The notes beneath the pieces are model-generated. The model made no database searches, was not told the DNA's origin, and saw only the letters and a list, made by a program, of their open reading frames with translations. Below are positions 1 to 64,000 of a stretch of DNA of 64,000 nucleotides, one piece after another. Numbering within the stretch: the first letter of the stretch is position 1; each line of letters begins with the position of its first letter. Position numbers and translations under genes: made by a program. The DNA is from Chiloscyllium plagiosum (taxonomy: Eukaryota), in the NCBI RefSeq assembly GCF_004010195.1, contig NC_057718.1, forward strand, positions 44,864,143 to 44,928,142, written 5' to 3'.

Positions 1-237
1 TTTTCACACAGAGGGTGGTACGTATATGGAATGAGCTGCCAGAGGAAGTGGTGGAGGCTGGTACAATTGCAACATTTAAAAGGCATTTGGATGGGTATAT
101 GAGCAGGGTTTGGACGGATATGGGCCGGGTGTTGGCAGGTGGGACTAGATTTGGTTGGGATATCTGGTCAGCATGGATGGGTTGGACTGAAGGGTCTGTT
201 TCCATGATGTACATCTCTATGACTCTATGACTCTATT
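1..237 (+). mobile_element. CR1 LINE 3' end (truncated by window start)
   Basis: ORF 15-230 RIWNELPEEVVEAGTIATFKRHLD is the CR1 ORF2 C-terminus; the 3' tail is GAAGGGTCTGTTTCCATG followed by (TCTATGAC)n. Confidence 0.95.
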
Positions 238-329
238 TCTTTATGTCATATAGAGTGAAGGAACTGTCTGTAATTTGACATCTGTGATACTGAGGACCTC
301 AGGAGGAGTCCAAGATGGATTGCATTTAC

Positions 330-1285
330 AGCACTTTTATTTGAAAATGTTTGCAAGTTCTTCAGCATTGTCTTTTGTTTTGGTGTGTTGGGAACCTCTG
401 TTTTTGAAAGTCAGACATTTGTGGAGCACCCTCCTTCAGTAAGCTGTTTAATTGTCCACCAACATTCACAATGAAATGTGGCAGGGATGCACAACTTCAA
501 TCTGATCTGTTGGTTGTGGTATCACTTAGCTCTGTATATCACTTGCTACTTACTCTGTTTAGCATGCTAATTGTCTGCTGTAGCTTCACCAGGGGGAGCA
601 CCTCATTTTTAGGTATACACAGTGCTGCACCTGATATGCTTTTGCATTCCTTGTTGAACTGTGATTGATCCCCTGACTTGTTGATGAAGGAATAGTGAAG
701 GGATGTGCTAAGTTCTGATGTTTCAGATTGTGAGTGAATTTATTCTGCTGCTGATGGCCCAAAACACCTCCTGGATGTCCAAACCTGAGTTGCTAGATCT
801 GTTTGAAACCTATTCCATTCAGCGCAGTGCTGGTGTCACACAACAAGATGGAGAATATCCTCAATGTAAAAGTCAGACTTTATTTCCACAGGACTGTGTA
901 GCGGTCACTCTCACCAATACTGCTATGGGCAGGTAAATTATTAAGGACAAGGTCAAGTGATGGTTTTTGATGGTTGTCTAACCATGTGCTGCAGGATCCA
1001 GAGGTGATCCTAGTATACTCCATATTACTGTGCTGCCACTTCTGCTGTTTATGTCCTGTCCGTTGGAAAGAACTTACCAAGTAATGATATTGATGCTAAT
1101 GTGACATTATTTATAAGGTATGATTCAGAGAAAATGGTAATGCTGGGCTATTGCTTGACTACACCTCAGAACAGCTCTGCCAATTTGACACAAGCTGTTG
1201 ATACAGATGACTTGTTGGGTCAACAAGGCTGTTTGGCCCATTGTCATTTCCTGTGGCTTGGTCGATGCCAGGTTGTCTATCCGGC
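330..1285 (-). mobile_element. Old non-LTR retrotransposon (CR1/L2 group), endonuclease region, decayed
   Basis: Minus-frame LDLVLNNLPAHSSIGESDRYTVL (ORF 880-1080) resembles the APE endonuclease LDLxLT...G.SDH motif; many stops. Confidence 0.6.
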
Positions 1286-1550
1286 ATTGAAGAGTCAACT
1301 ATATTGCTGTGGGTAGGGAGTCAAATTTAGGCCAGACAATGTAAGGTTGACAGATATTCTTTCTTTATGAATACTCAGGAATCAGAAAGGTTTTTACTGT
1401 AACCAGCAATGGTCACTGTTGGATAAGCTTTTAATTCCAGATTTATTGATTGAATTCTAATTACATCATCAGCTATGATGAATTTCAAACACAGAATTTT
1501 CAAAGTGTTAGTCTAGGACTTGGGATTACACGTCCTCTGAGCCACTGCAT
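1285..1550 (-). mobile_element. tRNA-derived SINE, decayed (same family as 52040-52370)
   Basis: Shares AGAGTCAAC..ATT.CTGTGG..GGAGTCA.AT.TAGGC.AGA..GTAAGGTTG with 52098-52175; decayed tRNA-like head near 1480-1550. Confidence 0.55.
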
Positions 1551-1839
1551 CTTTCACCTTGGGTGGAAGGGGCCATGGTTCTGTACCTCAAATGAAAAAC
1601 TGAAGTACAGAACTGCAGCATTTGCCTTCCGCTTGACTGAAATATCACCACAGATTATAAGCTTAAACCTCTATAATTGGGCTCAAAAGCATAATCTTCT
1701 TACTCAGCAACAAGATTAATATCAATAAGCCTATACTGATATGGCAGGAGACATTTGTTTTTAATTTTTTAAGCTTTTTTAAAGCTTTTTTTCTTTTTGT
1801 TTCCATTTATCATAGTTCTTTTCTGTTTTTGTTTTTTTA

Positions 1840-2134
1840 AACATGTAAGAACTTGAAGTGTGTTGACAGTGTGGATGTAACAATGATGCTTTCTTTTGTG
1901 GGAGAAACTAGAAATAGGAGTCACTGATTTCTATTGAGGAATGTCCATTTATGGCAGTGATTAGGAGATTTCTTTTCTCAGAGACTTATAAGCCTCTGGA
2001 ACTCTCTTCCTCGAAAGAAAAGAGTAATGGAGTCTTTGAATACTTTTAAGGAGAGGTTGATAGATTTTGATTAAGCAAAGAGGTGAAAGGTTATAGAGGG
2101 CAGGTGAGCATGTGGAACAATCAGATCAGCCATG
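1840..2134 (+). mobile_element. Old CR1 3' fragment
   Basis: GTGGGAGAAACTAGAAATAGG...TTCTTTTCTCAGAG...GGAACTCTCTTCC...ATCAGATCAGCCATGATC, the CR1 3' pattern also seen in other copies here. Confidence 0.75.
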
Positions 2135-3090
2135 ATCATAGAGTCATTGAGTCATAGAAATGTACAACATGGAAGCAAACTCTTCAGTCCAACCTGTCCA
2201 TATCGACCAGATATCCTAAATTATTCTAGTTTTATTTGCCAACATTTGGCCCATATCCCTCTAAACCCTTCCTATTCATATAGCCATCCAGATGCCTCTT
2301 AGATATTGTAATTATATCAGCCTCCACCATTTATTCTGGTAGTTCATTCCATAGACGCACCACCCTCTGCAAGAAAATTTTGCCCCTTAGGTCCCTTTTA
2401 AATCTTTCCCCTCCATCCTTAAACTTATGCCCTTCAGTTTTGGACTCCCATACCCTGGGGAAAAGACCTTGACTATTTACCCTATCCATGCCTCTCATGA
2501 TTTTACAAACTTCTATAAGGTCACACTTCGGTCTCCAATGCTCCTGAGAAAATAGCTCCAGCCTTTTCAGCCAATAGCTCAAACCCTCCAACCCAGCAAC
2601 ATCTTTGCAAATCTTTTCTGAACCCTTTCGAGTTTAATAACACCCTTCCTATAGCAGGGAGACCAGAACTGAACACAGTGTTCCAAAAGTAGCCTAACCA
2701 ATCTCCTGTACAGCTGTAATATGACCTCCCTACTCCTAAACTCAATGCACTGACCAATAAAGGCAAGTGTATCAAACACCTTCTTCACTACCCTGTCTAT
2801 CTGCAACTCTACTTTCAAGGAGCTATGAATCTGCACTCCAAGTTCCCTTTGCTTCGCAACACTCCCCAGGACTTTACATTAAGTGTATGCGTCCTTCCCT
2901 GATTTGCCCTACCAAAATGTAGCACCTCACATTTATCTAAATTAAAGTCCATCTGCCACTCCCAGTCCATTGGCCTATCTCATCAAAGTCCCGTTGTACT
3001 CTGAGGTAACCTTGTTCGTTGTTCACCCCATCTCCAATTTTGCTGTCATCTGCAAATTTGCAAACCATATCTCTTATGTTCACGTCCAAA
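2135..3090 (-). mobile_element. CR1 LINE, 5'-truncated (RT C-terminal half and tail)
   Basis: ORFs 2579-2836 (LYRRLVRLLLEHCVQFWSP..LERVQKRF) and 2331-2591 (RVVRLWNELPE); tail repeat ATCATAGAGTCATTGAGTCATAG at 2135. Confidence 0.95.
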
Positions 3091-3244
3091 TTATTCTCTT
3101 ACTCTTAATTTTCATATTTGCAATGTCTCACTGTGCCCAAACTTTATTCACAATGGTAATGTTTATATATTCATTTATATGATTACATTTACCACTGCCA
3201 CTTCCTCCCCCACCAAGTCTCTGACTTCACAAGTTCAGTCAAAA

Positions 3245-3680
3245 CCTGTCTAGAACTAGAGGGTATAATCTCAGAGTGAGGGTCCCCCATTTAAGATAGA
3301 ATTGAGGAAAAACCTCTTCTGTCAGAGGATAGTGACTCAGTGAAATTCTTTACTGCAGGGGACTGAACAGGCTAAGTTACTGCTGGATTCTGAGGAAGGA
3401 TCACCGGACCCAAAACATTAACTCTGATTTCTCTGCACAGATGCTGCCAGACCTGCCGAGCTTTTCCAGGAAGTTCTGTTTTTGAATAGGCTGTGTTGTT
3501 ATGCATATTCAAAGTTGGGATAGACAGATTGTTCACTGGTAAAGATTTCAAGCGTTTGAGGGATAAGGCGGGAAAGTGGAATTCAGGATTATAAGATCAG
3601 CCATTATCTTATTGAATGGTGGCGCAGGTTCAATGGGCTAAATTGCCCATTCATGTTCCTGTACGTCATGGTCTTCTGAA
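3245..3680 (+). mobile_element. CR1 3' fragment interrupted by a short Penelope-like insert
   Basis: TCTAGAACTAGAGGG..TCTCAGAGTGAGGGG..CTTCTGTCAGAGG and ending ATCAGCCAT..ATTGAATGGTGG..CATGGTCTT. Confidence 0.8.
3386..3485 (+). mobile_element. Short Penelope-like terminal repeat with decayed hammerhead motif (family C)
   Basis: CTGAGGA-AGGATC-ACC-GGACCC-AAAACATTAAC followed by CAGATGCTGCCAGACCTGC..CTTTTCCAG. Confidence 0.65.
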
Positions 3681-3921
3681 CCATGTATTGGATCAATTGG
3701 TATTGCTTGCATCATCTGAATGTTGAAGTTCCATGGAGTCAGATGCTGCCCATCTTCAAGGTGTGTAAACAAGTCTTTGTCCTTAATCTGTTGAAACGTC
3801 CATGTTCAATACAAAAATCTTTTATTTAATATTGTAGATCAGATTGAACATCTTCATTCCCACTGTATCTGACTTACTGATAAACCTGCAGATTCACTAA
3901 AGTGGGGTTCACTTTAACTTT

Positions 3922-4470
3922 TGTTGTAAGACTTTCGGCAATTTCCGTTATAGATTGAGTTGAGAAATCCAATCCAGAAGTTTAGCAGTCCTGAATAAGT
4001 ACAAGGCACATTGCTTTCACAAAATTCACAGAATTTATTTAGTTTATCAAAACAAGTACAAAAGAAGCGATGATACTCAATAAAATCAATGCTTTTCAAT
4101 CAATCCAATTTGGGACAGCTCCTCACCTGCTCACAACTTTTTGGATGACTGGATGCAACTCTTTTGTTCTCTTCCCTTGACTTAAGTTTTCCTAATGTCT
4201 TTGGTTTCCCTTCTTGTACACCTAATCACTAAGACTCGCTTCTGGTTAACTCTTCTCTACCCCCTATGCAGGATCAGAGGTATCCCGACCTAAAAAAAAA
4301 GTTTGCCAGTGCGTGGACTGCACATGATCAATCTCAAATTGTCTAAACAGTATGTGCCCACTTCCTGGTTGATATTTTAAAAAGTTGTAGCAATTTTTTA
4401 CTGACATAATTTCCTACTATCCCCTGATTCATTCATCCTATAGTGTATTCATTTGTTTAGCTTGTGATTT
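3922..4470 (-). mobile_element. Possible old LTR
   Basis: The minus strand ends ...CTTACAACA with AATAAA about 115 nt upstream, an LTR-like U5 end; no PBS or PPT confirmed. Confidence 0.3.
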
Positions 4471-6490
4471 CATAGTTCAGGGCCAGATGTTCCTGTTTGT
4501 GTGCAGGGAAATGTTGGCAGGAGTAGGGGACACTAGATGACTAGAGGTATTGAGGCCCTGGTCAGGAAAAGAAGGAGACATATGTCAAGAAAGAGACTGA
4601 TGGATTCAAGTGAATCCCTTGAGGAATATAGGAAATGTAGGAGAACATTTAAGAGGGAAATCAGGAGGGCAAAAATGGGACATGAGATAGCTTTGGTTGG
4701 ACAATTCAAAGAGATTCTACAAGTATTTTAAGGGCAAAAGAACAAGTAGGGATAGTGTAAGGCCCCTCAAAGATCAACAAAGCTGTCTATGGGTGGAGCT
4801 ACAGAAAATGAGTGAGATCTTAAATGAATATTTTGCATCAGTATTTACCATAGCAAAAGACATGGAAGCTAAGGAACTCAGGGAGATAAATAGTGATATC
4901 TTGAATGCAGTCTAGATTACAGAAGAGGAGGTGCTGGAGGTCTCAAAATGCATAAAGGTAGATATATTCCTGGGACTTGATTGAGCATATCCCAGGACAT
5001 TGAGGGAAGCTAGGGAAGAAATAGTAGGGTCCATAGCAGAAACATTTGCATCATCTGGAAGACTGGAGGGTGGCTAGGGTTGTGCCATTATTTAAGAAAG
5101 GCTGCAAGGAAAAGCCAGGAAACTACAGACTGTTGAGCCTGAAATCAATGGTAGGAAAGTTTTTGGAGGAGATAGTATCTACATGCATTTGGAAAGGCAA
5201 TGATTAGGGATAGTCAGCAGAGCTTTTTGTGTGAGAAATCATGTCTCACAAACTAGATTGAGTTTTTGTAAAGGTGAGCAAGAAGATACATGAAGGCAGA
5301 GCAGAAGATGTTGTCTACATAGACTTAGCAAAACATTCAACAAGGTTCCGCATGGTAGAACTAGTGAGTAAGGTTAGATCGCAAGGAATCAAAGGACAGC
5401 TAACCAATTGGATACAAAATTGGTTTGCTAGTAGGCAATAGAGGGTGATGGTACAAGGTTGTTGTTCGGACTGGAGACTGTGACCAGCAGTATGCCGCAA
5501 GGATTGGTGTTGGATCAATTTTTGTTGTCATTTACGTAAGTGATTTGGATGAAATTACAGGAAGCATGGCCAGTAAGTTTTCAAATTAAAGTAAAATTGG
5601 TGGTATAGTCAACAGGAAAGAAGGTTACCTCAGAGTACAATGGGACCTTGATCAATTGGGCCTTGGGCCAAGGAATGACAGATGGAGTTTAATGTAGATA
5701 AATGGGAGGTGTTGCATTTTGGTAAGACAAATCAGGGCCGAACTTATACAATTACCGCTAGGGCCCTGGAGAGTGTTGACAAACAGTGAGTCCTAGGGAT
5801 GCAAGTACATAGTTCCTTCAAAGTGGCGTCCCAGGTAGACAGGGCGGTGAAAAGGCATTTGGCAGCTTGCCTTCATTAGTCAGAGCATTGAGTATAACAG
5901 TTGGGATGTCATGATACAGCTGTACAAGGCATTGCTAAGGCTACATTTGGAGTACTGGGTGCAAATGTGGTAATCCTGCTATAGAAATGATGTTATTAAA
6001 CTAGAAAGGGTACAAAAATGATTTACAAGAATGTGAGACTTGAAGGTTTGATTTATAAGGAGAGGCTGAATTGGTTAAGACATTTTTCCCTACAGCGTAC
6101 GAAACTGAGGGTTGACCTTACAGAGGTTTGTAAAATCATGAGGGGCATAGTTAATGTAAATAGGCATGGTCTTTTCCCTAGAATAGGGGAGTCCAAAGCT
6201 AGAGAACATTGGTTTAAGGTGAGAGGAGAAAGATGTAAAGGGACCTGAGGGTCAACCTTTTCACCCAGAGGATGGTGTGTATATGGAATGAGCTGGCAGA
6301 GGAAGTAGTAGGGGTGGGTACAGTTCCAAAATTTAAAAGACATTTGGACAGGTACCTGAATATGATAGGTTTAAAGGGATATGGGCCAAACACAGGCAAA
6401 TCAGACTAACTTAGTTTAAGAAAGCGAATGCATAGACAAGTTGAGCTGAAGGGCCTGTTTCCATGCTGTATGACTGTATGAATCTATGAT
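4470..6490 (+). mobile_element. CR1 LINE, 5'-truncated, about 2 kb, ORF2 RT with stops and frameshifts
   Basis: NSKRFYKYFKGKR, LNEYFASVFT, EDWRVA.VVPLFKKG, KSCLTN, DLTEVCKIMRG; canonical tail GAAGGGCCTGTTTCCATGCTGTATGAC. Confidence 0.95.
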
Positions 6491-7142
6491 ATCTAGTTTG
6501 GCAACAGTTGTGTATTTTAAGAACTGGTTTCTCCAAGATCTCCAATCTTGCCTTCTATTTGGTTTATCTCTGAAATTAAATCAACCAGGCAGTATTATTT
6601 TCTCTTGTCATTTCATCTTACTTTGATTATTTATTCTTCTTGCTTTAGAGTATTTTAATTTTGCAATATCTCAATACTGCTATTAACCTTCCCAAGTATA
6701 TTCTTACTTTTTCAATGTAATTTTTAAAATTTTCCTTGTCTTTAATGCTTTTAGACTATTAACTTGCAATGCCATGTCATTTGCAATCCTCTATGAGCAA
6801 ATTGATGGTCTCCTTTCATGTCGTGGGTAAAATGAATGATTTTCCACATTCCTGCCTAATAAACAACAGCTGTCCTTTTGCACAACTTCCCCAAATAAAG
6901 CCTTGAGCCTGCAGCCTTAATAAATCCTTGTCGCCTGAACCCTGTTTTAAATTATAGATCTTCCGCTCTTATCACAACCTCACTAATCAACTTAGTATCT
7001 TGTTGTTTGATTCCATCTGTTTAGACTTTTAAATTGTCCCTTTGTTACCCTAATTATGGCTTTGCAATGTTACCAGTGCCGCAACTTCTGTTTAAATAAG
7101 TTCAATATCCCTTCCTTACTGTAGCCATATCTTGTACTAGGC

Positions 7143-7265
7143 AAAAGTGAGGACTGCAGATGCTGGAAATTAGAATCTAGATTAGAGTTGCGCTAGAAAA
7201 GCACAGCCGGTCAGGCAGCATCCGAGGAGCAGGAAAATCGATGTTTCGGGCAAAAGCCCTTCATT
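7143..7265 (-). mobile_element. Short Penelope-like terminal repeat (family B), truncated at the hammerhead core
   Basis: AAAGTGAGGACTGCAGATGCTGG..AAAAGCACAG..GGCAGCATCCGAGGAGCAGG..GTTTCGGGCAAAAGCCCTTCAT; homologous to the copies at 12806, 26997, 40129 and 55120. Confidence 0.85.
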
Positions 7266-7941
7266 GGAGCTGTCAGCTCACTATAAAGGCAATGCTTTCG
7301 GTGAGCTGCCGTTACTCCTTTTAACTGCCATTCTTCCCAGTTCAAACTATACCATTAATTTCTATTCTTCTTCTTGTTCAACAGAATTTTTTAAGTTCAT
7401 TCAGGATACTCCAGCATCCTTTTGCTTGCTGGCTAAACCTTTAATTGGCACTGCTCCTGCAAATCCTTGCATCCCAATGGAATCTGTAATGGTCAGGCAT
7501 AACTAACTTCGAGCCCATATTTGCTTCTGCAAGTTGCTCCTGTTCTTGCCAACCTGCCCTAATCAGATCTACAGGAAAAAACTTTGTCATTGAGTGCTGT
7601 TTCTCCCCTGTTGGCCTTTCCATTAGTTTGTCTGCAGGCTCTTTGATTGTTGCATGTATATGAGTTGTTCCTAAAATCATAAAGTCATTTAAGATGTCAA
7701 TGGAAATTTACCTGAATGGACTGAAATTCTCTAAATTGATTACGAATCCACACCGTTATTACAATGTTGTGAGTGTAGTGATGCCAACCACTACCAGCTT
7801 ATTATTGGGCTAGTTTATTGTCACCATTCTGTTTTCTTGACTATGTCGAATAGCTTATTTGGTTTATAGTGGTGGAGGAAAACCACAAAGGGATCTTAAC
7901 GAGAAGAGGCATTTGTCTAAGACAAGATGCATGACAGTAAT

Positions 7942-8258
7942 GGCGGCACAGTGACTCAGTGGTTAGCACTGCTGCCTCACAGCACCAGGGTCCCAGGTTC
8001 GATTCCAGTCTTGAGCGACTGTCTGTGAGGAGTTTGCACATTCTCCCCGTGTCTGCGTGGGTTTCCTCCGGGTGCCCCGGTTTCCTCCCACAGTCCAAAG
8101 TTGTGCAGGTTAGGTGAATTGGCCATGCTAAATTGCACATAGTGTTAGGAGCATTAGTTAGAGGGGAAACGGGTATGGGTGGATTACTCTTCAGAGGGTC
8201 GGTGTGGACTGGTTGAGCCGAAGGGCCTGTTTCCACACTGTAGGGAATCTAATCTAAT
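7942..8258 (+). mobile_element. HE1-like tRNA-derived V-SINE, full length
   Basis: A box TGACTCAGTGG, B box GGTTCGATTCC, central TCTCCCCGTGTCTGCGTGGGTTTCCTCCGGGTG, CR1-type tail GAAGGGCCTGTTTCCACACTGTA and (AATCT)n. Confidence 0.95.
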
Positions 8259-8831
8259 TAGGTACGGGTTGCATTAGTATGTTAGATTGTGTTGCAAAGT
8301 CTCTGGGGACACTTGTGGATACAGTACAATCTCTTTGAAATGATTAAATATTTTTCCCATTTAAGGCTATATGACATCATCAGATTGGCTAGAGTTTAAA
8401 GCAGTCTCCAGCGCTAATGCTTTCAGAACCAGTACCTTATATAACAACTGACTCACATCATTTCCTCTTACAAGACAACTTTGCCAATTATTGGAGGCGG
8501 CATCCGCTATCTAGCAGGGACCAAGCAAGGGGCAAACATACACATCTGAGCTCCCATCAAGGCGATGTGGCTGACAATCATTTCCTCAGCCATCACAATG
8601 AAGGTGACTAGCATAGGGGCTGAATCTATTGTGGATGTGATAGGAACATGTCCAATCCACTTCCTCACATCCTTCAATCTGTTCTGGTGTAGCCAGAAAA
8701 CTCTGGCATTTCTCCAGTTCACTTACCTCACCCATTATCTTTTCATTTGTCTTCTTTCAGATACCAAAGCCATGCACTGAAGGCCCATAGCTGTTCAATG
8801 TTATCCTCCAAAGTCATCTGCACTAAAAGTT

Positions 8832-9115
8832 AGCATGGTGACTCAGTGGTTAGCACAGCTGGCCTCACAGCATTGGGGACCTGAGCACAGTTCTGGACTT
8901 GAATGACTATCTGCGTGGAGTTTGCTCATTCTTCCCATGTCTGCATCGGTTTCCTCCAAGTGTTCCAGTTTTCTCCCATTGTCCAAATTTGGGCAGGCTC
9001 GGTGAATTAGCCATGCAGGGTTACAGGGAGAGGTTAGGTCTAGGTGGGAGGCTCTTCGGAGGGGCAGTGTGGACTTGATGGGCTGAATGGCCTGCTTTTA
9101 CACGATAAGGATTCA
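8832..9115 (+). mobile_element. HE1-like V-SINE, decayed
   Basis: Colinear with 7942-8258 (GTGACTCAGTGGTTAGCAC, GTGGAGTTTGC, GGTTTCCTCC, GTGTGGACTTGATGGGC). Confidence 0.85.
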
Positions 9116-9261
9116 ATAACATGATATGACATGAACGTCAGCAGTTTTAAACCAACGACACTGCAACCATTGGAATAGCACTGGCAAGCAACTGCAGGAC
9201 AAGCAAAGGCTCATGTGAAGCAGACAATACATAAACTAACCAAAATCATTATTCAAATTTT

Positions 9262-9722
9262 GTATGGAACAGGCCTTTCAGCCTACCATAATGTCATTCT
9301 AAACTAATCCCAACTGTCTGAACATGGTCCTTGCCTGTTCATGCATCGAAATGCTTCTTAAAAGTTGCTATTGTATCTGCTTCTACCATCTCCCTTGGTA
9401 GCACATTCCAAGCACCTACCACCCTCTGTGTAAAAAACGTACCATACACGCCTCCTTTAAACTTTCCCTCTCTCACCTCAAACCCATGTCCTCTCGTATT
9501 TGACATTTCCACCCTGGGAGAAAAGACTCCGACTATCCATCTTATCCGATTTACACAGTGGGTGGTAGGTGCTTAGAATGTACCACCAGGGGAGATGGCA
9601 GAAGCAGATACAATAGCAACTTTTAAGAAGCATTTCGATGCATGAACAGGTAAGGACAATATGCAGCCAGTTGGGATTAGGTTAGAATGATATTGTGGTA
9701 GGCTGAAAGGTCTGTTCCACAC
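9262..9722. repeat. Inverted repeat: about 173-bp arms (9262-9434 and 9550-9722), about 115-bp spacer
   Basis: CTGTTCATGCATCGAAATGCTTCTTAAAAGTTGCTATTGTATCTGCTTCT occurs in exact reverse complement in the second arm; about 90% overall identity by eye. Confidence 0.95.
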
Positions 9723-10589
9723 CTCTTATAATTTGATGTACTATCAGGTCACTCCTCAGCCTCCAATGCTCTAGCAAAAATAATCCAAGTTCTTCCAACC
9801 TCTCCTAATAGATAATACACTCCAATCCAGGCAGCATTCTGGTAAAGCTTTTCTGTACCCTCTCCAAAGCGTCCACATCCTTCCTGTAGAGTGGCAACCA
9901 GAACTGCACATAATACTCCAAATGTGACCTCACTAAAGTCGTATACAGCTGTACCATGACTTGTAACTTTTATTCTCAATGTCCCGACTGATGAAGGCAA
10001 GCATACCATCCACCTTCTTTACCACCTTATCCACTTGTACTGTCACTTTCAGGAAGCTATGAACTTGTCCCTCAAGATATTTCAATGCATCAATGTTCCT
10101 AAGAGTCTTGCCATTTCATCCTCTTGCATTTGACCTCTCAAAATGCATCATCTCACACTTGTCCAGATTAACCTCAATCTGTTATTTCTCTGTACAACTT
10201 TCCAACTGATCAGCATCCTGCTGTATCCTTTGATAATCTTCCTTCTTCCACTAATTTTTGTGTCATTTGCCAAGACACTAATCAGACCTCTGACATTTTC
10301 ATCCAAATCATTTATATGTATTCCAAACAACAGTGTCCCAGCACTGATCCTTGTGAAATACAATTGATCACAGACTTTCAGTTGGAAAAAAACCCCTCCA
10401 CACTGTTTTCTATGACCAAGCCAATTTTGTATCCAACTCGCCATCTCACCATGGATCCCTGGGCTGGTCCAGAATTAATCTTTTGGACCAGCCCATTATG
10501 AGGGACTTTGTCAAATGCTTTAGTAAAGTCCATGTAGACAACATCCACTGGCCTACCTTCATCATTTAGAATTGTCACTTCTCCAATTA

Positions 10590-10817
10590 AAATCAGGACA
10601 TTTTCCTTGTCTTTTGGATAAACACTTTAAGATCTGAATGTTTTCCTCTTTCTATTGGCTGTGTTTCTTTTATTTCTTCTCTTGTTTTATTTTTAAACTC
10701 TGGTTTTGTATTTTGTATCCTAAGATGGTGCCTAGAATGGTGACCCTATACACTTTTCACTGTATTCCTGTATTTGTACACTTGAATACGTGACATAAAA
10801 TCTAATTCCTAATTCTG
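10590..10817 (+). mobile_element. Short non-autonomous retroposon with a Rex1/Babar-like 3' tail, inserted in CR1
   Basis: Ends CTTTTCACTGT...GTGACATAAA plus (TCTAATTC)-like repeats; the CR1 sequence resumes at about 10820. Confidence 0.5.
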
Positions 10818-10949
10818 AAAAAAACAATCAATTTTTTGAGACATGACCTCTTTGAATAAAGCCATGTTGACTATGGCTGAAAGATATTGGAACTCAGTTT
10901 ATTGGCTCAAACCGAAACATCATGACTGATGGTTCACATTCACCAAGGT

Positions 10950-11290
10950 GAGAAAATTCAATGAGCACCTTCTTTGTACATTGCAGATGGTCCTGGGCCA
11001 AAAGTGGTCCCAAAGACTAGGTCAGTTATGCCTCTTGTGAGATGTTTGTCTTCTTCATCCTCCTCCTTCCAACATCAGCTTGTTGTCTTTGCTACCTCTG
11101 CACCAATGCCCGTTCATACCATGCTGTAGTTCAAAGGGGACTATTATAATGGCATCCGTGACTGGTAGCAAGTGGTGTATGTAGAGCCCTCGAAGTCAAA
11201 ATCAATACCTTCTCCATGTTCAACAACTGTAATCAACTCTCTAAAGCACTGAGGACTTCAATGGTTCAGACAGAGCTAGAAATCAGTAAC
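10950..11290 (-). mobile_element. Possible PIF/Harbinger transposase remnant
   Basis: Minus-strand fragments LLNM..R..D, IIVPFELQH and an acidic EEDEE tail loosely resemble the Harbinger GLLKxRFRCLD...IIVCCALHN C-terminus; very decayed. Confidence 0.3.
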
Positions 11291-11853
11291 CAACCTGCAT
11301 GCTGATTCTAATCTCTTTAAATTGCACTGACGGCAAGCCCTGCCTGTTCATCTGTGTGTTTAAGGAATGGAGAATAGGAGAAGAAGAATATTATTTAAAT
11401 GGAGTAAAACTGCTGAAAGATGCCACACAAAAGGAGCTGGGGGTTACTTGTTTATGAAACACCGAAAGCCAACACACAGGGACAGCGAGTAATCAAGAAG
11501 GAAATGAATGTTGTCTCTTATTTCAAGGCAGTTAGATTATAAGAGTAGAGAAGTCTTACTGCGATTGCATAATGTGCCGGTGAGATCCCATCTAAAATAC
11601 TGTGAGTGGTTTTACTTAAGAAAAGATAATTGGCTCATGGGCAGGAAACAGCAAGAGGGATGAGGTGTTCAAATGTAGTTGGTCACCCATGACCAATGGG
11701 ATTCCACAGGGATCAGTCCTGCATCTGCAAGTGTTTACAATATATATTCATGACTTGGAAGAAAGAGGTTAAAGTATTGTAGCCAAATTTACAGATGACA
11801 CAAAAATAGGTGGAAAGACAGGTTGTGAGAGGGATACAGACAGCTTACAGAGA

Positions 11854-12513
11854 TGATTTGGAGGTTCTGGTACAAAGTTAAAAATCATACAACACCAGGT
11901 TATATGCGTGTGTGGGTGTGTGTGCATTGGGTGTGTGTGTGAGGAGGGGGGTATGAGTGCCTGTGAGAGAGTGTCTGAGAGAGAGTGTCTCACAGACACT
12001 TTTAACTCCCCCCACCAACCCCACCACACACACACACGTGCACTTACACACATATAAGTTTGTGAGGTGAATTTGTATTTGCAGAATTACATTTTATTTT
12101 GCTCAAAAACTTCATGAGTCCATGAAAGATTCTGTAAATCCCCTTTTTAGAAACAGAATCAGCCTGAACGTTGGGGCACAGGGCACCTCACACCTTCAAT
12201 GCATTATCTGAGCTGACATGGCACCTATTGTGAAAGTTCACTTGAGAATGTAACATTAAAAAAATGTTTTGCAACTTACATATGAAAGAACTGAAACCAA
12301 CGTGGTCATTCTAAAAGATGAGAGTCAAAACAAACAATCCAGGTCTTTTACAAAGTATAATTTCAGTTACATCACACTGTAAGCCTTTGTTATAAATTCT
12401 GTGTCTTACGATCTTATGCTCCACAACCACCTGAGGAAGGAACAGCGCTCCGAAAGCTAGTGCTTCCAAATAAACTTGTTGGACTATAACCTGGTGTTGT
12501 GTGATTTTTAAGT
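11854..12513 (+). mobile_element. Non-autonomous Penelope-like element (family A) with an inverted partial terminal repeat
   Basis: The terminal repeat at 12415-12513 is the reverse complement of the partial copy at 11854-11903; the internal part matches 35770-36145 in the opposite orientation; host CR1 TTA(C/T)AGAGA is duplicated at both flanks. Confidence 0.85.
12428..12462 (+). ncRNA. Minimal hammerhead ribozyme motif (Penelope-type)
   Basis: CAC-CUGAGGA-A-GGAAC/AGC/GCUCC-GAA-AGCU-A-GUG: stem I CAC/GUG, intact core, stem II with one mismatch, palindromic loopless stem III AGCU, predicted cut after A12459. Confidence 0.7.
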
Positions 12514-12805
12514 TTATAGAGAGATGTTGATAGGTTAAATAAATGGGCAAAAAAATTGGTAAATGGAGTATAATGCTGGAAAATGTGAAGTTGTCCATTT
12601 TGGAAGGGAGAACAAAAGAACAAAATATGTTTTAAATGGAGAGAAGGTGCAGAAAACTGCAACACAAAGGAACCTAGGGGGTACTTTGTGCACAAAGTAC
12701 AAAAGCTAACACACAGCAGGTAATCAGGATGATTAATGGATTGTTAGCTCTTTTTTCATGAGGGTGGAATATAACAATATGGAAGTCTTCCTATAACTGT
12801 ACAAG

Positions 12806-13017
12806 GGTCAAAGAGTGGAAAAGTACTACAGAACAGGCAGCATCCGAGGAGCAGGGAAGTTGAAATTTCGGACATAAGCCCTTAATCAGGAATATTGGGC
12901 TTATGCCCAAAATGTTGAATGTCCTGCTCCTCAGATGCTGCCTGACGTGCTGTGCTTTTCTAACACCATACTTTTCAACTCTGATCTCCAGCAACTGCTG
13001 TGCTCACTTTCTCTTTG
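12806..13017. mobile_element. Head-to-head pair of family B Penelope-like repeats with a 12-bp TSD
   Basis: TSD TAACTGTACAAG at 12794-12805 and 13018-13029; CAGGCAGCATCCGAGGAGCAGG is mirrored by CCTGCTCCTCAGATGCTGCCTG. Confidence 0.88.
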
Positions 13018-14714
13018 TAACTGTACAAGATACTGGTAAGACCAATCTGTGAGCAGTTTTGGTCCCCTTATTTAGGGAAAGATATTGTTTATTTGGAGGC
13101 AGTTCATGGAAGGTTTACTTGGATGATCCCCAATATGGAGGAATTGTCTTAGGTGCAAACACTAAACAGGTTGAAACTTTACCCGCAGGAGTTTAGAAGA
13201 ATGAGAGATGATCTCATTGAAACATTTAGGATTCATAAAGGGCTTCATCGGGTAAGTGCTGAGAGGATGTGTCCCCTCATGGGACAGTCTATGACCAGAG
13301 GAGTTGCAGAATATAGGGCTGCCAACTTTTGACTGAGATGAGGAGGAATTTCTCCTTGCTATAGAGAGCTCTTGGGGGAGGGGGGGGGGGTGGTCACAGT
13401 CCTTGAGTATATGGAAGGCTGTGATAGATAGGTTCTTGAGTGGTAGGGAAATCAAGAGTTTCAGGGAAAGTGCAAAAAAGTGTGGAATCTCAGATCAGCC
13501 ATGATCCTATGGTAGGGTAGGGCAGTCACGAAGGGCTGAATGGCCTGCTCCTCTTCCAATCTCTTATGGTTTTATGGTCTTGAAAGAGGGCATCAACTTG
13601 AGCAGCCAGGTCTAAAACAATTGCACTGGTGTCAAATCAGCATTCCATGCTAAATAATCCTGATCTGTGTACTCTGCAAATCCTGCTGCGTATTCCTAAT
13701 GTTCATTCTCATGGCCTCAATAAGGTGCCATTCAATGTGGGTTAGAGCTGAATTGGGAGCAAATGGCACAGTTGCCATTTTGCTTCCAAAATGACACATG
13801 TAGCATCAAAAAAAGCCTTACTTCAGCAGACACCAGAAAAATTTATCTCAGAAAGAATAATTTTTGTTTACTGCAGTAATTAGTTTCAATCATTTTTGAT
13901 AGAGACAGCTGGTCCACCTACTCTGAGGTTCATTATTGATGAATCTGCTTTAATTACCCTAAAAAATGTTTTTAAACTATAAATCAATATTTCTGTTGCC
14001 CTACATCTGACTAATTATTTATTCCTAAAATTCTACTCTGGGATCATTAAATTTTCCAAATCTAGGTAACTGAATTTTACCTCACTTTTTACTCAGTTTC
14101 TCAGTAAAATCTCTGAACCTATTTTAAGCATCTCTTTTTTTGAATTGATTCTTACATCTCCACCATTGCTTCATGTACTTACTATGGTTATAATTTCATT
14201 AAGTTCAGAAGACTTGTGATACCCTATAGCATGAATCTCATGCATTGTACTTCCAGCATGAGGCCAAGTTGAAGATACACACATGCACACACACACACAG
14301 CTTCAGACACACGACAATAACAATATTCAATTTTTTTATATTTTTTGAGGCCCAGTTTTTGGCAGGGGGTCACAGTGGGTGATGTTTTAAAAGTTTTGCA
14401 TTTTTCTTTTGTTGGTTTATTGTTTTCATTGCATACTTATTTTGTTGAGTTTCTTAAAAATAATTTCTTCTCCACCATATTGAGAATTTTATTTCTTAAC
14501 TAGCCAACAACACCATCAACATTCCTTCGGAAACTTCCCTCAGATGCACAACTAAAATGGTGACCACCATGTGTATATCCAGAGTTGACAGACAGTGTCT
14601 TGCTAACATTTTCAAAGGCACCCTTTTACTGTGGGCTTCCTTTGCCTGCAATTATGAAAAGATAATGAATGCCTACGGTTTCCTGTTTCCACAACTACAT
14701 ATCTTCACAGTGCT

Positions 14715-16222
14715 TCAAAGAAGAGATAACTGAAGAGACAGTAGAGACATTAGTGGTGATCTTTCAGGAATTGCTAGAATCAGAGAGGGTCCCAGAGGAC
14801 TGGAAAATCACTAACGTGACACCCTGTTTAAAAAGGGAGTAAGGCAAAATTACAGACCAATAAGCCTAACCTCAGTCATGGGTAAGATCCTGGAATGTAC
14901 AATGAAGAATGAGATTTCTGAATACTTGGGAGTGTATGGTAAAATAGGGAAAACCAGCATGGTTTCATCAAGGGGAGGTCATGCCTGACAACTCTGCTAG
15001 AATTATTTGAGGAAGTAATGAGCACATTAGACCAAGGAGAGCCAATGGATGTTATCTACCTGGTCTTCAAGAAGGCCTTTGACAAGGTGCCACACAAGAT
15101 GCTACTGAGTAAGAGGCAAGGTACTAGCATAGAAAGAGGCTTGGCTGTCTGGCAGAATGCAGAGAGTGGGATTAAAAGGGTCCTTCTCAGAATGATAGTG
15201 GGTGGCAAGTGGTGTTCCACAAGGCTCAGTGTTGGGACTACAACTTTTCACTTTATACATTAATGATCTAGATGAAGGAACTGAGGGCATCCTGGCTAAG
15301 TTTGCAGAAGTCACAAAGATAGGTGGAGGGACAGGTAGCATTGAGGAGGCAGGGAGGCTGCAGAAGGATTTGCACAGGTTAGGCAAGTGGGCAAAGAAGT
15401 GACAGATTAAGTATAACTTGGGAAAATGTGAGGTCATGCACTGTGTTAGGAAGAATAGAGACATGGACTATCTTCTAAAGGGGAGAACATTCAGAAGCCT
15501 GAAGTGCAAAGAGACTTGAGAGTTCTACTCCAGGACTCTCTCAAGGTAAACTTGCAGGTCGAGTCAGGAGTTAGAAAGGCAAATGCAGTAATGGCATTTA
15601 TTTTGAGAGGACCTCAATATAAAAGCTGGCATGTACTTCTAAAGCTCTGTAAGGCCTCAATTACAGGCCACATTTGGAGTATTGTGTACAGTTTTGAGTC
15701 CCATATCTCAGGAAGGACGTACTGGCCTTGGAGCATGTTTAGAGGAGATTCACGAGAATGGTCCCAGCAATGAAAAGTTTAACATATGAATAATGTTTGA
15801 GGACTTTGGGTTTGTACTCAATGGAGTTTAGAAGGATATGGGGGGATCTAATTGAAACATACAGAATACTGAGTGGCCTGAACAGAGTAGATGTTGGGAA
15901 AATGTATCCATTGGTAGGAGAAACTAGGCCCCAAGGACATTGCCTTAGAGTAAAGCGAAGACCTTATAGAATGAAAAGAAGGAGAAACCTCTTCAGCCAG
16001 GGAGTGGTGAATCTATGGAATTCACTGCCACAGAAGGCTGTGAAGCACAGGACATTGAATGTATTTCAGACTGAGATAGGTAGGTTCTTGAATATCATGG
16101 TGATTAACGGTTTGGGGAGAAAGTGAGGGAATGGGGATGAGAAACATATCAGCCATGATTGAATGGTGGAGCAGACTCAATGGGCTAAATGGCCTAATTT
16201 CTGTTCCTACGTCTTATGGTCT
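14715..16222 (+). mobile_element. CR1 LINE, 5'-truncated RT region
   Basis: ORFs contain DVIYLVFKKAFDKVPH, SGVPQGSVLG..YINDLD and FSQGVVNLWNSLPQ; same subfamily as 55075-58862. Confidence 0.95.
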
Positions 16223-16334
16223 TAATAAAAACATACAGCTTGCAAATTTTGGAAGAGCCATAAAGACCTTAACTATCATCAACAGAAAATACAAACTAAA
16301 AGATATAGCATACCTAAATGTTGCTTGTCAGGTC

Positions 16335-16480
16335 ATGAGGTCAGAGGCTAAGAATTCGATACTGAGTAACTCACTTCCTGACTCCTCAATGTCAGTCCAA
16401 CTCCAACAACACTTAGAGGCTTGACACCATCCAGGACAAAACAACCCACTCGATCGGCATCACATCCACAAACATGCACT
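16335..16480 (+). mobile_element. Fragment of old non-LTR family (RT C-terminus)
   Basis: CTCCAACAACACTTAGAGGCTTGACACCATCCAGGACAAA encodes PTTLRxLDTIQDK, homologous to 20440-20480. Confidence 0.55.
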
Positions 16481-16937
16481 ATTTTTATGTGGAACCTATA
16501 CTTTAAACTAGAGAACAGAGCATTCCACTGTTACTTTTAACAACTGAAAATCCATTTCACAAATATACCTTACACTGTCCCTTCAAGAGTCATTCAGTGC
16601 TCCTGGAACCAGATCAAAAACTTGTCCTTCCACAACCTGATAGCTTCTAATGCCACAATTCTCTTTCTTGATGGGTGTTTTTCCTGGAGATGCTCCCTCC
16701 AGCACAAACTAGGCAAATTGCATAGCAATATGGTTCACCTGGGCTTGTTATCCAAATAGAAATATTGATTAGCTGTTCCTTAGACCCCAACCCTATTCTA
16801 CCTCAAAAGTAAGTGTACAGTTTCAAGTATAACTACTTACAGCCTAAAATTCTCAACTACTTCCTGGTAATTTGGAAACTAGTGTACTGCAAACACAAAT
16901 GATACTGTCATTGCCATCAAACATGAAGTCTTACACT

Positions 16938-17720
16938 TAGAGTCAGAGAATCATAGAGATGAATAGCATGGAAACAGACCCTTCGGTCCAACTCGTCCAT
17001 GCCAACCAGGTATCCCAACACAATCTAGCCCTACCTGCCAGCACCTGGCCCATATCCGTCCAAACCCTTCCTATTCATATACCCTTCCAGATGCCTTTTA
17101 AGTGTTGCAATTGTACCAGCCTCCACCACTTCCTCTAGCAGCTCATTCCATACACGTACCACCCTCTGCATGAAAAAGTTGCCCCTTACGTCTTTTTTGT
17201 ATCTTTCCTCTCTCATCCTAAACCTATGCGTTCTTGTTCTGGATTCCCCCACTCAAGAGAAAAGACTTTGTTTATTTATCTTATCCATGCCCCTCATAAT
17301 TTTATAAACCTCTATAAGGTCACCCCTCAGCCTCCGACGCTCCAGGGAAAACAGCCCTAGCCTATTCAACCTCTCCCTATTGCTCAAATCCTCCAACCCT
17401 GGCAATATCCTTGTAAATCTTTTCTGAACCCTTTCAAGTTTCGCAACATCTTTCTGATAGGAAGAGGACCAGAATTGCATATAATATTCCAACAGTAGCC
17501 TAACCAATGTCCTGTACAGCCACAACATCCACTTTTATGCATTTCAAGATATCCAGCACTTCCTCTTCTGTAATATGGATATTTTTCAAGATGTCATCAT
17601 CTATTTCCCTACAGTCTATATCTTTCATGTTCTTTTCCACAGTAAATACCGATCCAAAATACTTGTTTAGTATCTTCCCCATCACTAGCAGCTCCACAAA
17701 AAGGCCACCTTGAAACAACT
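16938..17720 (-). mobile_element. CR1 LINE with a large internal deletion (junction near 17530)
   Basis: ORF 17500-17754 LNKYFGSVFT..HITEEEVLDILKCIKVD (pre-RT) joins directly to ORF 17253-17528 LYRTLVRLLLEY (post-RT); tail at 16938. Confidence 0.95.
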
Positions 17721-18715
17721 GAGGCCACAATTTAATCTTTAACAGCCATGACACTCAGTTATTTTATTTAGAAGAGGTTGCACAACCCCACCCCCTCTTT
17801 AATATATCTTAAATTCAAAATACTTTCCCAAAGTATAATAAGTTTATAGACCTCATATTTGTAACAATGTAAAAGATGGAAACAATATTAATTGGACTGA
17901 TGAAGATTGAATTAAAATGCAAGCCAATTTACCAATCAATAGCACAAATCTTACACTTCAACCCAGCTGTGAAGTCCAATCTGAATCTGTGAGATGAAGT
18001 TAATGAAAATTATTGATGAGAGAACAAAATGATAATGCATTTGGAAAGAACTGTATACAGCAAGACAAGTTAATTTCTCAGCGGCTATTAATGAAATGCA
18101 AATGAAGTGGGACATTTGAGTCAGAGTAATTAAAAATAAACATTAATTCTTCTCATTCATAATAAAAATGAGTGTGCTGGATTGATAATAACAATTCAAT
18201 TATACTATTTTTGAAAAGAGATTTTATTAAAGCTCAGAGGGGAGGATTTCAGGCTCATACAAGTATAAAGTTATGTCATAGAACATAATTGGTATCTTAC
18301 AGAGTTTGATATTAGTTATTGGAATCTATTTAATTCACAAATTTGACTTGATATTCCTCTATAAAGGCTTTGCTTTAAAAATTACCTGCAAAATTGTCAT
18401 ATAAAAACAGGGATAGCAATAAATCATGGTGGAGATAAAAAGAACTCAATAGTGATGCAAAATTGAGCTCTAAAATAATTAAGTTAGAAGTTATTCAGCC
18501 TATTGTAAAATCTATAAGAATCGATATAAACTATAAACAAGACTGATTATATGGCTGGAAATACTTATCTTTAGCATTTTGATTTTGATGCTGATCTTGC
18601 AGTTGTGTAAAATTGTAATATCGGAATAGGGATAGTGTCGCAGAGAATGCATTAGATTGAAACACATTTTGTAAATATAGGTAAATTTCTCAGTATTTGA
18701 AATTATTTAGCTCAC

Positions 18716-18769
18716 CTATCTTCAGGCTCAATGTGGCAAGTTTGATGACAATTTGATGGCAGAATATAT
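18716..18769 (-). other. Candidate 54-nt exon
   Basis: Acceptor aaatgcag (weak), donor TAG|GTGAGC (strong); open in phase 2 as YILPSNCHQTCHIEPED. Confidence 0.25.
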
Positions 18770-19359
18770 CTGCATTTTAAATTCAGTGTTATGCTGCAGG
18801 TTTTATTGCAACAGCACTTTGATAGCTCCAAGAATAAAGTTAGCAGTACTTATAATATTTCTGTAGATAATGAAACATCTGGAAACAGAAGGAATGAGAC
18901 TGCATTCTTCTTATTATAATCATTCATTTTCAGTTTCAGAGATATTAGTTAGCAAGAATTAACAATCAAATTTCTTTGTGTGAGTCTATGCGGTAAAGGT
19001 TGTGCAACTGCAATAACTTCGTAACGTTCAATACAAGTCAGTGGTGAACCAAATAGTGAGATTCCATTTTTGTAAAGCTAACAGCAGAGTGGTGCAACCC
19101 GGACAGTAATTGTTTCGATATTTGTGTTAACTGCACTTCTGACTCTCAGCTGAAGTTGTCGTTCCATTTGCACATAAATAACAGAGACATCATTAGCCCC
19201 ATTTTTATTCTGAGACCAAAATATAGCCCATGAAATTTAATAAACAAGGCCTGCAAGTAATTGCTCATAATCTTATTAACAGTGTTTTAGTGAGATGCTG
19301 TACAATTGGGCAGGGCCTTGGCCTGATACAAGTTAATACTTTCACAATAATTCACTTAC

Positions 19360-19383
19360 CTTGGGTAAATGTTTTCCAACAAT
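19360..19383 (-). other. Candidate 24-nt microexon
   Basis: tttgttttcttgtgtctaataatctgtttcag|ATTGTTGGAAAACATTTACCCAAG|gtaagt: CTAAT branch-like motif, pyrimidine tract and consensus donor; open in all three frames. Confidence 0.45.
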
Positions 19384-20359
19384 CTGAAACAGATTATTAG
19401 ACACAAGAAAACAAACAGCTTTGTTATAGCAATTTCTAATTTTAGAACTTGGAAAACATTTTATTGTGGTATATTTAGAACCAGCATCTGTGCTTTGTAC
19501 TTTCAGGTGGTTATTTTTGACAGCTATTTAGCATCAATTAGATGTAACGTTTTGAATAATAAAGTACTGCCTCTAGGCAGCCCATATGTGGATTACATGC
19601 TAAAGTCAGGAGCTAAACAATTTCAGTAAAATTAGATGCTTAAACATTAAGCTATCTCAAATAAACAGTGTTCCAGTCATGTAAAAGTTATACAGCTGCC
19701 ATATAGTACTTACTGCAAATCTAACTTTGTAATTTTTTAAAAATTAATTTATTCATTTCACTAACTAGAATTAAAGAGCTCCTTTTCATCAAAGATTGTT
19801 ATTCACTAAAATGTATCATCTTTAACAGTAACACTCCTATTACATTAATGCAATGGAATGGTTTGTCTTTCATAAAATAAAGTACACTAACTAATGTAAA
19901 GCTGAATATTTACAAAGCATATGTATAGAAAACATCCTCATAGCAAATTTCCTCTCTCTGTTTTAAGGAATTAAATTTTCAATGTGATTCTTAATTGTAC
20001 ACCATAAACATCAAAAACCAGTTTTGCAGTTGTTGTGAAAGATCAATGTAGTGTGAGGTCTTATGAATGTGCTATACAAAATACCAGCTGAGGAAGTTAA
20101 CTAACCAGCTAGTGTTTACTCAACCATCTAGAGCATGTCTACATAAATAGCAAAGGAAACCTTGAAAAACATATGGACACCAGAATATGCCTTACTAAAT
20201 TGTTGATGGATATTCAAAATCATATTCAATTATATCATTATTAAACAATGAATTAAAAGTTAGTGATATATTTAATGATAAGGCTTAAGGACCTGTTCCT
20301 TATTCTAACCAAATTCTATGCCATAAGGTGACAATTCTGTAGCAAACATATTACTTGTA

Positions 20360-20870
20360 GGCTCCCCAAGGTTTGTTCATTATCAACAAAGGCCAAATCA
20401 GATATGTGATGGAATACACCCTACTTATTGACAGGAATGTAGCTCCAACAACACTCAAGAGCTCAATGCCAACAAAGACTGAGCATCCCATCTGACTGGC
20501 ACTTTAATTCACGCATTCCAATGTTACACCAGTGCACTGGCAGTAGTGTGTATCTTCTACCAATTTTCACAGATCAACTTACCAAGGTTCCTTCAACAGC
20601 ACCTTCTAAAGGAAGGAAGGAAAGGGACAATTAATGCACTTCACCAATTGAAGATTCCCTTCGAAGTCACATATCATCCTGACATGGAAATATATTGCTA
20701 TTCCATCACTGTAAAAATCCTGGGAACTCCTTTCCTTACAGGACAATATCACATTGACGGCAGCAGATCAAAAAGGTGAATAACAACTACCTTCCCAAAG
20801 GCAGTTAAGGATAAGCAATAAATACTAACCTTGATAGCAACATTCACATCCTATGAACAAATAAAAAAAT
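20360..20870 (+). mobile_element. Old non-LTR retrotransposon 3' end (same family as 330-1285 and 63215-63695)
   Basis: AAGGCCAAATCAGATATGTGATGGAATACACCC..GCTCCAACAACACTCAAG resembles KAQVRSVMEY..APTTLK; tail GGCAGTTAAGGAT..CAATAAAT..ATGAACAAATAAA. Confidence 0.65.
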
Positions 20871-22149
20871 TCAACTAAGGAGTACTTTAAATTATCCATA
20901 CTGCAACGATAAAACACTATAAATGAGCAAATTAGTATAGTCTGAATAAAGTGAAATATCATATATTCTTTGTGATAAGTTCTAAGTAACAAAATTATAA
21001 TCTTTATAAAACTGTTCATGCATATTTTAGCAGAATAGCATTATTTACAGATGTAAGTTTTATATTATCATACTTAATGCAAACTTTCAAGTCTTTAAAA
21101 GTGAGTCATGTTTTCAATGGAAATCAGCAAATATGCAGTTGCCATTTTTATCTTTATAAAACAAACCTAGCTGTCAACTCTGACAGCAAGCCAGGAGCCA
21201 TATAATCTACATGTTTTTTCTTTGGCAGAAATCTATTATTTCATGGAACATTTTAAAAGAATTTCAATTATTGATATGAGAAATGGTTTATTGCAGCACA
21301 TAGAACTATTCTATGAATAAATTACATATAAAAACCATTTTAATGTGGAGCTTTATTTGTTTTATAAATGTATCCTCTCAGTAAACATACAACATCAGGA
21401 CAAAATTGATGTTTTATTTTTTGATGCTCTCACCAAAGAATTATCAGAAAGTTTAGATATTTTGGGAAGTGATGAATCATCATTCACAGGTTTTTCAAGA
21501 ACAAGGAACAAAGCCGATCATTTTATATTGCATGCTTAATTTTTAATAATCTGAAAATTGATCGGTTTTGCTGAATATCTGAGTCTTGGCTTCCACCTAA
21601 GTGATGTTGTGTCTGTATAAGAAGAGTCGACACAAAACGTCACCTGTTAAGTGGTAATGGTCGTTCTGATTTACGTAAATGCTGCATTCTGTTTAGTTGT
21701 CTGGAATACTGTACTCGTAATTTGCCGAATAAAGAGCCTGATGTGGTTATTGTTGTAAACAATTATCATATTCCTTTCTCTTCAGTCATAGTCTCCTGAG
21801 AATACAAATTTCCAGCCAGTGTGCACTCAAAACAGGACTCTCCTGAAGTGGTTCTGTGTGGGTATGGACTGAATCCAATTGTTTAGCTCCAGGCTTGGAG
21901 TTACAAAGGGACCTATTGTATTAGCGGCAGACTTTTTTAAGGCAAAGCTGGCCAGTAAAGTTCTCAGTGGATGCTTATCGTTGATAGCAGATGCGGGAAC
22001 ACTGACCAAATTCCCAAAGTGTTTATCATCAGTGTGAGATACACATGGTTGGCATGTTTGTGCCACGCTGCTATTGGGAATTGGTATCTTTGCTGTCCCC
22101 TGTCTTCTTTTGCATTTGGTGCAGATAGAGGGTATAGCATTCAACCTTT

Positions 22150-22600
22150 CCATCCATCATTGATGAGACTTGGCAGTATCGGCTGCAGCTGCATCAGCAA
22201 GATGGGCACGAAGCGAACACATGGCGACAGTAGAATTGATCTTGGGCCAGTGTGGTACCCAGTGGTATCAGTGGCGCCCTCAATGGCGATGTCCAGTGAG
22301 CACTCATAGTGCCTGGGCATTGGTGGAAATGAGATGGCATCTGAAAATGTCAACTTTCATTCCAGCAGCACAGTGAAGGGATTTCCTGCCTGTCCACTAA
22401 TCTCATGGCGGAGCACTTAACAAGAAGGACTGCAAAGTTGAACAATTTTTTCTGTATTTCTTTATTTTTCTGCCTCTTTATTCTATGTTTTGGTTTCTTT
22501 TTCTGTGTTTTAATGTGGTGCTAGAGAGTGGCAACACTATGCGACACTTTTCACTGCATTTTGTTACAAAATACATATGACAATAAATGAATTAAATTAA
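22150..22600 (+). mobile_element. Non-autonomous retroposon with a Rex1/Babar-like tail
   Basis: GC-rich body, T-rich stretch, then CTTTTCACTG...ATGACAATAAA and (AATTA)n; the 5' boundary is uncertain. Confidence 0.5.
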
Positions 22601-22699
22601 ACAAAACTTAGGTATTCTGTGAAGTTGTCCAATTGAACAGTTTATACAGAACCACCTTGACTTCATAAGCTGTGCTTTAAAGAGAAAATTGTCTGTTGT

Positions 22700-23004
22700 G
22701 CCAATCTAACACTTCTCCAGCCTTTTGTTTAGCTAACTGCTTTATTTTCCAGTCAGTTCTTTACTTCTATGCATTAGTTAGCAAGAATATTAAAATCATG
22801 AAGCCTTTGGAAAGGCTGGAAAATGTTCTCATCTCCATTTGCAGTGAACTATCTTTACACAATCCTGAGAAGTGCCTGTTGTTATCACTTGATACCGGTT
22901 CAAAATCGATATGTGCCATTTTTGTATTAGTTAAGAAAGCATGGAACACAAAAGGCCATTCATCCTTGAGTCCAATATTATCGTATTTGAAGCAACAGCA
23001 ATGA
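22700..23004 (+). mobile_element. Possible Ty3/Gypsy RT-RNase H connection remnant
   Basis: HEAF/ERLENVLIS..ELSLHNPEKCLLLSLDTGSKSICAIF resembles EAFEKLKxxLxSxPVLxxxDPxKxxxLxxDASxxGIGAV, with one frameshift. Confidence 0.4.
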
Positions 23005-23137
23005 AGTGAACGTACTGTTATTTTAGGTGTGTTATTGCTGACCTGATGCTCTGTTTTATCACCTTGGAGTATCTGAGAAACTTTGCAGAGTCTCAATGGG
23101 CAGATTCTCGGGATGCTTTATAAATTTAAAAGTTACC

Positions 23138-23612
23138 ATTAAATTGAATTAAATTGAATAAAATTTACTGTCACATTTACTGAGGCACAGTGAAAAGCTT
23201 TGTCTTGCATGCAATACAGGCAGATCACAGAGTTAAGTAGCATAGACAAGTAAATAATAGGTAAACAGCGGCAAAAACAAAAACACCGGTACCAGTAGGG
23301 TAGAAACTCTTTCGAAACCGGCTGGTGCATGTGTTCAGGCTTCTGTACCTTCTGCCCGATGGTAGAGATTGTAGAAAAGCTTTGCCAGGGTGGGATGGAT
23401 CTTTGAGAGTACTGGCAGCCTTTCTTTGACAGCGGGCCTAGTCGATGGATTCTATAGATGGGAGGTTGGCCTTTGTGATTGTCCGGGCCGAGTTCACCAC
23501 TCTCTGTAACCAACTTGAATGTTACATTTGCTATACCAGGTAGTGATACATCCAAACAGAATGCTCTCGGTAGCACACCTATAAAAGCTGGCAAGCGTAT
23601 TTGCCATCATGC
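23138..23612 (-). mobile_element. Rex1/Babar-type LINE 3' end
   Basis: TLASFYRCATESILFGCITTWYSKC (ORF 23494-23676) matches the Rex1-like FYRCTIESILTGCITAWYGNC; tail CTTTTCACTGT..GTGACAGTAAA(TTCAA)n. Confidence 0.85.
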
Positions 23613-24184
23613 GATTATGTATCAATGCACAATTAAAATCGGAACATAATTCAAACTTTGCATTGAATAACTGCAATGTAACATTAATATGAAGGCTCTC
23701 ATGTTAAAATGGTAACAGTTACTTGTTTCAAATTATGTTATATTTCCCTCTTATACCAGTAGGTGGTGACATAATATGATTTCTAACCTTAATTTGACCA
23801 TATACAAAGGACATATTGAGTTGAATCTACCCATATTTTGTCAATTTTGGAGAGTTTCATAATGGATGTCCTTCCATGAGCCCAGCGACAATTCTCAAAC
23901 AATTCTCTGTGGCTCACATCATTGATTACACACTCAGTCTCCATGGCACCATTCTCTGACAATCCTGCAGTCAGCAGAGTAGGATGTGCTCCCAGGGCTG
24001 GGACCACCTGGCAATCACACATATGCCATGTTCAAATGCCAGCTTCAAATGCTGTAATGCTGGAACTGCCCTTAATGTATTACTGCACTCTAAACAACAC
24101 CAAGTCATCCACTAGGAGAAGTGGCAAACACCTAAGGTAGCAAGATTTCAGATGTGGCACCTTGGCATCATCTATGTAGCAAAA

Positions 24185-27100
24185 AACATATAACATAGAA
24201 CAATACAGTGCAAAACAGACCCTTTGGCCTGTGAACTAATCTAAGCTCATCCCCCTACACTATCCCATCATCATCCATGTGCTTATCCAAGGATTGTTTA
24301 AATCTCCCTAATGTGGCTGAGTTTACTACATTGGCAGGCAGGGCACTTCACGCCCTTCCCACTCTCTGAGTAAAGAACCTGTCTCTGACATCTGTCTTAA
24401 GTCTATCACCCCTCAATTTGTAGTTATGCCTCCTCATACAAGCTGACATCATCATCCTAGGAAAAAGACTTCCACTGTTTACCCTATCTAATCTGCTGAT
24501 CCTCTTGTATGTCTCTATCAAATCCCCTCTTAGCCTTATTCTTTCCAATGAGAACAGACCAAAGTCTGTCAGCCTTTCCTCATAAGACCTTCCCTCCAAA
24601 CCAGGCAACATCCTGGTAAATCTCCTCTGCACCTTTTCCAATGCTTCCACATCCTTTCTGTAATGAGGTGACCAGAGCTGTACACAATATTTCAAGTACA
24701 GCCGCACGAGCGTTTTGTATAGTTGCAGCATGACATTGCAGCTCCAGAACTCAATCCCTCTACCAATAAAACCTAACACACCATATGCCTTCTTAACAGC
24801 ACTATCAACCTGGGTGGCAATTTTCAGGGATCTATGTACATGGACTTCAAGATCTCTCGGCACACCCACACTACCAATAATCTTTCCATTGACCCAGTAT
24901 TCTGCCTTCCTGTTATTCTTCCCAAAATGGATCACCTCACATTTATCTGCATTGAACTATATTTGCCACATCTCAGCCCAATTCTGCAGTTTATCCAAGT
25001 CCCCCTGCACCTGCAACATTCTTCCACACTGTCCACTACTCCACCAACTTTAGTGTCACCTGCAAACTTACTAACCCATCCACCTTTGCCTGTGTCTAAA
25101 TCATTTATAAAAATGGTCCCAAAACAGATCCTTGTGACACACCATTAGTAACCGGACTCCAGGCTGAATATTTTCCATCAACAATCACTTGGTGCTTTCT
25201 TTCAGTTTCTAATCCAAACTGCTAAATCACTTTCAATCCCATGCCTCTGCATTTTTTCCAACAGCCTACCATATGGAACCTTATCAAAAGCTTTACTGAA
25301 GTCCATGTACACCACGTCAACTGCCCTACCCTCATCCACATGTTGGTCACCTTCTCAAAAAACTCAATGAGGTTTGTGAGACACGAGCTGCCCTTGTTGA
25401 CTATCTGCAATCAAATTGTTGCTTGCTAGATGATTATAAATCCTATCTCTTATAATCCTTTCCAAAATTTTTCCTACAATAGACGCAAAGCTCACTGGTC
25501 TATAATTAGTTGGTTCATCTCTACTGCCCTTCTTGAACAAGGGCACAACATCTGCAATCCTCTAGTCCTCTGGTACTAAACCTGTAGATAATGATGACTC
25601 AAACGTCAAAGCCAAAGGCTCTGCCATCTCCTCCCTAACTTCGCAGAGAATCCTCAAATAAATCCCATCCAATCCAGGGAACTTGTTTACTTTCACTCCT
25701 TCTCGAATTAATAACACCTCTTCCTTTCTAAGCTCGATCCTTTCTAGTCTAATATCTCACATCTTATTCTTCTCCTCTACAATATTCTCCTTTTCCTGAG
25801 TGAAAACCAATGAGAAATGTTTGTTTAGTACCTCTCCGATCTCCACAGGATCCACACACAACTTCCTACTTCTATCTTTGACTGGCCCTATTCCTACCCT
25901 AATCATCCTTTTATTCCTCACATACCTAGAGAAAGCTTTAGGGTTATCCTTTATTCTACCTGCTAAAGACTGTTCATGTACTCTCTTTGCTCTTCTTAAC
26001 TCTGTTTAAATCCCTTCTAGCTAATCTGTAACTCTCCATTGGCTTACCGGGACCATTTTGTCTCATCGACACATAAGTTTCCTTCTTCCACTTAACAAGA
26101 AATGCAATTTCTGTAGTAAACCACAGTTCCCTTACCTTATCACTTCCTCCCTGCCTGACAGGGACATACCTATCAAGGACACACAATATCTGTTCCTTAA
26201 ACCAGCTCCACATTTCAATTGTCCCTATCCCCTGCATTTTGCTACAGCATTCTTTGCATCCGAAGTGTTGCCTAATCGCATTATAATTGCCCTTGCCCAA
26301 TCGATAACTCTTGCCCTGTGGCATGTGCCTATCCCTTTCCATCGCTAAACTATATATAACTGAATTATGGTCACTCTCTCCAAAGTGCTCACCTATCACT
26401 AAATCAAACACCTGGCCTGGTCCATTACCAAGCACCAGATCCAGTATGGCCTCCCCTCTTGTCGGCCCTTTGACATACAGTGTCAGGAAACCCCCCCTGT
26501 ACACATTGGACAAAAACTGATCCAACTGACATACTAGAGTTGTAGCATTTCCAGTCAATGTTGGGGAAGTTAAAGCCCCCATAATGACCACCCTATTCCT
26601 TTCACTCCTACCAAGAATTGTATTGCCCATCCTCGCCTCCACTTTACTGGAACTCTGCGGAGGCCTATAAAAAAACTCTCAGCAGTGTGGCCTCTCCTCT
26701 CCTGTTTCTAACCTCAGCCCATACTACCTCAGTAGACGAGTCCTCGTCAAAAGTTCTTTCAACCACCATTATACTGTCCTTGACTAACAAGGCCACACCT
26801 CCCTCTCTTTTACCACCTTGCCTGTTCTTAATGAAAGATCTAAACCCTGGAACCTGCAACATCCATTCCTGACTCTGCTCTATCCATGTCTCCGAAATGG
26901 CCACAACATTGAAGTCCCAGGTACATATCCATGCTGCAATTTCACCTACCTTATTTCGGATACTTCTGGCATTGAAGTAGACACACTTCAAACCAGATTC
27001 TGGATTAGTGGGTGCTGGAAAAGCACAGCAGTTCAGGCAGCATCCAAGGAGCAGTAAAATCGACGTTTCAGGCAAAAGCCCTTCAACAGGAATACAGGCA

Positions 27101-27215
27101 GAGTGCCTGAAGGGTGGAGAGATAAAACCTTTTTACCTACACTTCAAACCAGCTGCCAACTCACATCCTCCTGTGCACTGGAACACCACCTCAGGTTCCC
27201 ATCCCCCTGTTAAGC
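24185..27215 (-). mobile_element. CR1 LINE, about 2.9 kb, ORF2 endonuclease and RT, disrupted
   Basis: LKCVYFNARSIRNKV..VAISETW, PTRGEAILDLVL..HFGESDHN, PLFKKGSRDEPTNYRPVS, LYKTLVR..LEKVQRRFTR; tail (AACATAG)n. Confidence 0.96.
26997..27138 (-). mobile_element. Family B Penelope-like repeat with a 14-bp TSD, inside CR1
   Basis: TSD ACACTTCAAACCAG at 26983-26996 and 27139-27152; minus strand CTGTTGA-AGGGC-TTTT-GCCT-GAAACGTC (mutated hammerhead). Confidence 0.9.
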
Positions 27216-27866
27216 CTACAGACATCTTAAAGATGATATGTTCAACTTTCCACAGATCCCCAAGATCATTTTAAGGCTCCATGTAATTTCAGCTCAGACT
27301 CTTTTGTTTTTTTGAAGCAGGGCAGTAATTCTTTCCTGGCCCATCCACCTGCTCAGTAACCCTCCGCTGTCCTCTACAAGACAGGGGACGAAACGATTGC
27401 AATAAAAACTTCCAGCTCGGCGAACAGAACCACAGCAAGTTGGTTGGCTATCCAAATAGATTTGTTTTTGCTTGCCCTCTTCTGTATGCATCCATTAATC
27501 CTCCAATCCCTTGAGATTCTCCCTTTCTTCCACTCATAAGACTCATCCTCTCTCTGACCTCACTTCTGCTTTTTTTCATTGTGCTGGTTGGTTTTTGATA
27601 CTGAGGCTAAGGACACCCCACTCTTCAGTCCAATTAACTGCCTTCATACAGTGATCTATAGCAGGAGAATCTCACGCTTCCCTTCTCTGCTGGCAGCTCA
27701 AAGTCAAATAACAGATTTTGAATACAAATCTGAGAATTATTTAAAGCTGAGCCGGGAAATAGGAAAGCAGAGAAGAAAAAGGAATACCTGACAGAAATAA
27801 GGAATGGTGATGAGAGCTTCCCTTAGCCAAATAAAATCCAGTTGAGGACCATTTTGTATCATGGAA

Positions 27867-28211
27867 ATAGAATCCCTACAGTATGGAAGCGGGCCATTCA
27901 TCCCGTCAAGGCAATAACGACCCTCCAAAGAGCCTCCCACCCAGACACATCCCCCTACTCTAACCCTGTAACCCTGAATTTTCTCATGGCTAATCCACCT
28001 AACCTGCACATCCCTAGAGACTATGGACAATTTAGCATGGCCAATCCACCTAACGTGCACATCTTTGGACTTTGGGAGCACCCAGAGGTAAGCCACACAG
28101 ACTCGGGGAGATTGTGCAAACTCCACACAGACTGTCTCCCAAGAGTGGAATCAAACACGGGTCCCTGGCACTGTGTGGCAGCAGTGCTAATCACAGAGCC
28201 ATCAAGCCACC
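27867..28211 (-). mobile_element. HE1-like V-SINE
   Basis: Reverse complement of the 7942 family (CAATTTAGCATGGCCAAT, GTGCAAACTCCACACAGAC, GGCAGCAGTGCTAA). Confidence 0.92.
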
Positions 28212-28714
28212 TGTGTCTATCTACAGAAATCAATTAAAGTTGTCTGGGACTCAATGTTGTGTTGCAAAGTGAAAAGAACAACTGAATCAAGGAGTTTCAG
28301 TTTTGAAGTATATTTGTCCATAACATCAAAATGAAGATAGCTGTGGTTCAAAGGATCAACCTGAAACCAAAGCTGAGAGGGCAGTTTTGCCTGCAGCCTC
28401 ACAGGTTGACACAGAGTCAAAGCAATAAAAACAGAAAGTGCATGATAAATGAAATAAAGTCTGCCAGCATCAACATTTGAAAGGATGTGGACCAGCCGGT
28501 AGTTTGAATTAGAGTGACCATGCTACCTGGCCCAAATGTAATGATCATATATGATAAATGTTGGTGAAACTGCGGCCAGAACAGATTCAGCTGTTCAATT
28601 TCTCAATGTGGCAATCAAAGAAAATCTCAACAAATCAGTACAAAAGGATGCTTGCCAAGAAGAGAAGAAATGCACCATTAGTGGCTTCAGTAATCCATTT
28701 TAAAGGACTTTGTC

Positions 28715-28872
28715 TAAAAGCAAAATTCTGCTGATGCTGAAGACAGAAAATATTGCAGAAACTCAGCAGTTTGGAAGCAACTGTGAAGAAAGAAACAGAG
28801 TTAACATTTTGAATCTAATGACTCTTCTTTGGAACAGATTTTGCTAGGTTTCTCCAGCATTTTCTGCTTTTC
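28715..28872. mobile_element. Old family C Penelope-like repeat with an inverted partial copy
   Basis: CTGCTGATGCTG..AAACTCAGCAG..AAACAGAGTTAACATTTTG is the reverse complement of the 3386 family, followed by GTTTCTCCAGCATTTTCTGC. Confidence 0.55.
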
Positions 28873-28877
28873 TTGAT

Positions 28878-29716
28878 GGGTTAAGTAAGTGGATAAAAAG
28901 TTGGCAAATGGAGTATAAGGTGGAAAATGCAAATTTGTTCATGAAGGAGGAGAGAACAGAAGAACAGAGTATTTTTTAAATGGAGAAAAACTATAGAAAA
29001 CTGCAGCATAACAGGACTTAGGGGGGTACTTGAGCATGAGACACAGAAAACTAGCACACTGGTCCAGCAGGTAATCAGGAAGGCCAATGGAATATTGGCC
29101 CTTATTTCACGGAGGTTGAAGTATAAGAGTAGGGATGTCTTACTGCAACTTTACAAGGCACTGGTGAGATCACATCTCGAATATTGTGAGCAGTATTCAT
29201 CCTATTATTTAAGGAAAGCTATCATTTCATTGGAGGCAGTTCACAGAAGGTTTACTCACATGATGACCTATATAGAAGGATTGTTTTATGAGCAAAGGCT
29301 AAACAGATTGGAACTTGAATCACTGAAGTTTAGAAGAATAAGAGATGATCTCGTTGAAACATAAAAGATTCTTAAGGGATTTGACGGGATAAATGGAAAA
29401 TCTAGCACCAAATAGCACAGTCTCAAAATAAAGAGATGCTCAGTTAAGACAGAGATGTGGAGGGATTTCTCCTCTCAGAAGGCTGAATGTCTTTGGGACT
29501 CTTTACCGCAGAATGCTGTAGGAGTAGAGCCCTTGTGTATACAGTATTTAAGGCTGTGATAGGTTATTGATCAGTAGGGGAATCAACTGTTACAGGGAAG
29601 GGATAGGAAAGTGAACATGAAGAATGTCGGATCAATCATGATCCTACGAATGGTGGAGCACTCTCGAGCAGCTGTATGGCCTGCTTCTGTTCCTATTTCT
29701 TATGGCCTTATGATCT
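28878..29716 (+). mobile_element. CR1 3' fragment
   Basis: ORF 29095-29364 YKSRDVLLQLYKALVRSHLEYC..LEAVHRRFT; tail TCTTATGGCCTTATGATCTT. Confidence 0.9.
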
Positions 29717-30832
29717 TCAGGACATGGGCAAAACCAAGGTGTTTCTTGTAGCTCCAGAGTAATGAAAGAAATCTTGGGAGATGCAAGTGAACTTGCTGAG
29801 GATTTGAAGATACTAATATACTTTGAATCATTTCTATATTAAGAGAAAGAGAAACAGATTGCATATTAAGCAGATAATCAGCCTATTCAGAATTCCAGGA
29901 AAAAATTTAAAATGAACTTTCATTTTGCAGTCCTTGAAACAGCAATTCAGTTGGTTGAAGAATGAATTACGCAGATGCATCATATTGATTCTGTGTACAT
30001 CATTGGAAATTATTAAAAATTGCTTCAAACTGGAGCAATGGGGATGCAAAAGACAGCAATGCCACAAATTTGTACAGCACTTTGCGAGCCATTGTAAGAC
30101 AAGTTAGAATGCATACACCACCAAGAGATTTATTGAACTTTGTAAATATAAGCTATGTTTTCAATACATTTATTCTGTTCCACTTATAACCTTCCCTGTT
30201 TCTGTGGTCTGAGGTGATCCAAGCCAAAGTCAATCAAAAAATGCATTCATTCCTCAATGACACAAGAAAGACTAGTTGACCTATCCACCTTGTGAACAGG
30301 ACATGAAACAGCACAAGATATTGACCAGAAGGAACTTGTTTCTACATTTGCTAAATTAACACCAAGGAAAATAACACCATAAATTCTGGATCAGCTTTGA
30401 TGCAGAAATATAGTGCAGCATCATGTGAACCATGTTATATATTGATATGCACTTCTTCTGGTACATATAATATCCTGTGAAAATTGCAGAATAATAAGAA
30501 TGTATATTCAGTATCATAATATACTTCTCACGTAAAATAAATGTATTTTTTATTTGTAGCAACATCAAATTTAGTCAGTTCCAGTTATCCAAGGTGTAAG
30601 TACAAAGTTGAACGTGACAAAAAGATTAAGCCAGCATATAGAGTCCAAATAGAGTAGATACTGTGATCTCGCGTGTTGTATAATGGTGAGGAGAGACTGA
30701 ACACATTTTCTTCATGCACCCTCAATGCTAGTGACCAAAGAAATTACTCTCAGAAAATCAAGTATTATCTATGATTTTTGGAGTAAGATACAAAATGACT
30801 TGTATGGTCATTGTTTCAAAACTGATCATTGT

Positions 30833-31110
30833 GGGCGGCACGGTGGCACAGTGGTTAGCACTGCTGCCTCACAGCGCCAGAGACCCGGGTTCTCCCCGTG
30901 TCTGCGTGGGTTTCCTCCGGGTGCTCCGGTTTCCTCCCACAGTCCAAAGATGACCGGTCAGGTGAATTGGCCATGCTAAATTGCCCATAGTGTTAGGTTA
31001 AAGGGGTAAATGTAGGGGTATGGGTGGGTTGCACTTCGGCGGGTCGGTGTGGACTTGTTGGGCCGAAGGGCCTGTTTCCACACTGTAAGTAATCTAATCT
31101 AATCTAATCT
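30833..31110 (+). mobile_element. Young HE1-like V-SINE lacking about 43 nt including the B box
   Basis: CpGs intact; GGGTTC is joined directly to TCCCCGTG; (AATCT)4 tail. Confidence 0.95.
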
Positions 31111-31763
31111 AAACCGCTGTTGGTTCTCACTTTAGCCACTGACAGCAGCCACTTTAGCTACAGCCAGAATGTAATGTTGACCTTTGTCTTGGTCAGTTTA
31201 TAAGTACCTCTGAAATACAAAGGATTGGACGGCCATTGTAATGTTGATGTGATGTCGAGATTTCCATCTCCAACAAAGTAGAATCTAGCAGGGAAGATGT
31301 GTTGACAGTCACAGCAGATAACATTGGTAGCACAACTTATCAACTATATCACAAATGGCTGGCTAACATAATACGAGGTTTAGAAATCAGACCTTTTTTT
31401 CTCTCCATCAGAATGGGTTTTGAGATGATAAATGTGTTATGTAAGGAGCCAGAGTTGTAATTCAGGAAAGGTATAGATCACAGTTGCTATGTAATATTCA
31501 TGATCAGAGTCTAGCAAGAAGTCATCTTTAGAGGCCAGGGTTTGATAAGGACAAAGAGGCGCAGTGAAATGGTGTAGAGTTAAACTATAGAAAGAAGTTG
31601 CCATTGATATTTTTGAAATGGGGAATTGGCCAATTAGAATGTGGCAGAGGCAGGTCTTTGATTTTGCAGAATTTGAAGGGCAGCAGCTTTTCGTTGTGCT
31701 AGACAGCCATTTGAAGCATGTTAAGGTGTTTCTAATGGGTTGAACAACAACCAGCAACACAGA

Positions 31764-32732
31764 GTCCTATTTTCTTTGTCATTTATATAAATGATTTGGA
31801 TGAGAATACAGTAAGCATGATTAGCAAGTTTATGGATGACACTAGAATTGGTGGCATAGTAGACAGTGAAGAAGATTTCTAAGTTTAGAAACGGATCTTG
31901 ATCAAATGGGTCAATGGACTGAAAAATGGCGTTTAGAGTTTAATCTGGATAAATGTGAGGTATTGCATTTTGGTAGAACAAACAAGGGTAAGGCTTATAC
32001 AATTAACAGTGGTGTCTTGGATACTGTGGTAGAACAGTGGGACCGAGAAATTCAGTACATAATTCTTTGAAGTTTGTGTCACATATAGACAAGGTGGTTA
32101 AAAAGCCATTTGGTACATTTGCCTTCATTGCTCAGTCTTTTGTATATAGGAATTGGAACATCACATTGAGGTTGTACTGGACATTTGTGTGGCCTCTTCT
32201 GGAATATTGTGTCCAGTCTGGTCGCTTCGTTACAGGAAGGATATTATTAAGCTGGAGAAGGTTCAGGAATTATTTACCAGGATGTTGCCAAGCATGTAAG
32301 GTTTGAGTTGTAAAGAAAGGTTGGATAGGTTCAGATGTTTTTCACTGGAGCAAAAGAGATTGAGAGGCAACCTTATATAAGTTTATAAAATAATGAGGGG
32401 TATAGATGCAGTTAGTAGTACTTGTCTTTTCCCTTAGATGGGGAATTTCAAGACCAGGGGGCATATATTTAAGGTGAGAGAGAGATTTAAAAAAGACATG
32501 TGGGGCAATATCTTTACACACAGGGTGGTTGGCATGTGGAATGAATGTCATGGGGAAGTGGTGGGTGTGGATACAATTACAATATATAAAAGACATTTGG
32601 ATAAGCACATGAATAGGAGAGGTTTGGAGGGATATGGGCCAGGAGCAGGCAGTACTAACTTAGTTTAGGATTATGTTCAGCATGGACTGGTTGGACTGAA
32701 GCATCTGTTTCCATGCTGTATGATTCTACGAT
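31764..32732 (+). mobile_element. CR1 3' fragment inside the Gypsy integrase
   Basis: IYINDLD..SKFMDDT, LEYCVQ, FTHRVVGMWNE; tail TGTTTCCATGCTGTATGATTCTA. Confidence 0.95.
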
Positions 32733-32805
32733 TGTGTTAGAGACTTTGCATAGTTTGATTGCTGCTCATGGGCTCCCAGACGAACTTCTGTCTGATAATG
32801 TGGAC

Positions 32806-33158
32806 ATTAGATTTATCATAAACTCCCTATGGAAACAGGCAATTTGGTATAACAAGTTGACATTGACCCATCGAAGAGTACCCCTCCCAGACCCATTCCG
32901 CTACCCTATTGCACTGCATTTTCCCTGACTAATGCACCTAACCTACATATCCCCAAACACTATGGGACAATTTAGCATAGCCAATTCACCTAACCTGCAT
33001 ATCTTTGGATTGTGGGAGGAGTCTGGAGTACCCGGAGGAAAGCCAATCAGACACGGGGAGAATGTGCAAACTCCACACAGACAGTAGCCTGAGGCTGGAA
33101 TCGAACCCAGGTCCCTGGTGTTGTGAGGCAGCAGTGCTAACCACTGAGCCACTGTGCC
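32806..33158 (-). mobile_element. HE1-like V-SINE
   Basis: GGAATCGAACCC (B box, reverse complement), GGCAGCAGTGCTAACCACTGAGCCAC, ACGGGGAGAATGTGCAAACTCCACACAGAC. Confidence 0.92.
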
Positions 33159-34139
33159 TCAAGAGTCTTCAAATTTTGTGAAGATGAACAGGGTAGAACA
33201 CACTAGAATTGCAGCATTTCATCTTGCTTTGAATGTACACAATACATGTTGTGATGTGTTCTCGTTAAGCAAATGGCAGTTACAAACTGGGAAAAATGTC
33301 AGACATCTCTGAATCATAAGCTGACAATTTTTTTTTGTTTATGTATCATAACGCATCTTATATTACTACTGGTGGGATGCCAGGTGTATTGTTTCTTAGA
33401 AGACAGACTCGAACATTTTTTTCTTTGCTAAAGCCATACTTAGCACAGTCAGTAGAAGAAAAACAATCCAGGCAGGGAGTCACAATAGAGAAAGATAGCG
33501 GGAGAAAGGAATCTTAAGTTGAACCAGATGGTTGAGGTAAAAAGAAACATCATAAGTGGTTGCTACAAGAAATATGTAATCATCACTTACTTAGTCATGA
33601 TGCTTGGTAGTGGAAAGACTGGGCTTGGACATGCTAATCATGTCTTATACTTCAGAGGTTCCAGAAGAAAAAGAGAGTTGACAAGAATCAAATGAGTGTG
33701 GTGATTTGGGTAGTTGGAATAAGTGTGGACTATCAATTGTTACTTCACCATAAGTTGTGACTGTAACCAGTTCAGGCCTGGATCAGAGTCAAACAGACTC
33801 CAATGAAAGGAAAAATCAATCATTGTTAGAGAAAATTTCCAAAAGTGGGCAAGGTCCTCTTCTCAAGTTCTGAAAATTTGAATCCAGAAAAGAGGCATCA
33901 TTTTAGGAATAAGAAATCAATGTTTATTATATTTGTAAATAAATTGAAAATGAGAAATGCTTATGAGTTTTATGGAATGTTAAAAAATTGTTCAATATTT
34001 TCATTAGGGAAAGAAGTGCTTAAATACACCTTATTTGTACATCTGAATTCTATGTGTCATTGAAAAAAAGGTTTAATTCGGGGTTGACCCTCTTTGTGTT
34101 GTTTACTATTTTAGTTTGTCCTGAAAAGATATCACAACC

Positions 34140-34605
34140 ATGTCTGGAGCATTTTAACTCCAGAAAGGATATATTGGTCTTAAAGGGAGTGCATTGATTT
34201 ACCAGGATTATATCCAGGCTTCAAGAGTTAAATTAGGGGAAAGATTTGGACTCCATATGGTTAAAAGGTGATTTAAGATATTAAGGGGAACAAACAGGTT
34301 AGCTGGGATAAATTAGTTCTGCATGTTGGTTCAGGGGTGTTATCTCAAATTTGGAGTCAGATCTTTCAGGAGTAGTTAGAAAATATTTCTACAAATGAAA
34401 GTTGTGAGAAGTTCATAGCTTACTTTCAAACTGGTGATGGATACTAAATAAATTGACAATTTTAAACCTGAGATTGATAGTTGTTTGAAAGCAACTGGTA
34501 TTCAAGTATTAGGCAAAGGTGGATAACTGGGGTTAGGTGACAGACAGCAAAAATCTCAACTGGCTCAAGGAGCTTATTTACTTTCTGCTGCTCCTATGTC
34601 CCTGT
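34140..34605 (+). mobile_element. Old CR1 3' fragment
   Basis: AGAAAGGATATATTGG..TTTACCAGGAT..GAGATTGATAG..CTGCTCCTATGTCCCTG. Confidence 0.7.
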
Positions 34606-34898
34606 GCCTGGTCAAAATTAAATTTTTAAATTAAAAATCTAATAATTGTGAATTGTAAGTATTTAAAATGAGAATCTACCATTTCTGACATAAAGTATTT
34701 TGTGGGAATAGATATCCCACCCTGTCCCCTTCCACCCTCTTATCCATCCCAACTGCAGAAATTGACCTTTTGACTTTTATATTTTGACTAAGTTTTGGGG
34801 TTTTCATGTATTTATGCTTTCATTTGTTCTGATTCAAATGAAAATATCCCAACTACTTAATTCAAAAGTGATACTAAACTAAATCTTCAGAACTCTAC

Positions 34899-34997
34899 CT
34901 CTGGTACCATTTATATGAGCTAGCTAGACGCTTTGTCATCATAGGTAGACTTGCGACCACCATTCTTTTAGAATTGGATCCACGGAGCCTGGTTTGT
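34899..34997 (-). other. Candidate 99-nt exon
   Basis: ttgtaattttcctgtactacatcag|ACAAACC...GTACCAGAG|gtagag; open only in phase 2 (QTRLRGSNSKRMVVASLPMMTKRLASSYKWYQ). Confidence 0.3.
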
Positions 34998-35642
34998 CTG
35001 ATGTAGTACAGGAAAATTACAAGGTAGTCTATTGCAAAGTAGCTCTTGTCTTAAACAAGATCAGTTTATTGTATGACAGCAATCAGGTAGAAGTTACATT
35101 GATAGAGACAGATTTTATTCAAAGAAAATGACAAAGCATTACTTGGCTACCTGTCGCCTTTGAAATCCACTATTTTTCTGCCTTTCCCCAACCAAGTCCT
35201 TATGACATCATCAGATGAGGTGGAGTTTAATGCTGACTTCAGCATTTACCCTTTCAGAACCAATAACTTACACAACAGATATAACTTCTTGTTTTCATAT
35301 GAAAGATCAGCATTTTTCAGAGAGTATCTGCTATTTTTCTAAGTGGCTGGTCATCTTTTGATTGTTCTCTAATTTGGTAATGATGGAACTGTAACATGCA
35401 AGTTTGTATCTGAGATTAGTCCCCACAAATCTACATCCAGAACCTCAACCTGAGCTACAAATCTTCTCGAAACTCATTATTCCCCACTGTTTTACAATGG
35501 TGGCTACATCTGTGCAGATGTTAGGTACTGAAACTTTTGTAATCTGCTTCAAACACTCTGAGTGAGTTACTTAAATCTCAGTCACAACGGTCCATGAATA
35601 GCTTTCACTATAACCCTTCTATTCGTTAACCATAATGAGATG

Positions 35643-36380
35643 AGATTTGGAGGTGCCAGTGTAGGATTGGGGTGGACAAAGTTAAAAATCACACAACACC
35701 AGGTTATAGTCCAACAGGTTTGTTTGAAAGCACTAGCTTTTGGAGTGTTGCTCCTTCATCAGCTGCTTGTGGAGTATAAGATTGTAAGACAGAATTTATA
35801 CCTAAAGTTTACAGTGTGATGTAACTGAATTATATATTGAAAAACACCTGGATTGTTTGTTAAGTCTCTCATATTTTTGAATGAACACGTTGGTTTCAGT
35901 TCTTTCATATGTAAATTGCAGAACTTTTTTGAAAGTTACATTCTCAAGTGAACTTTAACAATTGGTGTCATGTCAGCCCAGATAATGCATTTAAGGTGTG
36001 AGGTGTCCTGTGTGAGGCTGTCTGTGCCACAATGTTCAGACTGATCCTAATCTAATAAACTGATTTATAGAATCATACATGGATTCATGCAGTTTTTGAG
36101 CAAAATAAAATGTAATTCTGCAAGTACAAATTCACCCCACAAATTTAAGTGTGTGTGTGTGTGTGTGTGTGTGGAGGGGGGGGGGGGGGGGGGGGTGCGG
36201 TTATGAGTGTCTCTGAGACAGTGTGTGTAAGTATGTGAGTGTGAGTGTAAAGGGGTATAAGTCTGTGAGAGGGTGCGTGTGAGTGTGGGAGTGTATGTGT
36301 GAGCGTATGAGAGAAAGCTTGTGTCTGAGAGAGCATCTAGGTAAGTATATTGGTCTGTAGGAGTGTATGTGTGTCTGTAG
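35643..36380 (-). mobile_element. Non-autonomous Penelope-like element (family A)
   Basis: GATTTGGAG..CAAAGTTAAAAATCACACAACACCAGGTTATAGTCCAACAGG; minus strand CTGATGA-A-GGAGC-AAC-ACTCC-AAAAGCTAGTG (hammerhead with G12 changed to A); internal region homologous to 12050-12420. Confidence 0.87.
36149..36195 (+). repeat. (GT)n microsatellite followed by a poly-G run
   Basis: About 12 GT units, then about 20 consecutive G. Confidence 0.95.
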
Positions 36381-36797
36381 GAGGTGGTTGGCTTGCCTCT
36401 CCATTTCACCACAATTCTGATTAATAGAAATAATTGAAATGAGGATCAATTTTCAGCCTTCCTTCATGTCATTCTGCTTGATGGTACTCCAATGCATTAT
36501 TCTATCCTTTTCCTAAATAATTAGATTAATAATATTAGAAAACATACATGTAAGCAGTAAATGTAGCATTTTAGCATTTCTTTTTACATATTATGATTAA
36601 CTACATCGTTTGAAAAAAGTATTTATTTTTATTAGCTGTTATAATTGATGCAAATTTATACATATATATCATTTTCATTAGCTATCAGATACAAATACGC
36701 AAATCACAACAAAAGATCAAAGTCTTTAAGGTAATATTTGACCTCCAGTGACGTTTTGTTTAGGTTAATAGTGCATCTAAAATTCACACGCAGTTAC

Positions 36798-36856
36798 CTC
36801 CGACGGTCAGTACTGTGATTACCGAGACTGTTTCTATGGTAACAATTTAAGCTGTC
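36798..36856 (-). other. Candidate 59-nt exon (or 3' part of a first exon)
   Basis: gcttttag|GACAGC...CGTCGGAG|gtaact; local CpG cluster; open as DSLNCYHRNSLGNHSTDRR. Confidence 0.28.
36830..36843. promoter_or_regulatory. RFX X-box motif
   Basis: GTTTCTATGGTAAC fits GTHNYY-AT-RRNAAC; nearby half-sites GTTACC (36793) and ATTACC (36818). Confidence 0.45.
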
Positions 36857-37521
36857 CTAAAAGCTATCAATTCTGTGCTATGTTCACTACCCATCAGTCT
36901 TGATACCACAAAGCTCTTAGAAAACATGACATTGTTACACAAACTCAGCACAGTAATTTATCTGTTACAATTTCACAACAGATATCGAACTGGACAGTTT
37001 CAAAAAGTGCAATGATTTCTTTGTGAAAATGGCAAATTTCAAAATATCTTTATTTGCAATAACTGTAGTATATTCATGTATACTTCTCCAAGTTAATGCT
37101 GTATTGACAATGTAAGTGCTTTAACATTGGTTTTGCACCTCCAACAGGTCTGTGATCTGCTAAGCTGACACATTAAGAACAGTCGCATGGGCAAAAGAAC
37201 AAAGTCCTGCAGGGGCTGATGGAACCATTCTGCAGTAGGCATTACTACAGTTTAAGGGACCTAAAGATAAAATCAGAGTAAACATAATAATAAAAGTCAT
37301 ATGAAATTATGCAATTTCAATTGTTTATATATAATTTGGCTTCTTAAGCAATTGTATTAATCAAAGACTCATTAACCTGCCAAATTATTAGATAATTCCA
37401 ACATGCATCCAGGCATTTAAACTCAACCAATGGTAGACCATCATGTTATAGTAAATTAAATCAAATGTTGCATGTGCTGCAATGTCAACAATTACCACCT
37501 TGTGTTTTGGGTGCTGTGCTG

Positions 37522-37600
37522 CCACACACACTCATAAATTTGTGGGGTGAATTTGTACTTGCAGAATTACATTTTATTTTGTTCAAAAACTGCATGAATT
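37522..37600 (+). mobile_element. Internal fragment of family A Penelope-like element
   Basis: AAATTTGTGGGGTGAATTTGTACTTGCAGAATTACATTTTATTTTG matches 12056-12101 and the reverse complement of 36101-36146. Confidence 0.85.
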
Positions 37601-37649
37601 CTCTATGCCTAATTGGGTCTAAACCTACTGAGTTCACAGTGGTGAAGGG

Positions 37650-38090
37650 AAACCACTTATGTATCTTAATGAAACTAGGCTCTTGTCTTAAACATTACAG
37701 CTTCCAGACTAGTCACTAAGTCATGAATTGAACAAATACATGTACTATTGAATGCAATTGGACCCACAGTTCATGAAGTTATAGTTCATCAAGACATTAA
37801 AGAAGACACAGATACTTCTAATGAATCTATCCAAGCTTTTGACAATTACTTTAATCTGAGAACAAATAGCATCCTTGAAACAGGAAGATTTAACAGAAGA
37901 GTGAAGCATCCAGGAAATCCGTGAAGTTTTCTTAATTAGCTCTGCAGACTAGCGGAAAAATGAGACTATGGAGCTTTGCAATCAGAATTTCTGATACAGA
38001 ATTGATGTCAGAATTACTGATGAGTCTTTGTCAGATTAAATATAGTACAAAGATTTGACTTTGGAGAAAGCCTGTCCTAGAAGCAGAAAG
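37650..38090 (+). mobile_element. Ty3/Gypsy gag remnant
   Basis: AIGPTVHEV..QAFDNYFNLRTNSILETGRFNRRV, RLAE..DYGAL, I.DESLSD, DLTLEKA are typical gag motifs; stops and frameshifts present. Confidence 0.7.
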
Positions 38091-38665
38091 GGATGTCCTG
38101 AGGAGAGAATTACAACCTTATCTCAGGAGAGCAACAAAATTCATTAGTTTATTTGGTATAAAAATTTTAAAGACATGGAATGAACAGTGTTGGCTGGAGA
38201 GCAGAGCTATGAAAGATCTGTATCTATATTTTACAACTGTTTATCTAGGAATGTCCAAATTTGTGTATTGTTTGGCTCAACTCAGCAATGACAACTCAGC
38301 CAGGCAACATTATTTCTCCTGCAATTTCTTTAAAGGATATTTTAAAAATATTCTTAATGTTGTGTTATCTGTATTCCCAAGTACATTCTTAGTTCTTCAA
38401 TATAGAAATGTCTTCAAACTTTAAATTCTGAAATATAAAAATGTTGCTTTTCAGTACTCTTCACTTGGAATGGTCTCTTTCTTTTGCAGTCAAAATGTAC
38501 ATTTCCTGCCTCCTGCAGTCAAAAAGGTTTCTGGCCTTATCACAGACAAAATGGATGGTTTCTCACCTTTCATCGCCTCATAAACAATGCACATCCTTTT
38601 CCACAACTGTCTCAAATAAAGCCTGGTGTTGCAGCCTTAATCCTTTTCTCCTTACCTGACCACCA

Positions 38666-38737
38666 TTTAAATTAAGCCCTCCACCTCCATTCTTATTGCG
38701 GTTTAAATTAAGCCCTCCACCTCTATTCTTATTGCAG
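38666..38737 (+). repeat. 36-bp tandem duplication (2 copies, 2 mismatches)
   Basis: TTTAAATTAAGCCCTCCACCTC(C/T)ATTCTTATTGC(G/A)G twice. Confidence 0.95.
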
Positions 38738-39519
38738 CTTCAATAATCTTATTATCTTCTTCTGTTAGACTTTGATCAGGCATTTAAACTGTCCCTTTGT
38801 CACTTTAATTCTGGCTTTGTATTGCTATCAGTGCTACAATCACAGTTAAATAATTTCTAGATCCTTGATTTTCCTGCTGTAACTGCTCCTCATGGCGTCG
38901 GCTCAATATCCCATAGTTGTGGTCTATAAGTAATCCCTTTGATCTAGCCTGCTCAGCCCGTTTGCAACATTAACGTTTTCCTCTTGCCCAACAAGGAATT
39001 TAACTTTATACAAATGTGTCCAATGCAAGTTTGTTTTACCAACTGAACCTCTGATCTGGACTACTCCTACAGATCCTCACTGCCAGTTGGAATCTGTAAC
39101 TGACAGGTGTCACCTGTTTCCAGCTGACACTTGCATTCCATGCTTCTTACCAAATCAGAAATAAAAGGTTTTACCATTGAAGGCTACTTGCTGATTTTTC
39201 CAAGAATATATTTGCAGGCTGTTAGAATCTTTTCAGGTTCTGCAGATGCAGGTTGTCTGTGTGATTAGTTCTTAAAGCTGAAACATCTTTGAAGATGTAA
39301 ATGTCCACTATTCCTCCTGTGCTTACTGTAATTGTCTGTTCTTAGGTCCACTGGATTGCTTATTGTTGTTGTGGTAGAAAATGATGCACACCACTGGCAC
39401 CATTTAGTGAAATGTCAACCACTATTCACTAATTTCCCCTTTTCTTAACAGGATCCAAGGACCTACTTGGTTAGGAGTGATACAGAACAGTGTGCCTTTA
39501 TGAGAAGAGGCTGTTATCT

Positions 39520-39660
39520 TAAACGGATAGAGGTATATAGCACAGAAACAGGCCCTTTGGCCCAACTCATCCAAGCTGACCAGATTTCCTAAACTGAATG
39601 AGTCCCATTTGCCTTTGTTTAGCCCATAATCCTCTAAACCTTTCCTATTCAAATGTTTTT
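39520..39660 (-). mobile_element. CR1 3' tail
   Basis: GCACAGAAACAGGCCCTTTGGCCCAAC..CCTCTAAACCTTTCCTATTCA. Confidence 0.85.
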
Positions 39661-39789
39661 TTTTTAAATCTGATACAGACTGGACATTGATACTGCAATC
39701 ATCCACAAACTGTCATTTATTTCAACGGTGGTCAGCTTAATTTTGGTATGGAGGCAAATGAGGTTAAATAATTTTCCAACTAGGTGATA

Positions 39790-40020
39790 TCTAATAAACT
39801 CAACAGAGGATGTCTTCACTACACTTCAGAGGGGGCTCTAGTAAAAGACCAAAGATAAAACTTACATTTTAAGAGATTTAGAACAAAGAATAGAATAGTG
39901 GAATAGGAGAAACATTTTTACAGAATTGTGAATCTATGGGAATCACCTCCAGGATTAGTGGCAACTTCAGAAAGCATTTCAACATTCATTCTTAATGAAG
40001 GGTCATGAGAAAAGAGCAGG
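39790..40020 (+). mobile_element. Old CR1 3' fragment
   Basis: GAGGATGTCTTC..AGGAGAAACATTTTTACAGAATTGTGAATCTATGG. Confidence 0.55.
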
Positions 40021-40128
40021 TTATTATGTACTTTTTTTTACGAGGATAAATACTATTGTGGAATAGTATTGTGGAACAATAAGGTTGCTTCAGTGTTGTA
40101 TATTGATGTTGGTGTTTACCTCCACGTG

Positions 40129-40279
40129 GAGAAAGTGAGGTCTGCAGATGCTGGAGATCAAAGTTGAAACTTTATTGCTGGAACAGCACAGGCCCTAGGG
40201 CCTGTGCCCGAAACGTCGAATCTCCTGTTCTCTGGATGCTGCCTGACCTGCTGTGCTGTTCCAGCAATAAAGTTTCAAC
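40129..40279. mobile_element. 151-bp fold-back family B Penelope-like insertion with a 15-bp TSD
   Basis: TSD GTTTACCTCCACGTG at 40114-40128 and 40280-40294; perfect 29-bp inverted repeat at 40163-40191 and 40251-40279; the loop holds GGGC-CTGT-GCCC-GAAACGTC. Confidence 0.92.
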
Positions 40280-40479
40280 GTTTACCTCCACGTGAATATT
40301 AATCCTAATCATTAACCCGAAGTGAACTATTTTCTCTTCACAGATACTACCTGCTGCATGAGTATTTCCAATATTTTCTAATGTTATTCCTGTATACATG
40401 TCCGGTCTGTGTCCCTTAATCCAGCTTTCCCTCCCCTCACCATACTCTTAGTTGAGCTGTTATATTCTCAGATCCTTTG

Positions 40480-41520
40480 CCGCTCCTCGCTGTAATTTAA
40501 TAATAAGAACAAAAAGTATCTAATTTCTCTTGGGGAGCCAAGTTTCTGCCGGCGCTTCTGGACAGGTCACGATGGTGCATCGGGGGACAAGTCCAAACAA
40601 GCGGCCACTCTCTGCTCCTATCGCCAACTGCGGTCCCACAGGTTGGAAGGTGTTGAAGTGAAGTTTAAGTATCAGTGTTAGAATAAATGACCCAGTACTT
40701 TCTGATAGGTTCTGTCTGTGTTTCATTACATTGATTTACAACAACTTTGCGCAATGTGAATATTTGCGTTCGGTAACCAGACGATCAATGACAACTCGGC
40801 GTTGGCATGGTGATGAACGTGACATCTAATAGAATTCCAGCCCACAGCACTTTCTAATTGGTCAAATGTCAAGCGTGCCCCACAGTAACCTGTATCTGAT
40901 TGGTTATTTCCACTGTCCATATACAATCCTGCTGTAACATGATGCCAGCAGCAGGGAAGTGTATAAATCCTTACTGTAAGAAAATAACATCAACTCAAAA
41001 GGGTAAGAGAAACGATTTTCACTTTTCAACGTGAGTTAATTTGCAAAATTTTGCTCAGTATAATGCAACATTGAGAATTGATAAAGTTCAGATGTGAAGG
41101 ATTGTTTTCACAATCAAGTTTATAACGGAGCTGCAACTTTGAAGTTCTTATAGTTTTAAAAACCTGGATTTATTCAGCATCAGCTCCTGAAATTCAGTAC
41201 TGTAAAAACATTTCCTAACAATAAATTTTATTTTGATTTATAGGTTTACCATATTACCATATCCATTAGCCGGCATTACAAAAAAACGTGGGCAAAGGGA
41301 GATTTCCTAAAATAATCTTTTAAATCACGCGAGAGTGTGTTATGTAGCATCAAGTGCATCGATGTTCTTAATTGTTGCACAGAACAGCCTCATTAATGCG
41401 CAGCACAAAACTCAGAACAGACCATCGTTTGTACCAGCTTTCTGCTAAAATGATTCAAAACTAATCCATCTCTTTCCATCCGCGTAATATCTTCCATTAC
41501 TTTACATAGCGAATTTTCCA
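40480..41520. promoter_or_regulatory. Candidate promoter (CpG-retaining, two CCAAT boxes, ETS core, TATA-like)
   Basis: About 17 CpG in 40480-40880 and another cluster at 41270-41510 in unique sequence; ATTGG at 40857 and CTGATTGGTT at 40896-40905; GGAAGTG at 40955; TATAAAT at 40962. Confidence 0.5.
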
Positions 41521-43678
41521 TAAGAGGAAGCAATGGCCTCATTTGGTTTAGCAAATGATGTTATGTTCCAGTCAAACCTCCAATATAAAGATTGTTTCTA
41601 TTATTTTTAATGACAAATTTCAATTGATGAACCCCTTAACACTGACTCCTCAAATGGAAATGTGCTGTATCTGTCTCCTCCTTCCACAATCTTGTGTCTT
41701 CATTAAGCCTTTAAGCATTCTCTTTACTGTTGGTTGAATCTTTTGAGATTATGGTCCAAATACACAAGGTCAGATTATTAGTGAATAATGTTTGGGATTG
41801 TGAACCATGGTTTCCCCTGCGGTACCACACTTCCAACCTCTCTCCAGATGGAGCAAAATTTATCCCAACTTTTATTTTTGTGTTGGTCAAGCAACTTTAT
41901 TTATCCAAGCTCTATTTTTTTCTCATTACAAGTAGTAGTGATTTTCAAGAAGGTAAGTGGACATAAACAGGTGATATTTGGTCATGCCCTATTGTTTTGA
42001 TCAGATGTAGTGAATGTCTTCTGATATGGAAATCGTGAACACTACTTCTCTTGCAAGATTTCACCAGAGAACCTCTCTGCCTCCATTTGCTTACTGGATC
42101 ACGTAGATAGCACCCTGAAATAGGCAATTTTGTTTAGGAAGCTTCAGGCCTGTAACTAATTAATCAAATCTTACCAAACAAACAAATCTATTTACATAGA
42201 TCACCTTATTTCAGAAGAGTGTCTTAGTTATAATCAGCAATCCTATCTTTTTAAAATGAAAGTTTTCTAAAAAAAAGTTTATTTTGTTTCAAGAAATAAT
42301 AGAACACCAGTGATTAATTTCTGGAGGGATGCTCATGATTGTCTCCCATCAAATTGGCCGAAAGCTTTGACTTTGAGAAGCATTCTTCGAATTTGTGCTA
42401 TCAGTTTTAACAATAATAAATAGGAAATTCAGGAAGGTACAATGTGTGATGCCAGCTTCCCACTGGTTTGTTGCTGCACTGTTAAAATGGATCAATTCTT
42501 CTATTCAAGACCCAAGAATGCTTGACTCAAAGAGAATGTAAATCTGACCATGCCACCTGTTCCTATCTCTACAGTTTCTATTCTGTTTCAAGCTGAAATA
42601 ACAATAGAAAATTACCTGTAGCTGGGGTCACCACAGCATTCCTGCAATTTAAAATTATTTTAATTTTGTTCATATTATTGAGTGCCCTTTTTTGTCAATA
42701 TTTTTATTGAGAAAAAGATTTTGAACTTTTTACAAAATTAGAAAATTACTACAAAAGAGCATAACAATCTTATACTATTAACAACAATAACAATAAACAA
42801 ACAACAACTTTACTCTACAAACAATTTAGAAGAAAAAAAACTACGCAAACTACAATTCAATAAATAACTAAATCCAACAAAACTAAATTAAACCAAATTG
42901 AACCAAGGCAAATTAAATTAAGTTACAACACTCGACGCAATCCCACCAAAGCTCCCCACCACTGGGAGCTTCAGTTGGCCTATACACATTTGTTCGGAAT
43001 TCTTTCTCCCAGGGCAGATGCAACCCTCGTGGCTACACAAAGGTCCTGAGCAATATAGCCGACAAGACTGCATCTATATAGTTCAAAAAGGGCTGCCACA
43101 TCCTATAAAAGAGTTCCATTTTCTGGTGCACCATTCTTGTAAGGAAGTCCAGGGGGATGTGCTCCATAACTAACCTATGCCACCCTGAGAGTCTTGGGGA
43201 ATTTTCCGACTTCAAGCTCATCAGGATGCTCTTCCTTGCACAAAATGACAGAATATTAAACAGTTTCTTCCCAAGTGCATCCAAAGAGGGGAGATTTGGC
43301 AAACCCAAGATGAGGGACCCCGGATCTACCTTGACCTCAGTTCCTAAGACCCCTTCCAAAACATTCGTGATCGCGCCCCAATACCTATGAAGCTTGTGGC
43401 ATGACCACAAACAATGAGTAAGAGTGCCAATATCTATTTTACATTTGGGGCAAATTGGGGGCGCTCCTGTCTTAAATTTTGCAAGCTGCTTCAGTGCCAA
43501 ATAACCCCCATGGAGTATCATCAGTTGCATAGCCTGTTTCCTATTGCAAATCAAAATCTTCCTTACGTTCTCCCACATATCCTCCCACGCCTCTGACGAG
43601 ATCTCCAGCCCCCATCTTGAGTCCAGATTCTGCACAGTCAATCAATGTCCTTCAAAACACTACCTCCTAATAAATGAT

Positions 43679-43795
43679 TTGGAAATGCCGGTGTTGGACT
43701 GGGGTGTACAAAGTTAAAAATCACACAACACCAGGTTATAGTCCAACAGGTTTAATTGGAAGCACACTAGCTTTCGGAGCGACGCTCCTTTATCA
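43679..43795 (-). mobile_element. Family A Penelope-like terminal repeat with a 13-bp TSD, inside L1
   Basis: TSD CCTAATAAATGAT at 43666-43678 and 43796-43808; minus strand TGATAA-A-GGAGC-GTC-GCTCC-GAAAGCTAGTG. Confidence 0.92.
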
Positions 43796-44547
43796 CCTAA
43801 TAAATGATAGAGGGTGCGAACTGAGAGAGTACTGGTGGACTGAAGTACACTCCTCTCCACTTCCGACTTAGAGGGACTAACCGTTATTAATGTAGTAATT
43901 TTCTGTATAAAGTCCATAATCTGAAAATAAAGAAAGACATCCCTCCTAGATAGTACATCTTTCTGGCTCAACTGCTCAAATGACATCATGACCTCCCCGT
44001 CAAATAAATCTCCCATTATGGAGACTCCTCTAAACTCCCAGAATCCATCGATCCTGGCTGGAATCCTAACATTCCTACTATGGAAGTAAAAGGGGACATT
44101 TTTCGTGAATTGCCCTCACCTTGTTGCATTATTGTCATGCTTTAACCATGTTGAGGACAATCGGATTTCTGCAATGGTCCATAACAGTCCTCATCTTGTC
44201 CATAAACAACAAATTAATGAGGGGGCATTTTGCCTGGGAGGTCTTGATGTCCAGCCAAATTGACCGCAGGTCCTGACAAGCCCAATCAGCCAATAGGATA
44301 ATCGGGAACTTAATTGGTATTTCTTAAAATCTGGAAAATCCACACTCCCCCCATTCCCTGCAGAAGCTGCAATTTGGCGAGCTTAATAAGAGGCCACTAT
44401 GATGCCAGATAAAAGAGACAAGACAACTGTGAAGCTTCCGTAGCGCTTGCCAAGGCAGCATCAAAGGGAGCATTGGCATGGGATATAAAAAAACGAGGAA
44501 GAGCATTCATTGAGCAGAGCTTTTCTACCCAACCATGATATCGGAAG

Positions 44548-45291
44548 ACCCTTAGCTTCCTTTTTACCTCATCAATGGCCTTCCTCTTATGGATCACAGC
44601 TGCAGAAAAGTCTTGGAAAAACATAATTCTTGATCCTTTGTATGTCAGAGCCTGTGGATCCTTCCCCAGTGCTCTAGAAGCTTCCAGCACCATTTGTTTA
44701 TCTCTATAGTGCTAGGACCGGTCAAACTAGGATTGGTCTGGGGCGCTGGTCCAATTCGGGCCTGTGCACTGTGACCCGGTGGGCCCGCTCAACCCGCACC
44801 CGGCCCACCCCGACTTTCAGCTTCAAAAACTGCGGGAGCCATTGCTCCAGAAGCTAACCTTCCTCCTCCCGTTCCGGCAGTCTGATCAAGCGGATGCTGT
44901 TCCAACTGTCTCAATTTTCGAGATCGTCGACCTGCTCTACTAAGGCCCATATCTGCCGTTCCAGGGCCTGGACCTGACTCACCAAGGATTGTGCCGCGGT
45001 TTCAGAAGCCACGGTCTGCTGCTCCACCTCCACGACGCCCTGCCCAAGACGCAGGATCTCCTGGTCATGCTTCTGCAGCATGGCGTAAATCAGTTCCAGC
45101 CCGGTCTGGGTCTCCTCCATCACTGAATCAATCTTCTCTTGGGGTTTCACGAATTCTGAGACCAGGCTGGGCTCCACAGGTAAGTCCCCTGGGGCGTTTG
45201 TGGAGGCCAACGCTGTGGCCGCTGACGTATCTGTTGCAACAGGGGAGTGCCCTGCTTGGTGCAATCCTTGCTGTCCTTTTCCCTCAGTCAT
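44548..45291 (-). pseudogene. L1 ORF1p remnant (coiled coil, RRM and CTD)
   Basis: VQALERQIWALVEQVDDLEN*..NSIRLI.LPE and YKGSRIMFFQDFSAAVIHKRKAIDEVKRKLR. Confidence 0.85.
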
Positions 45292-46404
45292 TTTTCTTAA
45301 TCAATTACACTAACATTTGGCAATTCTGGGGGTCAAAAACCAATGAGTTTTACCACAATGGGTGAGAAAGGGAGGGTGAATCACCACTTTGTCTAGGTTC
45401 TGATGCAGAGCTCAGCAAGGCAGACCAATTGAATCGTCGCCAGCTTGGATCTCTCCATTGAATGCTCTTTTAGATAGCTAAGCATTCATTCAAAAATTAT
45501 CATTATTTCATTTTGCATGACTGAATTGATTGGGTACTTTATTTATGTCATTTTTTAGCCCTTTCCAGGAAAGCAGCTCCTTTTCACTTTTGGGAATATC
45601 TTTCATCCTGACTTCACTGACAAGTTCTAGAAAAATAAACATTGAGAGATAGTCAAGATTGATAGTCAAGAAACAAAGACAACAAAGAATTTTCTTATTT
45701 CATTTCAACTTTCAGAGCAGATTTCAAATGTTCTTACCATGTTAAGCATAATGAATGAGTTGTCAAATTTGGATGTAGTATAATCAATTATTGTGATGAT
45801 GTAAAATAAAATTACAGTATTGTGACCTGACTGACAATTGTTTTTCTATAAACTCTGCTGAGTTCCAGGTGTAAGGCCTTTAATAACATTTTTTGAGGCT
45901 TTCATGAGCCTGCTGTTCTATGAATAATGGCTGTACAGTTCTCCACTTTTTATCTACCACTGTTTATTTATACATAAATTACCAGTGGCATCACATAAAT
46001 AAATTATTTCTTTCAATGAAATATGCTGCCTAATAGTTGCACCTACCAATGTTCATTCAACTTCACCATGTTGTTGGACTAAATCTCTGAAGATTGCCTC
46101 CAATGATAATCAGCAAAAACAATTATATTCCAAAGCATCAGTACATATAGATAAGGAAATTAAATGATATATGTTGAAGCTGAATATACTTCACAGTGAT
46201 GATGATGTATTTGCTCTTGAAAAAGCTGGATATTTTGATTAAAAAAGGAAGATCGCCCACATTTACATGTTCATTATTACCAGAACATTTCAACCCAGTT
46301 CTGTCAACATGATTCTAAAATAGAATCTCAAAATTTTAATAAAATGTATTGCAAGATTTTTTGCTGACTAGCATTGAATTGAAGATGAGTGCTCATTATA
46401 ATAC

Positions 46405-46575
46405 AATCGTAGAATACAAGAGGAGACTATTGAGCCCATCATACCTTTGCTAACTCTTTGAACATGCTTTTCAATTAATGCTACTGTTGTGCTTTTTCCC
46501 TATCTCATGCAAATAATTCTATGATCTGTCCAATTCCCCCTTAAGGGTCCTGTTGAATCTGATTCCATCACTGTT
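46405..46575 (-). mobile_element. Old CR1 3' tail
   Basis: AGAGGAGACTATTGAGCCCATC..TCCAATTCCCCCTT..TTGAATCTGATTCCATCA. Confidence 0.6.
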
Positions 46576-46699
46576 ATGTCCCCTTTTATTTGTTTTGTAT
46601 CTCGTAATAACCATCTGTAGAAATGCAATGATTGTTTAACAATCTTCCTCCCATCTTCAAATCTTTATTAGCTTGTGACCTAACTGTTTCCATGCTGCT

Positions 46700-46990
46700 A
46701 TGGACTGTATCACATCTTCCAAACTCCATAGACTTCAGCTGATTGAAACCTCTGCTGTCCAGTTCCTAATTTGCACCAAGTCCCATTATCTCTGTGCTTT
46801 TTGACTTATGGCTTCTCATTCAAGATCTTTGACGTTGTCAGTTTTGTTTTCAAATCCCTCCATGACGTCATCTTACTATAATCTCCTCAAATCCTGCCAC
46901 CTTTATATCCACCACAAATTCCAACCTTTTGCATATCCTTCAATTTATTTACTCCACTATTGAAGGTTGTGTCTTTGGTTGTCAAGGGTG
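46700..46990 (+). mobile_element. Old L2-like 3' fragment
   Basis: CTTCAGCTGATTGAAACCTCTGCTG..GCACCAAGTCCC..TTTTCAAATCCCTCCATG resembles L2 LQLIQNSAA..TK...FKSLHG. Confidence 0.55.
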
Positions 46991-47769
46991 AAATCCTGTG
47001 CCAGTGATGGGTGTTTCCACAGACATCCTGGAGAACTGTTAAGTTCTCCACATTGCCTTTTTCCAAAAATGTTCACTGATAGTACCTGTCAATCATGAAT
47101 TCAACAGGACCATAGTGGGCCTTTCCCTGGGATCAGGACCCCGGGTGCAGAGGTCACAACTGCTGAGTGTTTCTGGCCAATTATAAGGATTTTGGACAGT
47201 AGTGCCATTGTTGAAGTTGTATTGCAGCCATAGTGTAAAGCATCAGAGGCCAAGTCCCAGTCAAGGGGTGAGCATTAATGGCAGGGGATCTTAACAGTGG
47301 TGTCTGTGGGGAAATGGGGAGCTTAGGGGATTCAGCAGTAAGGCACGGTAGGCTGTCTGCCAAGTCCTTACTTCATGATTTAATAATCTTTGTGCATTTG
47401 AACGAAGAATCATTCTTCCCATGTACTAGCAATTAAACACACAATGATTTGTTTGCTTTACATATCGCATGATTCGCCTTCCCCAAAACTGAGATAACAT
47501 CTTGAGTGAGGTGATGAGGCTGCTACAATTGGCTGCAGGGACGGAAGACCATCTCCTGATCTTTCCAACATGGATTTGTACAGGACAGAGGTGGGTCCCT
47601 ACCCACTTTCCTGCCACTTGACTAAATGCCACCACCACCAAAGTTGGCATGGGGATCCCCAGACCTCTCAAATTCCTTACTAAACCTCTTCTCTCTTTCC
47701 TGCTACAAGACAGTCTTTCAAACCCACCAAATTATTGATCCTCTGTTCTAAAATCCCTCATTAGGTAAA

Positions 47770-47975
47770 TCTTCAAAGCTCTGTACCCCAGAGGGTTAAG
47801 GAAGCTCAATTATTAAGTAAGCTCAAGAAAGAGATTGATAGATAGTTGCTAATAACATCAAGGGGCATGGGGATAGTGCGGGAATAAGGAATGGAGAGTG
47901 ATGATCTGCCATGATTGGAATGGTAGAGCAGGCTCAAAAGCTGAAAGACCTGCTGTTTCTCTAATAATCCGATAT
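47770..47975 (+). mobile_element. CR1 3' tail
   Basis: GAGATTGATAGAT..CATCAAGGGG..GATGATCTGCCATGATT..AATGG. Confidence 0.7.
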
Positions 47976-49339
47976 GGTTCAATATTGAATTCTGATAGTT
48001 AATACTTCTCTCATGTACTTTGCAACATTTTAGCGTATTACAATTTTTATGTAAATACAAGTTAGTGCTAAACACTCCCTTTATTTATTGAGTCGTAATT
48101 AGATTAAACTTAATTTTAGTATTTATAAATGTGGTATAGTGAGCATTACAGTATCATGGATACAAAAGGGGTGTTTCCATGACCAGCCTTCTAGCAAGGA
48201 ACAGTCCTGGAAGGAAGCACATCCATAAACACACAGGAAGCATTAAGAAACAGCTTATTTGTGTCACTCCTAAAAATGACAATGTAGTGCTCCTAGTTTA
48301 AAAAAAAACATTGAAAGCTGGAAGATATGGTTTGGTAAAATTGAACTGCATAAATATTAAATCACGTACTGCTACAGTAAATCAGTAATAGCTGTGAAAT
48401 GTGTAAATCCACATATCTCCAATTGATTTCTGAGTCACAGCATTTTTTGGTGTAAATAGAAAAATGATGTGATTGGCACGGAAATACATTTTGTTCTTGA
48501 AAGGCTGCTTTAATCAAACAGCTTGATAAATTGAAAATTTTCAATAAGTTGGGAAACTTGGGAGTGTTTTTTTTTAAACTTTTATTAACAGATACCAGGA
48601 TTGCTTAGTTGAAGTATAACAAATTTGCGTGTCACCATTTGCATGTGCTGTTTTCTTGTCATTTAGGACTTCAGTCAGCCATGACTCCTAAGCACTCTCT
48701 GATGGGACCATTTAAGGGACATATGTGCATAAAGAGCAGTCGTAAGTATCATGATATTAAGAAGCTGAAATCAAGTAAAAAAAACTGGATACTGAGTTCA
48801 CTGAATAAATTATCCATCTAACATGTTCTTTTTTATCAAATATACTCAACATCTGTGCAAGAAATATTTACAAAAATAGAAAATGGCCCAAAAATATTTT
48901 ACTGTGCCCAAGCTGTTATCACAATCAAGTTAGTTTTTTCAGACTTGACGTTGTACTAATATGAACAGGAGAACTCCATTCATCTCCACAAGATGTCCTA
49001 AGGCTGGTCCGATCCGTTATCATCATCTGCTCCTGTGGCCTTTCCACCTCCCCACATACTCCCCCATGTTCCCAAAGGATGTATCTGAGAGCCATTGATA
49101 TTCAGGCAAGTGACCTGAAACTCTACAAAATTGACCACACTATTTCTGGAAACGTGATAGGTGCCAACAAGTGTTTGAAATGAGGCCTAATACCAAATTC
49201 CAAGCTGACCTTTGGTCTCCTTGTGGTAGTGCATTTTGCCTGCTGATTCTTGATTTAGGTTACACTAGCAAAAGAGTGCAAGTCAGGGGATAACAAGCAA
49301 TGGTGCAAGACTTCCCATTCATTTAAATTTAAGGGACCC

Positions 49340-49935
49340 TTCAATGGACCAAACGAAACCACCTCAAAACATGTCAAGGAGATAGCCTACACCCGGACCT
49401 TTTCTTATTTTAAAGGCAAGTGCCAGTCCTTGCATTCTGGATGTAATTTGATTGGTAAAACAGAATTGAAACAAAACACACTATCAAAATACAGATAAAA
49501 TAGAAATAAAAGAGAATTGGCGTAACTGTAATGCTATCAAAATACTTAACAAAACAATAAACTGCTCATTAACTGTTCCAATATAGTAACATCCCATAAA
49601 CACACCCATGGCAAAGGCAAAGTCAGTAAAATAGATTGACTCACATGCAACTCTAACAGCAGGAAGAGAACCCAAACTTTTATCTATAGCAAAGATAGAA
49701 ATGTAGCAGCTTTCACAATTCCAACAGCTACTGAAAACTAAATTCAAAATCCTGATTCTGTGGGAGCATGATCTCACCCATTCAGGCTGCTTCTGTTGTT
49801 CAATGCTTAAAAAAAAGGCCTTACAAGCTGTTTACTTTATTAGTTTGAAGCAGATCACATGCTACCTCTGTTCAACCTCTCTTCACAAAAGAAACACTGG
49901 ACAAAATACATCTCTTTAAGGCATAGATCTGTCAC
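49340..49935 (-). mobile_element. Probable solo LTR
   Basis: About 600-bp A-rich block ending TGTCACA, resembling fish Gypsy-type LTRs; left end and TSD not resolved. Confidence 0.45.
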
Positions 49936-52039
49936 AACAGTGTTAGAGCATAAATCAGGTGGAAGACTGATTATGCAAATCAGTATGCTACACTGGTGAA
50001 AGAACATCTCAGGCACTTTTCATGAATGAAAATTCATAAATGAATGAAGAGGAGGCTGAGTGATTTGTTCTAGACTTCCCCATAGTTTAAAGGGTTTGCT
50101 TACTGGTGGTTTGGGCTTACTGAGTATAGCTTTCGGCAGGTGGCACAAACAGACTTTGCATCTAGTTTGGAAGGATGTCAAAGATCATAGACCCAGTCTT
50201 CAGTTACAGGGAGTAAAATGACAGAAAAGTCTTTTGTGAAAATATTTTCAGTCATTTAATTGATACATATTCTGTTTATTGGTCTGGTTTCCTAATTACT
50301 CATCCTGACTTGATTCTTTAACTCAATGCTCTTTAAAGTGCGATGATCAAAATAGGATAGCTAAGTGTGAAACATGAAGTAAACATTTCACAATAGTAGG
50401 TACAGGCTATTGTACTTTCTTCAGGCTGTAAATAAATGTTGTCAAATTGTGTTAATCACCATTGCGTATCTTTGAGTTTTCATTTGATTGAAATCTGTAG
50501 GTTTGAACTGTTTGGAGTTCTAAAACCTCATTCAAATGAGCAAGACTGGCCGATGCGCCTCCTTGGATCATTACAGACATGAATAGGTCTGTATAACAGA
50601 CTACAGGAAATTGAAGTTAGGCTAGCAGAATAATGAATAATTAAAGGCTTGTCTCTACTCACGCACACCAGGCCACTCAAAAATGAATCCATAATAATTT
50701 TTTTAAAATTTCTACAGAAACTCTGAGTGCAGATGGCTTTTATTCACCTAAAAATATTTTCAACATTCAAATAATATTTTGATGCACGAGGAGTTCTAAT
50801 TCCCAAAAAATGGGTTGTACAATTAAAATCAATGAATTTTTAATCAGGACTACATTCCATTTTTAACATGTTTGCATCTAAGTTTAATGGGGATGTGTCT
50901 AGATTCTTATGAGAAGCTATTTGACAACATCAGGATTTACTTATTACAGAGACATGAATACGTATTAACATAGTTAATCTCCTTGATGGTCATTAATGCG
51001 TTCCTTGTTAATTGGTTTTAACGTTGCTCCCAATTTAACATGTGCAGAGAAAACAGCGATTGGACTGAGTTGTAGTTCTGGCAGGTATTTAAATCTACCG
51101 TTGTCCTACCTGAATTTAAACATTTTCACACTTCATCGTGGGTGTCATAGTTCATACTGGAAACTTTTAGCAGTGATTGGTTTGTAATATTGGTCTGTAG
51201 ATGTTGGACAGCACACCAAAATACAAAGAACACCACTGACCACAGCAGTGACAACATCCTGTGGTAGTCTTAGAATTAAAGTTTTAACTGTAGAAAATAG
51301 TTTAAATTCCATGGAAATATGCTGGGAGATTGGATTTGAGGAGATGGAGCAGGTGGAGAAACTTAAAACAAGTTATGACCTAGCTGAAAGCAGGAACTCT
51401 AAAGGAAAATATAGAAAGGAAACTGACACTCTCTCAGTGTAAAGAAGTAGAAACTGTTCTGACTTCAGACTGCCCAGAAGTTTCGGTTTCCAGGATTTTA
51501 AACTACAATTCTATTCCCCACTCCCACCCAACACACTTAACACCATTCAGACTCCTCCTTCTTGTTAACATTAGTGCCTACTATTTAGTTTGTCTACGCA
51601 TTTATGTTTGTTTGTAATTACAGGCTAAATCTAACTTTTTTGTCTAATCGTTAATTTAATTGAGTTTTATGGAGGTTTTCTCTCTGTGAGACCTACTGAT
51701 ATTTCTCACCAAACTCACCTTATTAACCACCTACCACACCCAAAAGATACCTCCTTAGTTTGAGGTCACCTCATTTCTATCACTGACGGTAGCCAAAAGA
51801 ATTTGCTACTTACCAATATCCCAGAATAAAAGGACATTCCTGGCATCCACACCATCTTTAAAATACCAATACATACCCAGTCCAAGTGCTGGGAGTCTGG
51901 AATAGCCCTGCACAGTTCATCACCTATTCCTTGGTCATGACTGTTCAGGAAAAATTGGCACACACTTTACGTACAGGTACCCAGGTGTTCCAGTCAATGG
52001 AGTGGTGAAGAGGCAAGCTAGTCTCATTCCCCCTTATTT

Positions 52040-52370
52040 TATTTGTTCATGGGACATAAGTGTAGCTATTAGTCAGGATTTATTGTCCATCCTTAATTGT
52101 CCAGAGGGTAGTTAAAAGTCAACCGCATTACTGTGGTTCTGGAGTCACATGTAGGCTAGATCAGGTAAGGTTGGAAAATCTCCTTATGTGAAGGGCATTA
52201 GTGAACGAGATCTCTTTTTACAACAATCAACAGTGGTTGCAATTGTACCAGCTTTTAACTACAGATTTTATTTAATTCAAATTTCATCATCTACCATGGT
52301 AGAATTTGAACCCATGTCCCAGCTTGTGGTTCTGAATCATTCCAGTGATATTACCACTATCACCACCTTC
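52040..52370 (-). mobile_element. tRNA-derived SINE sharing its 3' tail with the old LINE family
   Basis: Minus head GGTGATAGTGGTAATATCAC..GGGTTCAAATTC (A and B boxes); tail CAATTAAGGATGGACAATAAAT..CCCATGAACAAATAAA. Confidence 0.7.
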
Positions 52371-52539
52371 CTCTGCACATCTCATCCATGTCAGCCAAGT
52401 AAGTAAGTACTATTATTCATTCAGAGCAGCTCTCACATAAACCCCACTTTCAGTGTCTTTCATTGCATACAATTATAACCCTTGGCTGTGATGGTTTCTC
52501 TCTTTTTTTGTCCTGCAGATTAAGTGTATGTCCACTGTC

Positions 52540-55075
52540 TCAATGTCAAGTGGGCTGCCATGCAAGGATAGCCCTCCAGCATCTCTGAGAATGAAGCCCC
52601 AGGGGAAGAATTAACTGGCTGCCTTCTCTCCCCACCCCATCAAACAACCTCCAACCACCACCCCCAGCTCAAATCCTAACACGTTGTTGGGAATCTTTGC
52701 TAAATTACAGTTGGGAGCACATGCTGGTGAGCAGATGACTGCCACATCTCTGCTGCTGACTCCTGGAGGTGAAGGAAGAAGCGTTCAAGGTCATTGCCAG
52801 AGACCAAGCACCTGCTCAGTCAAAGGCAAGAGGGGACCTAGTGGTGTTTGCATACAGAGGCTTGGTGCATGTGCACAGCACAAGCGAACACAGAAACACC
52901 AAGTGTTTTGTGGCAGACAATGGCCTTGATAATCCAAAGGTACTAGACTGCAACTACACCATGGGGACCCAGTTGACTCAGGCATCTGATTGGCTGGCTG
53001 CCTCCAGGGAGAGGTTGATGGCTGCTAGCGAGAGCCAGGTTCAGCATCCTCAGGGTCTGTTAGAGTTGAACACAGATCTGCACCCCATTGCTCTAGTCAA
53101 TGGTCCTCAGCACCAATGTTAGGGAGATGGGGAATGGGCCACCTTGACCTTACAGTTCACAGGTCAGTTCCAGCTGGAAGAGGAAACATAAACAGACCTT
53201 GCAGAGATTTCCTAACAGGAGACTCTTGAGATTGATGGACATTTTCTCCTCCAGCCTGCTTGCAACCTCACATGTGAAACAGTTCAAACCAGGGAGTGTG
53301 TACTTCTCTCTGACAAGGACAGACTCAGCATATTGAACCTTCTAACCACAAATGTCTCCAGGGTCACCCAATAAAACTTCCAAGATCAATGGTCTCCACT
53401 GCAGAACAGGCTCCCTCCAACCCAGCTACAGAACCTGAGCTGCACCTTGATAAAAAAAAACAGACAAGGGTGGCATTTCACTGGAATTAAAGTCTCACGT
53501 CTGTTAAAACATGCTCAGAGTGTCACTACATCTATTTGTGTTTCTGTGTAGCTCCTATTGTAACTGTCACACCTTGAGACCACATACCAGTTTGCATGCA
53601 TGATGTGCTATGGAGAAGTTGCTGCACCATTTTGTGTGCAACGTGAACATCACATTTAGAAAGTTCTCCAGATGTATAGGTATTAGTACAGCAACGTGGT
53701 CTCAGTAGAAAAAAGTTGTCATTTTCCAATGAAATGATCAACAATGTTTGGGCCTGGGAGGTGTACAGCACACAATGAGCCAATGACCATAAGACATAGA
53801 GCAGAAATTAGGCTATTCGGCCCATTGTGTCTACTCCGCCATTCAATCATGGCTGATAGGTTTTTCAATCTTATTTTCCAGCTTTCTCCCCGTAACCTTT
53901 GATCCCCTATGCAATCAAGAACTTAGCTATCCCTATTTCAAATATACTCATTGACCTGGCCTCCATAGCCTTCTGTGGCAATAAATTCCATAGATTTACC
54001 ACTCTTTGGCTAAATGCATAGGTGTTTCAAGGAAGAGGAGGCTGCAGGTGTGTATCCTATACAGTGAATGGGTCTATACGTAGAGTTATCGTCCTTTGAA
54101 GGATATCACATTGCTTGGTTTTGCAGTCCCCTCCCCTAACCAGGTTAAGGTACTTAGCTTGCCAAATGCAGATGTGGTTGCAGAAATCAATGTTTCTCAC
54201 CACTGCGCAGTTGCAAGTTCCAGAGTGACAGCCAGTGACAGCAAACATTTACATGGTTAATTTCCAGAGTCCATTTTCAAGTGTCAGTGAGATCCAGAAC
54301 ATTAAAATCCCTTTTTTCACAGCACTTCCCATGAACGCTAAAAGCATTGCATCTCTTCTGGTGCCTACTCAATCCATCATGAGCATTCCACACCCCCAAG
54401 CCGCTGGTATATGAAGTGCCCATGACAGGCATAAGCATGTACTGATCTGTTTGGAAGACAGCATGATCCTTACTGTCAGTGACTCCTTTCCCACATGCCC
54501 TCAGCCCCATCCATGTTTTAATAGATGCTACCTTTACATATACAGTTGCTCCCTTCAAGTTTGTCATCTGTCCTGCCTCCCAGCCCTAATCCCCTAATCC
54601 CGAATCACCTTCCTATCGCAGCAGCCCCTTTCTCCCATCCTCCTTACCCCTTGACTATATTGGAGGGACATGACAAACAGACTGCAGCCCACCCGCTTGA
54701 ACAACTTACCTGGAGAGCCCCAGACAAGAAGTACCTGTATGCATGTACATCACCCCAACTATGCTAGTGCTAGCTCCTGGATGGCCCACTATGGAAACAC
54801 TATGCTGGCCTACTGCCCGGACTGCAAAGGCACAGACCCCTGGACCAAGACTATCCTGACAGGCCTTTGACTATGGCAAAGCTCCTGATTTGAGGTTGGA
54901 GGCTTTCCGTGACCTGTTGTTTCTGGACCTCCTGACTGATGCACATCTCCATGGACTTCACTTAGACGTAAGACATAGCTGTTTACTTGAAGCACATGCA
55001 GTATGTTTGCCATGTAAACTCCTAGCAGATGGTGTAGGTATGATGAGAGTGACGTAGCAACTTGCTGTACAGCAC
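52540..55075. mobile_element. Unclassified old GC-richer repeat, possibly PIF/Harbinger (may continue at 58870-59390)
   Basis: Composition shift and weak motif remnants (AHCVLYT versus CCVLHN); split by CR1 inserts; no TIRs identified. Confidence 0.25.
53785..54015 (-). mobile_element. CR1 3' tail
   Basis: GACCATAAGACATAGAGCAGAAATTAGGC..CCATTCAATCATGGCTGAT..GCCTTCTGTGGC..TTCCATAGATT. Confidence 0.9.
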
Positions 55076-55119
55076 CCTGTGTGGATGAGGAACAGAGCTG
55101 TAGGGAGGATGAGCCAACT

Positions 55120-55207
55120 GTTTAGATCAGAGTGGTGCTGGAAAGCAGATCAGGTAGCATCTGAGGAGCAGGAAAATCAATGTTTCAGACAAAAGCCCTT
55201 CATCAGG
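55120..55207 (-). mobile_element. Family B Penelope-like repeat inside CR1 ORF1
   Basis: Minus strand CCTGATGA-A-GGGC-TTTT-GTCT-GAAACATT (CpG-decayed hammerhead). Confidence 0.85.
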
Positions 55208-55760
55208 CCATGGCACCGTGGTACAGGAGCCATTCAAAAGGGGGAAGCAAAAAAACAAATGGTAATTGTAGGGGATTCTATAATTAGAGTAATTGACAGC
55301 ATCCTTTGTGAGCCAGATCGTGAGTCTCGCTTGGTGTGTTGCCTGCCTGGTGCCAGGGTAATGAACATCTCTGACTGGCTTGAAAGGATATTTGAGAGGG
55401 ACGGGGAGGATCCAGGTGTTGTAGTCCATGTCGGGACAAACAACATAGGAAAGCCTAAGAAAGGAGATCTGTTTGGGGATTATCAGGAAGTAGAAACTAA
55501 ATTAAAGAACAAGTCCTCAAGAGTTATAATCTCCAGATTACTATCAAAGCCATGTGCAAATTGGCATAGGGACATGGGAAGAAGGGAAGTAAACCTGTGG
55601 CTAAAAGGGTGGTGCGGAAAAGAAGGTTTCCATTTCATAGGGCACTGGCATCAGTATTGGAACAGGAGGAATCTGTACTGTTGGGATATTCTGCACCTGA
55701 ACCAAGCTGGGACCAATGTTTGAGGGAAAAGGGGAAATAGGGTGGTCAACACGACTTTAA
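55208..55760 (+). pseudogene. CR1 ORF1 SGNH/GDSL-like esterase remnant
   Basis: Blocks GDS, G, GxN and DxxH are all present in ORF 55079-55723. Confidence 0.88.
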
Positions 55761-58700
55761 TCTAGAAAGTTGGGGGGGGGGGGGGGCGCTGCAGGGGAGG
55801 TGAAGGGAAGGGTAAAACTCCCAATAGGAAACAAAGAAGGTTAACGTCTGTTGGGGCAGATTCAACTGCGTGGAAGCGCTTGACAAATATGAAAACACAG
55901 GAGAACTCAGGAGATGTTATTAAAGTCTCCAGAACACAAAATAGGATAGAGTATTTGGAAAGGATTAGGAATCAAACTTCAAGCACACTGGATAAAGGGA
56001 TGGCGATGAGAAGAGGGCCGGTCAATACACGATTGAATGTGTTGTATCTGAATGCACTCAGTATACAAAATAGGTAAATGAGCTTGTGGCACAGATTGAA
56101 ATTTTACAGGTATAATGTGGTGGGCTTCATGGAGATGTGGCTGTAAGGGGATCAGGACTGGGAGCTAAATGTCGAAGGATATACGTTCTATTGATAAGAC
56201 AGGCAGGTGGGCAGAGAGGATGGGGTTGCCTTATTAGTAAGAAATTAAATTAAATCAATAGCAAGAAATGACGTAGATAATGAAGAATCCATGTGGGTAG
56301 AGTCGAGGAACCACAAAATTTAAAATAAACCATAATGGGAGTTATGTATAGGCCTCCAAACACTAGTCAGGATATGGAGCACAAGATACCCCAGAGATAG
56401 TAAAGGTATGTAAGAAAGGCGAGGTTACAGTGACCATAGGGGATTTCAATATGCAGATGGACTGGGAAAATCAGGTTGGTAGTGGATCGCAAGAAAAGGA
56501 ATTTATGGAATGTCTGCGAGTTGGCTTTTTGGAGAAGCTTGTGGTGGAGTTCATGGGGGAACAGTCAATACTAGATTTAGTCATGTGCACTAAGACAGAC
56601 TTGATAAAGGAGCTTAAGGTGAAGAAACCCTTAGGAGGCAGTGACCTTAATATGATCGAATTTACTCAGCAATTTGAGAGGGAGAAGCTAGAATCTGAGG
56701 CCATTGTATTACAGTTGAGTAAAAGAAATACAGAGGCATGAGGGAGGAGCTGACCAGAATTGACTGGGAGTGGAGCCCAGCAGGAAAGCAATGGCAGGAG
56801 TTTCTGGGAGTAATTCGGGATACACAGCAAAAATTCATCCTTAGGAAAAAGAAGCATACTAAAGGGAGGACGAGGCAACTGTGGCTGACAAGGGAACTCA
56901 GGAGCAGCGTAAAAGCAAAAGAGAAAGCATATGATGCAGCAAAGGGCAATGGGAAGCCTACAGAAACCAACAGAGGACAACTAAAAAAGAAATAAGAAAG
57001 AAGAAGATTAAATATGAGAGTAAGCTAGCCAGTAATATAAAAGAAGATTGCAAGAGTTTGTTTAGATATATAAAGGGCAAAAGAGAGGCAAAAGTGGACA
57101 TTGGGTCACTGGAAAATGATGCTGGAGAATTAGTAATGGGGAACAAAGAAATGGCGGAGGAACTGAACAAGGACTTTGCATCAGTCTTCACGGTAGAAGA
57201 TATGAGTAACATCCAAAAGATTTAAGAGAGTCGGCGGGTAGAGATGGGTACGGTGGAGAAGGTGCTGGAAAAACTGAAAAGCCTGAAGGTGGATAAATCA
57301 CCTGGACCAAATGGACTACACCCCAGAGTTCTAAAGGAGATAGCTAAAGAGATACTAGCGGCATTAATGGTTATCTTTCAGGAATCACTGGATTCAGGGA
57401 GGGTCCCAGAGGATTGGAAAATTGCTAATGTAACCCCCTGTTTAAGAAGGGAGTAAGGCAAAAGACAGGAAATCCCAGATCGATTAGCCTGACCCAGGTC
57501 AATGGTAAGATTTTGGAGTCCCTTGTGAAGGATAAGATTTCTGAACACATGGTAGTGCATGGTAAAATAGAGCAAAGTCAGCATAGTTTCATCAAGGGGA
57601 GTCACACCTGATAAATCTGTTAGAACTCTTTGAGGAGGTAATGAGCAGTTTAGATTAAGGAGAGCTGTTGGATGTTATGTCAGAAGGCCTTTGACAAAGT
57701 GCTGCACTGGAGGCTGTGAGTAAGATAAAAGCAGAGGCAAAGGCAAAGTACTGTCAGAGGCAAAGTACTAACATGGATAGAAGTTTGACTGTCTGGCAGA
57801 AGGCAAAGAGTGAGGATAAAAGGGTCCTTCTCAGGATGGAAGCTGGTGACTAGTGGCGTTCCGCAAGGCCCTGTGTTGGGACCACAATTTTTCACTTTAT
57901 ACTTTAATGATCTAGATAAAGGAACTGAGGGAATCCTGGCTAGGTTTGCAGATGATACAAAGATATTTGGAGGGACAGGTAATATTGAGGAAGCAGAGAG
58001 GCTACAGAAGGACTTGGACCGATTAGGAGAGTGGACAAAGAAGTGGCAGATGGAATACAACGTGGGAAAGTTTGAGTTCATGGACTTTGATAGGAAGAAT
58101 AGAGGCATAGACTATTTTCTCAATGAGGGGAAAATTCAGAAGTCTGGAGTGCAAAGGGATTTGAGAGTTCTAGTCCAGGAAACTCTTAAGGTAAATTTGC
58201 AGGTTGAGTTGGCAGGCAAATACAATGTTGGCATTTATTTAAAAAGGACTAGAACATAAAAGCAGGGATGTACTTCTGAGGCTTAATACTGCTCTGGTCA
58301 GATTACATTTCAAGTATTATGATCAATTTTGGACCCCATTCCTCTGGAAGGATATACTGGCCCTGGAGCAGGTCCAGAGGAGGTTCACAAGAATGATTCC
58401 AGGAATGAAAGGCTTAACATGTGAGGAACATTTGAGGACTCGGGTGTATACTTGATGGACTTTAGAAGGAATAAGGGGGGATCTAATTGAAACATACAGA
58501 ATATTGAACAGCCTAGACAGAGTGAACATTGGGAGGATGTTTCCATTAGCAGGAGGGACTAGGACCCAAGGACACAGGTTTAGAATAAAGGGAAAACCCT
58601 TTAAATGGAATTGACAATAAAACTTCTTCAGTCAGAGGGTAGTGAATCTATGGAATCCAGTGCCAAAGAAGGCTGTGTAGGTCAAGTCATTGAGTATATT

Positions 58701-59689
58701 TAAGGCAGAGATAGATAGGTTCTTGATTGTCAAGAGGATCAAAGGTTAGCTGGAGAAAGCAGGATAATGGGGTTGATAAACTTATCAGACATGACTGAAT
58801 GGCAAAGAAAACCCAATGGGCCAAGTGGTCTAATTTCTGCTCCTTTGCCTGTTGGTCTAAAATGTTTGCCCTATTACTAAAAGACTGCCGACCAGCAAGA
58901 CCAGCAGCCTGTCGCCGTACTAAAAGACAAGGCAGGGATGCTGTGAGCATGCACATAGGCATTAAGTCAGTGAAAGCTCAGAGGGCAATTGAGTAGCTCA
59001 GAGATGCAGCCTGCTCTAGTATGTGAGCTGGATGTGTGTCCCTACAAGTGTCCATCTGCAGCATTGTAATTATAGGCGCTGGTGTGCTCCAAAATGCAGC
59101 TTTAAAGTGCAGAAGTGTTCTGCAATTAGCTTGGAGACATGTCATGAGAGTCTGTGCGACTCTGATTGTTGGATTCCAATGTTTGTTAGCATGATGTGTG
59201 TGCAGCTGACGACCTGGAACATGCCTTAAGACGTTGCTGGCCGTATAAGTGACTAGATAGGATTTGTTGTTGTCTAGTTTCCTGGTGGTGATTGGTAGAC
59301 AAAAACCTGAGGTAAGATTCAGTGTTAATGAGGCTATTGCTAAGCAAAATCACCATTAATCTGCATCTCCCCACTCCCTATCGAGAATCTCATTTCAATA
59401 CTGCCAGATCTGCTAAGATTTTCTAGAAATTTCTGTTTTTGTTTCTGATTTCCTGCATGTGCAGTTCTTCACTTTTTTGCTGTAGTGCATATTTTTGTTC
59501 GATATGATGTGAGCTAAGTGTTCGTAATGAGCGTTTAGTTCATTTCAACATAAGAATCAAGTTTGAAACTTGCAAATAATAAGTTTATGAATCCTTTCTT
59601 AATCTTCTCGACCTCTAATATAGAATTTTTAAACGTTTAGATTAGGAATAATGAAGAAAAAAATTGCAATTATGAAGTCCATTACATGG

Positions 59690-60075
59690 TATCCCAACCT
59701 GCTTTCCAGTCATTTAAACACTGCGATGTAGATTCACCTGTAATAGAAAGAACACAGCAGCCAGTTTTCCACAGAGGAAACTGAAGAGATAAATGACCAA
59801 CTAATAGTTTTTAAGTGATGTTAATGAAAGGGCAAATATTGGCCAAAACTGGAGGGAGGTTTCCTGCTTTTTTCAAAAAGGTGCCATGACATCTTTCCGT
59901 TCACTTGAAAATGTAAACAGGACACTAGTTTAAAGCCACAGGTTGAAAGGTGACATTCCAATAGTGCGTCAACCTTTCAGTGTTATGCTGGATTTTCAGC
60001 CTAGATTTTTGTGCTTAGTCTCCAGAATGGAACTATGAACCCACAAACTTTTGATTCAGAGATATGATACTGAGC
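59690..60075 (-). mobile_element. DeuSINE-like element, decayed
   Basis: GGGCAAATATTGGCCA..CCTGCTTTTTTCAAAAAGGTGCCATGACATCTTT is the reverse complement of the Deu-like core; head TGAACCCACAA. Confidence 0.65.
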
Positions 60076-60554
60076 TCCAATGCTTCCTCAACTGACAGCA
60101 GAGAGTATGTTTTATTATGTTTTCTGCCTTCATATTCCAATAAATTTCCAATCTCAATAGAATTATATGAAAATAAATGTTTTTGCTGAGCAATATAACA
60201 AGTGTGACTGCAGGCATAACTTTATATTAATATTTGTATCTGATCTTTTACACATCTTGCAATTTTCTGCTAATATCAGGTATGCTAATATGTTTTATCT
60301 ATTTGCATGTTCATTAAAATCTTCATTTAGTATTATTCCTTGGTGATTATGTGAGCATTCACTCATGATGAATTATTTCTTTTAGCTGTTTTCACTTATT
60401 CAAAGATTTAAGGAATCAATGCAGGGGGAAAAGATGCTGTGAACTGAAATGAATGATGCATCTTTGTGCAACATTGTGTATACTTAATGAATTGCTGAGA
60501 CAATTCATTTTTTAAACTTTTGTCTGACAAGTGAATTGCTTGCTTCTATTCAAC

Positions 60555-62420
60555 ACAAGAACTGGGATCAGCAGTAACAATTTGTTTGCTCTGCCATTCA
60601 ATATTATCCTCACTGATCTTGGGCTTCAACTCCACTTTTCTGTCTGCTCCCCAAAGGCCTTGATTCCCTGAGAGGTCAAAATCCGTCTATCTCTACCTTG
60701 ATCCTAATCAATGATGGACACTCACAACCCTCTGGGGCAGAATATTTCAAACATTTATAACCCTTTAAGGGAAGTACTTCTTCCACATCTCAGTGTTAAA
60801 TGATTCTGAGTAGATTCCTGGGCTGGTAGAAACAATCCCTCAGCACCTACCACATGAAGCTCCTTCAGAATCTTGTTCATTTTACTAAGATTGCCTGTCA
60901 TTGTTCCAAACTCCAGCAAATATGACCCAATTTTTGCAGCTTCTCATCATAAGACAAATCTTTAATCTCTGGGACTAATTTAGTGAGCCCTCACTGTACA
61001 GATTCCAATGCAAAGATATAATCAATTAAATGTGGTGATCATGACTACACACAGTACTCTAAATGTGGTCTCACCAAAACACTATAAAATTGCAGCAAGT
61101 TTTCTTTATTCCTTCATTCAATCTCCTTGAAATAAAGGGGACTTGTGTTTGCCATTTGCTTTCCTAAAAGCTTGCTGCAGCTGCAGGCTATCATTCTGCA
61201 TACCTTGTCTGAGCATACCAACGTCTTTTAAATATCTATATTTACAAGTTACATACCTTTCTAAAAGAAATCTCCTATTCTCATAACTAAAGTGAATGAC
61301 TTTACACTTCCCTACATTAAGATCTATTTGCTACCTTGTTCTCCAAGCACTTAACTTTGCAAGCTCTTTACCTTCCACTTTGTTTTTTACTTTATCTTTC
61401 CACATAGCATTGTGTCATTAGGAAACCCAGATACATTACTCTCTTCATCTCTTCATCTAAGTCACTGATGCAGATTGTAAATAGCTCAGGGTCCAGCACC
61501 AATCATCTGTTACTCCATTGGCCACATCCCAACAACTTTGAAGATGTCTTGTTTCTACCACTTTCTACTTCCTGTACACTAACCGATCCTCTGTCCATAC
61601 AGTCTGCTGTAATGCGATAGTTCTGTTCTCATGCAATCCTGTGTTATAAGAAAATTGTGCAATCACAGCACCTTTTAAACAATGGGGCCAGAATCACGTT
61701 ATAACCAATACACACTTTAAAACTTTGCACTTTAGAAACAGTGTCCCCAATTCATCACTTGTATTATAGTGAATTCAGGTTAACAAATTACACTTTATAG
61801 CAGAATGACCTGTAAAAATATATTATCCTCAACATGATGAACCTTTATCTTGCTTATCAATATCTGTTCAGCACCCAATCAAACACCATTTAGAAATCAG
61901 AGTATATTGCATCTGCTAGTTCCCCTTTATTTTCCTTACTGATTACATTCTCAAAAACTACAAGAAAATTGTCAAACAGGATTTTCCTTTTAGTAAAATC
62001 GTATTGACCTGTTTGAAGTATATTATGCCTTTCTAAGCATATTGTTAAGACCCCCTTGGTACTACATGCCAGCATTATCCCAATTGATATTAGATTAACT
62101 GAGCTGTTGTCCCATGTTTTCTCCTTGTCTCCTTTTTGAAAAGTGATCCAATACTTGGCAACTTTTAATCTAATGGAACCATTTCCGAGTCCAAGGAATT
62201 TAGGAATATAACAGCTAGTCATCCATAATCTTGGTGTTTATCTTTTTTGGAATACTGGACTATAGACCATTGGGTTCTCAGGATTTGTCAGATTTTAGTC
62301 CCTTGCTTTCTGCAATTTTTTTTTCTCTCTCTGTCAATATTCATTTCCTTATTGTTTTTAGCCCCTAAATTGCTGTTTGCTCTGTGTCTCTGAAACTTGT
62401 GTCTCCTTCTGTAAAGACAG
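60555..62420 (-). mobile_element. Old CR1 fragment (about 1.6 kb) with a MITE insert
   Basis: ORF 61890-62222 ..FQKGDKEK..SVNLIS..FENV..GELADAIYSDF; CR1 tail at 60555-60720. Confidence 0.8.
61600..61812. mobile_element. Tc1/mariner-pogo (Tigger-like) MITE
   Basis: TA|CAG(..)TCTGCTGTAA ... TTATAGCAGAATGACCTG|TA: imperfect TIRs with a TA TSD. Confidence 0.75.
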
Positions 62421-62579
62421 GTATCAAATAAAACAAGTGCAATAACATTAAACGTCAGTGACTATTCTATTGCTATTACTCTATCCCACACAATGCCGTC
62501 AGGATATCATCCTGAGATTTTAAGTTATTGTCTCAGTCTATATTTTCAAATTGAGGAAAACTGTTCAATTAAGAAATAT

Positions 62580-62945
62580 TAGCAATGGCTCAGTGATTGC
62601 ATTCTTGCCTGTGAGTCAAACAGTTTAGATCCCATCCAGGACTTGAGTACATAATGTTGACTGTCACTTCAATGGCACTGAAATATTAAATTGAATCCAT
62701 GTGGATGTAAAAGATCTCATGACAAATTTGAAGAAAAGCAGGGCAATTCTCCAGATGCCCTGGGTAATATCCATCCCAAAAACAGAATTAAGTGTGGATT
62801 ATTTGGTCATGCATCTCACTGCTCTTTGCCAGACATTGCTGGTCAGACATTGCCTGTTGTGCTTGCCTACCCTGACTAAGCTTCCAAATTAATTCAATTA
62901 TTGTGAAGCACTTTGAAACATCCTGAGCATATAAATGCTACTATC
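62580..62945 (+). mobile_element. DeuSINE-like element
   Basis: Head TGGCTCAGTG; core GGATGTAAAAGATCTCATG..TTTGAAGAAAAGCAGGG..TTCTCC..CCTGG..AATAT; L2-type tail TGTGAAGCACTTTG..ATATAAATGC. Confidence 0.72.
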
Positions 62946-63214
62946 TTTTGTTTTTAATTTTAGAAAACAGAAAATAATTATTACATGAACGATTTCTTAA
63001 ACTTTCAAAAGCACCAAACATTTCCTGAAATGAATGCTAGCTATTATTTCGCACCTAATATCTGTGTAGTTCAGTTGATGAGTTAAATATTCTTCTGAAT
63101 ACTAACAGCACAACACTGGCTCATCTATACTAATTTTTGCATCAGTTCAATTTTCAATGTCATATGCATGTAAAAATATATCATTATTCAATACTTGTTG
63201 TTTTATTTACTTCC

Positions 63215-63695
63215 AGAATTTGGGCTTCACTGGCTGGTCCAACATTTGTTGCCCATCCCTAGTTGCTAATGAGAAGGTAGTAGTGAGGAAGGAAGGTAGT
63301 CTTCTTGAATTGCTGCAATCCATTTGGTTTAGGTACATCCACAATCCCATTATGGAGGGAGTTCCAGGATATTGACACAGCAACACTGAGGTTTTAGATT
63401 TCCATTTCCGGATGGTGAGTGTCTTAGAGGGCAGCTTGCAGATGGTGGTGTTCCCATGAAACTACTGCCCTTGCCCCTATGCATGGTAGTGATCATTTAT
63501 TTAGAACTGCTGTCTGAGGAACATTGGTAAATTTCTGCAGTGCATTTTGTAAATGGTACATACTGCTGCTTCTGTGCATCGATGGTGTGGAGACTGAATG
63601 TTTGTGGATGTGGTGTCAATCAAGCAAGCTATTTTGTCCTAGATGGTGTCAAGCTTCCTGCTGTTGGAGTTGCACTAACCCAGGCAAATGGGGAG
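63215..63695 (-). mobile_element. Old non-LTR family 3' part
   Basis: ATTTGTTGCCCATCCCTAGTTGC tail; TTGTCCTAGATGGTGTCAAGCTTC..TGTTGGAG is the reverse complement of PTT.KLDTI.DK. Confidence 0.7.
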
Positions 63696-63697
63696 TA

Positions 63698-64000
63698 CAG
63701 AGGAACCTCGATTATTGGAATGAGATGGGCGGGCCATATTTCCTTTGGATAATTGATTATTCGGTTATTTGATTCAATGCCTCTCCTCTTGGGCTTGGAG
63801 TTTTCTGAAGTTTCCTTTTTCCTCGCTCTGCCTGCCTTGCTCTCTGTCTCAGGGTTTGTTTCTGAGCAGACACACACTTGTGTGTAAGGGGCCAGCAGCA
63901 TTGCTGAAGCCTCCCACTTTCCCCCCCACCACCCATCAGTTCAATGGGATTGACACAGCGAACACTTGCTAAGTCCGCTCCCCGTTCAGGAGACTAGGCA
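63698..64000. mobile_element. Left end of a Tigger/pogo-like DNA transposon (runs off window)
   Basis: TA|CAGAGGAACCTCGATTAT, a pogo-type TIR start, interrupting the old LINE; internal GGATAAT..ATTATTCG subterminal repeats. Confidence 0.7.

Follow-up and report, generated by a model that had tools for sequence, protein, structure and literature searches.

What kind of element carries the hammerhead-like motif at 12428..12462, how did its relatives come to be scattered around it, and does any of them still work? The whole stretch of 64,000 nucleotides analysed here, referred to below as the window, is animal DNA of 40% G+C, rich in decayed CR1-like and L1-like LINE pieces. In the initial annotation, at least eight dispersed copies were described as minimal hammerheads of Penelope-like elements (PLEs), falling into three families (A, B, and C) at a density of about one relic per 6-8 kb. 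All nine coordinates named there carry the layout described (minus-strand copies being cited by their left ends), and profiles add two segments absent from that account, another copy of family C (minus strand, C3 at 28832) and a second half-motif at 12897 (plus strand). In total, 10 insertions in the window contain 11 hammerhead segments, i.e., one per about 6 kb (6.4 kb), which is far above shuffles and agrees with the density proposed.

With up to three mismatches allowed, the family A pattern has three matches in the window and the family B pattern two, each against none in 100 shuffles. A strict hammerhead descriptor gives a single match (12431) and none in any of 15 shuffles; a relaxed one gives six matches against a shuffle mean of 1.3 (maximum 4), and the loosest gives eight against 2.9, two of the eight being chance hits. 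Matches to CUGANGA...GAAA at 8383, 11249, 18725, 28737, 29720, 35214, 43224, and 50424 fail the stem and palindrome test, as do those at 12118 and 14875, which appear at the loosest descriptor setting. A search of the window against Rfam at E up to 5 returned seven matches, none of them a hammerhead. Other repeats in the window include an inverted repeat at 9262-9722, whose 173-nt arms are 91% complementary, lie 115 nt apart, and resemble a folded-back LINE 3' end; a two-copy repeat at 35183-35277 and 8352-8446, 75% alike, with CTGATGA but no hammerhead stems; and a 36-bp tandem duplication at 38666-38735 (97% alike).

The hammerheads, the insertions that carry them, and the related pieces are the following.

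12428..12462, plus strand: family A minimal hammerhead, helix I formed by 12428-30/12460-62
12431-37, plus strand: core C3-A9 of this hammerhead, followed by a bulged A
12439-51, plus strand: its stem II, with an A.C mismatch at 12442
12452-54, plus strand: its G12-A14, followed by the palindrome at 12455-58 and H17 at 12459, the cut site being 3' of H17
11856..12513, plus strand: whole family A insertion, in a CR1-like LINE fragment as host sequence
11856-11977, part of that insertion: inverted family A piece, internally deleted, with tail
11986-12513, part of that insertion: forward family A copy, 5'-truncated, without tail
35636..36220, minus strand: family A copy with tail, C3 at 35762, G12 lost
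43679..43795, minus strand: family A copy with tail whose 5' end is core base U4, G8 lost; target duplication of 13 bp (43666-78/43796-808)
37523..37599, plus strand: 77-nt family A upstream piece without a hammerhead
7135..7270, minus strand: family B copy with tail, C3 at 7267, with a broken palindrome and without U4 and G5; a search for a target duplication found none
12806..13017, both strands: family B fold-back insertion with a 12-bp target duplication 12794-805/13018-29; the inverted arm holds a minus-strand hammerhead (C3 at 12889, G8 lost), and the forward arm begins at stem II (12897), has lost G12, and bears the tail
26997..27138, minus strand: family B copy without tail, starting 49 nt upstream of C3 (27089), A6 lost; 14-bp target duplication 26983-96/27139-52
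40129..40279, both strands: family B fold-back insertion with a 15-bp target duplication 40114-28/40280-94; the tail is on the inverted arm only, and the forward arm begins at stem II (40198)
55111..55212, minus strand: family B copy without tail, C3 at 55206, with a complete core, a broken palindrome, and two G.U pairs in stem II
3374..3482, plus strand: family C copy with C3 at 3390, a broken palindrome, and G12 lost
28718..28878, both strands: family C fold-back insertion, C3 at 28832 on the minus strand; U4, G5, and G12 lost
59398..59474, plus strand: family C 3' piece without a hammerhead

The minimal core that was tested consists of C3, U4, G5, A6, N7, G8, and A9 on one side and of G12, A13, A14, A15.1, U16.1, and H17 on the other. 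It is complete in two of the 11 segments (12428 and 55206); the majority sequences of families A and B have it complete, and the family C core is deduced from two decayed copies. The unpaired base between positions 9 and 10.1 is A in 10 segments, the 11th being truncated there, and the pair 10.1-11.1 is G-C in nine of the 11 and G.U in two. Stem II measures 4-5 bp in the window families, helix I has 0-3 contiguous bp in the window segments with no loop 3, and helix III is loopless, its palindromic 15.2-16.2 portion being intact in all three family A segments, in two of six from family B, and in neither of the two from family C. Broken family B palindromes are mostly one or the other CpG decay product, while the two family C copies show the two complementary decay products of the palindrome.

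The covariation claimed between the families is borne out by compensatory differences, since the stems differ yet stay paired: 10.3-11.3 is A-U or G-C, 10.4-11.4 is G-C, C-G, or U-A, and the palindrome centre 15.2-16.2 is G-C or C-G, as read by eye in three families only and without a statistic. The copy at 12428 had been credited with the whole core. It does keep all 12 core positions and the palindrome, the only one of the 11 segments to combine the two, but its stem II contains the A.C mismatch at 12442; at 55206, all core positions are kept and the palindrome is lost. The family A copy cited at 43768 has the expected layout, but the apparent change of C3 at 43796 is a 5' truncation, because that base belongs to the target duplication. 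The segments at 40198 and 12897 are without any CUGANGA half.

The state of the copies is seen best in family B, where six segments could be compared with their majority within the window. Non-CpG positions have changed in 4 of 48 cases in the core and in 17 of 219 cases outside it, and CpG positions in 15 of 48. Core and flanks decay at similar rates, and the decay of family B is therefore neutral, with no sparing of the core. The hammerhead copies in the window are dead, and what their density in the genome counts is inert relics.

The hallmarks of PLE insertions are 5' truncation, an adjacent inverted copy, and a tail at one end (Craig et al. 2021, PMC8557442), and this is the anatomy that the insertions in the window show. 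Truncation at the 5' end with a shared 3' end is seen across the families. An adjacent inverted truncated copy accompanies four of the 10 insertions (11856, 12806, 28718, and 40129). Some copies carry a tail of about 35 nt, which in the three fold-backs of families A and B is found on one arm only; contigs from related genomes also form two classes of 3' ends, passing either at about 12511 into unrelated flanks or continuing past 12515 into the tail. Perfect target duplications of 12, 13, 14, and 15 bp flank four of the 11 units tested, while none of 1,500 random window pairs taken as a null scored above 11. At the other seven units, no duplication rises above this null: none was found at 7267, 55206, 35762, 28832, or 59398, that at 3390 is weak (10 bp, 3364-73/3483-92, 9/10 alike), and that at the 12428 insertion is imperfect (11845-55/12514-26) and by itself not above the null. 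The LINE flanks of 11856..12513 are contiguous in four of four other LINE copies compared, with an overlap of 6-13 nt in three of them. At 40180-40210, the fold-back junction of the 40129..40279 insertion is a short perfect palindrome joined via 6 nt that loop II and the downstream arm have in common, which suggests that stem II was the site of snap-back priming.

A pyrimidine tract ending in CAG and followed by ATG lies directly after the family C motif (3420-3450 and 28775-28800) and resembles a 3' splice site; a similar tract-CAG-ATG arrangement is found in family B 20 nt after H17. PLEs hold an intron near the pseudo-LTR (pLTR).

A tblastn search of the window with four PLE protein queries revealed no PLE coding remnant (best E 0.06), and Pfam searches of eight of the 59 long window frames gave no PLE domain, the matches being to a LINE-type endonuclease and a GDSL esterase. 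Thus, the description of the elements as ORF-less is true of the copies in the window, among which tblastn finds no significant match, but is not established for the elements from which they came; with no coding remnant in the window, the sources of families A, B, and C are not traced to an ORF of their own. It had also been proposed to look for a linked ORF with reverse transcriptase (RT) and GIY-YIG domains. None stands beside the window copies, but one is present upstream of a near-identical motif in a metagenome contig.

In metagenomes, the exact family A pattern was found in two contigs, L001 and L002, which come from another organism. Both are marine metagenome contigs with a tandem and inverted Neptune-type PLE and an intact minimal hammerhead, and L001 carries an inverted RT piece. 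The L002 motif, 89% identical to 12428 over 35 nt, is preceded upstream by the end of an ORF. Atlas assigns this ORF end to the GIY-YIG proteins (0.97), Pfam returns no match for it, and it is 44-47% identical to two proteins with an RT, a Zn-finger, and a GIY-YIG domain, i.e., the Neptune-type layout (PMC8557442). A PDB search with the L002 protein returned designed WD40 repeats only, judged to be chance. Downstream of the motif, the likeness of L002 to family A is weak, since 13 of 2,000 shuffles scored as high; both contigs are homologous to family A only over the motif and weakly beyond it. Family A is probably Neptune-type. Elsewhere, the exact family A and family B patterns have no loci in viral contigs, and the exact family B pattern has none in prokaryote genomes. 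A loose hammerhead pattern matches 35 loci in viral contigs, one of them with a 4-bp stem II and the palindrome. Among these phage contigs, L005, L008, L016, L021, L026, and L032 have in common a CUGAUGA...GAAA-GCUA motif with a very short stem II, and L010, L012, L024, L034, and L037 another common motif; these may be compact phage hammerheads or coding sequence.

Thousands of minimal hammerheads of PLEs are known to be dispersed in vertebrate genomes (Cervera & De la Pena 2014, PMC4209133), and the assignment of the window motifs to this class holds, all four traits that this paper gives beyond the descriptor being present. The type I core, the extra base between 9 and 10.1, the G10.1-C11.1 pair, and the loopless palindromic helix III are the same, as are the short helix I and the occurrence of many dispersed single copies in families, with some pairs close together on opposite strands. 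Stem II is 4-5 bp here against 7-8 bp in the schistosome families of PMC4209133. That paper names bony fishes, coelacanth, Xenopus, and reptiles, and two of its three supplements contain no shark term. Published work records PLEs in the whale shark (10.1101/443036); a literature search, which covered PMC4209133 except for one supplement, found no paper in which these hammerhead families are named from sharks. The class is thus the one described in 2014, to which the window adds three families. The insertions also resemble those of endonuclease-positive (EN+) PLEs in their 5' truncation, adjacent inverted truncated copy, and one-sided 30-40-bp tail (PMC8557442, PMC11167929), as well as in the uncut hammerhead within the copies and in having no reads that start at the cut site. 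Unlike those insertions, they have no ORF or tandem partner in the window, and the families are not traced to a master element.

The motifs are therefore best regarded as the likely 3' ends (pseudo-LTR modules) of three endonuclease-positive PLE families, and it is likewise probable that families A, B, and C derive from ORF-bearing PLEs. For this class of hammerheads, weak cleavage that depends on a dimer or on a protein is established; in vitro, cleavage requires the protein and is unneeded for insertion (PMC11167929). In a live element, the motif would fold as a dimer through its 4-nt palindrome, probably with the help of a protein, and would cut after H17. Reverse transcription would start at either of two sites, 55-95 nt downstream of where the ribozyme cuts (steps that follow PMC11167929), and whether a copy has the tail or lacks it would be due to this choice, as two RT start sites have been put forward to explain the tail (Frangieh et al. 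2024, PMC11167929). The RT would prime at the nicked target and copy backwards through the uncut hammerhead, usually ending prematurely, in many cases at the 5' half of the motif, and sometimes folding back to produce an inverted arm; repair would leave target duplications of 12-15 bp. Every copy arrives dead and lacks a tandem partner, and its decay is neutral, as the window shows.

A less probable but credible explanation is that families B and C, and perhaps A, come from short non-autonomous masters, SINE-like elements that exploit PLE proteins; their copies would be almost complete rather than truncated, and the master RNA would begin just upstream of the hammerhead. Such PLE derivatives have been described (PMC8557442; 10.64898/2026.07.22.740005), the window contains no ORF, and 5' ends do cluster at the upstream edge of the motif (43795, 12897, 40198, 55206, and 3374). 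Seven of the 10 motif-bearing insertions start inside the motif or at most about 16 nt upstream of C3, and even though these copies were chosen for carrying the motif, the clustering is tighter than random truncation suggests. However, the 5' ends are not fixed: some lie within the motif and others as far as more than 440 nt upstream, with offsets from C3 of +1, +8, -16, -49, and below -440, and read and contig depth, which rises toward the 3' end, falls gradually upstream rather than in one step. In family A, the claim of short non-coding elements holds only in part, as not all of them are short. The segments 11986-12515 and 36220-35678 are 82% identical over about 530 nt, so that upstream-plus-motif sequence of this length is common to two copies, and 35636..36220 has at least 450 nt of shared non-coding upstream sequence that ends in a CA-rich tract.

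Derivation from ORF-bearing PLEs also has to be weighed against the term retrozyme-like, which had been applied to these elements. In metazoan non-LTR retrozymes, ribozyme-cut monomers circularise and are then reverse-transcribed; they consist of tandem repeats with a hammerhead in every unit and are expressed as circles (PMC7229834; 10.64898/2026.07.22.740005). There is a real kinship, as retrozymes are likewise non-coding, carry a type I hammerhead, are related to PLE pLTRs, and have long target duplications. Moreover, Li et al. 2026 (10.64898/2026.07.22.740005) report retrozymes in one cartilaginous fish, which they derive from PLE pLTRs, and observed cleavage in one of nine Xenopus dimers. 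The definition of 2020 requires a canonical type I hammerhead with a 6-bp helix I and loop-loop contacts (PMC7229834), while the 2026 preprint (10.64898/2026.07.22.740005) admits minimal motifs in retrozymes too. Retrozymes are, however, tandem 150-450-bp units that give circular RNA, whereas the window holds single or fold-back copies with variable 5' ends. None of the five tandem arrays in the window overlaps a motif, same-strand neighbours within a family lie 5.6-28 kb apart, and none of the 11 segments starts at the hammerhead cut site. With fold-back arms and tails that are PLE hallmarks, and with motifs that are minimal and not of the canonical loop-loop kind, a retrozyme origin is very unlikely, and the label has to be corrected: these are 3' ends of PLEs, not retrozymes.

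It is still less plausible, to the point of being nearly negligible, that selection has maintained the 12428 copy as a functional ribozyme where it stands, although it is the sole copy with a full core and palindrome. At 12442, G accounts for about 95% of contig depth and for 1,157 of 1,316 minus-mate RNA reads, and the mismatch is thus private to this copy. According to the energy model, its RNA has a hammerhead-like fold of -0.6 kcal/mol against -7.6 for an alternative fold that is 7 kcal/mol more stable, and misfolding is predicted. For the intact natural copy in L001, the same model gives -10.0 kcal/mol for the hammerhead and -11.0 for another fold, with no gain upon dimerisation (-20.1 against 2 x -10.0 for the monomers); folding z-scores of monomers, from -1.5 to +1.4, are uninformative. 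Moreover, the 12428 copy has no partner nearby and sits inside a decayed LINE fragment, and neutrality at a non-CpG decay of about 8% would itself leave one or two of 11 cores complete. Finally, a chance look-alike in ordinary repeats might be suspected from the lack of a hammerhead match in Rfam, the matching of loose descriptors to shuffles, the weak folding z-scores, and the 34 of 35 phage matches to the loose pattern that lack a 4-bp stem II with the palindrome, but this reading is refuted, as far as sequence can do so, by three families that keep the same core and pairing with different stems, by majority letters in contigs that restore the family A stem, and by the same motif in a PLE contig.

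As the 3' end of a PLE, the family A module has a further property, a polyadenylation cassette just behind the ribozyme:

12469..12509, plus strand: family A poly(A) cassette, with AATAAA at 12469-74, the junction at about 12487, and a GU/U-rich stretch at 12490-12509, the whole placed 10-50 nt past the hammerhead cut site

Four of 24 sequencing runs were compared with 12060-13050 at 80% likeness. Two runs of unrecorded kind gave 44,007 and 80,406 matching contigs, whose depth is no measure of copy number, and the families are therefore very abundant in related genomes. Another, X16, is a single-cell poly(A) run with a fragmented library, a type blind to cut ends, of which about 2% was read. 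It yielded 5,090 matching reads, only 14 of them at 99% or more, and the reads therefore come from other copies, perhaps from another species. In 766 of the 5,090, poly(A) is joined about 28 nt after the family A cut site, behind AATAAA, in a single run counted in reads, not molecules, in which a few highly expressed host genes could give all the junctions. Among the loose ends listed for X16 (there are 2,862 further rows), the A-run is joined behind 12486 after an extra C in 341 reads and behind 12489 in 425; both forms fit cleavage at about 12487, 13 nt after AATAAA and before the GU-rich stretch, and they imply at least two loci. The family A element itself has no A-run at the junction, and none is found there among the top loose ends listed for three contig runs. 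Depth in X16 is continuous across the ribozyme cut site, and the RNAs in this run therefore hold the motif uncut. No position was found at which molecules start or stop in large numbers, a signal to which this kind of library is blind. In L001 and L002, AATAAA stands 19 nt after the cut site, while the window copies 35762 and 43796 have variant hexamers after the motif. As a separate observation, 354 X16 reads leave the repeat at 12419, just upstream of the hammerhead, and enter one fairly uniform flank, which suggests that a single well-expressed host transcript has its end in a family A copy.

Use of the poly(A) site in family A is likely on these grounds, and the site probably both ends the RNA of the element and is borrowed by host transcripts. 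No statement on a PLE poly(A) signal was found in the literature searched, which leaves out most subscription papers, including Lunse et al. 2017, and the accessible text of PMC4209133 does not mention a poly(A) site after the motif, unlike what is seen in family A. The ORF of the Anolis element Poseidon begins within the hammerhead itself; in family A, the corresponding frame contains a stop, and the poly(A) site is present instead. The hammerhead in the 3' UTR of mammalian Clec2 genes (PMC6765202) likewise has its cut site upstream of the poly(A) signal, and its cleavage would thus detach the tail. However, the Clec2 ribozyme is discontinuous, active, and confined to a single locus, whereas family A bears this layout within a mobile repeat, needs a partner, and its cleavage is predicted.

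It is conceivable, though quite unlikely, that family A is a mobile ribozyme plus poly(A) cassette acting as an mRNA off switch, in which cleavage triggered by a dimer or by a PLE protein strips the tails. The family A poly(A) site, which follows the cut site by 28 nt, would then terminate many host transcripts, and cleavage would deprive these RNAs of their tails whenever two of them came together via the palindrome or the protein of the element was expressed.

If host polyadenylation ends the pLTR RNA just past the ribozyme, it is not the ribozyme that makes the 3' end of the element, and the poly(A) result, if true, matters for the open question of the function of PLE hammerheads. In that case, a very abundant repeat would also offer host genes a ready supply of poly(A) sites.
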